This document shows positions 1 to 64,000 of a DNA stretch of 64,000 nt, one piece after another; the first letter of the stretch is position 1, and each line of letters opens with the position of its first letter. A model generated the notes under the pieces. It was given only the letters and a program-made list of their open reading frames with translations, searched no databases and was not told the origin of the DNA. The DNA lies in the IMG/VR virus record IMGVR_UViG_3300034200_001961, one strand, 5' to 3'. The translations under genes and the position numbers were made by a program. This DNA is from an uncultured virus (IMG/VR IMGVR_UViG_3300034200_001961). Lineage: Duplodnaviria; Heunggongvirae; Uroviricota; Caudoviricetes.

Positions 1-262
1 CCGGGCGGGGCGAGACCCTGCGTGTGCCACCTACCCCGTAAGGGTCGACGTTGCTGCGGCCTGGGCTGTTGCCGTAGGGGTTGATATTGCCGGCGCCGCC
101 GACGGGGCGGCGCGCCGGAGGCTGAGGAGATCTAGCTGGCGCCCTGAAGTCGCTGCGGTTCATCTGGCCAAAATTCGGCGGCGCGGGCCTGTCTCGGTAA
201 GGCCTCTTGAAGTCGCTGCGGTTCATTTGGCCGAAGCCTTGAAACATTCCGAATGGATTCAT
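1..262 (-). CDS. Partial hypothetical (likely virion-associated) protein, runs off the window edge
   Basis: ATG at 262 just after the stop of 265..759; open frame MNPFGMFQGFGQMNRSDFKRP... with no stop to position 1; internal duplicated FGQMNRSDF peptide. Confidence 0.65.
   Translation of the reverse strand, partial: MNPFGMFQGFGQMNRSDFKRPYRDRPAPPNFGQMNRSDFRAPARSPQPPARRPVGGAGNINPYGNSPGRSNVDPYGVGGTRRVSPRP
144..232. repeat. Imperfect 26-bp direct repeat (tgaagtcgctgcggttcatYtggcc) x2
   Basis: Copies at about 144-169 and 207-232; they encode the repeated GQMNRSDF peptide on the minus strand. Confidence 0.85.
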
Positions 263-264
263 GG

Positions 265-759
265 TCAGCGCCAGTTGGAGGTTCCGATGTGATGTGTGAT
301 CCGGTCGACCACCGAGGTGTCGGCAGGGCCAGGCAGGGCGTTGACGAACTCGGCGCCGGCAGCCCAGAAGGCGTGGCGCCGAGCGTCTTCGCGGCGATAA
401 TTCGACACGTAGAGACTTTCGGCCAAGCGGTCCACCTCTCGGAGGTAGATTTCTCGTCCGTTCTGATCGGCCTTGATTGGATCGGACTGGAAGATGGCCC
501 GTTCGGTGTCGCCAGTGAAGCGCTCAATGCGCGATGGCCTGGGGCCATCGGCGCCACCGAAAACCTCTGAGAGCGTCCAAGCGCGATCGCAGCGATCTAG
601 GTGCTCAGTGACCTTCTCGTACCAGTAGGAATCCGGAATGCGCGCCATGGCCTCCTCCAGCCGCGACAGGTCGCCGGCGGGGATTCCACCGCCGGAGTTC
701 ATGCCCAGGTGAAACCGAGTGCGGCTTTTGTCGTAAGAAGAAAGTTCCACCGACCCCAC
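265..759 (-). CDS. Putative virion protein, possibly head-tail connector/adaptor
   Basis: 164-aa ORF (GTG start, alternative at 750) co-directional with the capsid genes; function inferred from position only. Confidence 0.55.
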   Translation of the reverse strand: MGSVELSSYDKSRTRFHLGMNSGGGIPAGDLSRLEEAMARIPDSYWYEKVTEHLDRCDRAWTLSEVFGGADGPRPSRIERFTGDTERAIFQSDPIKADQNGREIYLREVDRLAESLYVSNYRREDARRHAFWAAGAEFVNALPGPADTSVVDRITHHIGTSNWR

Positions 760-784
760 AGAGGGTGCAAGGCCAGTCTAGGGC

Positions 785-1213
785 TCAGCCAACGAAGAAC
801 TGGTCTTGCTTTAGCACTTCGTTCCACTCGACTCGTTCGATTCCGCGCAGTTGATCCAGGTTGGTGAAACGCTCACCAGGCAGGGAGTTGCGCAAGTCAA
901 CGATCTTTTTCGCCGTGGCGTAGCCAATGCCCTTGAGAGCCACCAGCTGTTCAGCGCTGGCGGCATTGAGGTTGATCCGGGTTTCAGGAGGAATAGCGCT
1001 CGACGGAATCTCATCCTCGGCCTGCTGGGCTGCTGTTTTTTGAGGCTGGGGGCCATCGGTGCTGGTTCCTGCGCCTGGTTCGAAGAAGAGCAGGTTTTTT
1101 AATTGCGGGTAGTAAGTGCGGCCGTCGTTGGTCTTGACCATCGCGAAGTCGACGTCGTGATAGCCGATGAACTCGACGATCTGGCCGGTGGTCGTGTCTT
1201 TGACGAGAGCCAT
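785..1213 (-). CDS. Helix-hairpin-helix (ComEA-like) DNA-binding protein
   Basis: C-terminal RINLNAASAEQLVALKGIGYATAKKIV matches the ComEA HhH motif; start placed at MALVKD, downstream of the terminator hairpin. Confidence 0.8.
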   Translation of the reverse strand: MALVKDTTTGQIVEFIGYHDVDFAMVKTNDGRTYYPQLKNLLFFEPGAGTSTDGPQPQKTAAQQAEDEIPSSAIPPETRINLNAASAEQLVALKGIGYATAKKIVDLRNSLPGERFTNLDQLRGIERVEWNEVLKQDQFFVG

Positions 1214-1225
1214 GGCGGCAGGCAT

Positions 1226-1257
1226 AAAAAAGGGCACCCGACGCATCGAGTGCCCTT
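1226..1257 (-). terminator. Rho-independent terminator after the capsid operon
   Basis: Minus strand reads aagggcactcg-atgcgt-cgggtgccct followed by a T run. Confidence 0.75.
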
Positions 1258-1281
1258 ATCTTACTGAGCCTGGCGCAAGAC

Positions 1282-1920
1282 TCAGTTCTCAACCCGGAAT
1301 GGCAGCTTGACGTCTTCGAGGCCAGCCACGTCGTCATCGAGCATGTAGTTGACCTCGACGATGATCGGGGTGCCGCCAATCAGGTCGGATGTCAGGTTAG
1401 AGCCAGCCACGGTGCCGGTGCTGTCGGTGGTCATCAGCAGCAAGGTCTCAGCAGCTGTCAGAGCGACAGGGGTGATCAGGCTTTGACGCACCTGCCGGGG
1501 GGTGATGGTAGCCGAGGCCACCGGAGCTAGAGCTGAGCTGGTGGCCACGTTGGCGGCGGTGATCGTGTTGTCGTTGGCCACCGCGTCCGCCAGCTTCAGT
1601 CGATTGGTGTTGGTACCGACTAGGCCACTGGTGGCGACGCCAACCGAGCGGTCCCGGCGCATGTCCGGGATTCGGAAACCGATCGAGTACAGCTGGGCGC
1701 CAATAGGAATCACCAAGCCGACCCGATCGGGACGAGGTTTGTCGTCGGCCCTTAGATCGGGGCTGGGGATTGTGATGGGCCAGCTGTTGGCGCCAGTGGC
1801 GGTAATCAGGGCGTAGCCGAGAACCTGATAGAAGGCCCGGCCAGGCTCGGCAAGCACGGCCTGGTTTTGGTAGCCCGACAGGCGATTGACGTAGTTGCCC
1901 GGGTAGATGGTCTTGGCCAT
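1282..1920 (-). CDS. Structural protein, possibly capsid decoration/minor capsid
   Basis: 212-aa Thr/Ala-rich ORF directly downstream of the MCP and followed by a terminator. Confidence 0.6.
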   Translation of the reverse strand: MAKTIYPGNYVNRLSGYQNQAVLAEPGRAFYQVLGYALITATGANSWPITIPSPDLRADDKPRPDRVGLVIPIGAQLYSIGFRIPDMRRDRSVGVATSGLVGTNTNRLKLADAVANDNTITAANVATSSALAPVASATITPRQVRQSLITPVALTAAETLLLMTTDSTGTVAGSNLTSDLIGGTPIIVEVNYMLDDDVAGLEDVKLPFRVEN

Positions 1921-1965
1921 GAGAAGGATCGCCTACAAGTGGTGAATAAGGATTAGCGGGAAATA

Positions 1966-3114
1966 TCAGTAAACGAAGGAGTAGGCAACCGTCACGAAAT
2001 CCCTGTTCAGAAGTTCAAACGCTCCGAAGAGGCTCCACACCATGATGATGAAACGTCCGAAGTCGTCATCGTTGCTGAGCAGGATTTGGGCATCCTTGCC
2101 GCCGATGCCGACGCCGACCGACTGGGGCCCGAAGAACAAAATCGGAGCCGTAGGGGTCACAGCGTTGGTGATCGACGCACTGGTGATCGTCGCCTGGAGG
2201 CTCTTGGCTGCCAGATTGGTCGACTCGAACCAGCGGACGCCTTCAAAAAGGAAGCCCGTGGGCGAGGTTTGCTGACCGTTGATCGAACCGGCTTGCCCGT
2301 AAGCGGGGCCCATGCCCAGGAAGTTGTGGGCGTTGGGATGCAATGACGGATTCATCGGATCGATCACCCCATTGCCGGGGTAGCGAGCGACTTCCCGGAA
2401 ATCCTTGTCCTGACGAAGGTGCATGCCCGCGGTTGGCGCGTAGATGGCCCTGTAATAGCCATCGTCGAAGCGGGGTACATTCCGCTCGCCCATGTCTTTG
2501 ACTACAGGCAGCAAGTCGTTGACGACCGAGAATTTGCCGGTGTCGGTGCCGGTGCCGGCGTAGGTGAGGAATGGTGCGCTGGCAGCGCGAACCTTGGCAC
2601 CAGGGTAATAATAGCCACCCCTGGTGGAACTAGCCGGGCCATTGGACTCAGCCTTGAACAGTTCGTCGGAGAAGACGCGATCCTTCCAACGACGGTAGTC
2701 ATCGAGCATGGTCATCGAACCAATGCTCTGGTGGAACATAGTGATGTTCCCGTAGTCGAGCAGCAGTCGCTGACCGGTGAGCAGGGTCTCGCGGGCCACC
2801 TTGAAGGTCGAAGGCGCGGCGGGGTCGTTCGGGTCGGCGGGGCCGGTGTACTCCTCGAGGCTCACCAGCACTTTGTCCTTGACGATATTCCGGGAGGAAG
2901 CCGTGCCAAGGGTCTGGTCAGCGGTGCGCTTGCGGCTGTCCTTGGTGCCGGGGTTCCCCCAGAACCGGTAGCGGTCCAACTGCACGGTCTGACCGGGAGA
3001 TTTACCCCAATCCCAAACGACCAAGGGAGCCGACACCATTTCCACCACATAGCTCGGGTGAGGCCGGTGGAGTTCAACCCCAAGCAATTTTGGAAAATCG
3101 TTGTCGATCCACAT
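1966..3114 (-). CDS. Major capsid protein (HK97 fold, N4-gp56-like)
   Basis: 382 aa, strongly biased codons; motifs PGQTVQLDRY, GFLFEGVRWFESTN and DDFGRFIIMVW resemble this MCP class; structural gene context. Confidence 0.8.
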   Translation of the reverse strand: MWIDNDFPKLLGVELHRPHPSYVVEMVSAPLVVWDWGKSPGQTVQLDRYRFWGNPGTKDSRKRTADQTLGTASSRNIVKDKVLVSLEEYTGPADPNDPAAPSTFKVARETLLTGQRLLLDYGNITMFHQSIGSMTMLDDYRRWKDRVFSDELFKAESNGPASSTRGGYYYPGAKVRAASAPFLTYAGTGTDTGKFSVVNDLLPVVKDMGERNVPRFDDGYYRAIYAPTAGMHLRQDKDFREVARYPGNGVIDPMNPSLHPNAHNFLGMGPAYGQAGSINGQQTSPTGFLFEGVRWFESTNLAAKSLQATITSASITNAVTPTAPILFFGPQSVGVGIGGKDAQILLSNDDDFGRFIIMVWSLFGAFELLNRDFVTVAYSFVY

Positions 3115-3143
3115 GGCGTGGCGTCTCCCGTGTCGCGTGATCT

Positions 3144-3158
3144 GTCTTAATCTAAGAC
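3144..3158. promoter_or_regulatory. Palindrome GTCTTA-ATC-TAAGAC in the divergent MCP/LAGLIDADG intergenic region
   Basis: Perfect 6-bp inverted repeat in a 65-bp gap between divergent genes; contains the late-gene motif TTAGATT on the minus strand. Confidence 0.5.
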
Positions 3159-3179
3159 TGGTGAATCGGGAAAACTTGC

Positions 3180-3872
3180 ATGACGCCAGACCAGGCTCGC
3201 GGCCTGTCTTCTGTCCTTGTCTCCAGCGGCAGCTTCTACCTGTTGCGCCGCCCCACGGTCAGTTACATCGAGATCGTCTGGTCTGGCTCCCAGCGCCAGG
3301 CCGCCTACTTCCACGAAAAAGTTGCTGAAATTCAGCACTTTTTCCCGACAGCCGCCCAGGTTTCTCCGGGGACTGCTCAATCGCCAGGGCTTCGCTTCAA
3401 AATCACCAGCGATCGTCTTCGGCCCCTCTACAACCTCTTCGTACCCCGCGGCAGCCGCCGGATCTCCTCGGCTTGCCTAGAGCTCTGCGGTGCCCGAGCG
3501 ATTGCCTGGCTGTTCAGCGATCACGGCCGCCGCACCCCCCGCGGCTTCGAACTTGGCTCCGTGGCCCGCCACGCGGAAGAGGCTGTCCTGCTGGCTCAGT
3601 GGATCAAGACCATTCTGGGTGTCGACTGCCGGGCCCGTCTGCGCGGCCGGCGCCTTGCCCTGCTCTTGGACTCGACCAATGCCGCCAAGGCTGCTGAGCA
3701 GTTGCTTGATTACAGCCCCGCCTCGCGCCGCCACCTTTTCCTCCAGCTCCTCAATGACCGCGATCCCGTTTGCGACCCGTGTGATCTGCTACTGCTTGGG
3801 AACCAAGGGGCAGCTAGACCTGCGCGGCAAGCGCTCGCGCCCCTGGCTCAAACTCCGCCGCTCAGAGCTTGA
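3180..3872 (+). CDS. Degenerate LAGLIDADG (LAGLIDADG_2-like) protein 1
   Basis: Pattern ...AYFHEKV...LRPLYNLFVPRGSRRIS...AIAWLFSDHG...EEAVLLAQWIK typical of two-motif LAGLIDADG proteins; first motif (VLVSSG) lacks the acidic residue. Confidence 0.65.
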   Translation: MTPDQARGLSSVLVSSGSFYLLRRPTVSYIEIVWSGSQRQAAYFHEKVAEIQHFFPTAAQVSPGTAQSPGLRFKITSDRLRPLYNLFVPRGSRRISSACLELCGARAIAWLFSDHGRRTPRGFELGSVARHAEEAVLLAQWIKTILGVDCRARLRGRRLALLLDSTNAAKAAEQLLDYSPASRRHLFLQLLNDRDPVCDPCDLLLLGNQGAARPARQALAPLAQTPPLRA

Positions 3873-4374
3873 GCAGACCTACCTGGACCACCAGGTGAGG
3901 ATGCTCAGGCGCCTTCATCCCCAGCCGGGCAGCTTCAAGGTGCACTGGAATCGGCTCGGCGCCGATTCGGTCTACGACGACCTGGTTGCCGAGTTTACCT
4001 GCCCTGAACTCTGGGGCGCTTACGATCTCCTCTACCCCCGCGACCGCCGTCGCATCACCAGCGAGGCCCTGGTCGCTGTCGGGCTGCCGGGGCTGGCTGC
4101 TGCCTGGCTTGACGAGGGAGAACGCAATCCGCAAAGCGCCAAGCTGCGCCTGTTCGGCCCTGGGCCTAGCGACGTTGAGATCCTCGGCTGGATCGAGAGT
4201 CTTGGGGTCCCGGGCCGCATCGCGCCAGGGCCGCGCCTGCAAATGTCCCTGGCTTTTGATCAGTGGCAGGCTGACACTCTCGTGCGCCAAATTCGTCCTC
4301 TTGTGCACCGCAGCATGGCCTATCGCTTGAGGCCCGCAGCCCCGGGCGCTCGTGCCCTTTACGCTGGTTTTTGA
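3754..4374 (+). CDS. Degenerate LAGLIDADG (LAGLIDADG_2-like) protein 2
   Basis: ATG at 3754 in frame with ORF 3490..4374; YDLLYPRDRRRIT, GLAAAWLDEG and the IRPLVHRSMAYRL ending are characteristic; first motif (YCLGTKG) lacks Asp. Confidence 0.7.
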   Translation: MTAIPFATRVICYCLGTKGQLDLRGKRSRPWLKLRRSELEQTYLDHQVRMLRRLHPQPGSFKVHWNRLGADSVYDDLVAEFTCPELWGAYDLLYPRDRRRITSEALVAVGLPGLAAAWLDEGERNPQSAKLRLFGPGPSDVEILGWIESLGVPGRIAPGPRLQMSLAFDQWQADTLVRQIRPLVHRSMAYRLRPAAPGARALYAGF

Positions 4375-6620
4375 TGCCGGCGCAGTTCTCAATGGCAGGC
4401 CAGGGAGGGGGCAGGCCCTGGCGGGACCTGGGGCCGCTGACCACTCAGTCCAGCGTCCAGCGCGGGACGATCGGCGAGAGCAGCGGCGCTGCCACCTTGC
4501 TGCTGGCCTTTCAGCTGCCGCGCCCGGCGACCGTTTTTGTGCGGCTCCTGCCGCTCTCGCCATTTACTGATCGTTTTATCGGCGCAGCGTTGCAAGACGC
4601 AAGCGGCCACGGGATTGCCCTGGCGGACGACAGCCGGGCGGTTTTCGTCAATGCGCTCAATACTCCGGCCGACGAGGCCCGCAGGCGCCTTCCTGCCGGC
4701 GACTATCGCGTTGTCATTAGCACCAGTCAGTGGCAAGAGGCCCCCTTTGCTCTCCAGCTGGACTCTTTCGCTCTGGAGAGCCCGCGCCTAGTAGCGGCAG
4801 GGCAGGGGCGACTGCGCGGCAGGCTGTCTACCGCAAGACCAGAGGTCTTTCTCCGCGCTCGCGGTGGACTGAGGGCTTCCCTGCAGCCTGTCGACTCTCT
4901 GCTCTGGCGAGGCACAGGCGCCGCCGGCCTGCGGGCTGGCCTGCAAGTGCTCCCCAGCTACGAGCAGCCGCCGCCGGCGGGGTTGGGCCATGTTTGGTTC
5001 ATCCGTCAAACGGGCCCAAGCGGACGCCTGCGCCTGGGAGGTGCAAGCGGGGTGAATTGGGTCACCCTTGAATTGAGTGACACTCTGCCGGGGTACATCG
5101 CTTCCGAGCTGGCCCTGCCTGACTTCCGCTTCAATGCCGGGCGTCGCACGATCTTCTCGGACCGCGCCTACGACATTTACGGAGCTTACCCAGAACTCGG
5201 CGTCGCCCCATCTGTGCTCCGCGCCCAGTCCTCCCCGGACACCCCGAGGGTGCCCTATCTGGATCTCACTAACGGCCGCCATCGCCGCGAGGTCTTGGTC
5301 GCCTTGCCTCTCGACGCGAGCCGCTGCTTGGTGCTGCACCTCGAGGAAACTTTGGCATGGAACAACGACGTCGTCCTTGACGTCGATGACGCACTGCCTG
5401 TCTCCCCCCGGCTGATCGTGAGCAATCGACGCCGCTCCTGGTTTCACCGCCGGCGGGTCAGCACCTTCGTCACCGACGGACTGGCGCTGCGGCGGCTGCA
5501 GAACCCTCCGTCCGCCCTGCTGCTGCAGCTCGATACGGTCCTGCCGCCCCTGGATCAGCAGCTGGTGGAGCGTGCGGTCCGGGTGCCTGGGCCCTCGTTT
5601 CGCCTGCCGCCTTTGCGGATCCTCTTCCCCGTCTTTGTCGCCGAAGCTCGCCCACCGGCGGCGGCCGACGTCGTCTTCGGGGCCGACCCCAGTGAACGCG
5701 CCGCGGGACTGCTTCTCAGTTACGGCATGACCCGTCTACTGGCCGCTGACACCTTGATGAGTTCGATGGCGATCTACCGGACCCTGGAGGATTTTTCGGC
5801 CATTACCGCCAAGGCGGACTACGACCCCAAGGCCACTGGCTTCGTGATCGCCAACATTCCGGACCGCCCTGACGGGCTGCCGATTCTCAGCCCCTGGCTG
5901 AGGGATGGTGGCTATCGCGTCACAGGAACCGCCACCGGGTCTTACCAGGCCCCTGGCGATCAACTATTGCGCTACGGACGCTGGAACGGCCCCTTGCCTG
6001 CGAGAACTGACACTGAGGTCAGCGCAGCCGATCCCCGCTGGTCGCTGGCGGTCCAGGGATTAGCCCTGAGTGCTGACCGGTTGTTCCGCACCGAGGCGCC
6101 TTCGGTGCTGCTGTCCTATGACTGGGGCAACGGCGCCTACTGCCGCCTGAAGCTCCAAGGATTGGGCTTCAGCGATGAGGACCTTTCCGTCGCCCCACCT
6201 GAGCGGCCGCAAAGCGGCACTCTCAACGGCGGGCGCCCGCGCCCCCTGGCCGGACGAGGCGGGCTGGCGCTAGGAGAGCTTACTGCCCAGCAAACCCGCC
6301 GGTTGCGCGTCGTCCAGCACGGCCGAGGGCGACTCATGGGCGATTTAGCCTGGGGCCTTCGCGGCCGGCTCAAAGCTCGGGGCCAGATGAGGGCGACTCT
6401 CACCGTTGCTCCCGACCTGACGATTGTGCGGCGGCTCCTGCGCGGCTTCCTTGCTGGCGCGGGCGGCCTTGATCGCGGTCGGCTCAACCGGCCCCCGACC
6501 CGACTGACCGGTCGAGGGTCTCTTGGTCGCCCCTGGCTAAGCGCTAAGCCGCCGAACGAGTTCCCACTGGTCAGGGCAACCGGCCGAGGGCGCCTGATCG
6601 CAACCCTGAGTGCCACTTGA
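4371..6620 (+). CDS. Putative tail/structural protein
   Basis: 749 aa; N-terminal domain paralogous to the next gene (YRVVISTSQWQEAPF vs YTVVVSCSQWQSTPF); many G-x-G-x-L repeats. Confidence 0.6.
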   Translation: MMPAQFSMAGQGGGRPWRDLGPLTTQSSVQRGTIGESSGAATLLLAFQLPRPATVFVRLLPLSPFTDRFIGAALQDASGHGIALADDSRAVFVNALNTPADEARRRLPAGDYRVVISTSQWQEAPFALQLDSFALESPRLVAAGQGRLRGRLSTARPEVFLRARGGLRASLQPVDSLLWRGTGAAGLRAGLQVLPSYEQPPPAGLGHVWFIRQTGPSGRLRLGGASGVNWVTLELSDTLPGYIASELALPDFRFNAGRRTIFSDRAYDIYGAYPELGVAPSVLRAQSSPDTPRVPYLDLTNGRHRREVLVALPLDASRCLVLHLEETLAWNNDVVLDVDDALPVSPRLIVSNRRRSWFHRRRVSTFVTDGLALRRLQNPPSALLLQLDTVLPPLDQQLVERAVRVPGPSFRLPPLRILFPVFVAEARPPAAADVVFGADPSERAAGLLLSYGMTRLLAADTLMSSMAIYRTLEDFSAITAKADYDPKATGFVIANIPDRPDGLPILSPWLRDGGYRVTGTATGSYQAPGDQLLRYGRWNGPLPARTDTEVSAADPRWSLAVQGLALSADRLFRTEAPSVLLSYDWGNGAYCRLKLQGLGFSDEDLSVAPPERPQSGTLNGGRPRPLAGRGGLALGELTAQQTRRLRVVQHGRGRLMGDLAWGLRGRLKARGQMRATLTVAPDLTIVRRLLRGFLAGAGGLDRGRLNRPPTRLTGRGSLGRPWLSAKPPNEFPLVRATGRGRLIATLSAT

Positions 6621-6680
6621 CACGGGGCGCATGCTACGGCGCTGCCAGAATGCCCTGATCACCAGGGCGTTCAGGGAAGC

Positions 6681-9600
6681 ATGACGAATTGGTCGCAGGA
6701 TGGCGCCCCATCGTTCAACCGACCTGAGCTGGTTCGCTTCGATTCGCTGCGCGACAGCAAGGACCTCGGGGCGATCACCGACATCAAGGCCCACCTGTCC
6801 GGCTTCATCGGCGCCGAAGCCGGCTCTCAAAGCCTGTTTTTCTCTTTCCAGCTGCTTGTGCCTGGTGCCATCCAGGTCCAGACCGTCACAGGTAGCAAGT
6901 GGACCGCTCGCTTTGTCTCCGCCTCCCTGCGCTCGGAGTCCGGCAGTATCGGCTTGGACGATCGCGGCAACGCCCGTGGTGTCGACATTGTCAACAGCAT
7001 CGACGCTGACGAGGCGCTGGCTCCTTTCCCGCCCGGGAAATACACCGTGGTGGTTTCCTGCTCCCAGTGGCAGTCAACGCCTTTCGAGTTGGTCCTGCGG
7101 GTCAACCCGACCACCAGACTGCATGCCGACATCACTGGCCGCGGCGGGCTTGGACGGTACACCCGCTTGCGCGTGGCTGTTGCCCGCCTTAGCGGCGCGC
7201 TCACCGGCCTCGGCCAACTCCGGGCGCCAGGCTCGGGCTTGTTTTCGGGCCGCCGCGACCGCCCTCTTGTCGGCGGCTTCCTCGCCGGTGGGGGCGCGCT
7301 AACGGGCAAGCTTTCGATTCGTGAACCTCTACGCAGCCTGTCTGGCGCCTTTCTTGCCGGCCGCGGCGGCCTTGGAGCTTCGACAGTGGTTTCAAGCAAC
7401 CTGGGCCCCAGGATGTGGGCCTCCAGACTTGTGACCCCAACAGAGACGGCAGATAGCGCCAGCTACGCCAGCGTAGCCTTGAGTGAGGCCGATTACAGTC
7501 TCCACGCTTTTTACTATCTCCCGCCTGGATCTCCCAGCAGCCAGCGGCGGCTTGCGGTAACTTACCGCGCCCCTAATGGACAGGTGCTATGGAGCCGTCT
7601 TACTGATATTTACTGCTTAACCAATGATACGCAGGGCTGGAAAGTGCTCGCCTTGACCGGTGGCGACTTCCTCTTGTTCAGTCAAAGCCAGGCGGCCTTC
7701 GGCGGCCTACTTGCAATTCGCATCGGACGAGACGGAGTTATTGCTTGGAAGCGACAATTTGGAGCTCGTATCAATCCTGTGATTATTGGAGGTAGCAACA
7801 ACGGCAGCGAGATCGAGCAAATCAGTGACGCAGCCCTGCAGCCTTCGTTGAATCGGGTTACATTCGCCGTTGTCATAGGCGGCTTCACTCCTGGCTATAT
7901 CACGCTTGACCTTAACACTGGGGCTGCTGTTTCGGCTCGCGCGTTAAGTGGTGGCACCATGCAGACTGGCCATATAGTTTTTTTTGACAGCGGCGTCACT
8001 CTTAACGCCCCCTTGATCAAGGCGGACGGCCGATTTATACTGACTGGTAGCAAAAGAGGCCAGCCAGCCTACACATGGACCGTGGAATGCGATAGCAACC
8101 TTACCGGCGTCAAGACGTTTTACAAATACACTGACGGCACTAGCCTCGTTTTCGACGGCAGCGCAGTGCTGCATACGGATGGCTCTGTCACGATTGTAGG
8201 AAGTACTCAAATTAGCAACGGGAGCAGAGCGAGCCTCGACTCCACTTTATTGCAGCTTGCCCCAGACTTGACGATCCGTCGCCGCGTTACCGGCGCTGGC
8301 GACTCTGTCCTTTCCGGACAGGCGGCGTTGGCGGCCACCGATACTCTAGGCGCTCTGCATTACGGCAACTCCTATGGCCTCTACTCGCGGGACTACGAGG
8401 GCGACCTCACCTATCGCCATACAACTTTTGTTGGGCTGCCGGGGCGTATTGATCAGATCTCCGTCACCAAGCCTGGGCCCTGGTTCAACATTGCCAGCCA
8501 GTGGGGCATCCTGGCCACTTCCACTGCTCCCAATCAGCCAGCGCTGGGAACAGTGGTGGTAGGTTTCGAGGTAGACATGGCGCCCACAACTGTCGCTAAT
8601 GGGCTGAACTACAGCATCACTATCGGCACTTCTGAGAACGTCCCGCAAGCCCGCCAGGTTGTGCCGGCCGTGGTCGCCCTTGACCTTGACGAAAACGACG
8701 GTGGCATTGTACCGATTGCGTTCGTTTCTTTAATAGTCGTCCTTAACACAAGTACACCTACCTGGAACCCAGTCTTTGCTGATGCCAGTTCAATTCTTGC
8801 CTGGGAGCTGACATCCAGCACGATTCGCCGTGGAATCTCTAGTGGATTTCCTCAACTGGCGATTAAGCCCGACCCTGCGATAGAGCCAGACCCTTTAGCT
8901 CAGTTCGTTGTTTTCCATCTGCCAGGCACCGGTATTCCTGACACGAACTTCTTTGTCGACCACTCTCGATTCGCTCACCAACCGATTCCGCTTGGCAACG
9001 TCAGGTACTCAACTGAACAAGCCCTTTACCCAGACCTTGGCGGCTTTTTCGAGCGCACTTCTATTCGCTTTGACGGCACCGAAGACGCAATTGCCTACGC
9101 GCCATCGCCGGCTTTTCGTTTTGGCAGGGAAAATTTTACAATTGAAACCAAAATTTTTCGGCTCAATAGCAACCCTTGCATCCTGTTTAGCAACAGCCAG
9201 GTTAGCGATCCAGGAGCCCATAGCAATAGTTTTTACCTGGCTCTCGACGCTGATGGGATCCTTGAGATCTTTTCGATAGGACGCGGCCGGCTTTCCCCCG
9301 TTAACTCTAGGTCCCCGAGGCGCACCGTGCCTTACGGCGCTTGGTCTCACGTTGCCCTAACAAGAGAGGATCAAATATGGCGCGTTCACATCAATGGCCA
9401 GGCTGACGCAGCGGCCTGGCGTTACGACCTGGATCTAAGCGCTGGCGCCTTACTGATTGGTCGGGGGACTGAGATCCCTACAGACGGGCGCTGGTCTACA
9501 GGCAATGGCATCACTGTCGGCGCCAACTACTTTCCCTTCACCGGCTTCATGGCCGACATTCGAATCACCAAGGGAGCTGCTCGCTATCACCGCAACTTTC

Positions 9601-12089
9601 AACCCCGCGCCGCTCCGATTCAATACCTTCCCGCGGGGCCTCCTGCAAGCTCGCCAGCAGGAGCTGAGCCTGCCGAGGCAGGCGCGGCCACCCCCGACCT
9701 GGCTTTCAACCGGGTCCTGTTGTTCGCCCGGATGAACGGCAGCGACAACGTCTTCCGCGACAGCGGCCCTTACGACCACAGCCTAATCCCCTTCGGCAAC
9801 GTCACACAAATCCCTGGCGGCAAATGGGACGGCAGCCAGGGGGCCTTCGACTCTTTTGGCGACTGGGTAGAGGTGCCTGCCAACCCCGTGCTGGCCCTGG
9901 GGACAGGCGACTTTACGATTTCGATGTGGGCAAAGCGCACCGGCGAAGGCCAAGAAGCCGACTTCTTCCAGGCCCTGCTGGACAGCCGGACTACCGAGCC
10001 TGAATCTCAGTTCTGCCTGCGCATCAACCGCAGCGTCACCGGCCGGCAGTTGTGCCTCTATGTCGGTGGGGCAATTCGAATCTTGGGCCAGCCCATGGCC
10101 ATCAACGTTCGCTACCACGTCGCAGTGGTTCGCAGGAGCGGGATCACCTCTCTCTACATGAACGGGGTTCCTGCCGGCAACACCTGGGCTGATGCCACCA
10201 ACTACACCAGCACCAGCTGGACGATTGGCCGAGCCCGGTTTGCTGCAGGAGCCGACCAGTGGTACTTCCAGGGCCACTTAAACGATGTCCGGATTGAGCG
10301 CGGTGCGCTCTACGACGGTGCCTTCATTCCTCCGACCGCTCCGACCGGATCCCCTCCATCGGCTACGGCACGCTACTGGCGGCTAGTGGATTTGCGCCCC
10401 TACCAAGGCTCAAGCGGCGTCTTTTCGCTTTCTGAGATTGCGTTGCATCGGGGCCGCGACCGGCTGCCTGGAACCACCACGACCAGCCTGCCGGCGCCCA
10501 GCTCCGGTCTGCTGGTCAGCACTCAAGACTTAAGCGCCACCTTGAACTGCGACTGGGGCCGGGCCCCTATGGAGCAGATCGGCAGCTGGATTCAAATCGA
10601 TGCCGGCGCACCTGTCACAGCCGACGGCTTGCGCCTCGCCACGGCCGGGCAGTCTGCCCAGGGCGTCTCAGGTTTCACGCTGCAATATTCCAGTGACGGG
10701 GCCAACTGGGCCACCCTGGGGCATGTCGCCAGCATCCCGCTAAGCGATTCAGTTCTAGGCCCTCGGCTGGGTTTCGTGCCCCTGCCCGGGCCGCCCACCG
10801 ACATTGTTGATGCTGATTTTGATCGCGTCGTTCTCCTGCTGCGCGGCAATATACCCAACGCTCTTGCAACTGACAGCGGCCCCAGAAGATTGACGGTCGA
10901 CAACGTCAATGTTTCAGCCAGCGCGATCGAAAGCGCTCAAGGCGGGCAAAGCATGCTGTTCAGTGCTGCCAGCGGCTCCTACTTGACCCTGGGCGCGACC
11001 GGCGGTGATACGGGCCGGCGCTCGGTGTACTTCTCTTTCGGGGCTGGTGCCCTGACGGTTGAGATGGACATTTTTCCGTTGACGGTCCCGGCCAACTATT
11101 TCTCGCTGTTTAATACCAATGCCATTGGTGATTCGGCCAGCTACGCCAACGGTTTTCAGTGGGTCTTGACAAGCGCAATGAAGCTAGATCTTTACATCAA
11201 TGGAGCATTCCGTGGCGTTTCACTAGGGTCAGTTAGCCTGCGTCAATGGAGCCGACTGCGCTTAAGCCGCGACTCTACCGGCATTTGGCGGTACAACATC
11301 AATGGCGTGGTCGATTCAACCACTTTTGCTAATACGGTCGACCTATCGAGCCGCGCCTTCACGATTGGCCGGGACGGGGCCGACACCGGCGCTCCCTACT
11401 TCTACAACGGCTACATGGACGAGGTGAAGGTCACCCGCGGACTGGCTCGCGGCAATACGATACGCATCACCAATCTTGCCTGGACACCGAGCGCCCGAGG
11501 ACGCCTGATTGGGGGCTTGGTCACGGGGCGGGCCATGCACAGTATCCTGTTCGCCCGCGGGCGACTGAGCGGAACGCTGGCTACCGTGGCTGTAGATGGC
11601 TCGCAAAGCGCAGCATCTATCACCAGCCTGCCTGACGCAAGCCTGCCGCTGACTGGGTTCGAGCGAGTTGCGATGGACCAGGCCGGAGCGACCGTATCGG
11701 CCGGGGGGTTTGTGACAGGCCAGACATACCGGATCGCCGGTGTTGGGTCCACCGATTTCAGGCCGATCGGGGCCGCCTCCAACACGATTGGTCTGATCTT
11801 CAAGGCCACAGGCCCAGGGACAGGCAACGGCACTGCGGTCGTAATCAGGACCGTGGACGCAGCAATCCGAGACATCGCTGGCCTTGCCGCGGCGGCCAGT
11901 GTCGTTGAATTTGACACCACGGGCACCCCAAACACGATTTACGTCGGGCGAGCTCCTGTCGGCACGGACCGGACAGCGGCGGGCTGGACGGTAGAGCGGA
12001 CTACTTTTACGGCTCAAGGCATTAAAGTGGGCGAGACGCTGACTGCCACCGGCGCCTGGACTGCACGAACTTCTCTCGCCTACGCCTGA
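6681..12089 (+). CDS. Large tail fibre/receptor-binding protein with about three LamG/concanavalin-A-like domains
   Basis: 1802 aa; repeated FTIE/FTISMW...WSHVAL/YHVAVVR...GFMADIRITKG/GHLNDVRI/GYMDEVKVTRG LamG motifs; ARYWRL...FTLQYSSDGANW discoidin-like segment. Confidence 0.85.
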   Translation: MTNWSQDGAPSFNRPELVRFDSLRDSKDLGAITDIKAHLSGFIGAEAGSQSLFFSFQLLVPGAIQVQTVTGSKWTARFVSASLRSESGSIGLDDRGNARGVDIVNSIDADEALAPFPPGKYTVVVSCSQWQSTPFELVLRVNPTTRLHADITGRGGLGRYTRLRVAVARLSGALTGLGQLRAPGSGLFSGRRDRPLVGGFLAGGGALTGKLSIREPLRSLSGAFLAGRGGLGASTVVSSNLGPRMWASRLVTPTETADSASYASVALSEADYSLHAFYYLPPGSPSSQRRLAVTYRAPNGQVLWSRLTDIYCLTNDTQGWKVLALTGGDFLLFSQSQAAFGGLLAIRIGRDGVIAWKRQFGARINPVIIGGSNNGSEIEQISDAALQPSLNRVTFAVVIGGFTPGYITLDLNTGAAVSARALSGGTMQTGHIVFFDSGVTLNAPLIKADGRFILTGSKRGQPAYTWTVECDSNLTGVKTFYKYTDGTSLVFDGSAVLHTDGSVTIVGSTQISNGSRASLDSTLLQLAPDLTIRRRVTGAGDSVLSGQAALAATDTLGALHYGNSYGLYSRDYEGDLTYRHTTFVGLPGRIDQISVTKPGPWFNIASQWGILATSTAPNQPALGTVVVGFEVDMAPTTVANGLNYSITIGTSENVPQARQVVPAVVALDLDENDGGIVPIAFVSLIVVLNTSTPTWNPVFADASSILAWELTSSTIRRGISSGFPQLAIKPDPAIEPDPLAQFVVFHLPGTGIPDTNFFVDHSRFAHQPIPLGNVRYSTEQALYPDLGGFFERTSIRFDGTEDAIAYAPSPAFRFGRENFTIETKIFRLNSNPCILFSNSQVSDPGAHSNSFYLALDADGILEIFSIGRGRLSPVNSRSPRRTVPYGAWSHVALTREDQIWRVHINGQADAAAWRYDLDLSAGALLIGRGTEIPTDGRWSTGNGITVGANYFPFTGFMADIRITKGAARYHRNFQPRAAPIQYLPAGPPASSPAGAEPAEAGAATPDLAFNRVLLFARMNGSDNVFRDSGPYDHSLIPFGNVTQIPGGKWDGSQGAFDSFGDWVEVPANPVLALGTGDFTISMWAKRTGEGQEADFFQALLDSRTTEPESQFCLRINRSVTGRQLCLYVGGAIRILGQPMAINVRYHVAVVRRSGITSLYMNGVPAGNTWADATNYTSTSWTIGRARFAAGADQWYFQGHLNDVRIERGALYDGAFIPPTAPTGSPPSATARYWRLVDLRPYQGSSGVFSLSEIALHRGRDRLPGTTTTSLPAPSSGLLVSTQDLSATLNCDWGRAPMEQIGSWIQIDAGAPVTADGLRLATAGQSAQGVSGFTLQYSSDGANWATLGHVASIPLSDSVLGPRLGFVPLPGPPTDIVDADFDRVVLLLRGNIPNALATDSGPRRLTVDNVNVSASAIESAQGGQSMLFSAASGSYLTLGATGGDTGRRSVYFSFGAGALTVEMDIFPLTVPANYFSLFNTNAIGDSASYANGFQWVLTSAMKLDLYINGAFRGVSLGSVSLRQWSRLRLSRDSTGIWRYNINGVVDSTTFANTVDLSSRAFTIGRDGADTGAPYFYNGYMDEVKVTRGLARGNTIRITNLAWTPSARGRLIGGLVTGRAMHSILFARGRLSGTLATVAVDGSQSAASITSLPDASLPLTGFERVAMDQAGATVSAGGFVTGQTYRIAGVGSTDFRPIGAASNTIGLIFKATGPGTGNGTAVVIRTVDAAIRDIAGLAAAASVVEFDTTGTPNTIYVGRAPVGTDRTAAGWTVERTTFTAQGIKVGETLTATGAWTARTSLAYA

Positions 12090-12092
12090 GCC

Positions 12093-15000
12093 TTGGCCAA
12101 CCAGACGGTCACCACCGCCGTCAATTATGACGCTGCATCGATCAGCGGCTTGCTTGATGGTGAACTCATCACGGTCAACGGCGGGTCGCTGACAATCAAC
12201 GCGGACACGCGCTGGAACCAGCAGGCGGCGGTCTTCGGAAACATCACTGTTTCATCTACGCTCGGCGGCGTGGTGGCGATTGATGGTACGCAGGTTTGGG
12301 AAGTGCCTTTCTCTGTGGCCGTGGGGCTAGTCCCAACACAAGCTGCCCTTGGGTCCAACACGGTCACAGGAGGCACCAGCGGCGCGACAGGCGAGTTGAC
12401 TCGTGTATGGGCCAGCGGATCGTTCACCCCGGCTGCGGCGGGCGCTGTAATGCCTCTGGCGGGCTTTATCAAGCTGCGATCCAAGACTGGCAACTTTCAA
12501 GCGGGTGAAACCATTACACTGCCGGGCGGGGCCACGATTGTTGCTGCCAATACGGGCAAGCGGAGTTGGATTCATGTTGTCGGTGAGGCAAACAGAATCT
12601 TGCTTATGCCCCGTCTGGCAAGCGTGCCGATCACTGGCGACTGGTACGCCCTTGGCGCAACCGATGGCACCGACAGCCAGACAATCCAAATGCCGGTGCG
12701 GGATGAATTTCCGGCTGTGCAGATCGAGACATCACCGGGGTCGGGTGTTTACGAATGGTGGGCCAACGCGGCAGACGCTTGGAACGGCTGGTATCCGAAC
12801 AATGACAACTGGACGCTGACAAACGCCACCATCACGCGAAACGCAGTGGCAGGACCGGCAAATTATCCGGCAGGCGACAGGCTGCGGGAAACGACCGCAA
12901 ACGGCAACCACCTAGTCACCGGGATAAACCTGCAATCCGCGCAAATGGACGCCGGGTCTTACACGCACGAGGCCATTGTCAAATCTGACGGACGGCAGTG
13001 GTGCGTGGTGCAAATATCCACCAACGGCGGCGCTGATCGGTACGGCGCGCTTGTCGATCTGTCGGCTGGCACGATTATCGCCAACCCCAGTGTCGGTAGC
13101 CCGACGGGTGTTTCTTCCTCAATCACATCATTGGACAGCGGTTATTATCAAGTCAATGTGACGCTGACTCATGTTACTGGCGATCTGAGGAGTTTCGTGG
13201 CAATCGCCGACTCGGCAACCCCAACCTATACAACCGGCTTGCCCACCTACACCGGCAACACGGGGCAGGGCATCATCCTTGGGTTTTCGACCGTCAAACA
13301 GGCCACACACGCTTTCATTTCGACAGACGCTCGGGGCAAGTTCTTTTACTCGGACCCCTTTGCTGGAACCATTCAACTTGCCAAGCGCGGGTCAAACAAC
13401 GCTGGCCTGAAACCTGCGAGCGGTTGCGCTATTCGGATTCCAAACATTATCCTCGGAACGTCTTCTTCGGGTGACTACACGTCGCAACACTTGTCGTCCA
13501 CAACCGGGTCAAACGCCGGGGTCGCACGCTACGCCTTTGGTGTGACAAACGCTGTCGTAGATTTTGACAAGGTATCCTGCAACTGGTCACTTAACGGCAA
13601 CGCTCCGACCTCTTGGAAAGTGCAAAACTCAGGCTGGAGCCTAGTGATCTCGTTGCTCAATTTCTACTCGGAAATCAGGAACGTCTGCATTGCCCCCACG
13701 CTTTACACAAGGCTGGTCGCCAATGGCGCATACACCCACCAAAATAGTGCCAATGCGTATATGTATGATAGCCGCGTAGTGTCGCGTGGGCAAGGGGCTC
13801 AAGTTTATACTGCCACGGCGTGCGCAAATATCAACGCATACAGAACCAGTTTTGAGTCGATCGGACCAAATCAAGGTAAAGCAATTCGCAGCCCATTCCA
13901 CGGAATCGCCGCTCAGGTGCAGTCTGCGGGCGGGGAATTTGTGGACTGCACGACTATTGGTGGGCGTTCGACATTCAACGCGCAAAACTTTCTTGTCAAG
14001 AACCTGACGTATTGTGACTACATGATCGGCACAACTACGGCTGTAGCTTCTACGGCAATCGGGGTGCAGGGGACAAGCATCACGGTTGACAATATCCTGC
14101 CATTTCCGGGGGTGGCAAACAATCACCCCTTTACGGAGTACGTGGTTACGACCGGATTTATTGCCAACCTTGTGCTGAAGAATATCGGCAGTCCGACATC
14201 CCCGCTGAACGTTGGCACTGTAAATCCTTGCGGGGCTGTACTTACTCAGGGCGCTGCGGGAACAACAGCCGAAGTGCGGCGCGTCTATACAACAAACCTT
14301 CGCCTCGGTGTGGTTTCGACGGCTGCTGCCAACCCGGTTTTGAATCTGTTTGATGTCTGGGGTGATGGAACAACGCCGCAAACCCTGGCGACGGCAAACA
14401 TCAACTCGCGTGGGGGGCGGTGGACAAACCAGCGCGGGGCAAACGCGGTATGTACGGGTTCCCATTGGGACGACGCCTATAACTCAACCACTACTGGCCG
14501 CATAACGATTAGCGGCAACGAACCATCTGTTGCTTCGGCGGCTCAATGTTCTTTCACGCTCGGCACAGGCTCAGGGTTTAACGGCAACGGCTCGGTTGTT
14601 ATCTCGCGCCTGACTGACGTGGTGACTTGGACAACCCCCTATAAGATGTACGGTCACAATGCCTTCGCAGGCGGCTGTGCGCTTCTGGGCACCGACTGCC
14701 AGAACCTGATCTTTGAGTACAAGGTCGATACAGGGTCGGGTTTCGGCGGATCGTGGGCTTTTTTGGCAAACACTGTGCGCCGGGCAGGTGGCGGGACAAG
14801 CGGGACGAATACGGTCACAGTCACAACGGCGGATCGAACTGCACTTACGCGCCAGCCCCAAGTGGGGGATTTTGTGCAAACAGGTTCTTTCCGACTGCCC
14901 GCCAATACGACCGTTACGAACATCTCGGGCGATGTCATCACCTGCTCGAACAACTTCACGGCCAACCTTACGACCAGTGAGTTTGTGACCTTCTCGCCGG

Positions 15001-15401
15001 TCAACGTGGCTGTCAGCGCAGCCAATGGATATGCTTTGCAAGTCCGCACCTACCCAACCGCAGCGGCTACTACAACGCTGCTGACGGCCTTCACAATGGG
15101 ATTGCAGACCGACGCCACGGCGCAGCAAATCCCGCATCCGCTTCCGGGGTCATTGGTAAACATCACCAATCTTGTCCCGCAATCGCGGGTGAAGGTCAGC
15201 CGGGTGGACACCGGCGTAACCTTGCAGCAAGCATCGTGTGGCGCAAGTACAAGTCTGGCCTTTGATTTTCAGTACACAGGCGCGGTGGAGGTGGAGGCGC
15301 GAAACACGGGCGGCACTCCAACGTATGAGCCGTGGGTGACACAAGTCACCATTTCACCTGCGACGCCGACAAACATCGCCGCGCTTCAAGAACCCGACTA
15401 A
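12093..15401 (+). CDS. Tail fibre/tail spike-like protein
   Basis: 1102-aa Thr/Gly/Asn-rich beta-strand composition, TTG start directly after the fibre gene. Confidence 0.7.
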   Translation: MANQTVTTAVNYDAASISGLLDGELITVNGGSLTINADTRWNQQAAVFGNITVSSTLGGVVAIDGTQVWEVPFSVAVGLVPTQAALGSNTVTGGTSGATGELTRVWASGSFTPAAAGAVMPLAGFIKLRSKTGNFQAGETITLPGGATIVAANTGKRSWIHVVGEANRILLMPRLASVPITGDWYALGATDGTDSQTIQMPVRDEFPAVQIETSPGSGVYEWWANAADAWNGWYPNNDNWTLTNATITRNAVAGPANYPAGDRLRETTANGNHLVTGINLQSAQMDAGSYTHEAIVKSDGRQWCVVQISTNGGADRYGALVDLSAGTIIANPSVGSPTGVSSSITSLDSGYYQVNVTLTHVTGDLRSFVAIADSATPTYTTGLPTYTGNTGQGIILGFSTVKQATHAFISTDARGKFFYSDPFAGTIQLAKRGSNNAGLKPASGCAIRIPNIILGTSSSGDYTSQHLSSTTGSNAGVARYAFGVTNAVVDFDKVSCNWSLNGNAPTSWKVQNSGWSLVISLLNFYSEIRNVCIAPTLYTRLVANGAYTHQNSANAYMYDSRVVSRGQGAQVYTATACANINAYRTSFESIGPNQGKAIRSPFHGIAAQVQSAGGEFVDCTTIGGRSTFNAQNFLVKNLTYCDYMIGTTTAVASTAIGVQGTSITVDNILPFPGVANNHPFTEYVVTTGFIANLVLKNIGSPTSPLNVGTVNPCGAVLTQGAAGTTAEVRRVYTTNLRLGVVSTAAANPVLNLFDVWGDGTTPQTLATANINSRGGRWTNQRGANAVCTGSHWDDAYNSTTTGRITISGNEPSVASAAQCSFTLGTGSGFNGNGSVVISRLTDVVTWTTPYKMYGHNAFAGGCALLGTDCQNLIFEYKVDTGSGFGGSWAFLANTVRRAGGGTSGTNTVTVTTADRTALTRQPQVGDFVQTGSFRLPANTTVTNISGDVITCSNNFTANLTTSEFVTFSPVNVAVSAANGYALQVRTYPTAAATTTLLTAFTMGLQTDATAQQIPHPLPGSLVNITNLVPQSRVKVSRVDTGVTLQQASCGASTSLAFDFQYTGAVEVEARNTGGTPTYEPWVTQVTISPATPTNIAALQEPD

Positions 15402-15412
15402 AGGAAAACCCC

Positions 15413-16855
15413 ATGCCTATCGCAACCGATTTCACCGTCTCCCCAGCCGGCGACATTCGCCGCCAAGCGGGCGCCAGCACGGAGGTCTACTCCGTGCTGG
15501 CGCTGCACGCATGGTTGCAGGCCTCAGCGTACCAGGAAGCAGCAACAGGCGATGACTTTTTGGATATTTACACGCCAAACCCTTCAAAACTGGACGGCCC
15601 ACGCGATACAGCCGTTGCTTCGCGCCTGAACTTGCTTACAAAGGGGTCGGTCGCGTACAACCTGGACGACACAGCGGCGAGGTTTATCAACTTTGGATCG
15701 GTCAAGCAGCAAGGTGCATTTGTTCAATACTCCGGCTTCAGGACCATTGGCGGCATCGTGGCCGCCAGCCCAATCTATGTGGTGCAAAGCGGTTCAAAGC
15801 TGACGAAGTTCTGGGCCAATGGCCATGTGCAGATCATAATCAAGGTCAAGACCGCGAACGCCTTTATTGACGGCGGAAACGTTACCGCTTTCAGTCGGAA
15901 ATGGGGCCAAACCTATTCCCACTTCGATGTAAACCTATCGGCCGGGGGCGAGAGTAACGCGGCACTTTCGACCGCGCTTGATGGAAACATCCTATTAACT
16001 GAAGCCCAGGCGGCGGCGCTTTCAACCAAGGTGGCGGTGGCGTTCGGCGACACCACTCAGGATTTAGTGAATGGCAATGGCGCTAAGTTGTATAAAGGCA
16101 CCATCACTCTTTCCAATTCCTGCACATTGCAAGAAGCGTATCAATACTTGCAATACCTTACGCGAGAAGATAGCGCGGCCACGCTAAACGGTATTCCCGG
16201 CTGGCGTTACCGTGTGCTCAATACGGCGTACACCGAAATCCCGGCGGCCCCGTTTGGGACGTTTGCTGGCGGCACCTTCTTCCTGGCGCAGGGCTGGTTC
16301 ATTGCTGGCGTCCTTCCGGCTGAAAGCACGAAATATCAGCTGATCGCGCACGACGGCACCGTACAAGTTCCGCCCACGCTTGCCAGTATTACGATTGGCA
16401 ACCTTGACGTCGGGTACCGAGTGGTGGTGGCTCGTGACGATGGATCAGGTGAAGTCTTGAAGGACGAATACACGCCTGTTGCAGCGGCTGTCGGCGCCAC
16501 GGCTTTAACGGTGGTGGAAAGCATCAAGACCGATACACCTGCGGCGGGCGTGATCCGCATTAAGGGATTGCGTTACACCTACGCTTCTTTTAATGCAGGC
16601 ACCAAGACCTTCTCCGGCCTTTCCCCGACTCTATCGAGCAACATTGTCACAGCAGATGACGTTTTTGTGCCGTTTATTGACCGCATCGCAACCGCAGGGA
16701 CTGAATCGGTATCGTTTATCCATGCCGGCAACTTCAATGCACAGGTGTTGGTCCGCTACGGCGTCGGCGGTTCGCCCATTGAGCCGTATGATACGACCTT
16801 AACTATCACAAGCGCGGGCGGTTCTGTGAACGCAAGTCGCAACAGTGATGTGTGA
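15413..16855 (+). CDS. Virion structural (tail-associated) protein
   Basis: ATG at 15413 preceded by aaggaaaa; 480 aa within the tail operon. Confidence 0.65.
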   Translation: MPIATDFTVSPAGDIRRQAGASTEVYSVLALHAWLQASAYQEAATGDDFLDIYTPNPSKLDGPRDTAVASRLNLLTKGSVAYNLDDTAARFINFGSVKQQGAFVQYSGFRTIGGIVAASPIYVVQSGSKLTKFWANGHVQIIIKVKTANAFIDGGNVTAFSRKWGQTYSHFDVNLSAGGESNAALSTALDGNILLTEAQAAALSTKVAVAFGDTTQDLVNGNGAKLYKGTITLSNSCTLQEAYQYLQYLTREDSAATLNGIPGWRYRVLNTAYTEIPAAPFGTFAGGTFFLAQGWFIAGVLPAESTKYQLIAHDGTVQVPPTLASITIGNLDVGYRVVVARDDGSGEVLKDEYTPVAAAVGATALTVVESIKTDTPAAGVIRIKGLRYTYASFNAGTKTFSGLSPTLSSNIVTADDVFVPFIDRIATAGTESVSFIHAGNFNAQVLVRYGVGGSPIEPYDTTLTITSAGGSVNASRNSDV

Positions 16856-17292
16856 TGTCTTATTACACGGCGCCGTTCACTTTTGATTTTGAGACGTCAC
16901 TCATATACATAGATGAAGGCGTGCCCGACGTCCTCTGTATTCCACTTTATACTGCAATCAAGCTGGCGCAGGCCAGTGAAGAAGGAATCATCTATGACAG
17001 AATCGGCAAAGGATCAGGCCTTACCGTCCTCGGTCCCGACGTTCAGGAAGGCATCACCGTCAAGTTACTGGGGATGTGGCAACTTAAGTTCCCCGCCGGA
17101 AACTACATCGCCCGGGTCGCTGGCGGAAACCTTGTCGGCGGACCCGGAGATGACCCTATCGCCTACTCTCCCGGAGTCCAAACCCTCCTAATCCAGTCAG
17201 CCGCTGCTACCGTAGTGATGACAGGCGGCCAGGGCTCCTGCGCAACTCCCGACCAAGTTGCTGCGATCGTAAAGGGAGCGGTCAATGCGTAG
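16852..17292 (+). CDS. Hypothetical tail-associated protein
   Basis: GTGA overlap with the upstream gene; 146 aa. Confidence 0.6.
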   Translation: MMSYYTAPFTFDFETSLIYIDEGVPDVLCIPLYTAIKLAQASEEGIIYDRIGKGSGLTVLGPDVQEGITVKLLGMWQLKFPAGNYIARVAGGNLVGGPGDDPIAYSPGVQTLLIQSAAATVVMTGGQGSCATPDQVAAIVKGAVNA

Positions 17293-17377
17293 CGACTCTT
17301 CTTGGGGCCGGGCCCAGGACCTTGGCCCGCGGCGCGTCACGTATCTGCCAGAATGAGGGGGAAGCCTCCACTGATCC

Positions 17378-17800
17378 ATGGCGTTTTCCCAGTACATGGC
17401 CACCCAGATACTGAACTGGATGCGCGGCACGGCAATGCCAGCGGCTCCGACCGGCCTGTTCATTACCATTCACAGCGCCAGCCCCACTAATGACGGCTCG
17501 GCGGCCAACATCACCTCTACGGTTACCGGCAACAGCAACCGCATTCAGCTGCCCCAGGCAGACCTGGCCGCGATTACGTCGGTTGGCGGTGGCGGCTTCG
17601 AGAGGCTGAATGCTCAGACAATAATCATCACCAACAGCGCCGTTAATGGCTCCTCGGCGTTTGCCAGTCATGCTGCCGTTTGGGATGCCAATACGGGAGG
17701 CAACCTGCTGCTCCATGACGCACTTTCGGTGGTGACGGAGATCCAGTTTGGCGATCTCGTAAAATTCGATCCCTCGACCTTCTCGCTTCGAGTCATCTGA
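17378..17800 (+). CDS. Small phage tail protein
   Basis: MAFSQYMATQILNW...LFITIHSASP...HAAVWDANTGGNLL matches a widespread small phage tail protein pattern. Confidence 0.7.
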   Translation: MAFSQYMATQILNWMRGTAMPAAPTGLFITIHSASPTNDGSAANITSTVTGNSNRIQLPQADLAAITSVGGGGFERLNAQTIIITNSAVNGSSAFASHAAVWDANTGGNLLLHDALSVVTEIQFGDLVKFDPSTFSLRVI

Positions 17801-17949
17801 TGGCAACTCAAACGAAGACCACCGGCCTGGGCAAGATTTGGCTCCAGGGCGACAAAAAGGACCCCGTGCATCACAAGACCACCCAAGGCAACGGGCGGGG
17901 CAGCCGAGCAAAAGGAAGCCGCAAGCTCAGTCGCGGTCAGGGGCGATAA
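17800..17949 (+). CDS. Small basic cyanophage-type protein (ends RGQGR)
   Basis: Not in the ORF track: MATQTKTTGLGKIWLQGDKKDPVHHKTTQGNGRGSRAKGSRKLSRGQGR, 49 aa, TGATG coupling to the upstream gene. Confidence 0.65.
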   Translation: MATQTKTTGLGKIWLQGDKKDPVHHKTTQGNGRGSRAKGSRKLSRGQGR

Positions 17950-17950
17950 A

Positions 17951-18286
17951 TTGGAACTCTTCCTGGACAAGGCGGTCGGGCCCGAGCGCATCGTCGTCGA
18001 GGTCCGACTGGAGCATGTCGCCATCTGCACAGCACGAGACCTTCGCTGGGTTGCTTGGATGGTCTTCCAGGCGCTCGCCGAAGCCGACGCCCCGGTGACT
18101 TACCTCAATGGCGAGATCTTTGGCGGGAGCAGTCGAAACCTTGAGATCGCCCGCACCCACGATACGGAGCGCCAGGAGGACGTCTACACATGCTCCTGGG
18201 ATGTCGCCACGCCTCTGCTCAATGACCCCGACGTAATTGACCTGGAGATTATTGAGATGCGCTTGGCTCTGCCGGCTGCGGCGTAA
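17951..18286 (+). CDS. Hypothetical protein
   Basis: 111-aa ORF starting 1 nt after the previous stop. Confidence 0.55.
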   Translation: MELFLDKAVGPERIVVEVRLEHVAICTARDLRWVAWMVFQALAEADAPVTYLNGEIFGGSSRNLEIARTHDTERQEDVYTCSWDVATPLLNDPDVIDLEIIEMRLALPAAA

Positions 18287-18521
18287 GGCCGAAGAGGGCC
18301 TGCGCTTGCCGTATCTGCAGCTCCCTGCGCTCCTGCTGATCGGCCTCCCAGGCTTCCACGAGAGACAGCTCCGGCACCTCCTCCCAGTCGCTCCAGGAAC
18401 CTGGGCGAAAAGCTCCATTGACATCCATCGTGCAGCAATGTCGCCACTCCAGTCGGCGCACTTCGTTGCCGTTCCCATCGTCCTGAGCAATAGTTCGCAG
18501 CTGGATCGGGGCTCTGCTCAC
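18249..18521 (-). CDS. Hypothetical protein
   Basis: GTG start overlapping the stop of 18518..18661. Confidence 0.5.
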   Translation of the reverse strand: MSRAPIQLRTIAQDDGNGNEVRRLEWRHCCTMDVNGAFRPGSWSDWEEVPELSLVEAWEADQQERRELQIRQAQALFGLTPQPAEPSASQ

Positions 18522-18661
18522 AGCTTCGTCCTCCGCAGCCATTCGAGCATGATCTCTTCCAGCTGCTGGCTGGATGTCGCGCAGGCGCGAGGATCCTCCA
18601 AGCGCTGTAGGTACCATAGAAGATCACGACAGCTCCGCCCGCGGGCTGAGTCGCCGCTCAT
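18518..18661 (-). CDS. Small hypothetical protein
   Basis: MSGDSARGRSCRDLLWYL..., ATGA coupling with 18658..18993. Confidence 0.45.
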   Translation of the reverse strand: MSGDSARGRSCRDLLWYLQRLEDPRACATSSQQLEEIMLEWLRRTKL

Positions 18662-18993
18662 ACTGCCTCCGGCCTGTCCCGCAGGCAGTGGTGCATGGCC
18701 AGCTTGCGCATGTCCTCCAGGTGACGCTCCGTGGCCGCCAGGGAGCCCGCTGAGCCGCTTCCTTCGCTGGGGCGCAGGCCGCACTGCCAGAGCTGGTCCA
18801 TCAACCCCTGGGCTTCGGTGGAGACCAGGGTGAACAAGGGGCGGTGCGGGAAGCATTGATCGGATGGAAGCGGCTCCATCGCCAGGCCCGTCGCGATCGA
18901 AAAATCGTTTCCTGCTCGACCGCCCAAGCTTCCCAGCTGGAACTCGATGGAGCTCCCCCAGGCGGCGCGTTGGGCGTAGATCTTGAAGGTCAT
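18658..18993 (-). CDS. Hypothetical phage protein
   Basis: MTFKIYAQR...AQGLMDQLWQCGLRPSEGSGSAGSLAATERHLEDMRKL, a pattern common in phage proteins. Confidence 0.65.
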   Translation of the reverse strand: MTFKIYAQRAAWGSSIEFQLGSLGGRAGNDFSIATGLAMEPLPSDQCFPHRPLFTLVSTEAQGLMDQLWQCGLRPSEGSGSAGSLAATERHLEDMRKLAMHHCLRDRPEAV

Positions 18994-19021
18994 GGTCAGC
19001 AATCCCAAGAGGTAGAGGTCG

Positions 19022-19651
19022 TCACGACGGCAGCCCCGCCCGCTCGAGGTCACCGGCCATCTGCCGCCCCTGCCAGGTGGCCGAGCGCATCAGCCGCTCC
19101 TGCACGTCAGCTGCCGTATGGCCGTCCCACTCGGGGGCCAACGGCAGCTCTATGACGTGCGAAATGGCTCTGATCGCTCCCAGGTCGCTCACCGGCAAGT
19201 GATAGGTGACACGCTCCCACTGCTGCTCACCCGTGCGGACGTCCATGCCGGCCACAAAGAACCCCTCGGACATCCTGCCGTCGCCGTGCTTGAGCGAAAA
19301 CCAGGGATTGCAGTCCTCGGCCGTGGCGGCCATCAGCGCCAGGAACAGCGCGTGCCGGTGCTCGTAGAGCTCGCGAAAGGTGTGGTACCCGTCGCTGGTG
19401 TCCTCGTTGGCCGGGCGTCTCCTGGCCTCGTCATAGCCCGTCATGATGGCGTTGGCGAACCAGCCGAGCATGGCGTCGGTGGTGTCGACCTGCAGGCCGT
19501 CACCGTGCAACTGGGCAAGCCTGGTGTCCGGGTTGATCGCCACGAACGCCTTGGCCCAAGCCATCGCATCCATCGAGCAGTGCCAGTGCTTCCCGTCGGA
19601 ACCGCGAATGCCGTCTGCGGGGCCAGGAATCGGGTGCATCGGTAGATCCAT
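19022..19651 (-). CDS. tad1: Tad1-like immune-signal sponge fused to an N-terminal unknown domain
   Basis: C-terminal half carries SDGYHTFRELYEHRHALF, WFSLKHGDG, FFVAG, TYHLP and APEWDGHT, the signature motifs of the Tad1 (WDGH) family. Confidence 0.75.
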   Translation of the reverse strand: MDLPMHPIPGPADGIRGSDGKHWHCSMDAMAWAKAFVAINPDTRLAQLHGDGLQVDTTDAMLGWFANAIMTGYDEARRRPANEDTSDGYHTFRELYEHRHALFLALMAATAEDCNPWFSLKHGDGRMSEGFFVAGMDVRTGEQQWERVTYHLPVSDLGAIRAISHVIELPLAPEWDGHTAADVQERLMRSATWQGRQMAGDLERAGLPS

Positions 19652-19653
19652 GA

Positions 19654-20832
19654 TCAGTAGTCCCAAGTGACGAAAGGTGAAACGCCGGCCCTCGGGTGGA
19701 ACCCGCCGCCGTTGCGCTTGTCGATGTGCAGGAACCCTTTGCGGCGTCCGTCGCCTAGGGCACCGCTCCAGCGAGGCTTAAGCCACCAGAACATACCATC
19801 GAGATCGCCGTCGGCTGGGCAAATGTCCAAGGCGTCTCCCACGACATGTCGGCTGTTTGCCACCCCGCCGGCCGCCCGGTTGTAGGGCTCAGGCCGGTAG
19901 CCGCTAGTGAGAAGCACTGCTCCGTTCCAGTGGTCCCGGATCGCATCAGCGTCACGAATCACCGCCAGGATGTTCTTTTCCTCGGGCGAGCCAGCTGCCG
20001 GGCGCCGGCGCAAGTCTCCCCGCAGGACTTCGCGAACCGTGAAGTACCGGCCCACGGGCGCGTTCAGATCGGTCCAGTCCACGGTGGTGATCCGCCCGAT
20101 CGCGGGAACTGGCGCGACCTCGGGGGCAAAGTGGGGCCCGAAAATGTACCACTGGCCGGGCTCCCCCTCGACGGTCACCAAGTCGTGCGCGTCGCCCGCA
20201 ATCTCTTCGATTGAGGTAAAGCGGATCAACTGATTCGGCGCCACCTTAATTCGCCCAGAGGCAGAAAGGTAGCTGCTGGGGATTGGAGCCTTTTTCAGGA
20301 ACGTGTCCTGCGTGGCCTTCAAGGTCTGGGTCATGACGGTTTCAAGGTTCCAAAGGGCTGCTTCACGCTGACGACGGTTGGTGAGTTCAGGCGAAAGTCT
20401 ACCAAGGTTGTCGCGATCGAACTTCAGCAACAAGGACTCGATTGCGCCCGGATAGCTCCAGATCGAGCGCAGCTGCCGGCGCCTATGCACTTGCTCGTGC
20501 TGCACCCCCCGCTCATCGCCGCAGCCCGGGCCCAACAAAAAGGCCAGCACCGCCGCTCGCTGCGACGGCCCCAGCAGATCCCAGCCTGCCAGGGTCTTGC
20601 GGGCCAGCTCGTCGCAAGAAAGCAGTGCCTGCGACAGCAGGGCATCCGCCTGCGCCTGGGTCGCCCGATCCCCCAGGATCACCCCGGTCCAGCCGTGCAT
20701 CGTCAACCGATACCCAACTTCCGCAACCCCGGACTCGTTCAGGCGTGCCTTTTCGATCAGGGGCGTCGTTTCGCGGACCAGATCGGCGGCCTGGCTCAGC
20801 GCCCGGGTGCCACGCTCAGGCAGGGGCCCCAA
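19654..20832 (-). CDS. Endolysin: degenerate lysozyme-like domain + linker + peptidase M15
   Basis: TSGYRPEPYNRAAGGVANSRHVVGDALDI and GFLHID are M15 zinc peptidase motifs; LTNRRQREAALW resembles a GH24 lysozyme C-terminus; exact start uncertain. Confidence 0.85.
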   Translation of the reverse strand: MGPLPERGTRALSQAADLVRETTPLIEKARLNESGVAEVGYRLTMHGWTGVILGDRATQAQADALLSQALLSCDELARKTLAGWDLLGPSQRAAVLAFLLGPGCGDERGVQHEQVHRRRQLRSIWSYPGAIESLLLKFDRDNLGRLSPELTNRRQREAALWNLETVMTQTLKATQDTFLKKAPIPSSYLSASGRIKVAPNQLIRFTSIEEIAGDAHDLVTVEGEPGQWYIFGPHFAPEVAPVPAIGRITTVDWTDLNAPVGRYFTVREVLRGDLRRRPAAGSPEEKNILAVIRDADAIRDHWNGAVLLTSGYRPEPYNRAAGGVANSRHVVGDALDICPADGDLDGMFWWLKPRWSGALGDGRRKGFLHIDKRNGGGFHPRAGVSPFVTWDY

Positions 20833-21040
20833 CGGCCTGGGCCAAAACAGCGGTGACTGCCGCCTGGTCGCTCATATCGACTCCGGCCGCCTGAGCGATC
20901 GCCGCCACCCCGGCATGGCCGGGAAGCTCTCCGCCCTGGGACAAGACGTGCTGCTTGAGCCCGTTCTTGTAGGCCAAAGCCATAGCCGAACCCGGTTGCT
21001 GCAAATGGGGGGCCGAGGCCACGAAGTTGGAAGCGTTCAT
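20816..21040 (-). CDS. Small hypothetical protein
   Basis: 74 aa, TGATG-coupled to 21040..22206. Confidence 0.55.
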   Translation of the reverse strand: MNASNFVASAPHLQQPGSAMALAYKNGLKQHVLSQGGELPGHAGVAAIAQAAGVDMSDQAAVTAVLAQAVGAPA

Positions 21041-22206
21041 CAGTTCTCACCCATCAGCTGGCGGGACATCAGGGCTTGGGGTAGCGCGTCCATGTTCTGG
21101 CTGTAGAGCGCAGCAGCGGCCCTGGGGTCGCTGTCCATCAAAGCGAAAACGGTCGCCAGGATGTCATTGCCGTTCGCGCTGCCACCCTGCCCCGGGGGCC
21201 GCATCTCCAGTTGCGGGCGCTGATACAAGGACTGGCCTTGGGGCTCGGGGGGCTGAGCCTGGAACTGGGGTTGACCCTGAGCCTGGAGCTGGGGATAGCC
21301 CTGGGGCGTGCCCCCAACGGGGTACTGGTCGTAGCTTTCCATCAGCTCGGGGGCTCGCGCACCGCTCCTGGGGGGCAGCATGCGTCCGCTGGATTCGCCG
21401 TAGGCCACTTCGGCGGCCAGGCGGTCACGAGGACCTTCCTGGACGGGAGCTGCAGGCAGCCCACCGGGGCCACCGGGGCCGAAAAACTCAGTAGTGTACT
21501 GGGCCAGCAGGGAAGGGCTTGAGAGGATAGTGTGATAAGCCGCGTTGTCCTCGGCGGCTGCGGTGATCAAGGTGTGAGCGTTCTGCAGGTTTTGGTGAAG
21601 CTGCTGGGCCTGGGCAGTCACCTCGAGAGTCTGCTGGGCCTGACGCAACAGAGCGTCCTCAATCACGCAGGAATAATGATTGAGCAGCGCCGGGGCCTCG
21701 GGGCCAAAATGCTGCAGAACCTCAAGACTTGCGCCGCTGAGGCCGTCCAGGTACTGGTCGCCCGTTGGTGCGGCGGTAGCCAACTGCGAAGGGGTCACCG
21801 CCCGCTGCTGGAGCTGGGCCTGGGCCGGATGCGGCTGGGAGTAGGGCGCGGGGCTGTAAACCGGTTGCTGGAACACCTGGGGCGGGGCCATCACCCCAGC
21901 CGGAGCTGGAGCCGGGGCGGGCACTGGCTGGGTCTGCGGCCAGAACTGAACCGGGGCCTGGTAGCTGGGCGTCGCGCTCGAAGAGCTGTAAAGCCCTTGA
22001 AGGGCCGCGTCCCATTGGCTCACCGCCTGGGGCGCCGGTTGGGAATAGGGCACTACCAGGGCCTGTGGCGCCGGAGCCGTCTGGTACGAAGGTGGGTGGC
22101 TCGCCGCCGGTGCTTGCTGGTAGGCCTCTGGCGAGGCGGGAGCGCTGGAAGGCATCGAGTCCTGCGGGATCGCCGGAGCCTGAGGAGTCGCGGTAGGTCC
22201 CTGCAT
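21040..22206 (-). CDS. Putative capsid scaffolding/assembly protein
   Basis: 388 aa, Pro/Gln/Ala-rich with a central coiled coil, downstream of portal; function inferred. Confidence 0.6.
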   Translation of the reverse strand: MQGPTATPQAPAIPQDSMPSSAPASPEAYQQAPAASHPPSYQTAPAPQALVVPYSQPAPQAVSQWDAALQGLYSSSSATPSYQAPVQFWPQTQPVPAPAPAPAGVMAPPQVFQQPVYSPAPYSQPHPAQAQLQQRAVTPSQLATAAPTGDQYLDGLSGASLEVLQHFGPEAPALLNHYSCVIEDALLRQAQQTLEVTAQAQQLHQNLQNAHTLITAAAEDNAAYHTILSSPSLLAQYTTEFFGPGGPGGLPAAPVQEGPRDRLAAEVAYGESSGRMLPPRSGARAPELMESYDQYPVGGTPQGYPQLQAQGQPQFQAQPPEPQGQSLYQRPQLEMRPPGQGGSANGNDILATVFALMDSDPRAAAALYSQNMDALPQALMSRQLMGEN

Positions 22207-23953
22207 AGGTCAGCTCTCGCTTGAGGAAATCGAAGGCCCGGTAGATGTAGGGCGTCAGGTCCAGTCTAGGGTCTGCCAGGAGCGGCAGATTAGGGGCCTG
22301 AGGATGCGGCGTTTGCTGCATCTGGGACACCAGCGACAGAAAAGTCGCAATACTGGCCTGGGTCTGCTGCGCCATCCTAAACGGGAAGCCGCTCAACATT
22401 GCACTTCGTTCTTCATCTGTTTTGTCGGGGAACAGATGACGCAAGGCCTCAACCGAGGCAACTCCCAGTTCTTGCAGGTTGCGCACCACAATCGACTTCT
22501 GCAGGATGTCATCCGCCGAGTCCTCGAACACTGGCCCGCGCCAGCGCCAATCCACCTGGCGGTCCCCGTCGGGAATCAGTCCCGTTACCCCAGGCGGCAT
22601 GGCCTGCTCTTGCACCGCCTTGCGGATTGCCTCTTCGAGCTTGGCGTCGTACTTGGCCATCGCCGCGTCGAACGCCTCGGCCTCCTTGCGGAACTTCTTG
22701 GGATCGGTAATCTCTTCCTGCAGAGGCGCCTCAGGGCGCTTCATTTTGATCGCCGCGGCGAACGATTCGCGAAACACCCGCTCCTCGTTGTAGATGATCA
22801 GCGCCAGCAGCTTGCACAGCCCGTAGGTGAGCAGTCCGCGGCACTTCCGCCCGGCCGTGGCGGCAGGCCGGCCAAACAGGCTCTTGATCTCGTAGGCAGT
22901 TGCCCCGCTACTTATCCCCAGCTCGTCGACGCCACCCAGGACCCCCCGCAGCTCTTCGCGGTACTGACGAGCGTAGAGATTTTGATCGCCACTGACCGAG
23001 TCTGGCGTGATATACGCCACCCGGTCAGTGGGGTCCACGTTAGAAATAATTCGAGCAATCTTGAAGCCACGCTCACGCCCGCCCCCCGAGCCCGCTGGCG
23101 GCGACATCCGCGTTGAAGGCGCCCCTTCGCCAGAGAAGCCAGCCTGAGACGCAATTGTCGGCCGCTGCGCCGGCGATCCAGTCGAAGCCTCGGTCGTGAT
23201 GTCCGTCTTGGGTCTTGAAGACACCAGGGTCGGGTTGCCAAAAAACCTGATGTTTTCCCTGATGTTGCCTACCAGCTCGTCGTGGCCGGTTATTTGCGAC
23301 TCCAGCCAATCGAAGTCACCGGTGGCGTCCATCCCGGTGGACCTCATTTTATTGAAAGCTTCTACCGCCGGGATGAAGCCCAGGGAATTGCGCACCGTCC
23401 TGGTTCTGCCGAACATCTCGCCTGTGAACGGCCCGGCCGCGTCAAGGTTCGGCCGCGACATCAGGATCGTTTCACGAATCGAGTCCCGGCGTACCACAAG
23501 CTTCACCCACTGCTGCATCTGGCCGTTGGGCCCGGGATTGGCCGACATCCCCGCCCCTGGCTTTACCTCGTAGCTGTAGACCAGGATCAGCTCGTCGATC
23601 TCAGCCATCGCGTCGTAATACGCCCGGTAGTCGCTCTTAGGGAACCACAGGATCCGGTAACTATCCCTGACCGGGCGGAAGAACCAGATCCCCTTGCCGT
23701 CCAGCAAGAAGTCGTCAACCACGCCCTCCAGACGCTGATCGACCTCGTTCTCGGTGATCAGATTCTGCAGAAACGTCTTGCGATGCCCGAAGGTGTCCTG
23801 CTTGGGGTAAAACTCGATACCTTGCCGCAGCATGAACAGTTGCTGCTGGACCAAGTGGCCGCCCACCACCAAAGTGTCCGATTCACCAGATGCCGTGCGG
23901 GACCTGAGAGCCTCTAGTAACTCACGAAAACGTTGGGATTTGGCTGCCGGCAT
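21722..23953 (-). CDS. Portal protein
   Basis: 743 aa immediately after TerL; NSLGFIPAVEAFN and helical portal-like organisation; low-complexity C-terminus overlaps the next gene. Confidence 0.7.
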   Translation of the reverse strand: MPAAKSQRFRELLEALRSRTASGESDTLVVGGHLVQQQLFMLRQGIEFYPKQDTFGHRKTFLQNLITENEVDQRLEGVVDDFLLDGKGIWFFRPVRDSYRILWFPKSDYRAYYDAMAEIDELILVYSYEVKPGAGMSANPGPNGQMQQWVKLVVRRDSIRETILMSRPNLDAAGPFTGEMFGRTRTVRNSLGFIPAVEAFNKMRSTGMDATGDFDWLESQITGHDELVGNIRENIRFFGNPTLVSSRPKTDITTEASTGSPAQRPTIASQAGFSGEGAPSTRMSPPAGSGGGRERGFKIARIISNVDPTDRVAYITPDSVSGDQNLYARQYREELRGVLGGVDELGISSGATAYEIKSLFGRPAATAGRKCRGLLTYGLCKLLALIIYNEERVFRESFAAAIKMKRPEAPLQEEITDPKKFRKEAEAFDAAMAKYDAKLEEAIRKAVQEQAMPPGVTGLIPDGDRQVDWRWRGPVFEDSADDILQKSIVVRNLQELGVASVEALRHLFPDKTDEERSAMLSGFPFRMAQQTQASIATFLSLVSQMQQTPHPQAPNLPLLADPRLDLTPYIYRAFDFLKRELTYAGTYRDSSGSGDPAGLDAFQRSRLARGLPASTGGEPPTFVPDGSGATGPGSALFPTGAPGGEPMGRGPSRALQLFERDAQLPGPGSVLAADPASARPGSSSGWGDGPAPGVPATGLQPRALLPAASGPGPAPAAGGDPFAVGYRRTNGRPVPGRPQRRKS

Positions 23954-23954
23954 T

Positions 23955-25553
23955 TCAGTATTCGACCTCGACCGCGGAGCGGCTCATCAGTGACTGAACC
24001 ACAATGTTAAGACTGTCCGCGCAGTCGTCATTCGTGCAGTGGCCGAAATTGACGACCTCATCGATCATCACCTTGAAGTCCCGGTACCGGTTGAACCGGA
24101 CCTTGCCGGTCTGCAGCAGCCCCATTATTCCCCGCAGGCGCGCCATTTTGTCCCCCCTCAGCCCCTTGATCGGGCTGGGCCGCAGGTTGAACAGCTGCCG
24201 CTCCTCGTGGCAGATTCGCTGGAAATCCCCGCTGAACGACTTCTGGTAAGCCACTGCTTCCGGCCAGATCGTCACCTCGCTGGACGTCGCAAAGAACTGA
24301 GGCTTCCCGTCGCTCAGCGGCTCCCCCTCCCGCAGCAGGTTCCACTCGACCAGCAGCTCGCAGAGCGCATCGATCTTCTCGAGGTTGCCGATCGTGCGCA
24401 GCCGCCGGTAGTCGATTATGTAACAGGCATCCCCCAGGCGGCCGGCCAGCGTGAACACGGTCCAGTCGTGCCGTTCGGTAAGCCCGGCCGACAGGTCGAT
24501 CCCGACTCCGATCTCGTCGTAGACCTCGGGGAGCTCGACCATGCGGAACAGGCTCGGGTTGATCCCCAACTCGGTGGTTGACACCGGTTGGTTGAGGTAC
24601 TGATACGCGAAGGCGACGTGGTCCTTGGTCTGCTTGCCCAGCAGATACTTGAGACTCCACATCCCCGGCCAGTAGCTGCGTGGCGTGCCGTCGTCGCTGT
24701 ATTCGATCGCCGCCTGCCTGATCACCTTCCAGCCGTTCTTGGGTACGAAGGCGGTCGCGAACATGTCGTCAAAGTGGAACCGGGTACCCAGTACCAGCGA
24801 GCGGCCGCCCTCGAACCGGGTGGGCTCAATCACCGCGCTCCAGTTGTGCTCCATCTCCCGGCGCACGTCCGGATTCGCGATGTCCGACTGGCTCTTGATC
24901 AGATCGTCCACTACGATTAGGCTGGCCCGCTTCGAGGTGATTGCGCCTCGCAGGCCGGCGCAAGCCAGGGTGAAGGCGTCCTCCCCTCGCACGTCGATCC
25001 CCGCGAAAGTGAAGTCGATCTCCCATAGCTCATCCCCCTTCTTCTGCCGGCTGAGGCGCACATTCGGAAAGATCAGCCGGTAGTCGTCCGAATTGATGAT
25101 CGACTTGACCGCCGCGCTCTTGGCCTTTGCCACCTTCACGTTGTAGGACACGTAGAGAACGCGCAGCAGCTTGTGCTCCAGGGCGTGCTTGCCGATCAGC
25201 CAGGCCAGCAGCATCGCCACGAAGGTGGACTTGGCGCTTCCCCTGGGGCTCAGCAGCGCCGTATCGGGCCCAGCGATATGGCTCAGGTGCTCGTTGCTCT
25301 GGCCTGTGAGAAAGACCTCGTACCACTCGCGCATGTGCCGCGGCGGCGGCTTGCCCATGCGGGTGCAGAATGCCTCGAAACTCTCGCGGGCTGCCAGGAT
25401 CTCCGCTGGCGTCTCGTCGGCAACCTCCTTTACCTCGGGCGCGCCCTGAGCGAAGGGCACGACAGGGTTGGCCGCCGCGGCAGAAGCCATGGCCGACACC
25501 GCAGCTTCACGGGCAGCCCGGCGGTAAGCGAGAACGCGAGACGTGGCCGGCAT
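23955..25553 (-). CDS. terL: Terminase large subunit
   Basis: Walker A PRGSAKST, Walker B LIVVDD, GTRFHFDD, FAYQYLNQP, nuclease GIDLS...DWT and NDDCADS. Confidence 0.93.
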   Translation of the reverse strand: MPATSRVLAYRRAAREAAVSAMASAAAANPVVPFAQGAPEVKEVADETPAEILAARESFEAFCTRMGKPPPRHMREWYEVFLTGQSNEHLSHIAGPDTALLSPRGSAKSTFVAMLLAWLIGKHALEHKLLRVLYVSYNVKVAKAKSAAVKSIINSDDYRLIFPNVRLSRQKKGDELWEIDFTFAGIDVRGEDAFTLACAGLRGAITSKRASLIVVDDLIKSQSDIANPDVRREMEHNWSAVIEPTRFEGGRSLVLGTRFHFDDMFATAFVPKNGWKVIRQAAIEYSDDGTPRSYWPGMWSLKYLLGKQTKDHVAFAYQYLNQPVSTTELGINPSLFRMVELPEVYDEIGVGIDLSAGLTERHDWTVFTLAGRLGDACYIIDYRRLRTIGNLEKIDALCELLVEWNLLREGEPLSDGKPQFFATSSEVTIWPEAVAYQKSFSGDFQRICHEERQLFNLRPSPIKGLRGDKMARLRGIMGLLQTGKVRFNRYRDFKVMIDEVVNFGHCTNDDCADSLNIVVQSLMSRSAVEVEY

Positions 25554-25607
25554 CCTGCCAGGCTAAAGCAAGACGCATGAGACGCAAATTGAGACAGCTT
25601 GGCCGGC

Positions 25608-26120
25608 CTAGCGCTCGTCTATCAGGACTGCCCACACTGCCTTGAACGCTTGAGCCAACGCTGACTCCATGTCGACGCTTCCCGCAAAGATTGTCCGCAG
25701 CTCTCGCATCACCCGATCTGCCCCGGCCATCATCAAGCCCCGCCTATCGAGGGTTCGCGCCATCTTGTCCACTTCGGTGAGATGCCCCCGTAGCTCCCGC
25801 GAGAGGAACGCAATCCGCGAGTACCCCTCCTTGGCGTCCAGGGCCTCGCTGGCTATCAGGGCTCGGGCGTTCGCAATGTCGGTCTTCAGCTTGTCCGCTT
25901 CTGCCAGCAACACCTTGCGCCGGTCTGTCCGTGGATACAGCTCATTGGCCCAGGCGATTAGGTCGCCCATTGAGCCGGTGTACCCCAGCACTGTCGCCAG
26001 AGTCCAAATCTCGATCGGCGAAGTGGCGGTCTCCACCGTGTCAATGAACAGCTCTCGATCGGTGTCAGCCAGCATGCGCAGAAATTGCGTCACCTGGCTG
26101 ACCGCCTGCGCAGGCATCAT
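25608..26120 (-). CDS. Putative terminase small subunit
   Basis: 170-aa helical protein directly upstream of TerL; positional inference. Confidence 0.45.
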   Translation of the reverse strand: MMPAQAVSQVTQFLRMLADTDRELFIDTVETATSPIEIWTLATVLGYTGSMGDLIAWANELYPRTDRRKVLLAEADKLKTDIANARALIASEALDAKEGYSRIAFLSRELRGHLTEVDKMARTLDRRGLMMAGADRVMRELRTIFAGSVDMESALAQAFKAVWAVLIDER

Positions 26121-26683
26121 CCGTAGTACCTCTGGCCTTGCTGACGGACCCGGTCCCTGTCACTATCCCGCAGCCGGTTCGTGTTGTCCGTCGCGTTGTT
26201 CTGCGACAGCCGGCTCTCCTCGCCCTGTACCCGGTAGCCCAGCCGGTCCTGCTCGCCTCGGGCAGCCACCCCAAGCCGGTCCTGCTCGCCACCGGTGACA
26301 AGGCCTCGCCGCTGCTGGTCCCCTTGGGTCATGATCTGGTCCTTGGTCAGTTCGCCTTCAACGCTCATCAATTCTTTTTTCGAGCCGGTCTCGGCCGCCA
26401 GGAGTTCGAGGGTATTCCCCTTGCGCAGGTTTTCAACACTCTGCTGGTACCGCGTCAGCGACCCCAAGAAGGCGTTATCGTACTCGATCTGCGCCGCTGT
26501 GTTGAGGCCCGTCCCATAGCTATCTGCAAGCTTCCCAACCGCGACCCCCGAGAGTGCTTCATTGCCGGCATACTTGTTCGCCAGATTCACCAGTCCCGAC
26601 TGAGACCTGTCATAGATCGATGCCGCGACGCTCCCCCCGTAGGGTTGCACGCCAGAGCCAGTACCCGATGCAAGAGATGCCAT
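26117..26683 (-). CDS. Putative internal virion/ejection protein with 11-aa GEQDRL repeats
   Basis: G(D/E)Q(D/Q)R repeats at 11-aa spacing; 17-bp DNA duplication at 26241-26257 and 26274-26290. Confidence 0.6.
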   Translation of the reverse strand: MASLASGTGSGVQPYGGSVAASIYDRSQSGLVNLANKYAGNEALSGVAVGKLADSYGTGLNTAAQIEYDNAFLGSLTRYQQSVENLRKGNTLELLAAETGSKKELMSVEGELTKDQIMTQGDQQRRGLVTGGEQDRLGVAARGEQDRLGYRVQGEESRLSQNNATDNTNRLRDSDRDRVRQQGQRYYG

Positions 26684-26686
26684 GGC

Positions 26687-27232
26687 TCAGACGAAAAGAG
26701 AAACAATCGGTGCAATGGCACCAGTCAGCTCGAAGAGGGTCTCGGTGAAACCCTTGGGCTTCATCAGTACGTCCCGCATCAGCTGCAGCCGGGCGGCATC
26801 ATTGGTCTGCTCGCCAGTGACGGCCGTGGACACCCTGTCGTTGGTGTCTTTGCCCAAGCCAACATAGCGGTCGGCGACCGTTAATCCCTGATTGAAGGTC
26901 TGGCCTCCCAGCCTGAGCTGATTGTCGGTGTAGTTATTTCTTATCGCCTTGTTCTCGTCCACCCGGATCTGGCTGCCAGTCCTGGCTTCCTCTCGCAGCA
27001 GGGGCGCCATGCGCATTCTGCCGTAGACGCCGTTATCAATCCCTCGCCTCTGCGACCAATCGGTTCGGTAGGCGTCCTGCCACGCCTGTTCCCTCAGGCC
27101 CTCCCCCATCTGCGTTGGCGACGACAATCCCGGCGCGACCACAGCCTCTTGCGGCTTGCTGGCAGGCACCTTCGGCACTTCCGGCGACTTGTAGGTGTAG
27201 GGGTTCGGCTTGAACAGATCGAGTGGATTCAT
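26687..27232 (-). CDS. Putative internal virion protein
   Basis: 181 aa, tightly packed in the late operon, hydrophobic C-terminus. Confidence 0.6.
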   Translation of the reverse strand: MNPLDLFKPNPYTYKSPEVPKVPASKPQEAVVAPGLSSPTQMGEGLREQAWQDAYRTDWSQRRGIDNGVYGRMRMAPLLREEARTGSQIRVDENKAIRNNYTDNQLRLGGQTFNQGLTVADRYVGLGKDTNDRVSTAVTGEQTNDAARLQLMRDVLMKPKGFTETLFELTGAIAPIVSLFV

Positions 27233-27235
27233 GGC

Positions 27236-27748
27236 TCAATTCCTCATGGTTGGTGCGGGGAGGCTCGATCGGGCTCTATCAGCGTTCGTTGCTGCGCCAA
27301 GGTAAGTCTGCAGCAGCGGCGCGTTCCCGGCCTGCGCCCCCTCAAAGGTGGCCAGCCCTGTCCCGTAGCGGTTGCCCGCCCGGGTGAGTCCATCACCTTG
27401 GGGGGCAAACAACTGCCCCATCGCCCATTCCTTCGCCCCCGAGCCCCGCAGGCCAAAGGCGGACTGCAGAAGCCGATCCGCCAGCGTCGCCTTGCGGGTT
27501 TGCTTGCGCTGCTTCTCCAGCGCCGCAATCTCGGTCTTCTGCTCCAGGGTCCGCTGGCGATTGACCAGGGTCGTGTTGGCCAGTTGCGCCTGGTTGTTGA
27601 GCCCAGTCTGGGCCAGTGGCGCTATCAAGGCAGCCGTCTGCATCGGCATCTGCCCAAGCAGCATGTCCGAGCCGTTATCGAACACCGTCCCTTGGAGCGG
27701 GGCGACCGGGCGAAACGTCTGAGTGTAGGCACCAGCAAGAGCGCTCAT
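27236..27748 (-). CDS. Putative internal virion protein
   Basis: 170 aa Ala/Gln/Gly-rich, operon packing. Confidence 0.6.
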   Translation of the reverse strand: MSALAGAYTQTFRPVAPLQGTVFDNGSDMLLGQMPMQTAALIAPLAQTGLNNQAQLANTTLVNRQRTLEQKTEIAALEKQRKQTRKATLADRLLQSAFGLRGSGAKEWAMGQLFAPQGDGLTRAGNRYGTGLATFEGAQAGNAPLLQTYLGAATNADRARSSLPAPTMRN

Positions 27749-27754
27749 AGCCGA

Positions 27755-28492
27755 TCAGTACGGATTGGGCATTGAAAGAATCTGCTGAGCCGCCCCTGAC
27801 ATCGCTCCCAGGGCCTGGTTGGACCCGCCCTGGGCCATCGCCAGTACCGCCTGGGCGTAGGCGGCCTGCTGGCGCGCCTCGAGGTCTGCCTTCATGCGCA
27901 AGATGTCGTTCTGCCGGGCCAGCGCCATCTCCTGCTCAGCGATCGGCAGGTTCGCCTGCCGGCGGCGAGAATCCATCGTGATCCCAGCCTCGTTGGCGTT
28001 GAGGGCGTTTTGAATGGCCTTCTGCTCGGGAGTGTCAGATCGAGTCAGCCCCACCAGGTCCGTCGCTCCCCGCAGCCCCGCCTTGCCCACCTGACTGCCT
28101 GCCAACCCCAGCCCGGCAGCCGCGAGCCATCCCATGGGACCGCTCATTCCGAACGCCAGTGGCGCCAACGCGGCCAAGCTACCCACGCCCGCACCGGTGG
28201 CGTCCACCAGGTTCTGCTGAGGGGTTTCACTCTTGTCCCCCATCTCGCCGGCAGCGGCCAGCAACCCGCCGATACCAGCCCCGCCAGCGATCAGCCGTTT
28301 GCGGCCCATGCCGCCGGCAAGGCTGCTCAGCGAAGACATCAGGTCGCCGGCCCAGCGAGGACCGCCCGAAATACCGCCACCGGCGCCGCCAGAAGACGGA
28401 GGCCTCGCAACCTCGGCATCAATCGCCTCAGGAGTAACCCTCGCGTAGCGCGGTCTGACCGCCAGCGGACCGCCTGGGACGTACGGTGGCAT
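27755..28492 (-). CDS. Putative ejection/pilot protein with glycine-zipper hydrophobic helices
   Basis: LIAGGAGIGGLLAAAG and GAGVGSLAALAPLAFG...WLAAAGLGLAG segments followed by a coiled coil. Confidence 0.6.
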   Translation of the reverse strand: MPPYVPGGPLAVRPRYARVTPEAIDAEVARPPSSGGAGGGISGGPRWAGDLMSSLSSLAGGMGRKRLIAGGAGIGGLLAAAGEMGDKSETPQQNLVDATGAGVGSLAALAPLAFGMSGPMGWLAAAGLGLAGSQVGKAGLRGATDLVGLTRSDTPEQKAIQNALNANEAGITMDSRRRQANLPIAEQEMALARQNDILRMKADLEARQQAAYAQAVLAMAQGGSNQALGAMSGAAQQILSMPNPY

Positions 28493-28539
28493 CTCCGAGA
28501 CGGCGACGAAACTCCCCAGATTCTAAGCGCTCTGAGGCC

Positions 28540-29124
28540 CTAGCCGAACAGTCCGCCCAGAGCCTTGCCGGCCGCCCCGCCGATCGCTCCTCCAGCGGGT
28601 CCACCAAAGACTGATCCGACCACCGATCCGATCGCTCCAAGGAGGCCGCCGCCGGTGCTCTTCCTCTTTGCCGCTTTCTGCTGCACGCTGTAGTCCTTCA
28701 TCGCCTGCTGCTGCTGTTCTTCCCACAGCCTGGCATCTGCAAGCCCCTGGCTTCTCTGCATCAGTGCTTGCCCTGTGCCATCCAGCGCCATAGCAGCCGC
28801 GCTCCCCTGCGCCTGGGACAGCGCTTCGCTCCCGCTCGCAAAGGCACGGCCGGCATCGCTGCTCGCCCTGAATCCCTCCTGATTTGGCCTCACCGGATCA
28901 CTTTCTGCAGCTGCTCGCACGCTGTCCATGCCCCGCCCCGGGCCCGAGGCCGCCGACTGTCCTGCCGTCGCCAGCGGCAGTGCCTGCACAGGCCCTGGCG
29001 CACTACTTGCCAGCGAGCCGCCCTGGCCATCGCCCCAGTCCCTCTTCGTGAACTGCGCAGCGCCCGGCGGCGCGTAGGCCTGCTCGGGCGTGTAACTGCC
29101 TGAAAATTCGTAGTCGCGTCTCAT
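28540..29124 (-). CDS. Putative ejection protein with C-terminal glycine zipper
   Basis: Ends GGGLLGAIGSVVGSVFGGPAGGAIGGAAGKALGGLFG. Confidence 0.65.
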   Translation of the reverse strand: MRRDYEFSGSYTPEQAYAPPGAAQFTKRDWGDGQGGSLASSAPGPVQALPLATAGQSAASGPGRGMDSVRAAAESDPVRPNQEGFRASSDAGRAFASGSEALSQAQGSAAAMALDGTGQALMQRSQGLADARLWEEQQQQAMKDYSVQQKAAKRKSTGGGLLGAIGSVVGSVFGGPAGGAIGGAAGKALGGLFG

Positions 29125-29456
29125 CGCCTGCCGCCGGAAACAATCTGGCCAAGGACACCACCGATCGCCTCGAGCACCTGCGAATTATCCCTGCCCGTGC
29201 CCTGCGACTGCGCGGAGCCCATGGAGCCCGCCGGGTAGCTCTTCGGCTTTCGCCTGTTGACGCTGCGGAAAGCTCTCATCTGCTCGTCATTGACCTGTTT
29301 CTGTGCGATCGCACTGGCCTGATTGCTCAACCCTCGCCCGATCATCTCCCCCATCCCCCGAACGCCCGCCGTCCTGGCCGAAGCAAAGGCGTCCACGGCG
29401 CTGCCCCCTTCGCCGCCACCAGCGAAACTGCTCCCGCCCATCACGTTCGGTCTCAT
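29121..29456 (-). CDS. Putative internal virion protein
   Basis: 111 aa Gly/Ser-rich, ATGA coupling on both sides. Confidence 0.55.
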   Translation of the reverse strand: MRPNVMGGSSFAGGGEGGSAVDAFASARTAGVRGMGEMIGRGLSNQASAIAQKQVNDEQMRAFRSVNRRKPKSYPAGSMGSAQSQGTGRDNSQVLEAIGGVLGQIVSGGRR

Positions 29457-30865
29457 CGCCGTCCTCCAATTGCCCCATTCTGGCCCACCCGGGGCGGCGC
29501 GGGCAACTCAGCCGGCGCGGTCCCAGGCTCTTCCTCTTCTTCGACCGGCGCCCTGCCCTTCAGCCCCCTCCGAACGCCTTCCAGGGTCGAGCCGATCAGG
29601 GCCGCCGTCGTCAGTGACCCACCTCCGTGGATCAGCACGTCCTTGAGCACCTCGTTCTCTACCGCACGGTTGTACTTGCCGTGATTCGCCACGGCGTCCG
29701 CAACCGCCGCCTCATACGACTCCGCCGGGCCCCGCTCGTCCTGCGGCGCCCCCTTGAGCGCCGCCAGTTTTCCCCGCGCGTCCTGTCTCCGCTGCAGCAG
29801 ATCCACCCCGATCTCCCCGCTCACCGGATCCACTCCGCTCTCCTTCAGCCGCAGTGCCGCTCGCCTCGCCCCCGCCCGGCCCCCCAGGGCCATCGCCGCC
29901 GCTGGGATAATCGCGGTCGCTACCGGCAGCGACTTGCCCAAGAGGTTCACCTCCGCCCCGTGGATCCCATCGGGGGTGAACTTGATCGGAAACTTGTTGC
30001 CATGCAGGAACGCCTTGTACTGCTCGTACTCCCCCTTGCTCACGTCAGGCCGCTCCTGCACGAACTCCCGGTACGGCAGCAGCTCCCCGCTCCGGCCCAG
30101 CACCATCTCACTTAAAAACTCCGCCACCGGGCTACTCGACTCCCGCCGGTCGCCTTCTCCTGGCGAGGCAGCCCCGTAGCCATCCAGTCGCCCAAGGCTG
30201 CCATTGGCGAACTTCATCGCAATCCACGCCGGTGCCGTGGCCGCCATCCGCATCGACCGGCTCTGCAGCAAAGGCGCCCGCACGTCCGAGATCCCCGCCT
30301 GCGCGTTGTGGAGCCCCTGCAGCGTGGCCACGCTCGTCACCGCCTCGCCCGCGTTCATCAGCCACCACAGGTTCATCAGCCCCTGCACTCCAACCGTGTC
30401 GGCCATCGTCACCCCGAACGCCTGCGCGGCCTTTCGCCGTCCGCTGTCACCGATCGGTACGTCCACTGTCGGTGATTCAAATTCCGGCGTCACATCCCGC
30501 TGCACTGTCGTCGCCCGCATCTCCGGGTTCGATTCCCGCGAACGCGCAAACGACTCCATCCGCTCCTTGCTATACCCACCCAGCGGGATCCTCTGCACCC
30601 ATTCCGGCGTGTTCCACGGCAACGACTGCCCCGCCCTGGTGTCCCCGAGCCGCCCCGGCAGGTGCTGCCGCACATAATCCACCAAGGGCGAGTTGGCTGT
30701 CACGTCCTCGAACAGCGACGCCTCGTAGCCACTCCCCACCGCCGCGGTCTGCGCATCCTGGAACGCCCGCGGATTCGAGCGGAACGCCTGCGCAGCAATC
30801 CACTTCAGCTCATCCCAATCGAAGGGAAGATTCGCGTTTTGGATCACCTGCGAGCCGTTCGCCAT
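29453..30865 (-). CDS. Putative internal virion protein
   Basis: 470-aa ORF in the late operon. Confidence 0.65.
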   Translation of the reverse strand: MANGSQVIQNANLPFDWDELKWIAAQAFRSNPRAFQDAQTAAVGSGYEASLFEDVTANSPLVDYVRQHLPGRLGDTRAGQSLPWNTPEWVQRIPLGGYSKERMESFARSRESNPEMRATTVQRDVTPEFESPTVDVPIGDSGRRKAAQAFGVTMADTVGVQGLMNLWWLMNAGEAVTSVATLQGLHNAQAGISDVRAPLLQSRSMRMAATAPAWIAMKFANGSLGRLDGYGAASPGEGDRRESSSPVAEFLSEMVLGRSGELLPYREFVQERPDVSKGEYEQYKAFLHGNKFPIKFTPDGIHGAEVNLLGKSLPVATAIIPAAAMALGGRAGARRAALRLKESGVDPVSGEIGVDLLQRRQDARGKLAALKGAPQDERGPAESYEAAVADAVANHGKYNRAVENEVLKDVLIHGGGSLTTAALIGSTLEGVRRGLKGRAPVEEEEEPGTAPAELPAPPRVGQNGAIGGRR

Positions 30866-30868
30866 TGC

Positions 30869-31489
30869 TCAGTTCCCCATCGACTGCAGGACAAGGTCCT
30901 GTACTTCCTTTGGCTGCTGCGCCAGAAACCGAGCGAACATTGCGTCGCTGCTGTCGCCCGTCGCCAGGCCAGGGCTGGCTGCTCCGTAATTCGACGGCAG
31001 CTCCAGTGGCGATGGCCCGAACTGCTGCCGCACGAAGCCGCCTTGCGCTGGTGCCGGCGGTGGCGCCGCAGCTGCGGGCGCTTGCTTGGCGTCTGCCCGC
31101 TGTTGCTGCTTCTGCAAGACCCCCTCCATCAGCGGCCGCGGCGACCCGAAGCCAACCCCTATTTCGGTCACCATCGAGCCGCCCAGCCTGGCCATGTCCA
31201 GCGCCTGCGGACTCTGCAGCTTCAGCAGCCTGCCCACTCGGTCGCCAGCCACTCGGCCGCCCAAGGATCCAAGCAGCCCAATCCCCAGATCTTCGGCCCC
31301 GATCGCCAGCGAATCCCCAGCATTGCCGCCCCCGAACGCCGCCCCGGAAAACAGCGCCGCTAGACCGTTGCCCCCGTACTCCAGCCCCATCTGCAGCTTG
31401 TCGATCTCGCCCGCCTCGTTGCGAGGTACCAGCACCCGCTTCAGGTAGTCCAGCGCCCGTCCGCCCAGCCCCGCGAATCTCATGCTCAT
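30869..31489 (-). CDS. Putative internal virion protein
   Basis: 206 aa with Gly-rich hydrophobic segments; coupled to neighbours. Confidence 0.6.
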   Translation of the reverse strand: MSMRFAGLGGRALDYLKRVLVPRNEAGEIDKLQMGLEYGGNGLAALFSGAAFGGGNAGDSLAIGAEDLGIGLLGSLGGRVAGDRVGRLLKLQSPQALDMARLGGSMVTEIGVGFGSPRPLMEGVLQKQQQRADAKQAPAAAAPPPAPAQGGFVRQQFGPSPLELPSNYGAASPGLATGDSSDAMFARFLAQQPKEVQDLVLQSMGN

Positions 31490-31860
31490 GCGATCCCTCC
31501 GGGCCCGCCCCGTGGCCTGCTCGCCGATCCAGGCGAAGGCTGCACCGGCGCCATTGCCGGTGGCAGCGCAAACGGTGATCCGGGGGACTGCATCGCATCC
31601 ATGAATCCCTTCAGCGCCGGCCCGGCCGCCGCCACCAGGTCCGCCCGCTGGAACGCCTCAGCGATCTCATCGCCCGCGAACCGCGTCGTCCCAGCCGGAG
31701 ACGGCGTCCCTCGCACCGACACCCCCGCACGGGTTGGGCTAGACGCCGGAGACTCCTTCAGGCTGTTCGCATTCACAACCGCAGCGCTAAGCGCGCGCCG
31801 CACCGAATCAGGCGGGCCTGTCAACGGAGAGAGGGAAAGGCCGCCAGCCATAGGTCTCAA
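31486..31860 (-). CDS. Hypothetical protein
   Basis: 124 aa, ATGA overlap with the downstream gene. Confidence 0.5.
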   Translation of the reverse strand: MRPMAGGLSLSPLTGPPDSVRRALSAAVVNANSLKESPASSPTRAGVSVRGTPSPAGTTRFAGDEIAEAFQRADLVAAAGPALKGFMDAMQSPGSPFALPPAMAPVQPSPGSASRPRGGPGGIA

Positions 31861-31889
31861 CCTGAGACGCCCATCCTAGGCGGCTTCGC

Positions 31890-34478
31890 TCACATCCTTC
31901 GCGCTCGCGCCAGGGCCTGCTCAGCCAGCAGCTTCGCCGCCACTCGCGCCTCGTAGTCCACCACCGGTAGCCCGTCGGGCTCCGTCTGCCGGCGCGCCCC
32001 CTGGGCCTGCGCCTGCTGCACCAGCGCCCCGTAGTTGGGCACAATCGCAGGCCGCGCCTCGTCCCCGTACCGCCCGGGGCCCGTCACCGCGTTCAGCCCT
32101 AGTTCTGCGCCCACGTCGATCGGCCGCGCCGCGGGCGCCGAGTAGTCCGGCCCAGGGGCCAGAAGCGCCAACTCCTCCTGCGTCAGCCGCGTCGGCGACA
32201 TGACGTTCTCCCCCAGCCAGCCCTCTATCGCTGCCACCGTCTGCCGATCGAACCGGCTTGGGGTCCGCATCACTTCCGCCGCCTGCCGTGGCGCCAGCCC
32301 GCCAGGCGGCGCCGCGCCCTGGTTCAGTGCATATCCGCCCATCACGCTTTCAGCCGTTGGCACTGGCACTGGCGGCGGCACTGGCACCCCCGGATAGACC
32401 TCGCCACCCTTGAAGCCGTCGAACTGCCACGTCCCCGGCGCTGCGTCCAGCCGCCTGCCCTGCACGTCTCGCGCATGTTCCAGCAGCGGTTTCACCACTC
32501 CGTGCCACGTCTCGCCATACGCCTGGCTCGCAGGTGTCGGCCCAATCGCCGGCGCGCGCACCGGGGCGTCCTCCGCTGGGCGGCCGCCCAGTCTCGAGAG
32601 CGTATCCAGCACCGTGAATAGTGGGTTGTCGTACACCGTCCCCCTCTCCGCTCGTCCCACCCGCTCCACCCGGTCAGGGAACTCCCCGCGCACCGCCGCA
32701 CTCCGGCTCGACACCGCGTCAGCCCCCAGCGTCCGCTGCAACGCCGTGTTCTGCACCGCGTTGATCATCGGATCCGTCAGCCCGGTGTCCCCCACCAGTC
32801 GCCAATCCCCCGGGACCCCCGCATACTCCGCCAGCGCCTGCACCAGTGACCGCGCTCCCTCCAGCTTCTCCTGCCGCCACTTCGCGTTCTCCCCCACCCG
32901 ATACCGCCTGGTGAACACCTCATCGCCCTCGCCCTGCTCCGGCACCCACTGATCCACGGCAAACACCTCCGGGCCCGGCACCGGCCGTCCGTCCTGCTCT
33001 TGCACAATCGCCAGCCGCCCGTCGCCCAGGTCAGCCACCATCGGCTTCACGTCGGCCTCGTTCCAATATCGCTGCACTGCCCCGAAGTCCGGCTCCACCG
33101 GCCGCCGCCCCATCACCAGCGTCCGCACTGGTGTTTCGGCCTCCTCCAGCGCTCGCTGGAAGGCCTGTCCCACCGTTGGCCATGTCGCCACCCTCGGCAC
33201 CCCAGGGTCGTTCGGTCGGCTGAATCCGTGCGTCCGACCAAGTTCGTCGACGTTCCACTCTTCCGGATTCGGCGCTCCTACCGCCTCGTAGGACCCCATC
33301 TCGAATTTCCCCGTCGCAGGCTCGGACCGCGAATACCGCTTAGCCAGCTCAACCAGCGGGTGGTCGTCCGTCAGCCCCAGATCCATCGGATCCAGCACCA
33401 CACTCGGATCCACCAGCAGCTGCCGCACGCCCCGCGGGTCCACCGCCAGCACCCGCCGCGCTTTCCCTTTCTCGTTCAGCTCGTAGGCGCTCTGGTCAGC
33501 AATCGCTTCCAGCTGCTTCAGCATTTGCCCCGCACGCGCCCGCTCCGCCGGGCTGGCGCCGTAGGCCGCGGTCCGCTGCGCCTGCTCTCGCGCCTGCTGC
33601 ACCCACTTCTGCTCCCGTGGCTGCTGCACCGTCGGCACCTCTGTCACCGTGCTCCCGTCCCACCGCTTCTGCTCCGATCGGCGCGCCATCAGCAACGGCA
33701 CATCGCCGCCAACCGCCCGCTCACCGAACGACTCCTTGGCCAGCGCATTCCGGCGTCCGCTCGTCCCCACCTTCTTCCCGTGCCCAAACGTCTGCCGTAG
33801 CAGCCGCTGCTCGTCCTGGTCCAGCTGCCGCACCTTGCTCCGCAGCGCCTGGACCGCCGGCTCGTCGGGCCCGTACTCCACCCCCTCGACCCGCAGTCCC
33901 TCTCCTACCGCCGTCCCCGCCGGCACCAGATCCCCCGCACGCTCCAGGGCCCTCCCCAGCCCCAGCTCATAAAACGCCCGGCGCACTTCCCCCTGGTCAT
34001 CACGCCCCCGCCGCCGGAACTCGCTCCTGTTCTCCCTCGGCATTGACAACTGCTCGCCAACAGCGATCGCTACGGCCTCCCGCGCCCCCAAATTCGGACC
34101 CCCAGGCCCCGAATCCATGAATTGCGCTGCCCGCAGCGCTATATCCGCGTCCAAGCTCCCCGCCGGCACCCCCGCCATCCCCTCCAAGTCCTGCACAAAA
34201 CTCCACGTCCCCGGTTCCGGCTCCATTCCGGGCTCCAATTGGCTCAACAGCGTTGATGCCAGCCCCATTCGCGCATCTTCCCCCCGGAATCCGCCCCGAT
34301 CTCGCCCTCCCTCCCTCTCGCCTCCCTCCCGCAGTCGCCTGATCATCGCCTGCCCCCCGTCGTACCCCCTCAACCCCTGCTCCTCGGCAAATCGCCGCGT
34401 TTCCGCAGGCTGAAAACCACCGTTTCGGCGGCTGCCGGGGCGAATTACACGCTCTCCTTGCCCGCCACTCATCGTCAT
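31890..34478 (-). CDS. Large hypothetical (possibly internal virion) protein
   Basis: 862-aa ORF, very G-rich coding strand, first gene of the leftward late operon. Confidence 0.7.
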   Translation of the reverse strand: MTMSGGQGERVIRPGSRRNGGFQPAETRRFAEEQGLRGYDGGQAMIRRLREGGEREGGRDRGGFRGEDARMGLASTLLSQLEPGMEPEPGTWSFVQDLEGMAGVPAGSLDADIALRAAQFMDSGPGGPNLGAREAVAIAVGEQLSMPRENRSEFRRRGRDDQGEVRRAFYELGLGRALERAGDLVPAGTAVGEGLRVEGVEYGPDEPAVQALRSKVRQLDQDEQRLLRQTFGHGKKVGTSGRRNALAKESFGERAVGGDVPLLMARRSEQKRWDGSTVTEVPTVQQPREQKWVQQAREQAQRTAAYGASPAERARAGQMLKQLEAIADQSAYELNEKGKARRVLAVDPRGVRQLLVDPSVVLDPMDLGLTDDHPLVELAKRYSRSEPATGKFEMGSYEAVGAPNPEEWNVDELGRTHGFSRPNDPGVPRVATWPTVGQAFQRALEEAETPVRTLVMGRRPVEPDFGAVQRYWNEADVKPMVADLGDGRLAIVQEQDGRPVPGPEVFAVDQWVPEQGEGDEVFTRRYRVGENAKWRQEKLEGARSLVQALAEYAGVPGDWRLVGDTGLTDPMINAVQNTALQRTLGADAVSSRSAAVRGEFPDRVERVGRAERGTVYDNPLFTVLDTLSRLGGRPAEDAPVRAPAIGPTPASQAYGETWHGVVKPLLEHARDVQGRRLDAAPGTWQFDGFKGGEVYPGVPVPPPVPVPTAESVMGGYALNQGAAPPGGLAPRQAAEVMRTPSRFDRQTVAAIEGWLGENVMSPTRLTQEELALLAPGPDYSAPAARPIDVGAELGLNAVTGPGRYGDEARPAIVPNYGALVQQAQAQGARRQTEPDGLPVVDYEARVAAKLLAEQALARARRM

Positions 34479-34659
34479 CGCCCTGCTGCCCCGCTGAGTC
34501 TGGTGAGTCCGAGTCTAAGACCGCAGTTTCGGGTGGGACGCGCCGCCCAAAACGCATTCCTTGACCCACCCCGACCACCCCTGACCCCTCTTGACACACT
34601 TCAGCTTTCCCGATGGCTCCTCTTAAACACGCATCCACCACCCACCCATTAGCATCAGA

Positions 34660-34765
34660 TACTCTTTACTATTTTTTTTTTTCAAATTAACGTCTAAAGC
34701 ACCCCATAGGGGTGCGATACCCCCACGAAAAAAAACAACTGCTTGCACATGTACCGCATGTGCCG
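34660..34765. other. AT-rich palindromic element at the transcription switch (candidate genome end/pac site or origin)
   Basis: T11 run at about 34672-34682, GCACCCC-ATA-GGGGTGC (34699-34715), A8 run, GCACATG-TACCG-CATGTGC (34745-34763) in a long non-coding gap between divergent operons. Confidence 0.5.
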
Positions 34766-35365
34766 GCCTTGTCGCCGCAGTAGAGGTACCCGCAGCATGC
34801 GTTGACCAGCCACAGCCAACTTTAGCTGGATTTGCCAGCTATTGTAAGCCTTTGTCAGCCCTTGATTCCTTTAGCTTTGGGCTTTATATCTCTTCATTTG
34901 TTGCTTTTCAGGTGTTTCACCGTTGCTTACGGCCGTGCGCTTGAGCAGGGCGTAAGTTTCGCTGTAGTTGGCAAGTGTTGCTGCGTGTGTCTACTTTCGC
35001 CAGCTACCGCCAGCCATACTCTGATTAACCATTGTTTGCTATACCGCCCCTGCCACCCCCCGGCAGCGGTTTAGCACTTCGATTGGAGGGTATCAGCGGT
35101 GCCCAGTGAGTGTATGAGTTATCTACACGCGATGGCAGGTTATTTGTCTACGTTTATACCGCTGTTGTGCTTGTCCAGTGAGTATGAGCGCCTACCCGGC
35201 CTACCATCAACGGATGGTCGCTGCGCTCCCTTGTGTTTGGTTGCGGCTGCGCCGTGTTGATTCAGTTGGCTGTGGCTGACAGATGTGAGCTTGTGATTGC
35301 TGCTGCGGAGGTGGAGGTACGATGGCGCGAACTCTATTCCCCGTGCATTTTCGGGGTTACTGACT

Positions 35366-35578
35366 ATGGCTACCACGATTGGGCAAGAGCGGGTAATCCT
35401 TTGCTCTCCTGTCTCTTGCCGCGTTAGGCATTTTAGGATGTTTGATGGCAGCAAGATGCAGCTCGGCATCTGCGACGTTTTTGTCGCTGTCACCGACGAG
35501 AACCTTGTTACGACCTTTTATGACATCGAGGAAGCGCACGAGATATTCGAGTCGCTCCTTGGCGCCGGCTGGCGCTGA
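35366..35578 (+). CDS. Small early hypothetical protein
   Basis: MATTIGQERV..., 70 aa, flanked by repeat elements. Confidence 0.6.
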   Translation: MATTIGQERVILCSPVSCRVRHFRMFDGSKMQLGICDVFVAVTDENLVTTFYDIEEAHEIFESLLGAGWR

Positions 35579-35655
35579 CCCTCTCCCCCTCCGGCCACTG
35601 GCTGGAGGGGTTTTCTCGTGTCCTCTATTCCCCGTGCATCTCACGGGCTACCGCT

Positions 35656-35862
35656 GTGCTCACCACTCGTCAGTTCACCTGGCTCTACGCAGGCTTGACA
35701 GTTTTGTTCCTTGCGATCATCGCTGTCGGGGCCATCGTGGTGCCGCTTCAACTTGAGAAAGCTGTTACGCAGCAGTGTCTCACCCGGGACTGGCCGGCCG
35801 ACAAGGCTGTCGCTACTGAGGCCTGGTGCAAGGGCAACGGCTATCAGGTCGGCAGGGGCTGA
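35656..35862 (+). CDS. Small membrane protein with a C-terminal Cys pair
   Basis: N-terminal TM helix then QQCLTRDWP...AWCKGNG; flanked by repeat elements. Confidence 0.65.
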   Translation: MLTTRQFTWLYAGLTVLFLAIIAVGAIVVPLQLEKAVTQQCLTRDWPADKAVATEAWCKGNGYQVGRG

Positions 35863-35949
35863 ACCCTGCTTCCCCTCCCCCCTCTGGCCACCGGCTGGAG
35901 GGGGTTCTTTCGTGTCCTCCACTCCCCGTGCATTTTCGGGGTCACCGAC

Positions 35950-36216
35950 ATGCCTGAGAGCGCCCTTTATTTATTGTCCCAGCGGCTGCGGCTGCTGGCT
36001 CGCCGTGACGTCCTGGTCTCCCCCGCCGGGGACCATGTTGCCGGCGCAATCCGGCAGCACTTCGAGCGCGCCTTCCAGCAGACGTCCGCGTTGCTCGACC
36101 TGGTGGTCGACGGCGACCAGCTGCAGGATTCAGACCTGCGCTGGCTGAGGCGGGCGCAAGCCCGAGTCGAGCGCTTGCGACCGCATGTGCGGGAGCTGGA
36201 GCACCAATCGGTTTAA
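35950..36216 (+). CDS. Small early hypothetical protein
   Basis: 88 aa helical, flanked by repeat elements. Confidence 0.6.
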   Translation: MPESALYLLSQRLRLLARRDVLVSPAGDHVAGAIRQHFERAFQQTSALLDLVVDGDQLQDSDLRWLRRAQARVERLRPHVRELEHQSV

Positions 36217-36295
36217 GTCTTTCCCCTGTCTGGCACTGCCGGGCAGGGGTTTTCTCGTGCACTTTTTGCCCCGTGCATTTTCACGGGTTACCGAC

Positions 36296-36616
36296 GTGAC
36301 CATCACAGTTGTCAACCGGCGCAAGCCGGACAGTCTCGGACCCCGCGTTTACGTCGGCCGAGGCAGCCCACTGGGCAACCCGTTCGAGATGCAAGACCGC
36401 AGTGACGCTGAGCGTAACCGCGTCTGCGACGAGTACGACCCGTGGCTGCGTAGGCAGTACGCGCTCCTGGGCAGCCCGCAGCGGCGGGCTCTGGACCAGC
36501 TTGTTCAGCGCCATTGCGCTGGCGAGGACCTGCGACTGGAGTGCTTTTGTGCTCCGAAGCGGTGCCACGCGGATTTCGTGAAGCGCGCGATCGAGCGGCT
36601 GAGCGATCTCTTTTGA
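36296..36616 (+). CDS. DUF4326 domain protein
   Basis: VYVGRGSPLGNPF...LECFCAPKRCHAD signature; GTG start right after a repeat unit. Confidence 0.85.
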   Translation: MTITVVNRRKPDSLGPRVYVGRGSPLGNPFEMQDRSDAERNRVCDEYDPWLRRQYALLGSPQRRALDQLVQRHCAGEDLRLECFCAPKRCHADFVKRAIERLSDLF

Positions 36617-36706
36617 GCCGCCCAGCTCGCCCGCCCCCTCCGGCTGCTTGCTGGAGGGGGTTTTCTCGTGCACTCTTTGCCCCGTGCATTTTCACGGGCT
36701 GCCGCG

Positions 36707-36952
36707 ATGGATCATCCGATCGCTACTTTCGAAGAAGGACTGGCCTTGGCCCGCCGCCAAGCGCGGGTGTTCAAGGCCATGGGCTTCGACGGCCTGGTCT
36801 GCCCCAAGCGGAGCCAGAGCCGGATCGAACTCTTGGCCGCGAAGCCAAATTCGCGCACAACAGTTCACCTCACGTTTACCCCCACCGGAGTGGAGGTGGA
36901 AACCCTGCCGACCGGCAGCCTGGCCAAGGCGCGAGTGTTGGCGGAAGCCTAG
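36707..36952 (+). CDS. Small early hypothetical protein
   Basis: MDHPIATF..., starts immediately after a repeat unit. Confidence 0.6.
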   Translation: MDHPIATFEEGLALARRQARVFKAMGFDGLVCPKRSQSRIELLAAKPNSRTTVHLTFTPTGVEVETLPTGSLAKARVLAEA

Positions 36953-36974
36953 TCCTGCCGCCTGTGGCATGATT

Positions 36975-37008
36975 CCCCCGTCCTGCAGCCTGCGGAGCGG
37001 GGTTTTCT
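36975..37008 (+). terminator. Terminator-like hairpin related to the array hairpin
   Basis: ccccgtcctgcag-cctgcggagcgggg-ttttct. Confidence 0.55.
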
Positions 37009-37031
37009 GCTGTCCTTCGACTCAATCTTTT

Positions 37032-37220
37032 GTGGCACGCTCTTTTGGCGGTCTCTTGCTAGTTGCCGTGGCCCTCGGCTACACCGCTGTGCTCGTGCAT
37101 ATCGGTCTGGGGGCTATCCCCGCTGCCGAGCGGCTCCAGGACGCGGCCGCTTGCCGCGCACAGGAAGGCTTGCCCACCGTGGGGCACGAGCGCCAGCTTC
37201 ACTGCCGGGGGCTGCGGTGA
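37032..37220 (+). CDS. Small membrane protein with a Cys pair, similar in layout to 35656..35862
   Basis: GTG start; TM helix GGLLLVAVALGYTAVLVHIGLGAI then AACRAQ...LHCRG. Confidence 0.5.
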   Translation: MARSFGGLLLVAVALGYTAVLVHIGLGAIPAAERLQDAAACRAQEGLPTVGHERQLHCRGLR

Positions 37221-37402
37221 TTGACTGCAACCACTACACATTTGAGCTATACCACGTCGGCTCTCCTAAGCCCCTTCGCACGAAGGTGATCATCACCCGC
37301 AAGGGTGTTGACCAGGCGACTGCCGAGCTGCCAGCTCTTACTGCTGAATACCGGTGGCAGCTGGTGGCTATTAAGTGGTCGGCTGCTCGTTTCCTCTTTT
37401 GA
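37217..37402 (+). CDS. Small hypothetical protein
   Basis: GTGA-coupled start, 61 aa. Confidence 0.5.
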   Translation: MIDCNHYTFELYHVGSPKPLRTKVIITRKGVDQATAELPALTAEYRWQLVAIKWSAARFLF

Positions 37403-37414
37403 TCTTTCTTTCAC

Positions 37415-37606
37415 ATGTCCTCCATTTCCAACGGCGGCATGGCCGGCCGCATCGGCAACTTTGTCTGGTGCTGCGGGTCGGACAGAGTTGCCGATCGCTA
37501 CGAGAACTCCTTGCTCACCGGCGCCGACCGTTTTGGGGCCTGCTGGCTGCTTTCTCCCGAGCAGGCTGACGCCTTCTGCCGGTGGATGCGGATCATTCTT
37601 GGCTGA
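37415..37606 (+). CDS. Small hypothetical protein
   Basis: 63-aa ORF with a pyrimidine-rich leader. Confidence 0.5.
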   Translation: MSSISNGGMAGRIGNFVWCCGSDRVADRYENSLLTGADRFGACWLLSPEQADAFCRWMRIILG

Positions 37607-37641
37607 CCCGTACATCATTTCCCTCCGCGACCTCCTGACTT

Positions 37642-37953
37642 ATGGCTTTAGTTACTTGGCGTGATTTGATCACCGAGGAGATGTCCCTAAATGACGACTC
37701 CTGGGACAACGTCGTTGCCGCCACTTTTGAAGTCGGCGAAACCGACTGGCCAAAGGAGCTGCGGGATCCTCACGACTGCCTAGACAAGCCCTTCAACGCC
37801 GGGGCTGTTGGCGTGGAAGAGGGCTGTCCCTTCACTTTGTGGACGGAGCACCGCGTTTACTTCCCTCTCACTTACGACGGCTACGAAAGCGTTGGCAGCG
37901 TTTTTCGCCACCCCAATCGCATGCCGCCGACGACGCATATCGGCAACGGGTAA
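37642..37953 (+). CDS. Conserved-type phage hypothetical protein
   Basis: EGCPFTLWTEHRVYFPLTYDG...HP pattern seen in small phage proteins. Confidence 0.65.
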   Translation: MALVTWRDLITEEMSLNDDSWDNVVAATFEVGETDWPKELRDPHDCLDKPFNAGAVGVEEGCPFTLWTEHRVYFPLTYDGYESVGSVFRHPNRMPPTTHIGNG

Positions 37954-38037
37954 TCCTTTCCTCGGACCCCCAGCCGCCGGGGCTTCCCGGCAAGCCTGCA
38001 GCGCTCAGCTGCTATCCACCATTGACACCCTCAGACC

Positions 38038-38307
38038 ATGGCTATCTATTCAGTCGAAGAGCAACAGGCCGTCTGGCTTTTCGCCAGCGAAAGTGAAGCA
38101 AAAGCCTTTGACAACGAACGAGCCGACGATCACCGCTGGTCGCGTGTTTCCCTGTTTCAGGGTCGGCCATTCAGAACCGCCAACCCCAACCGCCCAACCG
38201 AACCAGGGCCCGGCCAAGAACGCTGCCGCAGGATTCAGCGTCATTGCCACAAGTGGTGGCGGGCTTACGAGGCATGGAACAAAGCGGCAGGCTACGCGGA
38301 AGCCTGA
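38038..38307 (+). CDS. Small hypothetical protein
   Basis: 89-aa ORF. Confidence 0.5.
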   Translation: MAIYSVEEQQAVWLFASESEAKAFDNERADDHRWSRVSLFQGRPFRTANPNRPTEPGPGQERCRRIQRHCHKWWRAYEAWNKAAGYAEA

Positions 38308-38345
38308 CCCGAGCCCGCCAGGCGCCGTGAACCCGGCCCCCACAC

Positions 38346-38382
38346 CTCTCCCCCTCTGGCCACCGGCTGGAGGGGGTTTTTT
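38346..38382 (+). terminator. Terminator-like hairpin, near-identical to the array hairpin
   Basis: ccccctctggcc-acc-ggctggaggggg-tttttt; same as the hairpin in the 35863-35949 unit. Confidence 0.75.
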
Positions 38383-38442
38383 ACTGCGCAGCTGCGGCTG
38401 TGCATCTTTTTCGTCCCTGTGGAAGCAGGGCTCATGTTTCCC

Positions 38443-38940
38443 ATGACCAGTTCAACCACCACCAAGGCGACCCTTTCCAGCGACCTCGAAGCCGCCGAAG
38501 CTCGCGTCATCGAGCTCGAGGCCCGCATCATCGAGCTCGAGGCCCGCATCGAGGATCTCCAGCGCGTCGAACTGTCCACCACTGTGTGGATCAACGACCG
38601 CATCACCTCAGACACCACCAGAGGCGGCGACCCGCTGGTCAAGTTCTCCGGCCAGAAGTCGGTGAAGGCTGCCGACAGCGGCCGGGTCTACGGCCAGTAC
38701 CATAATTTCGTGGCCTACCGCGACATGGCCGACACCTTCAACCAGTTACACGCCGCCGGTGAAAAGCTGGTGACCATCACCGCCTTCGAGTCGCCCTGGT
38801 CGAACGGCGCGCGTAGGAGCGACTGGGTGGTGACCTCCATCACCCCCTTCGTCCGCCCCGAAGCCGCCACCGCCCCCGCCAGCGAGCCTGGCCCGGCTGA
38901 GAACTACGGAGACACCCACGGCGACGACATTCCGTTCTGA
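38443..38940 (+). CDS. SSB-like OB-fold protein with N-terminal coiled coil and DDIPF tail
   Basis: Ends GDDIPF (canonical bacterial SSB C-terminal tip); N-terminal EARIIEL heptads encoded by a 21-bp tandem repeat (38507-38548). Confidence 0.65.
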   Translation: MTSSTTTKATLSSDLEAAEARVIELEARIIELEARIEDLQRVELSTTVWINDRITSDTTRGGDPLVKFSGQKSVKAADSGRVYGQYHNFVAYRDMADTFNQLHAAGEKLVTITAFESPWSNGARRSDWVVTSITPFVRPEAATAPASEPGPAENYGDTHGDDIPF

Positions 38941-39073
38941 TTCCCCCGCCCCACAGGGCGCACCCCGGGGCCCTGGCATTGCCTGGGCCCCTTTCTTCGT
39001 GCGACAGTGCGCGTTGTTGACCACTGTTGCACGCCCTTTACCTACCGAGACACAAGTGGCCTTCCTTCTTGCT

Positions 39074-39493
39074 ATGCCCAACCTCAAACTGCCCGCCGGT
39101 CAGCGCCTGGCTCAGGTCCTGGCGGGCGTCATCACTGTCGCTTTTTGGGTCTACGCCGCCGGGCGCTTCGCCCGCATCGGCTACGAATGGGCTCGCCCCC
39201 GCATCGCCAAGGCGCTACATGCGTTGGCGATCGCCCTCGACGGAGGGCTGGCGTATCCGGACCAGCCGGAGCCGGATTCCGGAGCTGATCTCCTTTGCGA
39301 CATTGGGTCGCCGATGTACCGCAACGGCGCATTGGCGAGCTACGACCTCCCTGTCGCTGGGACCGTCCACCCCATGGCCACTGGGGAGCTGATCGCTTCT
39401 TCTCGCCCCCGCGCCCGCCAACGCAGGCCCCGGGCCGCTGAGGCCGCCGCCGGCGCCCTTGCCGGACCTCTTGCCCCGCAACTGAGCTTGTGA
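39074..39493 (+). CDS. Hypothetical membrane protein
   Basis: N-terminal hydrophobic helix VLAGVITVAFWVYAAG. Confidence 0.55.
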   Translation: MPNLKLPAGQRLAQVLAGVITVAFWVYAAGRFARIGYEWARPRIAKALHALAIALDGGLAYPDQPEPDSGADLLCDIGSPMYRNGALASYDLPVAGTVHPMATGELIASSRPRARQRRPRAAEAAAGALAGPLAPQLSL

Positions 39494-40206
39494 ACACACT
39501 CTTAATCGTCGACGTCGAGAGCACCGGCCTCGACCCCAGAAAGGACGCCCTGATCGAGGTCGGGGCCATCCTGTTTAACATCAAACACCGGGCCGTCACG
39601 CACCAGTTCTCGGCACTACTGCCGAGCGTGGCGCCCAACGGCGCCGAAGCAGTCAACGGAATCTCCGATGCCCTGCTGGAATCGAACGCCGTCCATCGGC
39701 TGGACGGATGGGCGACCTGCTGCCTGCAGAGCTTTTACGACAAGGCCGATGCAGTGCTTGCGCATAAAGTCTCTTTCGACCGTCCGTGGCTGGAGCCGCT
39801 GCTCCGGACTGACGACAAGGGACAGCCCCGCAACTGGCCTCTCAAGCCCTGGATCTGCACCTTACAGGACGTCCGGTGGGCGCGCCCCGGACTCAAGGCC
39901 AACCCATCGCTGACCCGCCTGGCCCTGGCCCACGGCGTGCCGGTGTGGGCCGCCCACCGGGCCCTCACCGACTGCACCTACCTGGCCCAGGTGCTCGCCA
40001 CCCGGGAAGACCTGCTCCAGCTGCTGCTGGATGCCCAGGTGCCCAAGGCCTTGTATTCAGCCGCAGTTCCCTACGAGCAGCGGCAGCTGGCCAAGGATGC
40101 CGGCTTTCTGTGGGAAGGTCATGACGTCCCAAAGGCCTGGACACGATGGCTGCGCGAGGACGAGATATTCGGCCTGCCTTTCAAGGTGGCTCGTGTCGTT
40201 AGATGA
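39490..40206 (+). CDS. DEDDh 3'-5' exonuclease (DnaQ/Pol III epsilon-like)
   Basis: ExoI IVDVESTG, ExoII AHKVSFD, ExoIII AHRALTD. Confidence 0.92.
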   Translation: MNTLLIVDVESTGLDPRKDALIEVGAILFNIKHRAVTHQFSALLPSVAPNGAEAVNGISDALLESNAVHRLDGWATCCLQSFYDKADAVLAHKVSFDRPWLEPLLRTDDKGQPRNWPLKPWICTLQDVRWARPGLKANPSLTRLALAHGVPVWAAHRALTDCTYLAQVLATREDLLQLLLDAQVPKALYSAAVPYEQRQLAKDAGFLWEGHDVPKAWTRWLREDEIFGLPFKVARVVR

Positions 40207-40772
40207 AGCAAGTCTCCTATAACGAGCTTGTGCTCTACCTTTACCCCCAAATTCGCCAACAGTTTCGACTCAGGCGAAGGCCACCAAGCGCGACGCACAT
40301 TGTCGTGTTCCAAGGAAATGGCCCGGTTCCAGACACCACCAGCACTGCGCTCATACCCGTTGGCCCAGGCCTCAGGTTCCCGTCCCTCGAGGCCGCCTGC
40401 TCCAGCAGCTACAGCGACTACACGGCTCACCCGCTGCACCCTGTCGCCTACTACAAGATCCCCGCGAAGTGTCGTCCATTCCCCTGGGCCGACTGGTTCG
40501 ACGGCCGCATGGCCATTCGGAGCCTGCCAGCCGAGTGCGTCGCCGAGTGCTCGGCACCGGGGGCCGATGCCAGCGAGGCCGTCGACCACTGGGTCAGGAA
40601 GCTCCGCTTCAAGGCCCCGCCCTGGCTGGTGCGCGAGTACCTGCGCGGGGGCGGGGGCTATGAGCCCTCGCAGCTGGTTGATCACCAGGCGAACCTGCGT
40701 CGCCTGCTTTGGTCCTGGGCATGCGACTGCCGCGAAGCCGGGGTCAGCGTGTCTCTTTATCTTTCGCGCTGA
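40203..40772 (+). CDS. Hypothetical protein (N-terminal domain paralogous to the next gene)
   Basis: MKQVSYNEL...ATHIVVFQ...VGPGLRFPSLEAA. Confidence 0.65.
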   Translation: MKQVSYNELVLYLYPQIRQQFRLRRRPPSATHIVVFQGNGPVPDTTSTALIPVGPGLRFPSLEAACSSSYSDYTAHPLHPVAYYKIPAKCRPFPWADWFDGRMAIRSLPAECVAECSAPGADASEAVDHWVRKLRFKAPPWLVREYLRGGGGYEPSQLVDHQANLRRLLWSWACDCREAGVSVSLYLSR

Positions 40773-40802
40773 CCAATTCACCCAATGCCCTCCCCTCCTC
40801 AA

Positions 40803-41288
40803 ATGAAGCAAATTTCCTACGCCAAGCTAGAGGCCCACTTCGATCCCGAACGACGCGATCGCCTCAAGTTCCTTGCCGACACCCCCGGCGCCACCGCGCT
40901 GGTGCTGTTCAAGAACCAGACGCTCGATTCGAGTAGCGCCGGCGCCTGCACCGCAAGGCTCGTTGGCCCCATGTGCCTCTACACGTCCCTTGAGCAGGCA
41001 TACGCCAGCCACCTTGGCGACCTGCCGTCTCAGCGGCAGCAGGTTGTTGCTCACTGCTTGCTGCCTGTTGCGGCTGCTCCCTCCGACGATCAGTTGCTGA
41101 ATTACTTCAAGGCCTGCCGCCAAGACGACGATCTCGAACTTGACGAGCTTGTCTCCGGCGGCAGCAACGTCTCTCGGGGCGACGACCCTGGGGCGTGGGT
41201 ACGCGCCTGGGTCTGGTGCCCCGACGCTGATGTCCAGGCTTGGCTTGAGACGGAGCAGGGCCGAGCGGCGGCGGCGGCGGCGAGTTGA
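40803..41288 (+). CDS. Hypothetical protein (paralog of the previous gene)
   Basis: MKQISYAKL...ATALVLFK...VGPMCLYTSLEQA; alternative start 40785. Confidence 0.65.
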   Translation: MKQISYAKLEAHFDPERRDRLKFLADTPGATALVLFKNQTLDSSSAGACTARLVGPMCLYTSLEQAYASHLGDLPSQRQQVVAHCLLPVAAAPSDDQLLNYFKACRQDDDLELDELVSGGSNVSRGDDPGAWVRAWVWCPDADVQAWLETEQGRAAAAAAS

Positions 41289-41294
41289 TTCCTA

Positions 41295-41621
41295 ATGACA
41301 ACGACAAGCAACGAAGATCCGGCGCCGCCGGGAGCGACCGAAGGCGAAGCATGGTACGACGCCGAGATTGCCCCGGCGCTGGCCGCGCTGGCGAAGCGAT
41401 GCCGGGAGCGCGGCATGTCTCTCGTCGCTGCGGCGGAGTACAAGCCCGACCACATTGGTGCGACGTACTTCTTGACAGAAGATGCAGGGACCGCGATGCG
41501 GATGTTGCATCTGTGCGGGCAAACCGCGCCCAACGTGGACAGCTACGTCGTCGCACTGAAGAGGTGGGCCGCGCTGAACGGCGTGGACACGTCTTCAAGT
41601 TGGGTGCTGTCACGTTGGTAA
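41295..41621 (+). CDS. Hypothetical protein
   Basis: 108 aa, EAWYDAEIAPALAALAKRC. Confidence 0.6.
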   Translation: MTTTSNEDPAPPGATEGEAWYDAEIAPALAALAKRCRERGMSLVAAAEYKPDHIGATYFLTEDAGTAMRMLHLCGQTAPNVDSYVVALKRWAALNGVDTSSSWVLSRW

Positions 41622-41638
41622 CCGTCTGTTTGATTCCA

Positions 41639-41899
41639 ATGCGCCGTCTATCCATCTGTTCCATCACCGTCAAAGGGCGAGCCGTTTTCCAGTGCTCCAT
41701 CTGCAGAACCTTCGGCTCGGGCGACTCTGTCACCGCGGAAGTCGCCCACCCTGAAGAGATCGCAAGCATCAAGCCTGATCCCAGCGCTATGCCTATCGGC
41801 TGGAGATCTAGCTCCGGCAACGACGGGCGCGGCGATCATCTTGCTTTTAAGTGCCCGAACTGTCGGGACAGCTCCGCCATTCGCATGATCAACCCATGA
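41639..41899 (+). CDS. Small zinc-finger-like protein
   Basis: CSIC and CPNC motifs. Confidence 0.5.
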   Translation: MRRLSICSITVKGRAVFQCSICRTFGSGDSVTAEVAHPEEIASIKPDPSAMPIGWRSSSGNDGRGDHLAFKCPNCRDSSAIRMINP

Positions 41900-42270
41900 A
41901 CTATCTCCCCTCGCCCCAGCCCCCATTCCCTGAGCCAACGATCACTCAGATGATCGCCGACCGCGCGGATCTTCACGTCAAGATCGACGCCCTGCTGCTT
42001 GAGTTTTGCCGGCAATACCCAAGGCTCAGGCTTGACGCGAACCTGCGCACTAGCTGGAAAGAGCTTTGCGTCGACATCAAGGCTTGCCTTGAGACGTCCA
42101 CTGTCGGCCACGGAGATATGAACAGCGTTCATGGAGCAATTGGCCAGCTAGAGCGTGACATAGCCAAACTTCTTCACCCCTTTGCGAAGAAGTATCCTCA
42201 AGCAAGCTTAGCCTTGGCCTTTGACCACATCAATGGCGAATGCCAGGCCATCGTCTCTTTGTGCTTCTAA
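41896..42270 (+). CDS. Hypothetical protein
   Basis: ATGA-coupled, 124 aa. Confidence 0.55.
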   Translation: MNYLPSPQPPFPEPTITQMIADRADLHVKIDALLLEFCRQYPRLRLDANLRTSWKELCVDIKACLETSTVGHGDMNSVHGAIGQLERDIAKLLHPFAKKYPQASLALAFDHINGECQAIVSLCF

Positions 42271-42272
42271 CC

Positions 42273-42503
42273 ATGAACCCTCAACTCGTCAAGCTCGTCT
42301 ACTACAAGCGCAGCGGTAAGTTTTACGACCAAGGTGAACTCCAAGTCGACGCGGGGCTCCCGCTCTTCGAGATCTGGGACCACGTCCGCGCCCTCCGCGC
42401 CCGGGGCCGCCTGCCCGGCTTGATCGACGGTGCCGGCAAAGAGTTCATCGTCTCCGTCGACGCCCCGGACCACCGCCACGAACACCCACACCTGCTGATG
42501 TGA
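42273..42503 (+). CDS. Small phage hypothetical protein
   Basis: VKLVYYKRSGKFY...GRLPGL...HPHL. Confidence 0.65.
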   Translation: MNPQLVKLVYYKRSGKFYDQGELQVDAGLPLFEIWDHVRALRARGRLPGLIDGAGKEFIVSVDAPDHRHEHPHLLM

Positions 42504-42844
42504 TGAAGACCTACCTGATTCGCCTCCGTGCCAGCGCGCTCGTTGACGCCGAGAGCATCTCCGCCGCCGAACAAGCCTGGATCGACGGCTGCGAACGCGA
42601 CATCGAGATCGACACCGAAGGCGGTGCACTGGGCATCGAGATCTACGACGACGAGCCCAAGGTCCGTCGTTTCGACGCTCGCAGGGCCAACTGCTGCGCT
42701 CTCGACTGCATTGCCCTAGTCATGAACCACCACGCCGCGAGCCCGACCTTGCTCAATATCATCGCCGACATCGTGCGCACCACGGGGCGAGACGTCTCAA
42801 GCGGATCCTTCGCGCCCGCTCCCCAGGAAGCCCAGAACTCGTGA
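42500..42844 (+). CDS. Hypothetical protein
   Basis: 114 aa, coupled to neighbours. Confidence 0.6.
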   Translation: MMKTYLIRLRASALVDAESISAAEQAWIDGCERDIEIDTEGGALGIEIYDDEPKVRRFDARRANCCALDCIALVMNHHAASPTLLNIIADIVRTTGRDVSSGSFAPAPQEAQNS

Positions 42845-43506
42845 AACACCCCACCCACTTCTCCGCCCAAGTCCCCTTCTCGGGGTTCTATGAAACCTCG
42901 CACGACCAGCGCATCGACGAGGCCGAGGAGCAGATGTTCTCCGGCGATGACGGCGAGATTGTTTCCAGTGTCGCCTATGAGGCGTTCTGGAGCAATCTCA
43001 ATTACGGCTCCGTCCACGAGAAATACGCCAAGGCCTACGTGGCCGCCCTGGCCCACGTCCTCAAGATCCCCCTCGACTATGAGGAGATGGTCTCACCGCG
43101 AGAATACAACTTCACTACCGATCGGCTGTTCGCCAAGATCAGCCGCTCGGACTTTGCCAAGATGCTGCGTGCCGTCCGCGGCAAGCGCCTCAACGAGGAA
43201 GCCCTCGACCGGTTCACCAGCCGCTCCGGCTTCATCAGCTTCTACCCCAACAGCGTCAGTCGTTGGGGGCGCATCGCTGGCTGGGACTGCAACCAGGTCG
43301 GTACTGTGCTTTCCTGCTACATCGACAAACTCCACGAGGGGCGCGTCATCCCCAATGAGCGCGACATCGCCCAAGAGCACATTGACATCTGCACGATCGA
43401 AGACTGGCTCGCCAAAGCCGCCGACGGCAGCTCACGCTCCAGCTGCAAAGCTTGGGCCGCCCTGTTCCTCAATGGCCTCATTCGCAGGCGCGCCGAGGAG
43501 TATTAG
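42841..43506 (+). CDS. Conserved-type phage protein; frame continues past an amber stop to 43638
   Basis: VPFSGFYET...SPREYNFTTDRLF...FTSRSGFISFY; 43 further sense codons follow TAG 43504-43506. Confidence 0.7.
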   Translation: MKHPTHFSAQVPFSGFYETSHDQRIDEAEEQMFSGDDGEIVSSVAYEAFWSNLNYGSVHEKYAKAYVAALAHVLKIPLDYEEMVSPREYNFTTDRLFAKISRSDFAKMLRAVRGKRLNEEALDRFTSRSGFISFYPNSVSRWGRIAGWDCNQVGTVLSCYIDKLHEGRVIPNERDIAQEHIDICTIEDWLAKAADGSSRSSCKAWAALFLNGLIRRRAEEY

Positions 43507-43642
43507 CTCAAGGCCTACCTGCAGAACTCCATCGGATCGCACCTCGATCCTCCAAGCGACTACGAAAGGCAGGAAGATCGCACCACTCGCGAGGCGATCT
43601 TTGAGGCCCTACCTTCCTTTGACGACCTGATGATCTAAACCC

Positions 43643-43891
43643 ATGATCGAAACCACTTCGACAGTCACTACCAGAGTCACACTCGATGTCAGCGACAGCG
43701 ACATCGAACGCCTAGTGGAGGACCGCCTCCGCCGCCGGGGCCGCATCCCTAAGGATGCCAATGTCAACCTTGAGTGGCGGGGCAGCCAATGCCCCTACCT
43801 TCACGTCACCGTTGAGCATCAGCGGCCTGGGTCTGGCCCTTCGGCTTCAGACCACGACTGGGCCACTAAGCTCGACGACGCCCTTGCCTAA
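43643..43891 (+). CDS. Small hypothetical protein
   Basis: 82-aa ORF. Confidence 0.55.
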   Translation: MIETTSTVTTRVTLDVSDSDIERLVEDRLRRRGRIPKDANVNLEWRGSQCPYLHVTVEHQRPGSGPSASDHDWATKLDDALA

Positions 43892-44551
43892 TCACCGCCG
43901 CCCCATCGGCGAGCCTTCCTCGTCTTCGGCGTCCAGCACGCCCGCCATCTGAAGCAGGGCTTCGCCCGCTTCGGTCAGCCCGATAGCGCCGACGCCGGCC
44001 GCGCCGGTCAGCCCGGCATAGGCCCCGCCCCGGGCGTAGGGGTTGGTGGCGAACGCATTGTTCACCCCAGCCAACGCACCTTGCACCCTGCTTCCCATCG
44101 TCGGCGCCGCCACCGAACGCAACTGGCCGACCTGGTTGGCCAGTTCGTACATCTGGCGCTGTTGATTCAGCCCGCTGAACACATTACGCGCCGGCGCCTC
44201 GCCGGTGGCCATGCCTCGATCCATCAGCATCTGGATCAGCGCGTCCTTGCTGGCCCGCGATCCATCGGCAGGCATGCCGCCTGGACCGATCACGCTGGCC
44301 ATTTTCGCCTGAGCCTGGCCCAGCGTGCTGTCGGCAGGCACTCGCCCCCGCTGCTGCTGCATCAGGTGATGAAGCAGTTCCGGGGCAAGCGCGTCGGCCT
44401 TCAACTGGCCAGACATGATGGCCTCGCTCACGGCATTCACCTGCTCGGCGCTCATCTCGCCTTGACGGGCTCCGAAGCTGGCCGCCCGGTCCTTGGACTC
44501 GTCGACGAACCGCTCGTCGATCGACTTCAGCCAGTTGAGGACGCCGTTCAT
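43892..44551 (-). CDS. Antisense late-type gene, putative virion/membrane protein
   Basis: 219-aa ORF exactly fills the gap between + strand genes; Gly/Ala-rich hydrophobic C-terminus; TTAGACT motif upstream. Confidence 0.7.
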   Translation of the reverse strand: MNGVLNWLKSIDERFVDESKDRAASFGARQGEMSAEQVNAVSEAIMSGQLKADALAPELLHHLMQQQRGRVPADSTLGQAQAKMASVIGPGGMPADGSRASKDALIQMLMDRGMATGEAPARNVFSGLNQQRQMYELANQVGQLRSVAAPTMGSRVQGALAGVNNAFATNPYARGGAYAGLTGAAGVGAIGLTEAGEALLQMAGVLDAEDEEGSPMGRR

Positions 44552-44607
44552 GGCCTAAGAGGATCGACAGTCCTCCCAGTCTAAGACCCAACCTTTGAGG
44601 ATTTTCC

Positions 44608-45015
44608 ATGGGAGTCAACTATTACTACAAGACCGACCGACGCTTCCTACTTGATCACTGCGAACCAGACGAGGACGGCCTGATTCACATCGGCAAGTCT
44701 TCGCACGGCTGGTGCTTCGCCCTTCACGCTTACCCTCCGCTGATCCGCACTCTCAACTGCTGGATCGAGGTGTGGGAGATCGGCAAGTGCCTGATCACTG
44801 ACGAGTACGACCGCAACATGACGCCCAAGGAGATGCACACCGTCATCACCGACCGCTCCCACCCGGAGCGCCCTGGATACTTCACTTGTGACCTGCTAGA
44901 GGAGAACTTCGCCGAGGTGGGCCCCAATGGTCTGCTGCGCCGCAAGATTGACGGCATCTACTGCGTTGGCCACGGCCTTGGCACCTGGGACGCGATGGTC
45001 GGGCAGTTCTCGTGA
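44608..45015 (+). CDS. Conserved-type phage hypothetical protein
   Basis: MGVNYY...IHIGKSSHGWCFALH...ITDEY pattern. Confidence 0.7.
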   Translation: MGVNYYYKTDRRFLLDHCEPDEDGLIHIGKSSHGWCFALHAYPPLIRTLNCWIEVWEIGKCLITDEYDRNMTPKEMHTVITDRSHPERPGYFTCDLLEENFAEVGPNGLLRRKIDGIYCVGHGLGTWDAMVGQFS

Positions 45016-45197
45016 ATTGCTGCCATTGCGGCCAGCCGATCCGGCTCATCCCCAGCGCCACCGAGCGGGCTGCACGCTTTGGGGGCAAGCCCGCCGATTA
45101 CACCCGCCTCTTCACTGCTCACCCCGACTGCGCCATCAGGCACCGGAGCGAGGACACGTCACGGCTTATCGAGAAACTGCGGCTTTCCTGCCCATGA
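45012..45197 (+). CDS. Small Cys/His protein
   Basis: CCHCGQPI...FTAHPDC; coupled on both sides. Confidence 0.55.
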   Translation: MNCCHCGQPIRLIPSATERAARFGGKPADYTRLFTAHPDCAIRHRSEDTSRLIEKLRLSCP

Positions 45198-45472
45198 AGA
45201 CCCTCGCCTTCGATTTCATCTCCGACCCCGGCCACGGCTGGGTCAAGGTCTCTTTTACCCGGTTAGTCCGCATCGTCGGGCCCGACTGGCGCTCCACATT
45301 CAGCTCCTGCTCTTTCGAGCGCGGAGAACACGCCTACCTCGAAGAGGACAGCGACGCCCCCCGCTTCGTAAAGGCCTGCCAGGCTGCCGGCATCGAGCCG
45401 CGGTGGCGCATGCGCTACAGCGAGCGCGAGAGCCGCATCCACAACTACCCAAGCCTGCAGACGAGCGCATAA
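45194..45472 (+). CDS. Conserved-type phage hypothetical protein
   Basis: SDPGHGWVKV...YLEEDSDA pattern. Confidence 0.65.
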   Translation: MKTLAFDFISDPGHGWVKVSFTRLVRIVGPDWRSTFSSCSFERGEHAYLEEDSDAPRFVKACQAAGIEPRWRMRYSERESRIHNYPSLQTSA

Positions 45473-45742
45473 GCCGCGATCCCTTCTATCAGGAAATGGT
45501 CGATGACTTCTCCAACGGCCGATTCGACCGCCGTAGCCCTGAGGAAGTCCTGGAGGTTCTCGGCTGGATGCCTGAGTCCGAGGTCACCGACCGCGAGCGC
45601 TGCGCCGTCCTGGCCGCCCTGCTCGGGAACGTCCTCGAACGCCTTAATACCCTAGAAGCCAAAGCCTCAGAGGGGTGAAGGTCAGGACAATGGTGCTGTG
45701 CATTTTTGTCCTACTTCCCATTCGTTCCCCCATCCCCTTCCA

Positions 45743-46114
45743 ATGACGTTCTTCCAGCAATTCACCCTCGGCCCCATCTCCCTGCGCGCTGGCGGCGGTG
45801 ACAACTGGTCCCAGTTCGACCTGGCATTCACCACCAACCGCAACGCCGGGCAGGCGGCCCGTGAAACTGCCATCCGCTTCGGCTTCAAGTCAGACCACCT
45901 GTTGGCCCTGGCCGGCACCGACAACGCCAACGACACCTACGTCACCCCAGAAGGCAAGACCGTCTACGGCAAGGTATCCATAACCCCCGGCGGCGCCGTC
46001 CACATCCTCAGCGCCCACCAGGTCTACGCCGAACAGGTTCACCAGGCCAACCTCAAGTCCGGCCTCCAGCTGGCTGACGAAAGCGTGGCTGACCTTGTTC
46101 TGGCTGCCGCCTGA
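45743..46114 (+). CDS. Hypothetical protein
   Basis: 123 aa, strongly C-ending codons, pyrimidine-rich leader containing GTGCATTTTT. Confidence 0.65.
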   Translation: MTFFQQFTLGPISLRAGGGDNWSQFDLAFTTNRNAGQAARETAIRFGFKSDHLLALAGTDNANDTYVTPEGKTVYGKVSITPGGAVHILSAHQVYAEQVHQANLKSGLQLADESVADLVLAAA

Positions 46115-46198
46115 TCGCGGTTGGGTTGCCACGGGCCCGCCCTACTGGTGACCCGCCCGCCTGGGCAGGCCTATCCTCCTCCCAGGTTCTTTCAAGCA

Positions 46199-46435
46199 AT
46201 GGCCCTCCCCGCTCTCGACCCTGGATCCAGCGGCTGGAGGGCGCGCTTTCGCGTTCTGACCAAGAAAGACAACCCTCTGCGCCTGCGAGTTCACGACTCC
46301 CTGCGCGGGATTGATTGTTTCTACGATTTCCAGTCCCACGAGCAACTCCGCCACCATGTCAACCAACTCCGAGCCGGCTACACCGACCTCGCTCCCGACG
46401 GGATCCTCTCGCCCGGATCCCACACAAGGGCGTGA
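46199..46435 (+). CDS. Small hypothetical protein
   Basis: MALPALDPG..., overlaps the next gene by 80 nt. Confidence 0.4.
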   Translation: MALPALDPGSSGWRARFRVLTKKDNPLRLRVHDSLRGIDCFYDFQSHEQLRHHVNQLRAGYTDLAPDGILSPGSHTRA

Positions 46436-47009
46436 AGCGATCAAGCGGATCTACAGCGCTGCGATCAACCTCACCGCGCTCGACGCAGAGATCGGCAGCA
46501 TTGCCGAGATGCTCTCCGACGAGGACCCCGAGGTCGTCGCCCAAGCCACGGCCGATCTTGAGATCCTGCTGGCCGGCCAGGAGGACTCTCAGCTCACCCT
46601 GATCGACCGTTGCGATACCGCCCTCTGCATCGCCGATGTCTTGATCGGTCAGGCTGCCATGCGCCGGGCCCAATCCAAGCGCCTTCAGGCCCTGGCTCAG
46701 GCCGACGAAACTCTGATTGAACGCCTCCAGACCGTTTCCATCAAGCTCCTGCGCCTGGCCCACCCGGACAAGAACAGCATCTCGCTGCCCATGCACGAGC
46801 TGAAGTCGCGCAAATCCCAGGCAGTCATCGTCAACGAGGACATCACCTCGGATGACTACGTCGACCCCGAAAAGCTCCCCGAAAACCTGCGGCGCGTCAC
46901 TTACGCCCCCGACAAGACCGCCATCAAGGACTTCCTCAAAGCCGGTGGCGTCTACAAGGGCCTGGCGCTGGAGAATCGCCGCAGCTGGAGCATCGACGGC
47001 GCAAAGTGA
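46356..47009 (+). CDS. Siphovirus Gp157-family protein
   Basis: Coiled coil then LKSRKSQAVIV...LPENLRRVTYAPDKTAIKDFLKAG. Confidence 0.8.
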   Translation: MSTNSEPATPTSLPTGSSRPDPTQGREAIKRIYSAAINLTALDAEIGSIAEMLSDEDPEVVAQATADLEILLAGQEDSQLTLIDRCDTALCIADVLIGQAAMRRAQSKRLQALAQADETLIERLQTVSIKLLRLAHPDKNSISLPMHELKSRKSQAVIVNEDITSDDYVDPEKLPENLRRVTYAPDKTAIKDFLKAGGVYKGLALENRRSWSIDGAK

Positions 47010-47229
47010 GCGTAATTATCTATCGAGCCCTGACAGCTCGATCTCCTGACATTTACTCGGACCCCGTGATCGCCCCCTTTGCTTCCCTCGCTGCAGTCGC
47101 CCTCGTCGCTCTCGTTCTATTCCTTGCCAGCGCCGCCCGGGACGCCATCCTTAGACGCCGCCAGCGCGCTGACATGCGCCGCAGGCAGGCTGCTTTTTAC
47201 CAGAATTGCCGTCCTCCCGGCCGCTAGCC

Positions 47230-47649
47230 ATGCCCGCCCACTCCTGGGCGGACCGACCTCCTGACTTCCTGCTCAGCCGGACGCCCGCCAAGCGGTGCTT
47301 GCTGACCCCGTTCAGCTCGCAGGCCGCCTGGTTCCTGCCCTCCCTGGATCCGGGGCGCGCCCTGCCCCGCCTCGGACAAGCGCTCTACCTGGGCCCAGCC
47401 GATGCCGGCGCCATGGTCCAGCTGCTGCAGGACTCTGGCTTCACACTGCGGGCCTGGTCGCCATCTGTGGCGAGCGGGCCCGCAGTGCCAGATGGCTTCG
47501 TTCCGTCCCTGCCCACACCCGCCAAGAAGAGCATCCCGCTCTCCTGGCCATACGACCTCAGTCGCATGAGCGAGAGACAAAGCCTCGTTCTGCATTCGCT
47601 TTTGAGCCTCCCGCCTGGTGGCGGTACCCACACGATTTTCCTCCAATGA
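47230..47649 (+). CDS. Hypothetical protein
   Basis: 139-aa ORF coupled to the next gene. Confidence 0.45.
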   Translation: MPAHSWADRPPDFLLSRTPAKRCLLTPFSSQAAWFLPSLDPGRALPRLGQALYLGPADAGAMVQLLQDSGFTLRAWSPSVASGPAVPDGFVPSLPTPAKKSIPLSWPYDLSRMSERQSLVLHSLLSLPPGGGTHTIFLQ

Positions 47650-47873
47650 AGAATAACGACTCCAGCGCAATTCCCCCTGAGATGGAATCCGCTCCGCCGA
47701 CCTGCTTCCTGGTCGCGGTCGAGGAAGACCTCTATCAACGTTTCAGGATCTATGTCACCGAGAACGACGTCTCTGACCGTTTGCTGGCAAGGCGCTTACT
47801 GAATAACGCCTTGCGCGAGTTTCTTGACAATCACGCTCCAATCCAATACCCGATTAGCCCGCTGGAGGCGTGA
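47646..47873 (+). CDS. Putative ribbon-helix-helix DNA-binding protein
   Basis: FLVAVEEDLYQRFRIYV...RRLLNNALREFLD fits the strand-helix-helix pattern. Confidence 0.5.
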   Translation: MKNNDSSAIPPEMESAPPTCFLVAVEEDLYQRFRIYVTENDVSDRLLARRLLNNALREFLDNHAPIQYPISPLEA

Positions 47874-47876
47874 GCT

Positions 47877-48185
47877 ATGGATCGCTACTACCGGGACGCT
47901 TTCGAGGCGCTGAAAGCCCTTGTCGCCAATTCCAAATGCCCTGATTTCACTTTTGAGCGCCTAGTCATCAAACTCGCCCCGCTCCCCGAGGCTCTCGACC
48001 TGGCCGACAAGCACGGCTTCTGGTCTGACCACCCGCCACTCGAGTCGGGCCGCAGCATCAGCGCCGAAGACTGGGCTTGCGAGGTCGGCGCCGGCAATAC
48101 ACGCCTCGGCTACTGGGACTGGGTCTGCGGCCAGCTGGACCTGGACCAGGAGGAGTCCGAGTCAGACCAGGCAGAGGCCGGCTGA
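47877..48185 (+). CDS. Hypothetical acidic protein
   Basis: EDWACEVGAGNTRLGYWDWV pattern, acidic tail. Confidence 0.6.
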   Translation: MDRYYRDAFEALKALVANSKCPDFTFERLVIKLAPLPEALDLADKHGFWSDHPPLESGRSISAEDWACEVGAGNTRLGYWDWVCGQLDLDQEESESDQAEAG

Positions 48186-48225
48186 TTAGCGAGCAGTTGC
48201 TCTGTGCATTTTTCTTGGATCCCCA

Positions 48226-48846
48226 ATGCAACCACAGCTTTCTGACGCTCCGGCAGCGATTGCGCCCGAGCCCGAGTCCCTGATCGCGCCACCCCAGGCG
48301 CGCTTTGGGATCACCACTCGCCCTGCTCCGCCCGAGACCATCCGCATCGGGGTTACCAGCACCGGTGAGTGGTATGTCTACGGCTCCGACGCCGGAGCCA
48401 AGGACCGCAAACCGGTCGAGGCCTTGGCCACTCCCCGCATCCTCGACATCACCGTGGCCAGCCGCGGCACGGGATCCAGGTTCGGGCTCAGGCCTTACCT
48501 GGACGTCACCATGGCCGGTCCGGTGCCAGCCATCCGCTACGTGCTTTCACTGCCGTGCGGCCACCGGCCCACGCCCCACTCCGTCCGCAGCCTCCTGGGC
48601 TGCTTGCTCACCCTCGATCTGTCCGACACCGGGGTGATGCTGGTGCCGACTCGCGGTACCAGCGCAGCTTTCGTGAACGTCTATCTCGATCCAGAAGGCC
48701 AGCAGCAGGTCCGCGCTGAGCGCATCGGCCCGGACGAGTGCGATCTGCAACAGGCAGTTGACACCTGCCGCGGCAAGCTGGGGCTCCCGCCGCAGTTCGC
48801 CCTGGCTGGCGCGGCCGTTCAACCTTCCCTCGATCTAACCCCATGA
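48226..48846 (+). CDS. Hypothetical protein
   Basis: 206 aa preceded by GTGCATTTTT. Confidence 0.6.
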   Translation: MQPQLSDAPAAIAPEPESLIAPPQARFGITTRPAPPETIRIGVTSTGEWYVYGSDAGAKDRKPVEALATPRILDITVASRGTGSRFGLRPYLDVTMAGPVPAIRYVLSLPCGHRPTPHSVRSLLGCLLTLDLSDTGVMLVPTRGTSAAFVNVYLDPEGQQQVRAERIGPDECDLQQAVDTCRGKLGLPPQFALAGAAVQPSLDLTP

Positions 48847-49439
48847 GCGACACGCCCAGCGACCAAGTCCCTGATTCGGTCAGCACCGAGGCCCTCTTCG
48901 CTGCTCTCGGCAGGGGCTTCCCCGATCCCACTGCTCTCCAGACATTCCACTTCGGGGACACGTCACGGCACGAGGGGCTCGACGACCTTGTTGTGCTGCT
49001 GACCTTGATCTTCTCCCAGAAAGATCCCCGCCCCGGCCCAAGCGTTGTTCAGACAATTGGCGCCATCGCCTACATCTCCGATCTACTTAGCAGAAAGATT
49101 CGTGAGGCCACCAGCGCCAGCCTTCAGGCCCTAGAGCAGGACTTCGAGCGGGTCGGAAACAGCGACCCAGGCCGAGTCCGAGAAGCTCGAATGGTCCTTG
49201 CTGCCTTAAACGAAGACGCTCGTTTAACTTTTGCCACGCTCGACAAGCTCCGCTCTGCCGCTTTCGAGCTTCAAGGCAAAGCCCGGCAAGGAGCAACCAT
49301 TGTCGAAATGGTTCAAACCAGGGGCAAGTCGCCCGACCTCTACAGGCGCCAGCGCTTTGTCTCTGATCAGTTCCTTGATTCGGTCGGCATCGACCGCAAG
49401 GCCTTCGACTCCTACCTCAAGAACCGCACCGGTTCCTGA
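48843..49439 (+). CDS. Hypothetical helical protein
   Basis: 198 aa, ATGA-coupled. Confidence 0.6.
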   Translation: MSDTPSDQVPDSVSTEALFAALGRGFPDPTALQTFHFGDTSRHEGLDDLVVLLTLIFSQKDPRPGPSVVQTIGAIAYISDLLSRKIREATSASLQALEQDFERVGNSDPGRVREARMVLAALNEDARLTFATLDKLRSAAFELQGKARQGATIVEMVQTRGKSPDLYRRQRFVSDQFLDSVGIDRKAFDSYLKNRTGS

Positions 49440-49479
49440 GCAGCGCTACTTCTCTGTTTCTTCTCATCCCCTCAACACC

Positions 49480-50487
49480 ATGTCCTCTGAGTTCACTTCC
49501 GGCACATTCGCACAAGTCGGCGCCTGGCACGGCGGCGGCAGCATAATCACCGACGAGGCGCAGCTGAGTGCCGACTACTTCTTCAACGACGCCAACGCCT
49601 TGTTCCCTGTTGAGCCACTTGAGCTGTGGGGCGGCAGTCCCTCCGCTCCACAGGACATGGTCCCCCTCAAGGGCAAGACCAAGGCCATCTGGCGGCCCGA
49701 TAAAAAGCACGTCTTGGGCACCGTCAGCCCTGGCTACGAAGTCATCCCCAACTCCATGCTGCTGGACTTCGCCAAGCGCATCGAATCTGAGGCCACCATC
49801 GACGCGGTCGTTGTCCTGCGCGAGGGCGCCAAGGTCGCCTTCACCGCCAAGCTGCGCGATCTTGAAGGCGCTGTCGTTCCTGACGACACCGTCAAGCGCT
49901 ATGTCGTCGGCTATTTAGGCCATGACGGGAGCGTCGGCTTTGGCGGGATGTTTTCTAATACCCGCGTGGTTTGCAACAACACCCTCCAAGGCGCACTTCA
50001 CCGCGACGGCCAGGCCGGATCAGGCCAATTCTCGATTGCTCACAACGCCTTTGAGATCGCTCAGATCGACAAAGTCTTGGAGCAAATCGACTTTGCTCGC
50101 CAGTCCTTCCCTGAGACGATTTCGCTCTACCAGGCGATGCAGCAGACGGCAGTTGACGACCTGGGCTTCCGTAACTTCATCAACGCCGCCTACCAACCCA
50201 AGCCCGTCGAGACCGCCAGCGGCGGAGTTCGCTCTGGCGACGTCCTGCTCGACATGCCCAGCAAGGCCGACGCCCTGATGGCTGCCTGGCAGCACGGCGT
50301 CGGCATGGACATTCCCGGCGTGGCCGGTACCGCCTGGGCTGCGTTCAACGCCGTGACTCAGGTCGAGGGGCGCATTCCGCCCCACGCTGCCAACAACAAG
50401 CGCCGCTTCCACAGCGCCTACTTCGGTGGCGGACGGACGATCATTCGCCGCGCCGAGCAGGCCGCCCGGGCCCTGGCCGGGGTCTGA
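49480..50487 (+). CDS. DUF932 / LGT_TIGR03299-family protein
   Basis: AWHG, LGTVSPGYEVIPN, HDGS, RVVCNNTL, GTAWAAFNAVTQ motifs. Confidence 0.88.
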   Translation: MSSEFTSGTFAQVGAWHGGGSIITDEAQLSADYFFNDANALFPVEPLELWGGSPSAPQDMVPLKGKTKAIWRPDKKHVLGTVSPGYEVIPNSMLLDFAKRIESEATIDAVVVLREGAKVAFTAKLRDLEGAVVPDDTVKRYVVGYLGHDGSVGFGGMFSNTRVVCNNTLQGALHRDGQAGSGQFSIAHNAFEIAQIDKVLEQIDFARQSFPETISLYQAMQQTAVDDLGFRNFINAAYQPKPVETASGGVRSGDVLLDMPSKADALMAAWQHGVGMDIPGVAGTAWAAFNAVTQVEGRIPPHAANNKRRFHSAYFGGGRTIIRRAEQAARALAGV

Positions 50488-50541
50488 TCTCTAGCGCCTT
50501 GCCCACCCTCACGGCCTCGCAATCGCGGGGCCTCTTCCCTT

Positions 50542-50700
50542 ATGTCCAGCTTCGGTGACTTCCTGGACGACCAGGACCTCCGGCGCGAGCGCCGCGAAGA
50601 ACTCGATGACGACGATCTTGACGAAGCCGACGCTCAGGCCTGCTGGGCTCGCGACGTCCAGGCCGAGGTCGCGCGGCTGACCAACCGCCAGCCGCTCTGA
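50542..50700 (+). CDS. Small acidic protein
   Basis: Not in the ORF track: MSSFGDFLDDQDLRRERREELDDDDLDEADAQ..., 52 aa, TGATG-coupled to the next gene. Confidence 0.6.
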   Translation: MSSFGDFLDDQDLRRERREELDDDDLDEADAQACWARDVQAEVARLTNRQPL

Positions 50701-51011
50701 TGTCCAGCTATGCCTTCCAGTTGCACCTCGGCAACCAATGGCTCACCGTTGCCACAGGCTCCAAGGACTACTGCCTGGGCTACTTCCAAGCCAGACTTGC
50801 CTACTCCCCTCGGCTGGCTCAGCGAGTCCTCCATCGCCCCAATCAGGGGCCGTCCAAGGTGACCGTCGAGAGCCCAGCAGTGGAGGAGGTTCACATCGGT
50901 CAGATGGCCGGCTTCCCTTCTGCTGAGCAGTACGAAGCTGCAGCTGCCAAGGCGCTGGCCGCGGCTCAGCACATTCGATCGAGAAGCAGCACCTTGAGCC
51001 GCAGCGACTAA
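50700..51011 (+). CDS. Hypothetical protein
   Basis: 103 aa, coupled. Confidence 0.6.
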   Translation: MSSYAFQLHLGNQWLTVATGSKDYCLGYFQARLAYSPRLAQRVLHRPNQGPSKVTVESPAVEEVHIGQMAGFPSAEQYEAAAAKALAAAQHIRSRSSTLSRSD

Positions 51012-51253
51012 TGCCCATCTTCAAGGATCCCAAAGCCATCGCTCTCTGCGATCAAATCCGCCCGGTCCTTCCTGACCGCCCGCCCGGATGGATCTGCTGC
51101 CCTCATCACACGCGCCGCCACATCCAGATCGGCCACAAGACCTATGGGACCGATCCCGCGATCACCGGCCAGGTGGACGCCCTGGCTCACGCAATTGAGC
51201 GCCTTGATCTCACCCGCGGCCTCGGCTACACCGTCGTCATCGTCAGCCGCTGA
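51011..51253 (+). CDS. Small hypothetical protein
   Basis: 80 aa, TAATG-coupled. Confidence 0.55.
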   Translation: MPIFKDPKAIALCDQIRPVLPDRPPGWICCPHHTRRHIQIGHKTYGTDPAITGQVDALAHAIERLDLTRGLGYTVVIVSR

Positions 51254-51286
51254 AGTTCTCATTCCACATTCCATCGCACGCAACCC

Positions 51287-52618
51287 ATGGCGAAATTCCA
51301 GCTCACGATCTGTGCCGACTACGTCAAGGACTGGGGCCTCCACGAGGGGGTCCGCGAGGCCATTCAGAACGCCCTCGACGGTCAACAGGATGGCTGCCCC
51401 ATGACCATCCGCCACAGCGCGTCTTCCGACTCGCTGATCATCGAGAACCAGGGCGCACGACTTGATCGCTCTGTCTGGCTGCTGGGCAACAGCAGCAAGA
51501 GCGCCGGCGCCCACCGCGGACTTTTTGGCGAGGGCCTGAAACTGGGCACCCTCGCCCTGGTTCGCGCCGGGCACAGCGTCGCCTTCGTTAATGACGACGA
51601 AAACTGGGCCCCAGCCCTCGCTGACTCCGAGGCCTTCCCCGGCCAGCAGGTGCTCACTATCAGCACCCGCGCCCGCAGCGCCACCGGCAAGTTCTCTGTC
51701 CTCATCGGCGGCATCGATGCCGACCGGTGGGGCGAGATTCGCTCCAACTTCTTGGACCTCAATCCTGACTACGTCAAGACCGAGGTCCGCAGCAGTGTCG
51801 AGCGCCTGGAGCATCCCAGCTTCATCGAGAAGCTTTTCGTCAAGGGCATTGCTGTCGACTCTTGGCCAGGCCTGCAGTACGGCTACAACTTCACCAACGT
51901 CACCACCGACCGCGACCGGCGGATGGTTTCCCAGTTCGCGGTCGAAGGCGCCTTGAGCAATTACTGGTCCTCTGCCACTCGCGACCCTGAAGAGTTGCCT
52001 TTGCTGATCAAGCTGCTCAAAGCCAACGCCCGCGACGTCAAAGGTGTCCACAATTACATCTTCGGCATCGAGGGAGAGATCCTGCGCAAGGATTTCCTCG
52101 CCACTTACGGCGAGAAGGCCTGGCCCGTTTCTTGCGACGCCGAGTATGACGACGTCACCCACTGGGGCCTCGTTCCTGTTCTGGTCCCCGAGGCCTATCT
52201 TAAGGCTTTAGAGGCTGGCGGCATGACGATCGCGGCGGCGCGCGAAGCTCACCGCACGGCGGTTCTGACCACCATCCCTCTCGATGAGCTGCGTTCCGTC
52301 GAGCGCTCCATCTTTGACGAGGCCATGGAGCTGGTGGTCGCCAGCGCGGGCCGCAAGGGGCTGCCCAGCCCCCGCCTGATCGCTCGGGTGGTGCAGTTTT
52401 CCGACCCCGCCACCATGGGCATGTACGTCAACGAAAACGGCAAGACCAGTATCCTGCTGGCTCGCTCGATCCTGACCAGTCTCGAGATGACTATCCAGAC
52501 CCTGGTGCATGAGACCGCCCACTTCGTTGCCCGCGACGGCCACGTAATGCACGAGCGCACCGAAGGCGAGATCTTCTCGGACATGGTCTGCCGGCTGTTG
52601 CATTCGGTTGCACGCTGA
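51287..52618 (+). CDS. GHKL-type ATPase fused to a C-terminal HEXXH metallopeptidase-like domain
   Basis: N-box REAIQNALD, IENQG, G-box GLFGEGLKLG; C-terminal TLVHETAH...H. Confidence 0.8.
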   Translation: MAKFQLTICADYVKDWGLHEGVREAIQNALDGQQDGCPMTIRHSASSDSLIIENQGARLDRSVWLLGNSSKSAGAHRGLFGEGLKLGTLALVRAGHSVAFVNDDENWAPALADSEAFPGQQVLTISTRARSATGKFSVLIGGIDADRWGEIRSNFLDLNPDYVKTEVRSSVERLEHPSFIEKLFVKGIAVDSWPGLQYGYNFTNVTTDRDRRMVSQFAVEGALSNYWSSATRDPEELPLLIKLLKANARDVKGVHNYIFGIEGEILRKDFLATYGEKAWPVSCDAEYDDVTHWGLVPVLVPEAYLKALEAGGMTIAAAREAHRTAVLTTIPLDELRSVERSIFDEAMELVVASAGRKGLPSPRLIARVVQFSDPATMGMYVNENGKTSILLARSILTSLEMTIQTLVHETAHFVARDGHVMHERTEGEIFSDMVCRLLHSVAR

Positions 52619-52671
52619 TGGCGGGCGCCGCCGCTTCAAGCGGGGCCCTCTTTCTCTTTTGTTTTATCCCC

Positions 52672-53061
52672 ATGCCTGACACTTCTGACGATCTGATCAC
52701 GATCCGCGAGGGAGACCTCGTCGAGTCCCTGACCATGGCGATGCACGCCGAACACCTCGACGACGAGACCTGCAACAGCGTGATTGCAACGCTGCTTGAT
52801 GCGATTACGAACAATGAGCAGGCTTCACCTGCAATAGCTGCCAAGCCGACGACAGAGCTAGAACCTGAAGGCAACGATCTTCCGCCGTGGCCCATTGGAA
52901 CGGTCGTTAGAGACGTGGAAACAGGCTATCGCATTGTTCTAACGCATCCTCTTTTGCGTAGTGACGCATACGAATTTGTATGCGAAAAGGCGCATGGAGA
53001 AAAGCCGTATCCCGACTATTCCTATCTTTGCAACAGCAGTTACTGCCGATGTCGGAGTTAA
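52672..53061 (+). CDS. Hypothetical protein
   Basis: 129 aa; 3' half visibly lower in GC. Confidence 0.5.
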   Translation: MPDTSDDLITIREGDLVESLTMAMHAEHLDDETCNSVIATLLDAITNNEQASPAIAAKPTTELEPEGNDLPPWPIGTVVRDVETGYRIVLTHPLLRSDAYEFVCEKAHGEKPYPDYSYLCNSSYCRCRS

Positions 53062-53075
53062 TTAACGAACAACAC

Positions 53076-53411
53076 ATGAACGCAAGCGAACCACACACCG
53101 TCTCCCCGGGCTGGCCGCTGGCCTTGCTTGTAGCCTGCCCCCTCTGCAAGCGCCCCCGCGGCGAATCCTGTCGCAACTCCCGTGGCAAGGACCGCTGGAA
53201 GCCCCACTTGAGACGCTCTAAAGCCGCCCTTGCCCTGCCACCGGGCGAGGGCCCGCGCCGTAACGACAAGGGCAACCCCCTGCAGGTGTACCGCGCCAGG
53301 CAGGCCGCTGACTGGGGCACGAACGCCCTTGGTTGGGCCGCCCCCGACGGCACCAACGAAGACGACTGGGCCGCCTCCGGGCGGCCATTCCCTGAAGAGA
53401 GCTGGCCATGA
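53076..53411 (+). CDS. Putative zinc-finger protein
   Basis: ACPLCKRPRGESC...PH. Confidence 0.5.
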   Translation: MNASEPHTVSPGWPLALLVACPLCKRPRGESCRNSRGKDRWKPHLRRSKAALALPPGEGPRRNDKGNPLQVYRARQAADWGTNALGWAAPDGTNEDDWAASGRPFPEESWP

Positions 53412-53752
53412 GCATCATCCGCCACACCGACGCCGAAGTCCTCCAAGAGATCGCCACAATTATCTGGCCTCCATCCAACCCCAACCGGGAGTGGAGTGCG
53501 GACACCCTTCAAGAGGTGGCCGACACCCTGCTGCTCCTGCGGCCCGAGCTTGAGCCCTGGCGCTTCAGCTGCTTAGTCGATCACGGCTGGGTGGAGAACG
53601 CGCTCGACTGCGCTGAGCGTCGCTCCGATGCGGCCTTGAGCGCCTATCTTTTTTCCAGCGACGGGAGTGAATGCGCTTATGAACCCGTGGAAGCTGCAGA
53701 GTCCATTGTCGACGCCCTGACCCGCCTTCTTGAGAGCGAATCTGATGACTGA
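53408..53752 (+). CDS. Hypothetical protein
   Basis: 114 aa, EWSADTLQEVA pattern, coupled. Confidence 0.6.
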   Translation: MSIIRHTDAEVLQEIATIIWPPSNPNREWSADTLQEVADTLLLLRPELEPWRFSCLVDHGWVENALDCAERRSDAALSAYLFSSDGSECAYEPVEAAESIVDALTRLLESESDD

Positions 53753-54146
53753 GCCCACACCGGTCCAAGACGACCGCTACCTCGAAGCCGCTCGCGCCAA
53801 GTACATGGGCGATTCCGACATCGAGGTGGTTGACGTTGACGACACCGACGTCATTGACGGCGCCTGGGTCAATGCCCGGATCTTCGTGCGTGACGATGAG
53901 GTCGAGTCTGCCCCGGGCCCGACTTACGACGTCTGGATCGGGGAGCAGGAAGGGATGTGGTCCCTCACTGGCCGTCCCTGGGTCTGGGTCTGCGACCAGT
54001 CCTTCTCTTGCGACGACGACCCCGATGGCAAAGGCGCACGCCGCAGTGCACACCAGTACGCCCGCGCACTGCGCAACATCTTCCCCTGCGCCGTCGTGGC
54101 GGTCAGGCCCAGCGGCAAGGCTCCGCTGCCGATCAAGCATTCTTGA
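53745..54146 (+). CDS. Hypothetical protein
   Basis: 133 aa; DGAWVNARIFV echoes GAWVRAWVW in 40803..41288. Confidence 0.6.
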   Translation: MTEPTPVQDDRYLEAARAKYMGDSDIEVVDVDDTDVIDGAWVNARIFVRDDEVESAPGPTYDVWIGEQEGMWSLTGRPWVWVCDQSFSCDDDPDGKGARRSAHQYARALRNIFPCAVVAVRPSGKAPLPIKHS

Positions 54147-54172
54147 ATGATTTCCTCTCAGAACCTCCCCTC

Positions 54173-54844
54173 ATGCCTGAAGAACCTCTTCTTTTCTGGC
54201 TCGTCAGCGGCCGCATTCCCTACGACGATGACGACACCCTCTACGCAACGCCAGGGCGGTGCACCAAGGCGAAAGCCGAGGAGGACTACCGCAGCGCCAT
54301 GATTTCCGCCGAGCTGGGATTCGACAGCGAGGAGGTCTTGCGGCGGGAGAGATTCGACAACATCACAGCCAATCAGCCGCTCACTGACGGCGTCATTGTC
54401 ACAGGGCTTGCATCGTCTAATTCGCCGATCACCTTGACAGACGGCTATGCCCTTCAGCCTTCCGTCTCTTCACGCCCCGCCAACCGAATCCCCGTGCCCG
54501 ACTATTACACCCCCGTCGAGAAACAACGCGCCTACCGCCGCGCAGCCAAGGCTCTTCGCGCTCTGGCGGCCGAGCTTGGGATTCCTCCCGAGAGCTACGA
54601 CATTCGCCACTGCTACGGAGGCCCTGGCGTCCCCGGTGAAGCTATCTTCCATGGCGACACTCTCTATATCACTTTGCCGCTCTTCCCGTCATCCGAAAAC
54701 ACCCAGGCCCACAAGGGTTTCTTCCGCTCCTGCCAAGGGCGAAAGGACTACACGGGCGGCAGGAACATCTGGTTCGAGGGGAATCCTGCCCCCTGCGCGG
54801 AAGAGATTCGCCGCGCTGTTCCGCAAGCTGTTTCCGCCCCATGA
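54173..54844 (+). CDS. Hypothetical protein
   Basis: GRIPYDDDD and RSCQGRKDYTGGRNIW phage-type motifs. Confidence 0.65.
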   Translation: MPEEPLLFWLVSGRIPYDDDDTLYATPGRCTKAKAEEDYRSAMISAELGFDSEEVLRRERFDNITANQPLTDGVIVTGLASSNSPITLTDGYALQPSVSSRPANRIPVPDYYTPVEKQRAYRRAAKALRALAAELGIPPESYDIRHCYGGPGVPGEAIFHGDTLYITLPLFPSSENTQAHKGFFRSCQGRKDYTGGRNIWFEGNPAPCAEEIRRAVPQAVSAP

Positions 54845-54861
54845 GCAGCCGGTGAATCTTA

Positions 54862-55737
54862 ATGTACAACCATTGGCGCACAGTCGAAGAGGTCGATGCC
54901 CAGGCGAAAGACTTGGGAGCGATCGTTAAGGTTGTCAATCGTGTAAAGATACCAGCCTGGAACTGCTCCGAAGGCCATCACTACAGGCTTCAACCTTGGT
55001 CTGACCACTACTTCAGCCAAGATAGACTAGAGATCGCCTACTGCATTCGTGATCTGCTAGTCGCAGGTCACGATCTACACATCCTTTCGCAACCCCGAAT
55101 CTGGGATGACTACTTCTTGTCCCTGGATACAAACATTCTCGTCAACCTGTCCCCCTCCCCTGGCCATTTAACCCGACCCATGGACAACCCCATCTACCTG
55201 CAGCGACGACTCAAGCTTGATCGCCCGACCCTGGACTACGACCTCATCGAGATTACCGAAGTGGCGGTCACCGTACTTGAGCGGCACCCCGAACTCAGTT
55301 TGATTACGGGCGTCGAGCTGATGCGCTACTGCTACCTCCAGGGTTGCCCCGAGAAGGGCAGACGGCTGCCGACCGTCAACCCCTACAGTCAAGGCAAGAA
55401 CAAGCGCGGCCACGTCAACAGCTATATCGTCGGGCCTAACTGGCTCAACGAATGGAACCACATCGATCAGATGTGCGAGCCAGCTCGCAGCAAGGGGTAC
55501 GCTCCCGAGCGGGAGTACGCCCGAAACATGGGCCACGCCATGGCCTACGACACTTGGAAGGATCCCGACGGCGGCCTCTGGTTCTGCAGCGAAGCCACCG
55601 AGAGGGAGGCTTCGTTCTCCCTGGACTCCTGGGTCCGCCAGCACAGGACCATCGCCCAGCCGCCACCGGTGGGCTGGACATTGTTCACTCGTCCCAACCA
55701 GCCATCGCCTACCGAGACGTCAACTCTGAAGGCCTGA
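54862..55737 (+). CDS. Hypothetical protein, possibly two fused genes (internal start near 55180)
   Basis: 291-aa ORF; composition changes at MDNPIYL. Confidence 0.55.
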   Translation: MYNHWRTVEEVDAQAKDLGAIVKVVNRVKIPAWNCSEGHHYRLQPWSDHYFSQDRLEIAYCIRDLLVAGHDLHILSQPRIWDDYFLSLDTNILVNLSPSPGHLTRPMDNPIYLQRRLKLDRPTLDYDLIEITEVAVTVLERHPELSLITGVELMRYCYLQGCPEKGRRLPTVNPYSQGKNKRGHVNSYIVGPNWLNEWNHIDQMCEPARSKGYAPEREYARNMGHAMAYDTWKDPDGGLWFCSEATEREASFSLDSWVRQHRTIAQPPPVGWTLFTRPNQPSPTETSTLKA

Positions 55738-55991
55738 CCTTTTCCGAATGGGTCCAGGCCGCCGGGCGCTTCAAGCCCGATCCGATGGGCGGCAATGATC
55801 GCAACTTTGAAGCCGACTGCGCTCCGTATTCCCGTTCTTCTCCCAGCGGCACGCGCACGTTTTTCCCCAAAACCCTGCGCGACGCCTGGCGCAACGGGGA
55901 AGACCCCACCGAACACCGCGCCGCTGCCCCTGGGCGGCGCTTTGATTGATCGCATCCTCCGTCCATCCCACCCAACCAGCACGATCCCGCC

Positions 55992-56189
55992 ATGAGCACC
56001 AACCCCATCGTCACCTGCCAGCACTGCCTTGCCACCCGCGACTGCACCCTGCATCCCCGGGCCAGCGTTCCGGTTGAAGCGGCCAAGCGCTGGCTGAAGG
56101 CCAAATGCCCAGGCCGCAAGACCATAGGAACCAAGTGCAGGTTCACCTATCAATGCGGCGTCGCGCTCTCCTTGCCTCCCCGCCAGTAG
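55992..56189 (+). CDS. Small Cys-rich protein
   Basis: 65 aa, CQHC plus further Cys residues. Confidence 0.5.
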   Translation: MSTNPIVTCQHCLATRDCTLHPRASVPVEAAKRWLKAKCPGRKTIGTKCRFTYQCGVALSLPPRQ

Positions 56190-56214
56190 GCTTGCGGCCC
56201 AGATCTGATCCCCT

Positions 56215-56251
56215 CCCCCGCCCTGCACGCCAGGCGCGGGGTTTTCTAGTG
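56215..56251 (+). terminator. Terminator-like hairpin resembling the array element
   Basis: ccccgccctg-cacgc-caggcgcgggg-ttttctagtg. Confidence 0.5.
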
Positions 56252-56268
56252 CCCCACATGCCCGCTTC

Positions 56269-57069
56269 ATGAACTTCTGGCGCTTGCAGCCCTTCATCAC
56301 GGCCGCGCCATCGGACCAGCTGGTGCGATTTACTCATGGCAATTCCAAATTGCCGAACTCGACCATGATCCTTTCCCTGCCCGCCGGCCACACCTGCCCC
56401 GGCGCCAAGGACTGCCTCACCCGCGTCCCTCGCGACGGCGGTTCTGCCTGGACCTCGCCGGGCTTGAACTTCGCTTGCTATGCCGCGTCCCAGGAGCGCT
56501 ACCGCTCAACCGTGCGGAACCTCCGCTGGCGCAACTTCGACCTGCTGGCTTCACTCAACAGCTACGACATCACGGCCAACCTGGCCACGGCTTTCTTCCA
56601 GCAGCGCCGCTCCTTCACTAAGCGAGTCAGATTCTTCGAGAGCGGCGACGCCTTCAAGCCTGAGCTGGCCTCCGCCATCACAACATTCGCTTGGGCGATC
56701 GAGCCCATGGTCGTCTACCTCTATTCCAAGGCCCTGCCCTTCTGGGTCAGCCAGGACATTCCCGCCAACCTCCGCATCACCGCCAGCTGGGGCGGCCGCT
56801 TTGACCGCCTGATCACCGACCACTTCCCAAGAAGCGCGCGAGTGGTGCAAACTGAAGCAGAAGCGTGCAGCCTGGGTCTTCCTCTGGACTTTGACGACAG
56901 CTACGCCTACCAGGACGAGCCCGTCCACTTCGCCCACCTGGTGCACGGGTGGCAGCCCAAGGGCTCAGGCGCCGCCAACGCCATCAACGCCCGCCGGACC
57001 GCCGGAGAGTTCACTGGCTACGGCGCTTCCAATTCCAATCCCCATCGATCCCTCGCCCCCTCATGCTGA
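56269..57069 (+). CDS. GP88-like (radical-SAM-related) protein
   Basis: GNSKL...SLPAGHTCPGAKDC...CYA, RFFESGD, YLYSK, NLRITASWGG. Confidence 0.7.
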   Translation: MNFWRLQPFITAAPSDQLVRFTHGNSKLPNSTMILSLPAGHTCPGAKDCLTRVPRDGGSAWTSPGLNFACYAASQERYRSTVRNLRWRNFDLLASLNSYDITANLATAFFQQRRSFTKRVRFFESGDAFKPELASAITTFAWAIEPMVVYLYSKALPFWVSQDIPANLRITASWGGRFDRLITDHFPRSARVVQTEAEACSLGLPLDFDDSYAYQDEPVHFAHLVHGWQPKGSGAANAINARRTAGEFTGYGASNSNPHRSLAPSC

Positions 57070-57440
57070 AGACCGAGATCTCTTCCAAGATTCCCCTGCT
57101 CCTGGGCCTTTCTGCGCCCCCCATCAAGGACCAGGTCGAGAGCCAGGGGCTCACCCTGCTCAATCACGAACTCTGGGAGCGTCGCCACACCGCCATGAAC
57201 CTGCTGAACATTGGCGGCTTCCTGACCGCGATTGAAGTCGAGCGCATCGCTCAGCGCTTGATGACAGGTATCTGCCAGGACGCCTACTTCGAGGAAGCCG
57301 TCCGCGAGGTAGAGGCGGAGGCCGCGGCCGAAGCCGCCCCTGCTGCTCCCGCCCCGCCTTTGCCCCACCAGGAGTGGAGCGCCGGGGAGCTTGATGCTTA
57401 CCTCGCCGACGAGGGGCATCTCCCAAGGCAGGGGCAATGA
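57063..57440 (+). CDS. Hypothetical protein
   Basis: 125 aa, overlaps the upstream stop. Confidence 0.6.
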   Translation: MLKTEISSKIPLLLGLSAPPIKDQVESQGLTLLNHELWERRHTAMNLLNIGGFLTAIEVERIAQRLMTGICQDAYFEEAVREVEAEAAAEAAPAAPAPPLPHQEWSAGELDAYLADEGHLPRQGQ

Positions 57441-57925
57441 GCGCCAACGCGCAAAAGCACCCCCTCCGCGTCGGCCAAATTCTCTACCGCTACCAGGACC
57501 AGGTCGTTGCTTGCGACAACTGGGACCACCCTGGTTTCATCTACTCCCTGGGCGGCCACGTCGAGGTCTACTGCATCGAGGGCCGCGTTGACCGTTTGAC
57601 CCTCAAGGGCGCCCACGTCAAGTTCCCCGACTACATCAACGATCGCTGGATCTCGGCAAGCGCCCGCAAGCGTTTCGCCTATCCCACGATGGCGGAGGCC
57701 TGGGAGTCCTACCAGGCCCGCAAGCGCTGCCAGTGCGAGCACCTCAAGCGCCAGCTGCTGCGTGCCGAGGCGGCGTTCGCTCTTGAGCAGCCGGCGGCTA
57801 CGGCGGCTCAGGAGCTTGCGGGGCAGGTTCTTCCGCGTGCTATCTCGGAGGATGACAATGCCTTCTTTGATGACCTTTGTTTTCGGCAAGGGCAAATACG
57901 ATTGTTACTCCCACCGAGCACATGA
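57437..57925 (+). CDS. Hypothetical phage protein
   Basis: RLTLKGAHV...RKRFAYPTMAEAWESY pattern. Confidence 0.65.
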   Translation: MSANAQKHPLRVGQILYRYQDQVVACDNWDHPGFIYSLGGHVEVYCIEGRVDRLTLKGAHVKFPDYINDRWISASARKRFAYPTMAEAWESYQARKRCQCEHLKRQLLRAEAAFALEQPAATAAQELAGQVLPRAISEDDNAFFDDLCFRQGQIRLLLPPST

Positions 57926-58245
57926 GCGCAACTCCCAGCCTGACAGAAGACACTGATTTCGTGCGGAGTAACGGCTACGTGCTCGATCCCGCCAGGGATC
58001 TTGAGCGCTTTACGCTCATGCAGTACAGCGCAATGGAATGGCACCTGCAACACAATCTCTACCCGCCGATGGACCGCCGCTTGGCCACGCCATGCCTTGA
58101 GGCCATCGAGCACTTCCGCCAAGGCAATCCTGACGCTCCAATTACAATCAACGGAGCGACCGAGATCAAGGGCAAGCCGATTACGGCGTCCTTGTTGATA
58201 GAGGATCTTGCGCTTGGCGATTTTCTGGTCTCCTGCACTGACTAA
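57922..58245 (+). CDS. Hypothetical protein
   Basis: WHLQHNLYPP pattern, ATGA-coupled. Confidence 0.6.
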   Translation: MSATPSLTEDTDFVRSNGYVLDPARDLERFTLMQYSAMEWHLQHNLYPPMDRRLATPCLEAIEHFRQGNPDAPITINGATEIKGKPITASLLIEDLALGDFLVSCTD

Positions 58246-58280
58246 CGCGCCGATTCTCTTCACGTTTTCGTCCCCGCCCC

Positions 58281-58562
58281 ATGCACGCCCCCATCAAAGC
58301 CTGCTCTTTCCTTTCAGTTTCCGACGTCCTGTCCTCTCACCTCACGACGCAGGGGGAGCAAGATCAGTTCTGGAAACTCTATCTCGACGGCCTACCTTAC
58401 TGCCGCTACGGTGACGGCTTCCTGAGCCTGATACCCGCTAAGAAATTTGCCGATAACTGTCAAGATCGACTAGGTCACCGCGGAAAGACCTGGACGGACT
58501 TCCTGCAAGAGGTCCGTGCCATTGGGCGCCTCGAGGGGCTCTACGTCGACCTTGAGTCCTGA
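58281..58562 (+). CDS. Hypothetical protein
   Basis: 93 aa ending LYVDLES. Confidence 0.6.
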   Translation: MHAPIKACSFLSVSDVLSSHLTTQGEQDQFWKLYLDGLPYCRYGDGFLSLIPAKKFADNCQDRLGHRGKTWTDFLQEVRAIGRLEGLYVDLES

Positions 58563-58574
58563 CCACTCGCCACA

Positions 58575-58790
58575 GTGAGCCCACCCCTCGAATCCATCAC
58601 TGTCTCCGGCCACGAGCTGATGTCCTTCTACCATCAGCTCCGGCTGATGACCGCCGGCGAATCCCTCGCCGAGCCCAACGCCGTCTCTCTCCTCAACGAA
58701 AGAGCAGGCGTGCGCCGCGGGAGCCACTACTGGCTTGAGGCCTTAGGCCCCGCTTATGACTCTATGACTTCTGGAGGAACTGCACCATGA
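58575..58790 (+). CDS. Small hypothetical protein
   Basis: 71 aa, coupled to the next gene. Confidence 0.5.
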   Translation: MSPPLESITVSGHELMSFYHQLRLMTAGESLAEPNAVSLLNERAGVRRGSHYWLEALGPAYDSMTSGGTAP

Positions 58791-59218
58791 CCTTTGATCC
58801 TGACAGCATCACGCCATCGGAAGAGTTACTGGAAGAGTGTATTTCAAACCCAGGAAGCATTGGAAGAGATTGCACCCTTGCCGCCCGCTGGGGCGCCGCC
58901 CAGGCCGTCAAGGCGCTGCGGCATCAGTGGCCTGAGCCGATTACGGATCGGCCGCCGGCTGAAGAGGATGCGGATGAATGTGGATTCGTTCAGTATCTTT
59001 TTGCGGGGAAATGGAACTTTGATTCCTGGGATAACGTTGCCAAGAACCAGCACCAGGCCTGGCTCCACACCGCCAACTGGCGCCCGATGCGCGAGCCTAC
59101 GCTGAAGGAGCGGGCGCCGGCGCTGCTGGACAGCAAGGATTTTGACACGGACTTTACCACCGAGCAGATCGCCCTGCTGCGGCAAGTTGTGGAGTCAGCC
59201 CCCGACGCAACCCCATGA
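58787..59218 (+). CDS. Hypothetical protein
   Basis: AARWGA, ITDRPPAEEDAD and PTLKERA motifs recalled from cyanophage small proteins. Confidence 0.6.
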   Translation: MTFDPDSITPSEELLEECISNPGSIGRDCTLAARWGAAQAVKALRHQWPEPITDRPPAEEDADECGFVQYLFAGKWNFDSWDNVAKNQHQAWLHTANWRPMREPTLKERAPALLDSKDFDTDFTTEQIALLRQVVESAPDATP

Positions 59219-59580
59219 GCGCCCCTATGGACCTTGTTGACCTTTTTGTCGGCACCACCTCCTTCCGCCAGGGAGAAGTGGACCGCACTCATCGCGTTTG
59301 GACCTTGCTTGTCCCGCCAGGCAGAGACTTTCGGGTCTCCGTCCATCGCCACCAGAACTACCCGCCTACTCAGTGGCTGGCATCCTGCGAAGCCATGAAC
59401 ATCAACTGCCTCAAGCTCGCTGCAGTCGACGCCCCCGCTGCCAAGCTGGAGGCGCTGCACGCCATCGGCGACATCCTTGCGAATCGCCTCAAGCGCATCA
59501 ACAGCGCACTGGCACTAATGAACCCGGATCCGGATGCCACAGTTCCACTTGAGGCATCCCCTCCGCCGCCATCCGATTAA
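59215..59580 (+). CDS. Hypothetical protein
   Basis: 121 aa, ATGA-coupled. Confidence 0.6.
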   Translation: MSAPMDLVDLFVGTTSFRQGEVDRTHRVWTLLVPPGRDFRVSVHRHQNYPPTQWLASCEAMNINCLKLAAVDAPAAKLEALHAIGDILANRLKRINSALALMNPDPDATVPLEASPPPPSD

Positions 59581-59800
59581 GCGATAGCACTAACTCTCGG
59601 GCCCATTCCTCCAGCAGGAGTGGGTTCGTTTGATTCCATTCATGGATGAAATTCCAGCGCCCTCCAGGCAAAGCTTTCAGCTTCACGTCCACTGCGCCGG
59701 GGCGATTGTCCACGTCCCGAACATGCACGATCAACCCTTCCCCAACCCGGAAGGTCGGACCCATGGCCAGCAGCTCGGGGAGAACCACGAAGGCGGCCAT
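59498..59800 (-). CDS. Possible antisense hypothetical protein
   Basis: MAAFVVLPELLAMG..., CTAGCCT motif 22 nt upstream; 3' end overlaps the + strand gene. Confidence 0.35.
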   Translation of the reverse strand: MAAFVVLPELLAMGPTFRVGEGLIVHVRDVDNRPGAVDVKLKALPGGRWNFIHEWNQTNPLLLEEWARELVLSLNRMAAEGMPQVELWHPDPGSLVPVRC

Positions 59801-60090
59801 CGTGATCAATGCAGTTGCAACCAGGCTAGTCCAAGAGCGCCGTCTCCAACTCGCCGCAAGCTTGCTGACAGGCGGCAGCCATAGGGTCTACCTTGGCTGT
59901 CCTGCCTCCCACCGGCTTCCATGCGACAGCGCGCCGTGCTGATTCGTCTTGCCGACGATCAGCCTCTTGAGCCTTCTTGGAATCCCTTGATCGAACCCGG
60001 GGAGCTTGAGAGCAGCAACCAACGCCTGCTCGCCATTGCTAGCCCTTTCCGCTGGCGCTGGCTATACGCCATTCCTTCCCCACACGCACC

Positions 60091-60828
60091 ATGCAGCTGA
60101 ACTGTGAGAGTCGCCTGTTTGCCGTCGGCGCGGACTTTGCTGGCAACTATGCCCCCTATCAGGGAATTTACTTCTGCCCAGGCCCTCGCGGCGTCGGCGT
60201 CATCGCGTCTTCCTCCGATCGCGGGGCACTGACCTTCGTCGGCTATGACGAGTCTGGCACCATCGACGAACCGGTCGTTTTCATTCCCACCAGCGAGCTG
60301 GCCGCCGCCAGTCGGGGGCTCAAGAGCGGCCCGCGCACCTTGAGCATCGACACCGAGACCGGGATCGCTGCGGTTACGACGCCGCTCAAGACCAAGGCCG
60401 GCAAGACCGTCGAGATGTCCGCTCCGCCGGTGAGCACGATTGCCTTCCCGGACGTCCACGGCGTGGTCGCCCGCCTGGTCGCCCACTGGGAGGGCATGGG
60501 CCAGCAAGTGGATGCCTGCGGTCGCTACGACGCCAAGCTGTTGCTGCAGGCCCTGCGCGCCGCCGAGGGACTAGGCGACTCCGTCTCCCTGGTCGGGATG
60601 AGCGGCGGCCCCCTGCTGATCAACATCGAAGCTGCGGTCGAGGACGAGACAGCGAAGAAGAAAACGGTCCGGATGCAAAGCACCGGGCTGCTTTTGATGC
60701 TGATGCCTCAGACAGCACAGCCCGTTCCGCCTCCGCCCGCCTGGGTGCACCGCTGGAGCTTGGACTCACTTGCGTCCGGCGAGATTCGAGACACACGTTG
60801 CACAACGACTACACTGGCTGAGCCCTGA
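60091..60828 (+). CDS. Divergent DNA sliding-clamp (beta-clamp-like) protein
   Basis: YQGIYF, ASSSDRGAL, FPDVHGVV, YDAKLLLQAL, PLLI and LMLMP resemble DnaN domain motifs. Confidence 0.5.
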   Translation: MQLNCESRLFAVGADFAGNYAPYQGIYFCPGPRGVGVIASSSDRGALTFVGYDESGTIDEPVVFIPTSELAAASRGLKSGPRTLSIDTETGIAAVTTPLKTKAGKTVEMSAPPVSTIAFPDVHGVVARLVAHWEGMGQQVDACGRYDAKLLLQALRAAEGLGDSVSLVGMSGGPLLINIEAAVEDETAKKKTVRMQSTGLLLMLMPQTAQPVPPPPAWVHRWSLDSLASGEIRDTRCTTTTLAEP

Positions 60829-60839
60829 CGCTCCCAACC

Positions 60840-61490
60840 TTGAGCACGGCCTCAATTCTCACCAAGATCGCCTCTCGGCCCACGCTAGAGGCGATCTCCG
60901 GCAACGAACTTGCCACCTGCGAGACACTCACGGACGACGCCCAGAAGATCCAGCTTCGGGTCGTTGCCCGGCCTGGCTCTGCCACCGCCAACAGCCTGCT
61001 TGGCCAAGAGGTCGGCAACCTTGTCATCCTGACCGGCGACATCACCCTCGATGGTGATGGCAACTTGCCGGTCATGAACCTGCGCTCCATTTGCAAGGGC
61101 TACCAAGACCAGTTCCTTAACGAGGTGTCCGTGACCGGGCGCCTGTCCGGCCAGGTTCGGGGGGCCGAACAGTCCGATTCTTCGTCCCTGGCGGTCAACC
61201 GCCTGGAGAACGGCGAAGAGAAGGTCGATTGGTTCCGCATCCGCTGCTTTGGCGCCAACCGCGAGCGACTGCTTGACGCCCCCAAAGGAGCCTTGGTCAC
61301 CGCCAGCGGCATCCTTGAGATGCGCACTTCCAAAGAGGGCACCCCCTTTGTGGAAGTCAAGGTTCGAGTCCTGCGCCTCCACGCCAGGGCCCGCGGCCAC
61401 GACGCCGCTGATGGCAAGGAAGCCGCGGGCTACTCCAATGCTGACTTCGACGGCAGCGATGCCCCGCCGATGCCGGCGGACTGGAGTTGA
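60840..61490 (+). CDS. ssb: Single-stranded DNA-binding protein with tandem OB folds
   Basis: LNEVSVTGRL...SLAVNR...VDWFRIRCFG...KGALVTASGIL; acidic tail. Confidence 0.8.
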   Translation: MSTASILTKIASRPTLEAISGNELATCETLTDDAQKIQLRVVARPGSATANSLLGQEVGNLVILTGDITLDGDGNLPVMNLRSICKGYQDQFLNEVSVTGRLSGQVRGAEQSDSSSLAVNRLENGEEKVDWFRIRCFGANRERLLDAPKGALVTASGILEMRTSKEGTPFVEVKVRVLRLHARARGHDAADGKEAAGYSNADFDGSDAPPMPADWS

Positions 61491-61554
61491 ATTTCGCTCC
61501 ATTTTCGCCACCACCGCCCAATCTCGACGCCATTCACGCTTTTTCACTCCTTCC

Positions 61555-61833
61555 ATGGAACAAAACGATTCTTTCGCTGCAGTAATCGCCGACTTCAACG
61601 ACGCGATCGCCACTTGCTCTTCTGACTACAAAGGCAGTGACAGTCCTCACTCCGGGCACCGCTGGTCCCGCCGCAGATGGAATGGCCCAGGCCAATTCAT
61701 CCAGCTGGCTCAACCCGACGTGTTAGATCTTATGACTTTTCCTTTCGTCTTCATTCACACGGTTCAAGGCTATCACATTCCCTGGCTGCCCAGCCAAGGC
61801 GACATGCTGGCCACGGATTGGTACATCGTCTAA
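61555..61833 (+). CDS. tad2: DUF2829 / Tad2-like immune-signal sponge
   Basis: RRRWNGPGQFIQL...MTFPFVFI...PWLPSQGDMLATDWYIV is the DUF2829 signature. Confidence 0.75.
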   Translation: MEQNDSFAAVIADFNDAIATCSSDYKGSDSPHSGHRWSRRRWNGPGQFIQLAQPDVLDLMTFPFVFIHTVQGYHIPWLPSQGDMLATDWYIV

Positions 61834-61896
61834 TCCTGTCTCACGCTCAACTCAATCCACACACCACACTGGTCCCCACCAAAGGACTGAATCCCC

Positions 61897-62616
61897 ATGA
61901 GCATGCTGCCCCCAAACTACAAAGACGCCAAAACCTGCAAGCAGGAGATGAACTCCGGCGGCGATCCCCGCTACATCGACCCCTCTAAGCTCTCCGACGG
62001 CGAGACGATCAACGTGCGCCCTTGCGGCACATACGCTTCCGGGCATGTAATCGGCGGCTTTGAATACTTCTCCGAGACCGCCAAGCGCACTCGCCGCTTC
62101 CCGGAGTTTCCCGAGGAGTATCTCAACGACATCGGTTTGACTTGGGAGGGCAAGAACAAGGGGACCGGCGAGAAGGACCAGCCGAAGTATTTCCTCGCCA
62201 TGACAGTCCTTAGCAAGGAGAGCGGTCAGTTCTCGATTCTGTTCATTCCGCAGCTCAAGCTGCGTGAACAGATGGAGCGCACTTTTGGCATTGAGGATTA
62301 CATGTATGAGGGCGATTCCATTGCCCCTTACTACTTCTCGATCACTCGCACTGGCCTAAAAAAAGACACCGCCTACTACGCCACCCCGGCCCTCAAGCCC
62401 GCCGACCCCGATTCCATCGAGCGCTGGGAAGCGGCCCGCAACGGGATCTGGCTGCCAGCCCTCTTTGACGGCGCCGACCCGTTCGCCGGCAGGCCTGCCA
62501 CGGCCAAGGGCAAGCCTGCCAAAGGCAAGGGCCAACCTCCCGAAGCGACCGACGCCCTCGGCGCCCAGGGCGTTGCTCCCACTGCAGGTGCCCCCGGGGC
62601 GGCTGATAAGTGGTGA
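61897..62616 (+). CDS. Putative phage ssDNA-binding protein (gp32-like)
   Basis: SDGETINVRP, PKYFLAMTV, YFSITRTGLKKDTAYYATP, ALFDGADPF pattern. Confidence 0.55.
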   Translation: MSMLPPNYKDAKTCKQEMNSGGDPRYIDPSKLSDGETINVRPCGTYASGHVIGGFEYFSETAKRTRRFPEFPEEYLNDIGLTWEGKNKGTGEKDQPKYFLAMTVLSKESGQFSILFIPQLKLREQMERTFGIEDYMYEGDSIAPYYFSITRTGLKKDTAYYATPALKPADPDSIERWEAARNGIWLPALFDGADPFAGRPATAKGKPAKGKGQPPEATDALGAQGVAPTAGAPGAADKW

Positions 62617-62690
62617 TGGATCGTGACTTGGCGGCAGCGGCGCGCTTCGCTGACCCCCATGCTATTCGTCAACCTTCAATTCTTCTCCCC

Positions 62691-63086
62691 ATGAACCCTC
62701 AATTCCTCGACCAGGCCACAGCAGCACGCTCCGCTAGGGCCAGCGCTTCGGCGCTCGACCAGTTGTCCGCCTTGCAGGAGACCGCCAAAGGCGCCCTGAT
62801 GTACGGGCTCAGCGGGCTGCCTGTTTCGATTACGACTACCCAGGTGATCTTCGTGCTGCCGGTCACGATCTCTGAGGAGCGCTCCCAGGATGACTACCTC
62901 CAGGCCTGCGACGAGCTGCTGGCTGAAGGGGCCATCGATTACTACCACTTCGTGAATCACACCGATCGCTGCCGCGCCAGCAATGGAAGCATCGACAACC
63001 TCTTCACCATGCTCGCCACCCCGCTGGTCATCGCTGTCCGCAAGCGAAGCGCTTGCTCTACTCGAGTTGGCCCAGCGGCCGGCTGA
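62691..63086 (+). CDS. Hypothetical protein
   Basis: 131 aa, pyrimidine-rich leader. Confidence 0.55.
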   Translation: MNPQFLDQATAARSARASASALDQLSALQETAKGALMYGLSGLPVSITTTQVIFVLPVTISEERSQDDYLQACDELLAEGAIDYYHFVNHTDRCRASNGSIDNLFTMLATPLVIAVRKRSACSTRVGPAAG

Positions 63087-63279
63087 CGTCAAAGCGATAT
63101 TCTCCCGCTGCGACGAGGAGGTGCTCCAGCACGCCTGGGCCCTCCTCGACCCCATCCAGCGGGGGGCCCTGCTTCTCACCCGCGTTTTTCGCGGGTCTTC
63201 TATCATTCTCGACAATTCCAGCTATGCCGACCCCGCAGACTTTGCCGGATCTGGTGAAGATTTTGATCAATCACCTTGA
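62983..63279 (+). CDS. Hypothetical protein
   Basis: 98 aa overlapping both neighbours. Confidence 0.45.
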   Translation: MEASTTSSPCSPPRWSSLSASEALALLELAQRPADVKAIFSRCDEEVLQHAWALLDPIQRGALLLTRVFRGSSIILDNSSYADPADFAGSGEDFDQSP

Positions 63280-63712
63280 AGGCATTGGTAATCATTTGCA
63301 GCTTCAAACCGCCAAGCTGACGGAGATTGCTGACAGCCAGCGAGAGGCGCTAGATCGCCTGAAATCCCTCGACGTCAACATTGACGGGTTCACCGATTCT
63401 GGCGCCAACTTGCGCACTTTCCAGGTCGATCAGTACACGACAGGCTTCTTGTCGCTGCTGGGGCCCTTGCTTTCGGCCAGGCTCAACAAAGAGCTGGGCA
63501 GCCGCTCGATCCCTGACCTCATAAAGGCCTGCGCTCCTCTAACACGAGATGCCCTCGAAGAGATGGGGGCTTACCGCCAGGCCCAGGCAGGCAGGGACCT
63601 GCTTGCCAACACGGCCGGCACGATGGGCGACGCCCGGACAGAGCCCGCCCCCGATCCCAGCTCCGACTGGGACGACCTGGATAGACAGCCCTTCACCCCG
63701 CCGAGCCAATGA
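63224..63712 (+). CDS. Hypothetical protein
   Basis: MPTPQTLPDL..., helical. Confidence 0.6.
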   Translation: MPTPQTLPDLVKILINHLEGIGNHLQLQTAKLTEIADSQREALDRLKSLDVNIDGFTDSGANLRTFQVDQYTTGFLSLLGPLLSARLNKELGSRSIPDLIKACAPLTRDALEEMGAYRQAQAGRDLLANTAGTMGDARTEPAPDPSSDWDDLDRQPFTPPSQ

Positions 63713-64000
63713 ACGAGTCTCAACCCTCCCCACCGAAAACCACCATCGAGGCCATTGGCCAAGACGCTCGCACCATCAAGGTAGCCTTCCAGCGCGATGG
63801 CGGCACCAAGTTCAGCGATGCGCCACTGCCGGGGGCCAGCCGGCCGGAGACCTTGCTTTGCTCTAGCGGCAACTTTTCCGGAACCGGCGACTACTTGAAG
63901 ACCTCTGTTGGCATTCCTGCTTTCGAAGACTGGCCTGACATGACCGTCGACTGGAGGCAAGACCTCCAGGGCAGGATCACCGACGTCCGTTTCACCAGGG
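63709..64000 (+). CDS. Partial hypothetical protein
   Basis: ATGA-coupled start; frame open to the window end. Confidence 0.55.
   Translation, partial: MNESQPSPPKTTIEAIGQDARTIKVAFQRDGGTKFSDAPLPGASRPETLLCSSGNFSGTGDYLKTSVGIPAFEDWPDMTVDWRQDLQGRITDVRFTR

What the first reader, a model, noticed from the sequence alone, without database searches (positions are those of the whole stretch)
19022..19651. Tad1-like sponge fused to an uncharacterised WAxxF...WFANA domain, encoded right behind the endolysin
Seen: the C-terminal ~125 aa carry SDGYHTFxELYEHR and APEWDGHT. The N-terminal ~80 aa form a separate domain (MDAMAWAKAFV...TDAMLGWFANAIMTGYDEARR). Established: Tad1 proteins sequester Thoeris gcADPR signals and some cyclic oligonucleotides, and anti-defence domains are often fused to each other. 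Inference: the N-terminal domain is a candidate second immune-signal sponge or anti-defence module. Its location in the late/lysis operon is unusual and could match defences triggered by structural proteins.
Basis: partly seen in the sequence, partly recalled or inferred. Interest (0 to 1): 0.75.

Follow-up and report, generated by a model that had tools for sequence, protein, structure and literature searches.

The report
WDGH-domain phage protein, not Tad1
The gene is real and has two domains, but its C-terminal half is a widespread phage "WDGH" domain of unknown function rather than the Tad1 sponge, and its N-terminal half is a common small phage module that has no name yet.

Summary
The ORF (window 19022-19651, minus strand, 209 aa) and all quoted motifs are there. 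It starts 2 nt after the stop of a two-domain endolysin.

The Tad1 label fails:
- The C-terminal half is Pfam PF25311 "WDGH" (91 bits against a cut-off of 27).
- Neither the protein nor a WDGH profile finds any Tad1 chain among all PDB sequences.
- The predicted strand and helix order differs from published Tad1.

The N-terminal 83 aa are a separate two-helix module (WAKxF...GWFANAIMxGYD). It has 181 relative clusters, mostly standalone proteins of 53-100 aa. It has no convincing Pfam, PHROG or PDB match.

The fusion of the two modules is confined to this freshwater phage lineage, whose nearest isolate by terminase is Synechococcus phage S-EIVl.

Function is untested. WDGH has about 20 invariant polar residues. 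Elsewhere it is fused to Tad2-like and Sequestin domains (both proven Thoeris sponges) and to Lar. My best inference (about 0.4) is a counter-defence domain that binds or processes a nucleotide-like ligand. No anti-defence link was found for the N-module itself.

The scan has met WDGH before on other DNA (a crAss-like Lockin fusion and a P22-like gene).

The parts
19022..19651 (-). Whole gene: 209-aa two-module protein (ATG 19651, TGA 19022-19024)
   Evidence: P0002 (98% identical, 209 aa) starts at the same Met. GC3 is 0.86. The protein is soluble and acidic (pI 5.25, max KD19 1.07).
19403..19651 (-). N-terminal module, residues 1-83: short hairpin plus two helices; motifs MDAxxWAKAF and GWFANAIMxGYDEARRR
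   Evidence: phmmer of this part alone finds 181 representative clusters at E<=0.001. Alignment A3 invariants are W32, W64, F65, A66, N67, G72. AF2 pLDDT is 85.5. No convincing Pfam, PHROG or PDB match.
19442..19465 (-). GWFANAIM core motif of the N-module
19085..19402 (-). WDGH domain (Pfam PF25311), residues 84-189
   Evidence: Pfam E 5.7e-26, 91 bits against cut-off 27. PHROG 3392 and 3769, both of unknown function. AF2 pLDDT 91-98.
19355..19396 (-). SDGYHTFRELYEHR motif: first DG-x-HT cap and the start of helix 1
19115..19129 (-). WDGHT motif: second DG-HT cap, before the C-terminal helix
19654..20832 (-). Upstream gene: 392-aa lysozyme-like + Peptidase_M15_3 endolysin; its stop is 2 nt before this gene's ATG
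18658..18993 (-). Downstream 111-aa gene that follows the fusion gene in every lineage member held
   Evidence: 47% identical to L017:1718-2074, E 1e-27. Found after the fusion gene in L001-L004, L015, L017 and L102. 1088 homologues with no precomputed Pfam family among the 120 listed.

Best explanation
Shown: this is a real, soluble, acidic 209-aa phage protein made of two independently mobile modules. Residues 84-189 are a WDGH domain (Pfam PF25311), a family found in hundreds of phages with no described function. Residues 1-83 are a member of an unnamed two-helix module family (WAKxF...GWFANAIMxGYD) that mostly occurs as standalone proteins of 53-100 aa. The gene is translationally coupled to the endolysin gene. 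A small conserved gene of unknown function follows it. Inferred: it is an accessory counter-defence or host-takeover protein whose working part is WDGH. WDGH has a dense invariant set of polar residues (5 His, 3 Asp, 1 Glu, 2 Arg, 3 Tyr, Ser, Thr). These include two DG-x-HT motifs, each capping a long helix, an arrangement typical of phosphate or nucleotide binding sites and of catalytic centres. Elsewhere WDGH is joined in one polypeptide to proven immune-signal sponges (Tad2-like, Sequestin). I therefore propose that it binds, and perhaps cleaves, a nucleotide-derived molecule such as a defence signal. The His/Asp-rich pattern fits an enzyme or metal site slightly better than a passive sponge. 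The N-module would add self-association or target binding. This last step is the weakest, because the module has no link of its own to defence.
For: Identity: Pfam WDGH at 91 bits against cut-off 27. All 121 aligned homologues carry PF25311. Eleven BFVD matches have E<=0.001, and the four of them that carry a family name are WDGH proteins of isolated phages. Invariant residues: S6 D7 G8 Y9 H10 T11 F12 E14 L15 Y16 H18 R19 L22 W37 H42 D44 G45 G55 Y70 H71 D96 H98 R106 in 33 standalone members, with similar results in 121 sequences. There are two DG(x)HT motifs at residues 87 and 176, each before a predicted helix. Fusion partners among the 121 WDGH proteins: Lar_restr_allev 3, Tad2-like 1 (P0065), crAss001_48/PF21825 1 (P0078), RyR 1, DUF551 1. 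PF21825 is Sequestin, an experimentally shown anti-Thoeris sponge, and PF11195 is Tad2; that paper found Sequestin by the same fusion logic (passages of bioRxiv 10.1101/2025.07.12.664507). In locus L117 the gene just upstream of the WDGH-Sequestin fusion carries a Tad2-like domain (E 3.7e-20). N-module: 181 clusters; 75 distinct ORFs in fetched loci with GC from 30% to 69%; both modules occur standalone.
Against: There is no experiment on any WDGH or N-module protein. Literature searches for 'WDGH domain', PF25311, DGYHTF and WFANAI found 0 papers, and 0 hits in the 7 held supplements of the sponge paper. Fusions to proven sponges are rare: 2 of 121. The one found among 42 viral clusters is the same protein as P0078. 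Lar is a promiscuous zinc ribbon. Many WDGH neighbours are not defence-related: P22 coat and tail accessory genes, a terminase, RNA and DNA ligases, a dCTP deaminase-like protein, a dNMP kinase, and glycosyltransferases. Both modules are acidic overall (family median net charge -4.4 and -5.0), whereas known sponges have positive pockets. No PADLOC or NCBIfam hit. The 3D clustering of the invariant residues could not be checked because no coordinates are exposed. The N-module has no fusion to any known anti-defence family in 149 + 60 proteins.
Confidence: 0.4

Rival explanations
1. Tad1-like sponge: the C-terminal half is a member or structural relative of Tad1 and sequesters gcADPR.
For: Only a size of about 125 aa, a mixed alpha/beta composition, and phage origin. 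WDGH is sometimes fused to other Thoeris sponges.
Confidence: 0.02
2. WDGH is an enzyme of nucleotide or nucleic-acid metabolism or RNA repair, for example a phosphoesterase working with ligases. It would not target a defence signal directly.
For: The His/Asp/Glu-rich invariant set looks catalytic. Neighbours of WDGH genes in 42 viral clusters include RNA ligase (L118, L119), DNA ligase (L109), a dCTP deaminase-like protein (L103), a dNMP kinase (L164) and GIY-YIG (L138). An N-module fusion gene in L008 follows a PHROG 'RNA ligase'. In phage Faust the N-module gene sits beside ThyX and a methylase.
Against: There is no sequence or fold likeness to any known hydrolase, kinase or ligase. The neighbours are heterogeneous, and each type is seen in only 1-3 of the 42 clusters. 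This window's own neighbours are an endolysin and a small unknown gene.
Confidence: 0.2
3. It is a morphogenesis-linked or virion-associated accessory protein, for example one packaged or acting at assembly or lysis. This would explain why the genes sit in late operons.
For: Here the order is TerL, portal, further genes, endolysin, then this gene, all on one strand. In epsilon34 the WDGH gene lies between the head protein and the head-tail adaptor. In Streptococcus phage phiARI0468-4 it lies between the portal-type gene and the minor capsid gene. Five of the 42 viral clusters (26 loci) are flanked by P22 coat, tail accessory or stabilisation genes, and L141 is flanked by a terminase. N-module genes lie within about 2 kb of TerL in 5 of 8 loci examined.
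Against: Other WDGH and N-module genes lie in accessory or early-type blocks (LASTA, Faust, and the ligase and kinase neighbours). The conserved downstream partner lies in the replication region of Burkholderia phage CSP3. In relative L017 the upstream gene is not an endolysin. Borders of terminase and head genes are, by my own knowledge, common insertion sites for accessory genes.
Confidence: 0.12
4. It is a protein-binding inhibitor of a host protein (host takeover) with no small-molecule ligand. The N-module and WDGH would be two binding surfaces.
For: Both modules are small, acidic and soluble. They are shuffled among many phage proteins along with DUF551, the C-terminal domain of lambda Ea22 (an early accessory protein; search listing and abstracts only).
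Against: About 20 invariant polar residues, including 5 His, across hosts from Listeria to cyanobacteria fit a universal small ligand or chemistry better than a host-specific protein surface.
Confidence: 0.18

Closest known systems
WDGH domain proteins (Pfam PF25311; PHROG 3392 and 3769), e.g. Salmonella phage epsilon34 gene 6 / ST104 ORF54, Klebsiella phage LASTA gp61, cyanophage S-2L S2L_55
   Same: The same domain, with all signature residues. They are phage-encoded, often sit in late operons, and in S-2L lie near a lysozyme gene.
   Different: Those proteins are standalone or carry other extensions. None of the 190 isolated-phage records was seen to carry this N-module, and S2L_55 lacks it. 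All are of unknown function.
Tad1 (Thoeris anti-defence 1; PDB 7UAV, 7UAW)
   Same: A small phage protein of mixed alpha/beta composition.
   Different: No sequence match. No fold match found. A different order of secondary-structure elements. A different Pfam family.
Sequestin (PF21825) and Tad2 (PF11195) sponges, as fusion partners of WDGH
   Same: WDGH shares polypeptides with them (P0078 and P0065) and a locus with both (L117). Sequestin was itself discovered through such fusions.
   Different: This protein contains neither domain. Its N-module is unrelated to Sequestin (hhalign probability 0.08%).
Standalone N-module proteins, e.g. Streptomyces phage Faust gp10 (72 aa)
   Same: The same two-helix module with the WAKxF and GWFANAIM motifs.
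   Different: They lack WDGH. They lie in a block of small genes beside ThyX and a methylase, and are annotated as hypothetical.

Membership tests
Tad1 (Thoeris anti-defence 1) | Detectable sequence similarity to Tad1 proteins | tested here: not met
   phmmer of the protein and hmmsearch with a 33-sequence WDGH profile against all PDB chain sequences at E<=10 return no Tad1 chain. The best hits are TldD (E 1.1) and an Fc receptor (E 0.52).
Tad1 (Thoeris anti-defence 1) | Fold: an N-terminal four-stranded antiparallel sheet followed by two long C-terminal helices (Leavitt et al. preprint, passages) | tested here: inconclusive
Tad1 (Thoeris anti-defence 1) | A homo-oligomer with gcADPR pockets at protomer interfaces; inhibits Thoeris | not testable with these tools
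   Needs biochemistry and phage assays.
WDGH domain (Pfam PF25311) | Score above Pfam's gathering cut-off | tested here: met
   91 bits against 27, E 6e-26, covering profile positions 2-96 of 97.
WDGH domain (Pfam PF25311) | Signature residues (SDGYHTF, ELYxHR, HxDG, YH, WDGHT) | tested here: met
   All invariant columns of A4 are present in the window protein.
Unnamed N-module family (defined here) | WAxxF helix plus GWFANAIMxGYD helix; invariant W32, W64, F65, A66, N67, G72 | tested here: met
   Alignment A3 of 55 sequences; 181 clusters at E<=0.001.
Sequestin (PF21825) | The N-module is a Sequestin-type helical sponge domain | tested here: not met
   No Pfam hit. hhalign of A3 against the Sequestin-bearing P0078 gives probability 0.08%.
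Phage endolysin (upstream neighbour) | Peptidoglycan hydrolase domains | tested here: met
   Peptidase_M15_3 at 51.6 bits against 23.2; Phage_lysozyme at 22.7 against 22.3; PHROG 894, 28234 and 7, all annotated endolysin.

The most novel reading that the evidence does not exclude
WDGH is a new, very widespread family of phage domains that neutralise nucleotide immune signals, by sequestration or more likely by metal-dependent cleavage. The WAKxF-GWFANAIM module is a second, independent small helical counter-defence module. This cyanophage lineage would have joined the two into one bifunctional inhibitor, expressed together with the lysis and late genes.
Probability: 0.15. Interest if true: 0.75.

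Novelty: new variant of a known kind. Interest (0 to 1): 0.4.

Why it matters
WDGH is common in phages. It is in 190 isolated-phage records, from Listeria, Bacillus, Salmonella, Streptococcus, Klebsiella and cyanobacterial hosts, and in more than 550 viral-contig stretches. It has no known fold relative and no function, yet it is joined to two proven Thoeris sponges. If it acts on immune signals, it would be a major counter-defence family that has been missed so far. The N-module is a separate finding. It is a strongly conserved phage domain of about 60 aa, found in hundreds of metagenomic proteins, that is missing from Pfam and has at most one faint PHROG hit. It deserves a family entry and a functional test. 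The practical correction is that the motif pair DGYHTF / WDGH marks PF25311, not Tad1.

Tried and rejected
- Homodimer prediction of the N-module (A3, 2 copies): no verdict, median score 0.38 against a mark of 0.42, controls 0.00. This is not evidence either way.
- RNA evidence: two metatranscriptome runs hold contigs only over parts of the endolysin gene (19821-20057, 20180-20528, 20655-20857) and none over this ORF. This says nothing about expression.
- ESM Atlas: no usable hit for the WDGH part once PF25311 clusters were left out. The N-module's nearest clusters are viral hypothetical proteins scoring below 0.8.
- Fold searches list no Tad1, Tad2, Sequestin, Lockin or Acb chain for either model. 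Absence from a list does not exclude a family.
- NCBIfam and PADLOC: no hit.
- PHROGs for the N-module: 0 hits for 15 of 16 proteins. One faint hit was found (P0141, phrog_4597, E 0.005, over the module).
- The Sel1 repeat proteins among the N-module hits (P0128, P0156) are judged a helical-hairpin resemblance, not homology.
- No whole genome is held for this window.
- Holin or spanin role: rejected, because there is no hydrophobic segment.
- A dedicated two-gene cassette with the downstream gene: weakened, because that family has 1088 members, far more than the fusion lineage.
- Search for papers on phage L Orf186 / epsilon34 gene 6: nothing relevant.
- The 3D clustering of the invariant residues could not be examined (no coordinate files).

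Full report
OBSERVATION. The finding's coordinates hold a minus-strand ORF (19022-19666 from a TTG). The ATG at 19651 is the likely start. It gives 209 aa, the same start as the 98%-identical database protein P0002. It lies 2 nt after the TGA stop (19654-19656) of the upstream gene. All four quoted strings are present. The upstream 392-aa gene hits Peptidase_M15_3 (E 1.2e-13), Phage_lysozyme (E 1.3e-4) and three endolysin PHROGs. So "right behind the endolysin" is correct. Further upstream on the same strand lie the portal-sized ORF and the large terminase.

THE C-TERMINAL HALF IS WDGH, NOT TAD1. Residues 89-194 of the 214-aa form match Pfam PF25311 "WDGH domain" at E 6e-26, 91 bits against a cut-off of 27. 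They also match PHROGs 3392 and 3769, both of unknown function. NCBIfam and PADLOC give nothing.
- Sequence test against Tad1: phmmer of the protein against every PDB chain sequence finds only TldD at E 1.1. A profile of 33 standalone WDGH proteins (A4) finds nothing better than E 0.52. Tad1 is deposited as 7UAV and 7UAW (passages of bioRxiv 10.1101/2022.05.03.490397).
- Model: an AlphaFold2 model built on 121 homologues is confident over WDGH (pLDDT 91-98).
- Topology: the model's element order is helix, strand, hairpin, helix, strand, helix. Tad1 is described as strands 1-4 followed by two long helices.
The fold comparison is therefore formally inconclusive, but the sequence test is negative.

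WHAT WDGH LOOKS LIKE. A word-seeded search found 206 homologues at E<=0.001, and all 120 listed carry PF25311. tblastn finds the domain in 190 isolated-phage records: Listeria 54, Bacillus 45, Salmonella 34, Streptococcus 13, Klebsiella 8, Lactococcus 8 and others. None of the listed annotated rows gives a function.
- Invariant residues in 33 standalone members: S6 D7 G8 Y9 H10 T11 F12 E14 L15 Y16 H18 R19 L22 W37 H42 D44 G45 G55 Y70 H71 D96 H98 R106. The 121-sequence alignment agrees.
- The eponymous motif varies a little: FDGYT in P0005, WNGHT in S-2L, WDRHT in P0097.
- The sequence shows two DG(x)HT motifs, DGYHT at residue 87 and DGHT at residue 176. Each sits just before a long predicted helix. 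From general knowledge, helix N-caps of this kind often bind phosphate. This is inference, and I could not check the 3D clustering because no coordinates are exposed.

LINKS OF WDGH TO COUNTER-DEFENCE. Among the 121 aligned WDGH proteins, Pfam finds these extra domains: Lar_restr_allev in 3, Tad2-like (PF11195) in 1 (P0065), crAss001_48 (PF21825) in 1 (P0078), RyR in 1 and DUF551 in 1.
- Tal et al. (bioRxiv 10.1101/2025.07.12.664507; passages read) show that PF21825 proteins inhibit type I Thoeris and name them Sequestin. They found the family because it is fused to Tad2 and Acb4.
- In an independent fetch of 77 viral loci, which collapse to 42 distinct WDGH ORF clusters, one cluster (L117) is WDGH-Sequestin and one (L105) is WDGH-DUF551.
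- L117 is identical to P0078, so the Sequestin fusion is one observation, not two. The new information is that its upstream neighbour carries a Tad2-like domain (E 3.7e-20).
- Seventeen longer WDGH proteins (376-577 aa) add only one more DUF551.
I did not test that.
Against this, such fusions are rare and WDGH neighbours are mixed. They include P22 coat and tail accessory or stabilisation genes (five clusters covering 26 loci), a terminase (L141), RNA ligases (L118, L119), a DNA ligase (L109), a dCTP deaminase-like protein (L103), a dNMP kinase (L164), glycosyltransferases (L123, L131, L145) and a second WDGH gene (L139).

THE N-TERMINAL MODULE. Residues 1-83 alone, searched with phmmer against 1.84 billion representatives, find 181 proteins at E<=0.001. 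Many are 53-100 aa long.
- Of the 149 scanned with Pfam, 142 have no family at E<=0.001. The two multi-stretch hits are Sel1 repeat proteins, which I take to be a helical-hairpin resemblance.
- An alignment of 55 short members (A3) gives invariant W32, W64, F65, A66, N67 and G72, and near-invariant D28, A33, F36, A68, I69, M70 and D74.
- The module folds confidently (pLDDT 85.5) as a short hairpin plus two helices.
- PHROGs give nothing for 15 of 16 members and one faint hit (phrog_4597, E 0.005).
- hhalign against the Sequestin-bearing P0078 gives probability 0.08%.
- Among isolated phages it is seen only in 24 records of large Streptomyces phages. In phage Faust it is the 72-aa gp10, in a block of small genes beside ThyX and a methylase.
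- In fetched loci there are 75 distinct N-module ORFs of 55-574 aa, from contigs of 30-69% GC.
- Of 60 longer members, Pfam finds DUF551 above its cut-off in 2 (L022, L059) and otherwise only weak zinc-ribbon or coiled-coil hits.
- No fusion to Tad2, Sequestin, Lar or any other named anti-defence family was seen.

THE FUSION IS LINEAGE-SPECIFIC. Only P0002-P0008 and loci L001-L004, L015-L017 and L102 combine the two modules. With my own HMMs, 0 of 87 other N-module loci (554 kb) contain a WDGH gene. Only L102, a fusion relative, among 77 WDGH loci (451 kb) contains an N-module. Two relatives (P0005, P0008) have a third module, bearing a CWCD motif, inserted between the two.

CONTEXT.
- Host and habitat: the large terminase is 46% identical over 90% of its length to that of Synechococcus phage S-EIVl. 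The next hits are below 26%. Near-identical contigs reach 94 kb. The stretch recurs in lake and freshwater metagenomes from many studies. A freshwater cyanophage-like host range is an inference.
- Neighbours: in the 56%-identical relative L017 the upstream genes are a fibre-like protein and an unknown ORF, not an endolysin. So the endolysin adjacency is not conserved. The 111-aa downstream gene is conserved behind the fusion gene in every lineage member held. However, it belongs to a family with 1088 hits and no Pfam entry. Its only isolated-phage homologue, in Burkholderia phage CSP3, lies in the replication region.
Also in Streptococcus phage phiARI0468-4, between the portal-type and minor capsid genes. 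Near the lysozyme in S-2L. In a block of small genes in LASTA.
- Position of N-module genes: within about 2 kb of the large terminase in 5 of 8 loci examined (L007, L008, L011, L013, L014). L009 and L010 were left out as near-duplicates of L005 and L008.
The late-operon position is therefore typical rather than odd, and it does not discriminate between readings.

PROPERTIES. The protein is acidic (pI 5.25; N-module net charge -4.1, WDGH -7.6). It has no membrane-grade hydrophobic stretch (max KD19 1.07). Codon differences from close variants are few: 8 synonymous to 5 non-synonymous, and 10 to 8. This is only weakly informative.

VERDICT. The Tad1 assignment is wrong. What is there is a WDGH-domain protein with a novel N-terminal module. 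My best mechanistic reading (confidence about 0.4) is a counter-defence accessory protein whose WDGH domain binds or processes a nucleotide-like ligand. The rivals are a nucleotide or RNA-repair enzyme (0.2), a protein-binding host-takeover factor (0.18), a morphogenesis-linked role (0.12) and Tad1 (0.02). No paper mentions the WDGH domain, PF25311 or either motif. Supplements of other preprints could not be seen.

Noticed in passing
window 18658-18993 (-): A 111-aa gene with the motif LWQCGLRPSEGSGSAGxLAATxxHLEDMR follows the fusion gene in all lineage members. It belongs to a very large family (1088 hits) with no Pfam or PHROG entry. Its one isolated-phage homologue, in Burkholderia phage CSP3, lies in the replication region.
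   Followed up: partly
P0005 and P0008 (relatives; alignment A1 columns ~80-170): Two relatives carry a third module, inserted between the N-module and WDGH, with the motif ARG[IV]AAxCWCDxxTxxxEMDAxLAxxFAxRxAPLM. It was not characterised.
   Followed up: no
L117:1787-3513: A viral contig where a 297-aa protein ending in a Tad2-like domain is followed directly by a WDGH-Sequestin fusion (identical to P0078). This looks like an anti-Thoeris gene island.
   Followed up: partly
L139:2433-3312: Two WDGH genes in tandem in one viral contig.
   Followed up: no
L007, L008, L011, L013, L014: N-module genes lie within about 2 kb of the large terminase gene in 5 of 8 unrelated viral contigs. In L007 the gene starts 8 nt after TerL.
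   Followed up: partly
window 21040-22206 (-): A 388-aa protein rich in Pro, Gln and Ala lies between the portal and the endolysin. It has no family hit and could be a scaffold or internal protein.
   Followed up: no
window 23955-25553 (-) and whole window: The large terminase is 46% identical to that of Synechococcus phage S-EIVl. The window is 62% GC, mostly unannotated, and recurs in lake metagenomes. It probably represents a poorly sampled freshwater cyanophage lineage of about 90 kb.
   Followed up: partly
window 6681-15401 (+): Two very large fibre-like proteins of 1802 and 1102 aa. The first has three Laminin_G_3 stretches and an F5/8 type C domain.
   Followed up: no
L008:7428-7973: A 182-aa PHROG 'RNA ligase' (phrog_14301, two stretches) lies directly upstream of an N-module fusion gene. 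Its size would suit a LigT-type 2H phosphoesterase (my recollection, not tested).
   Followed up: no
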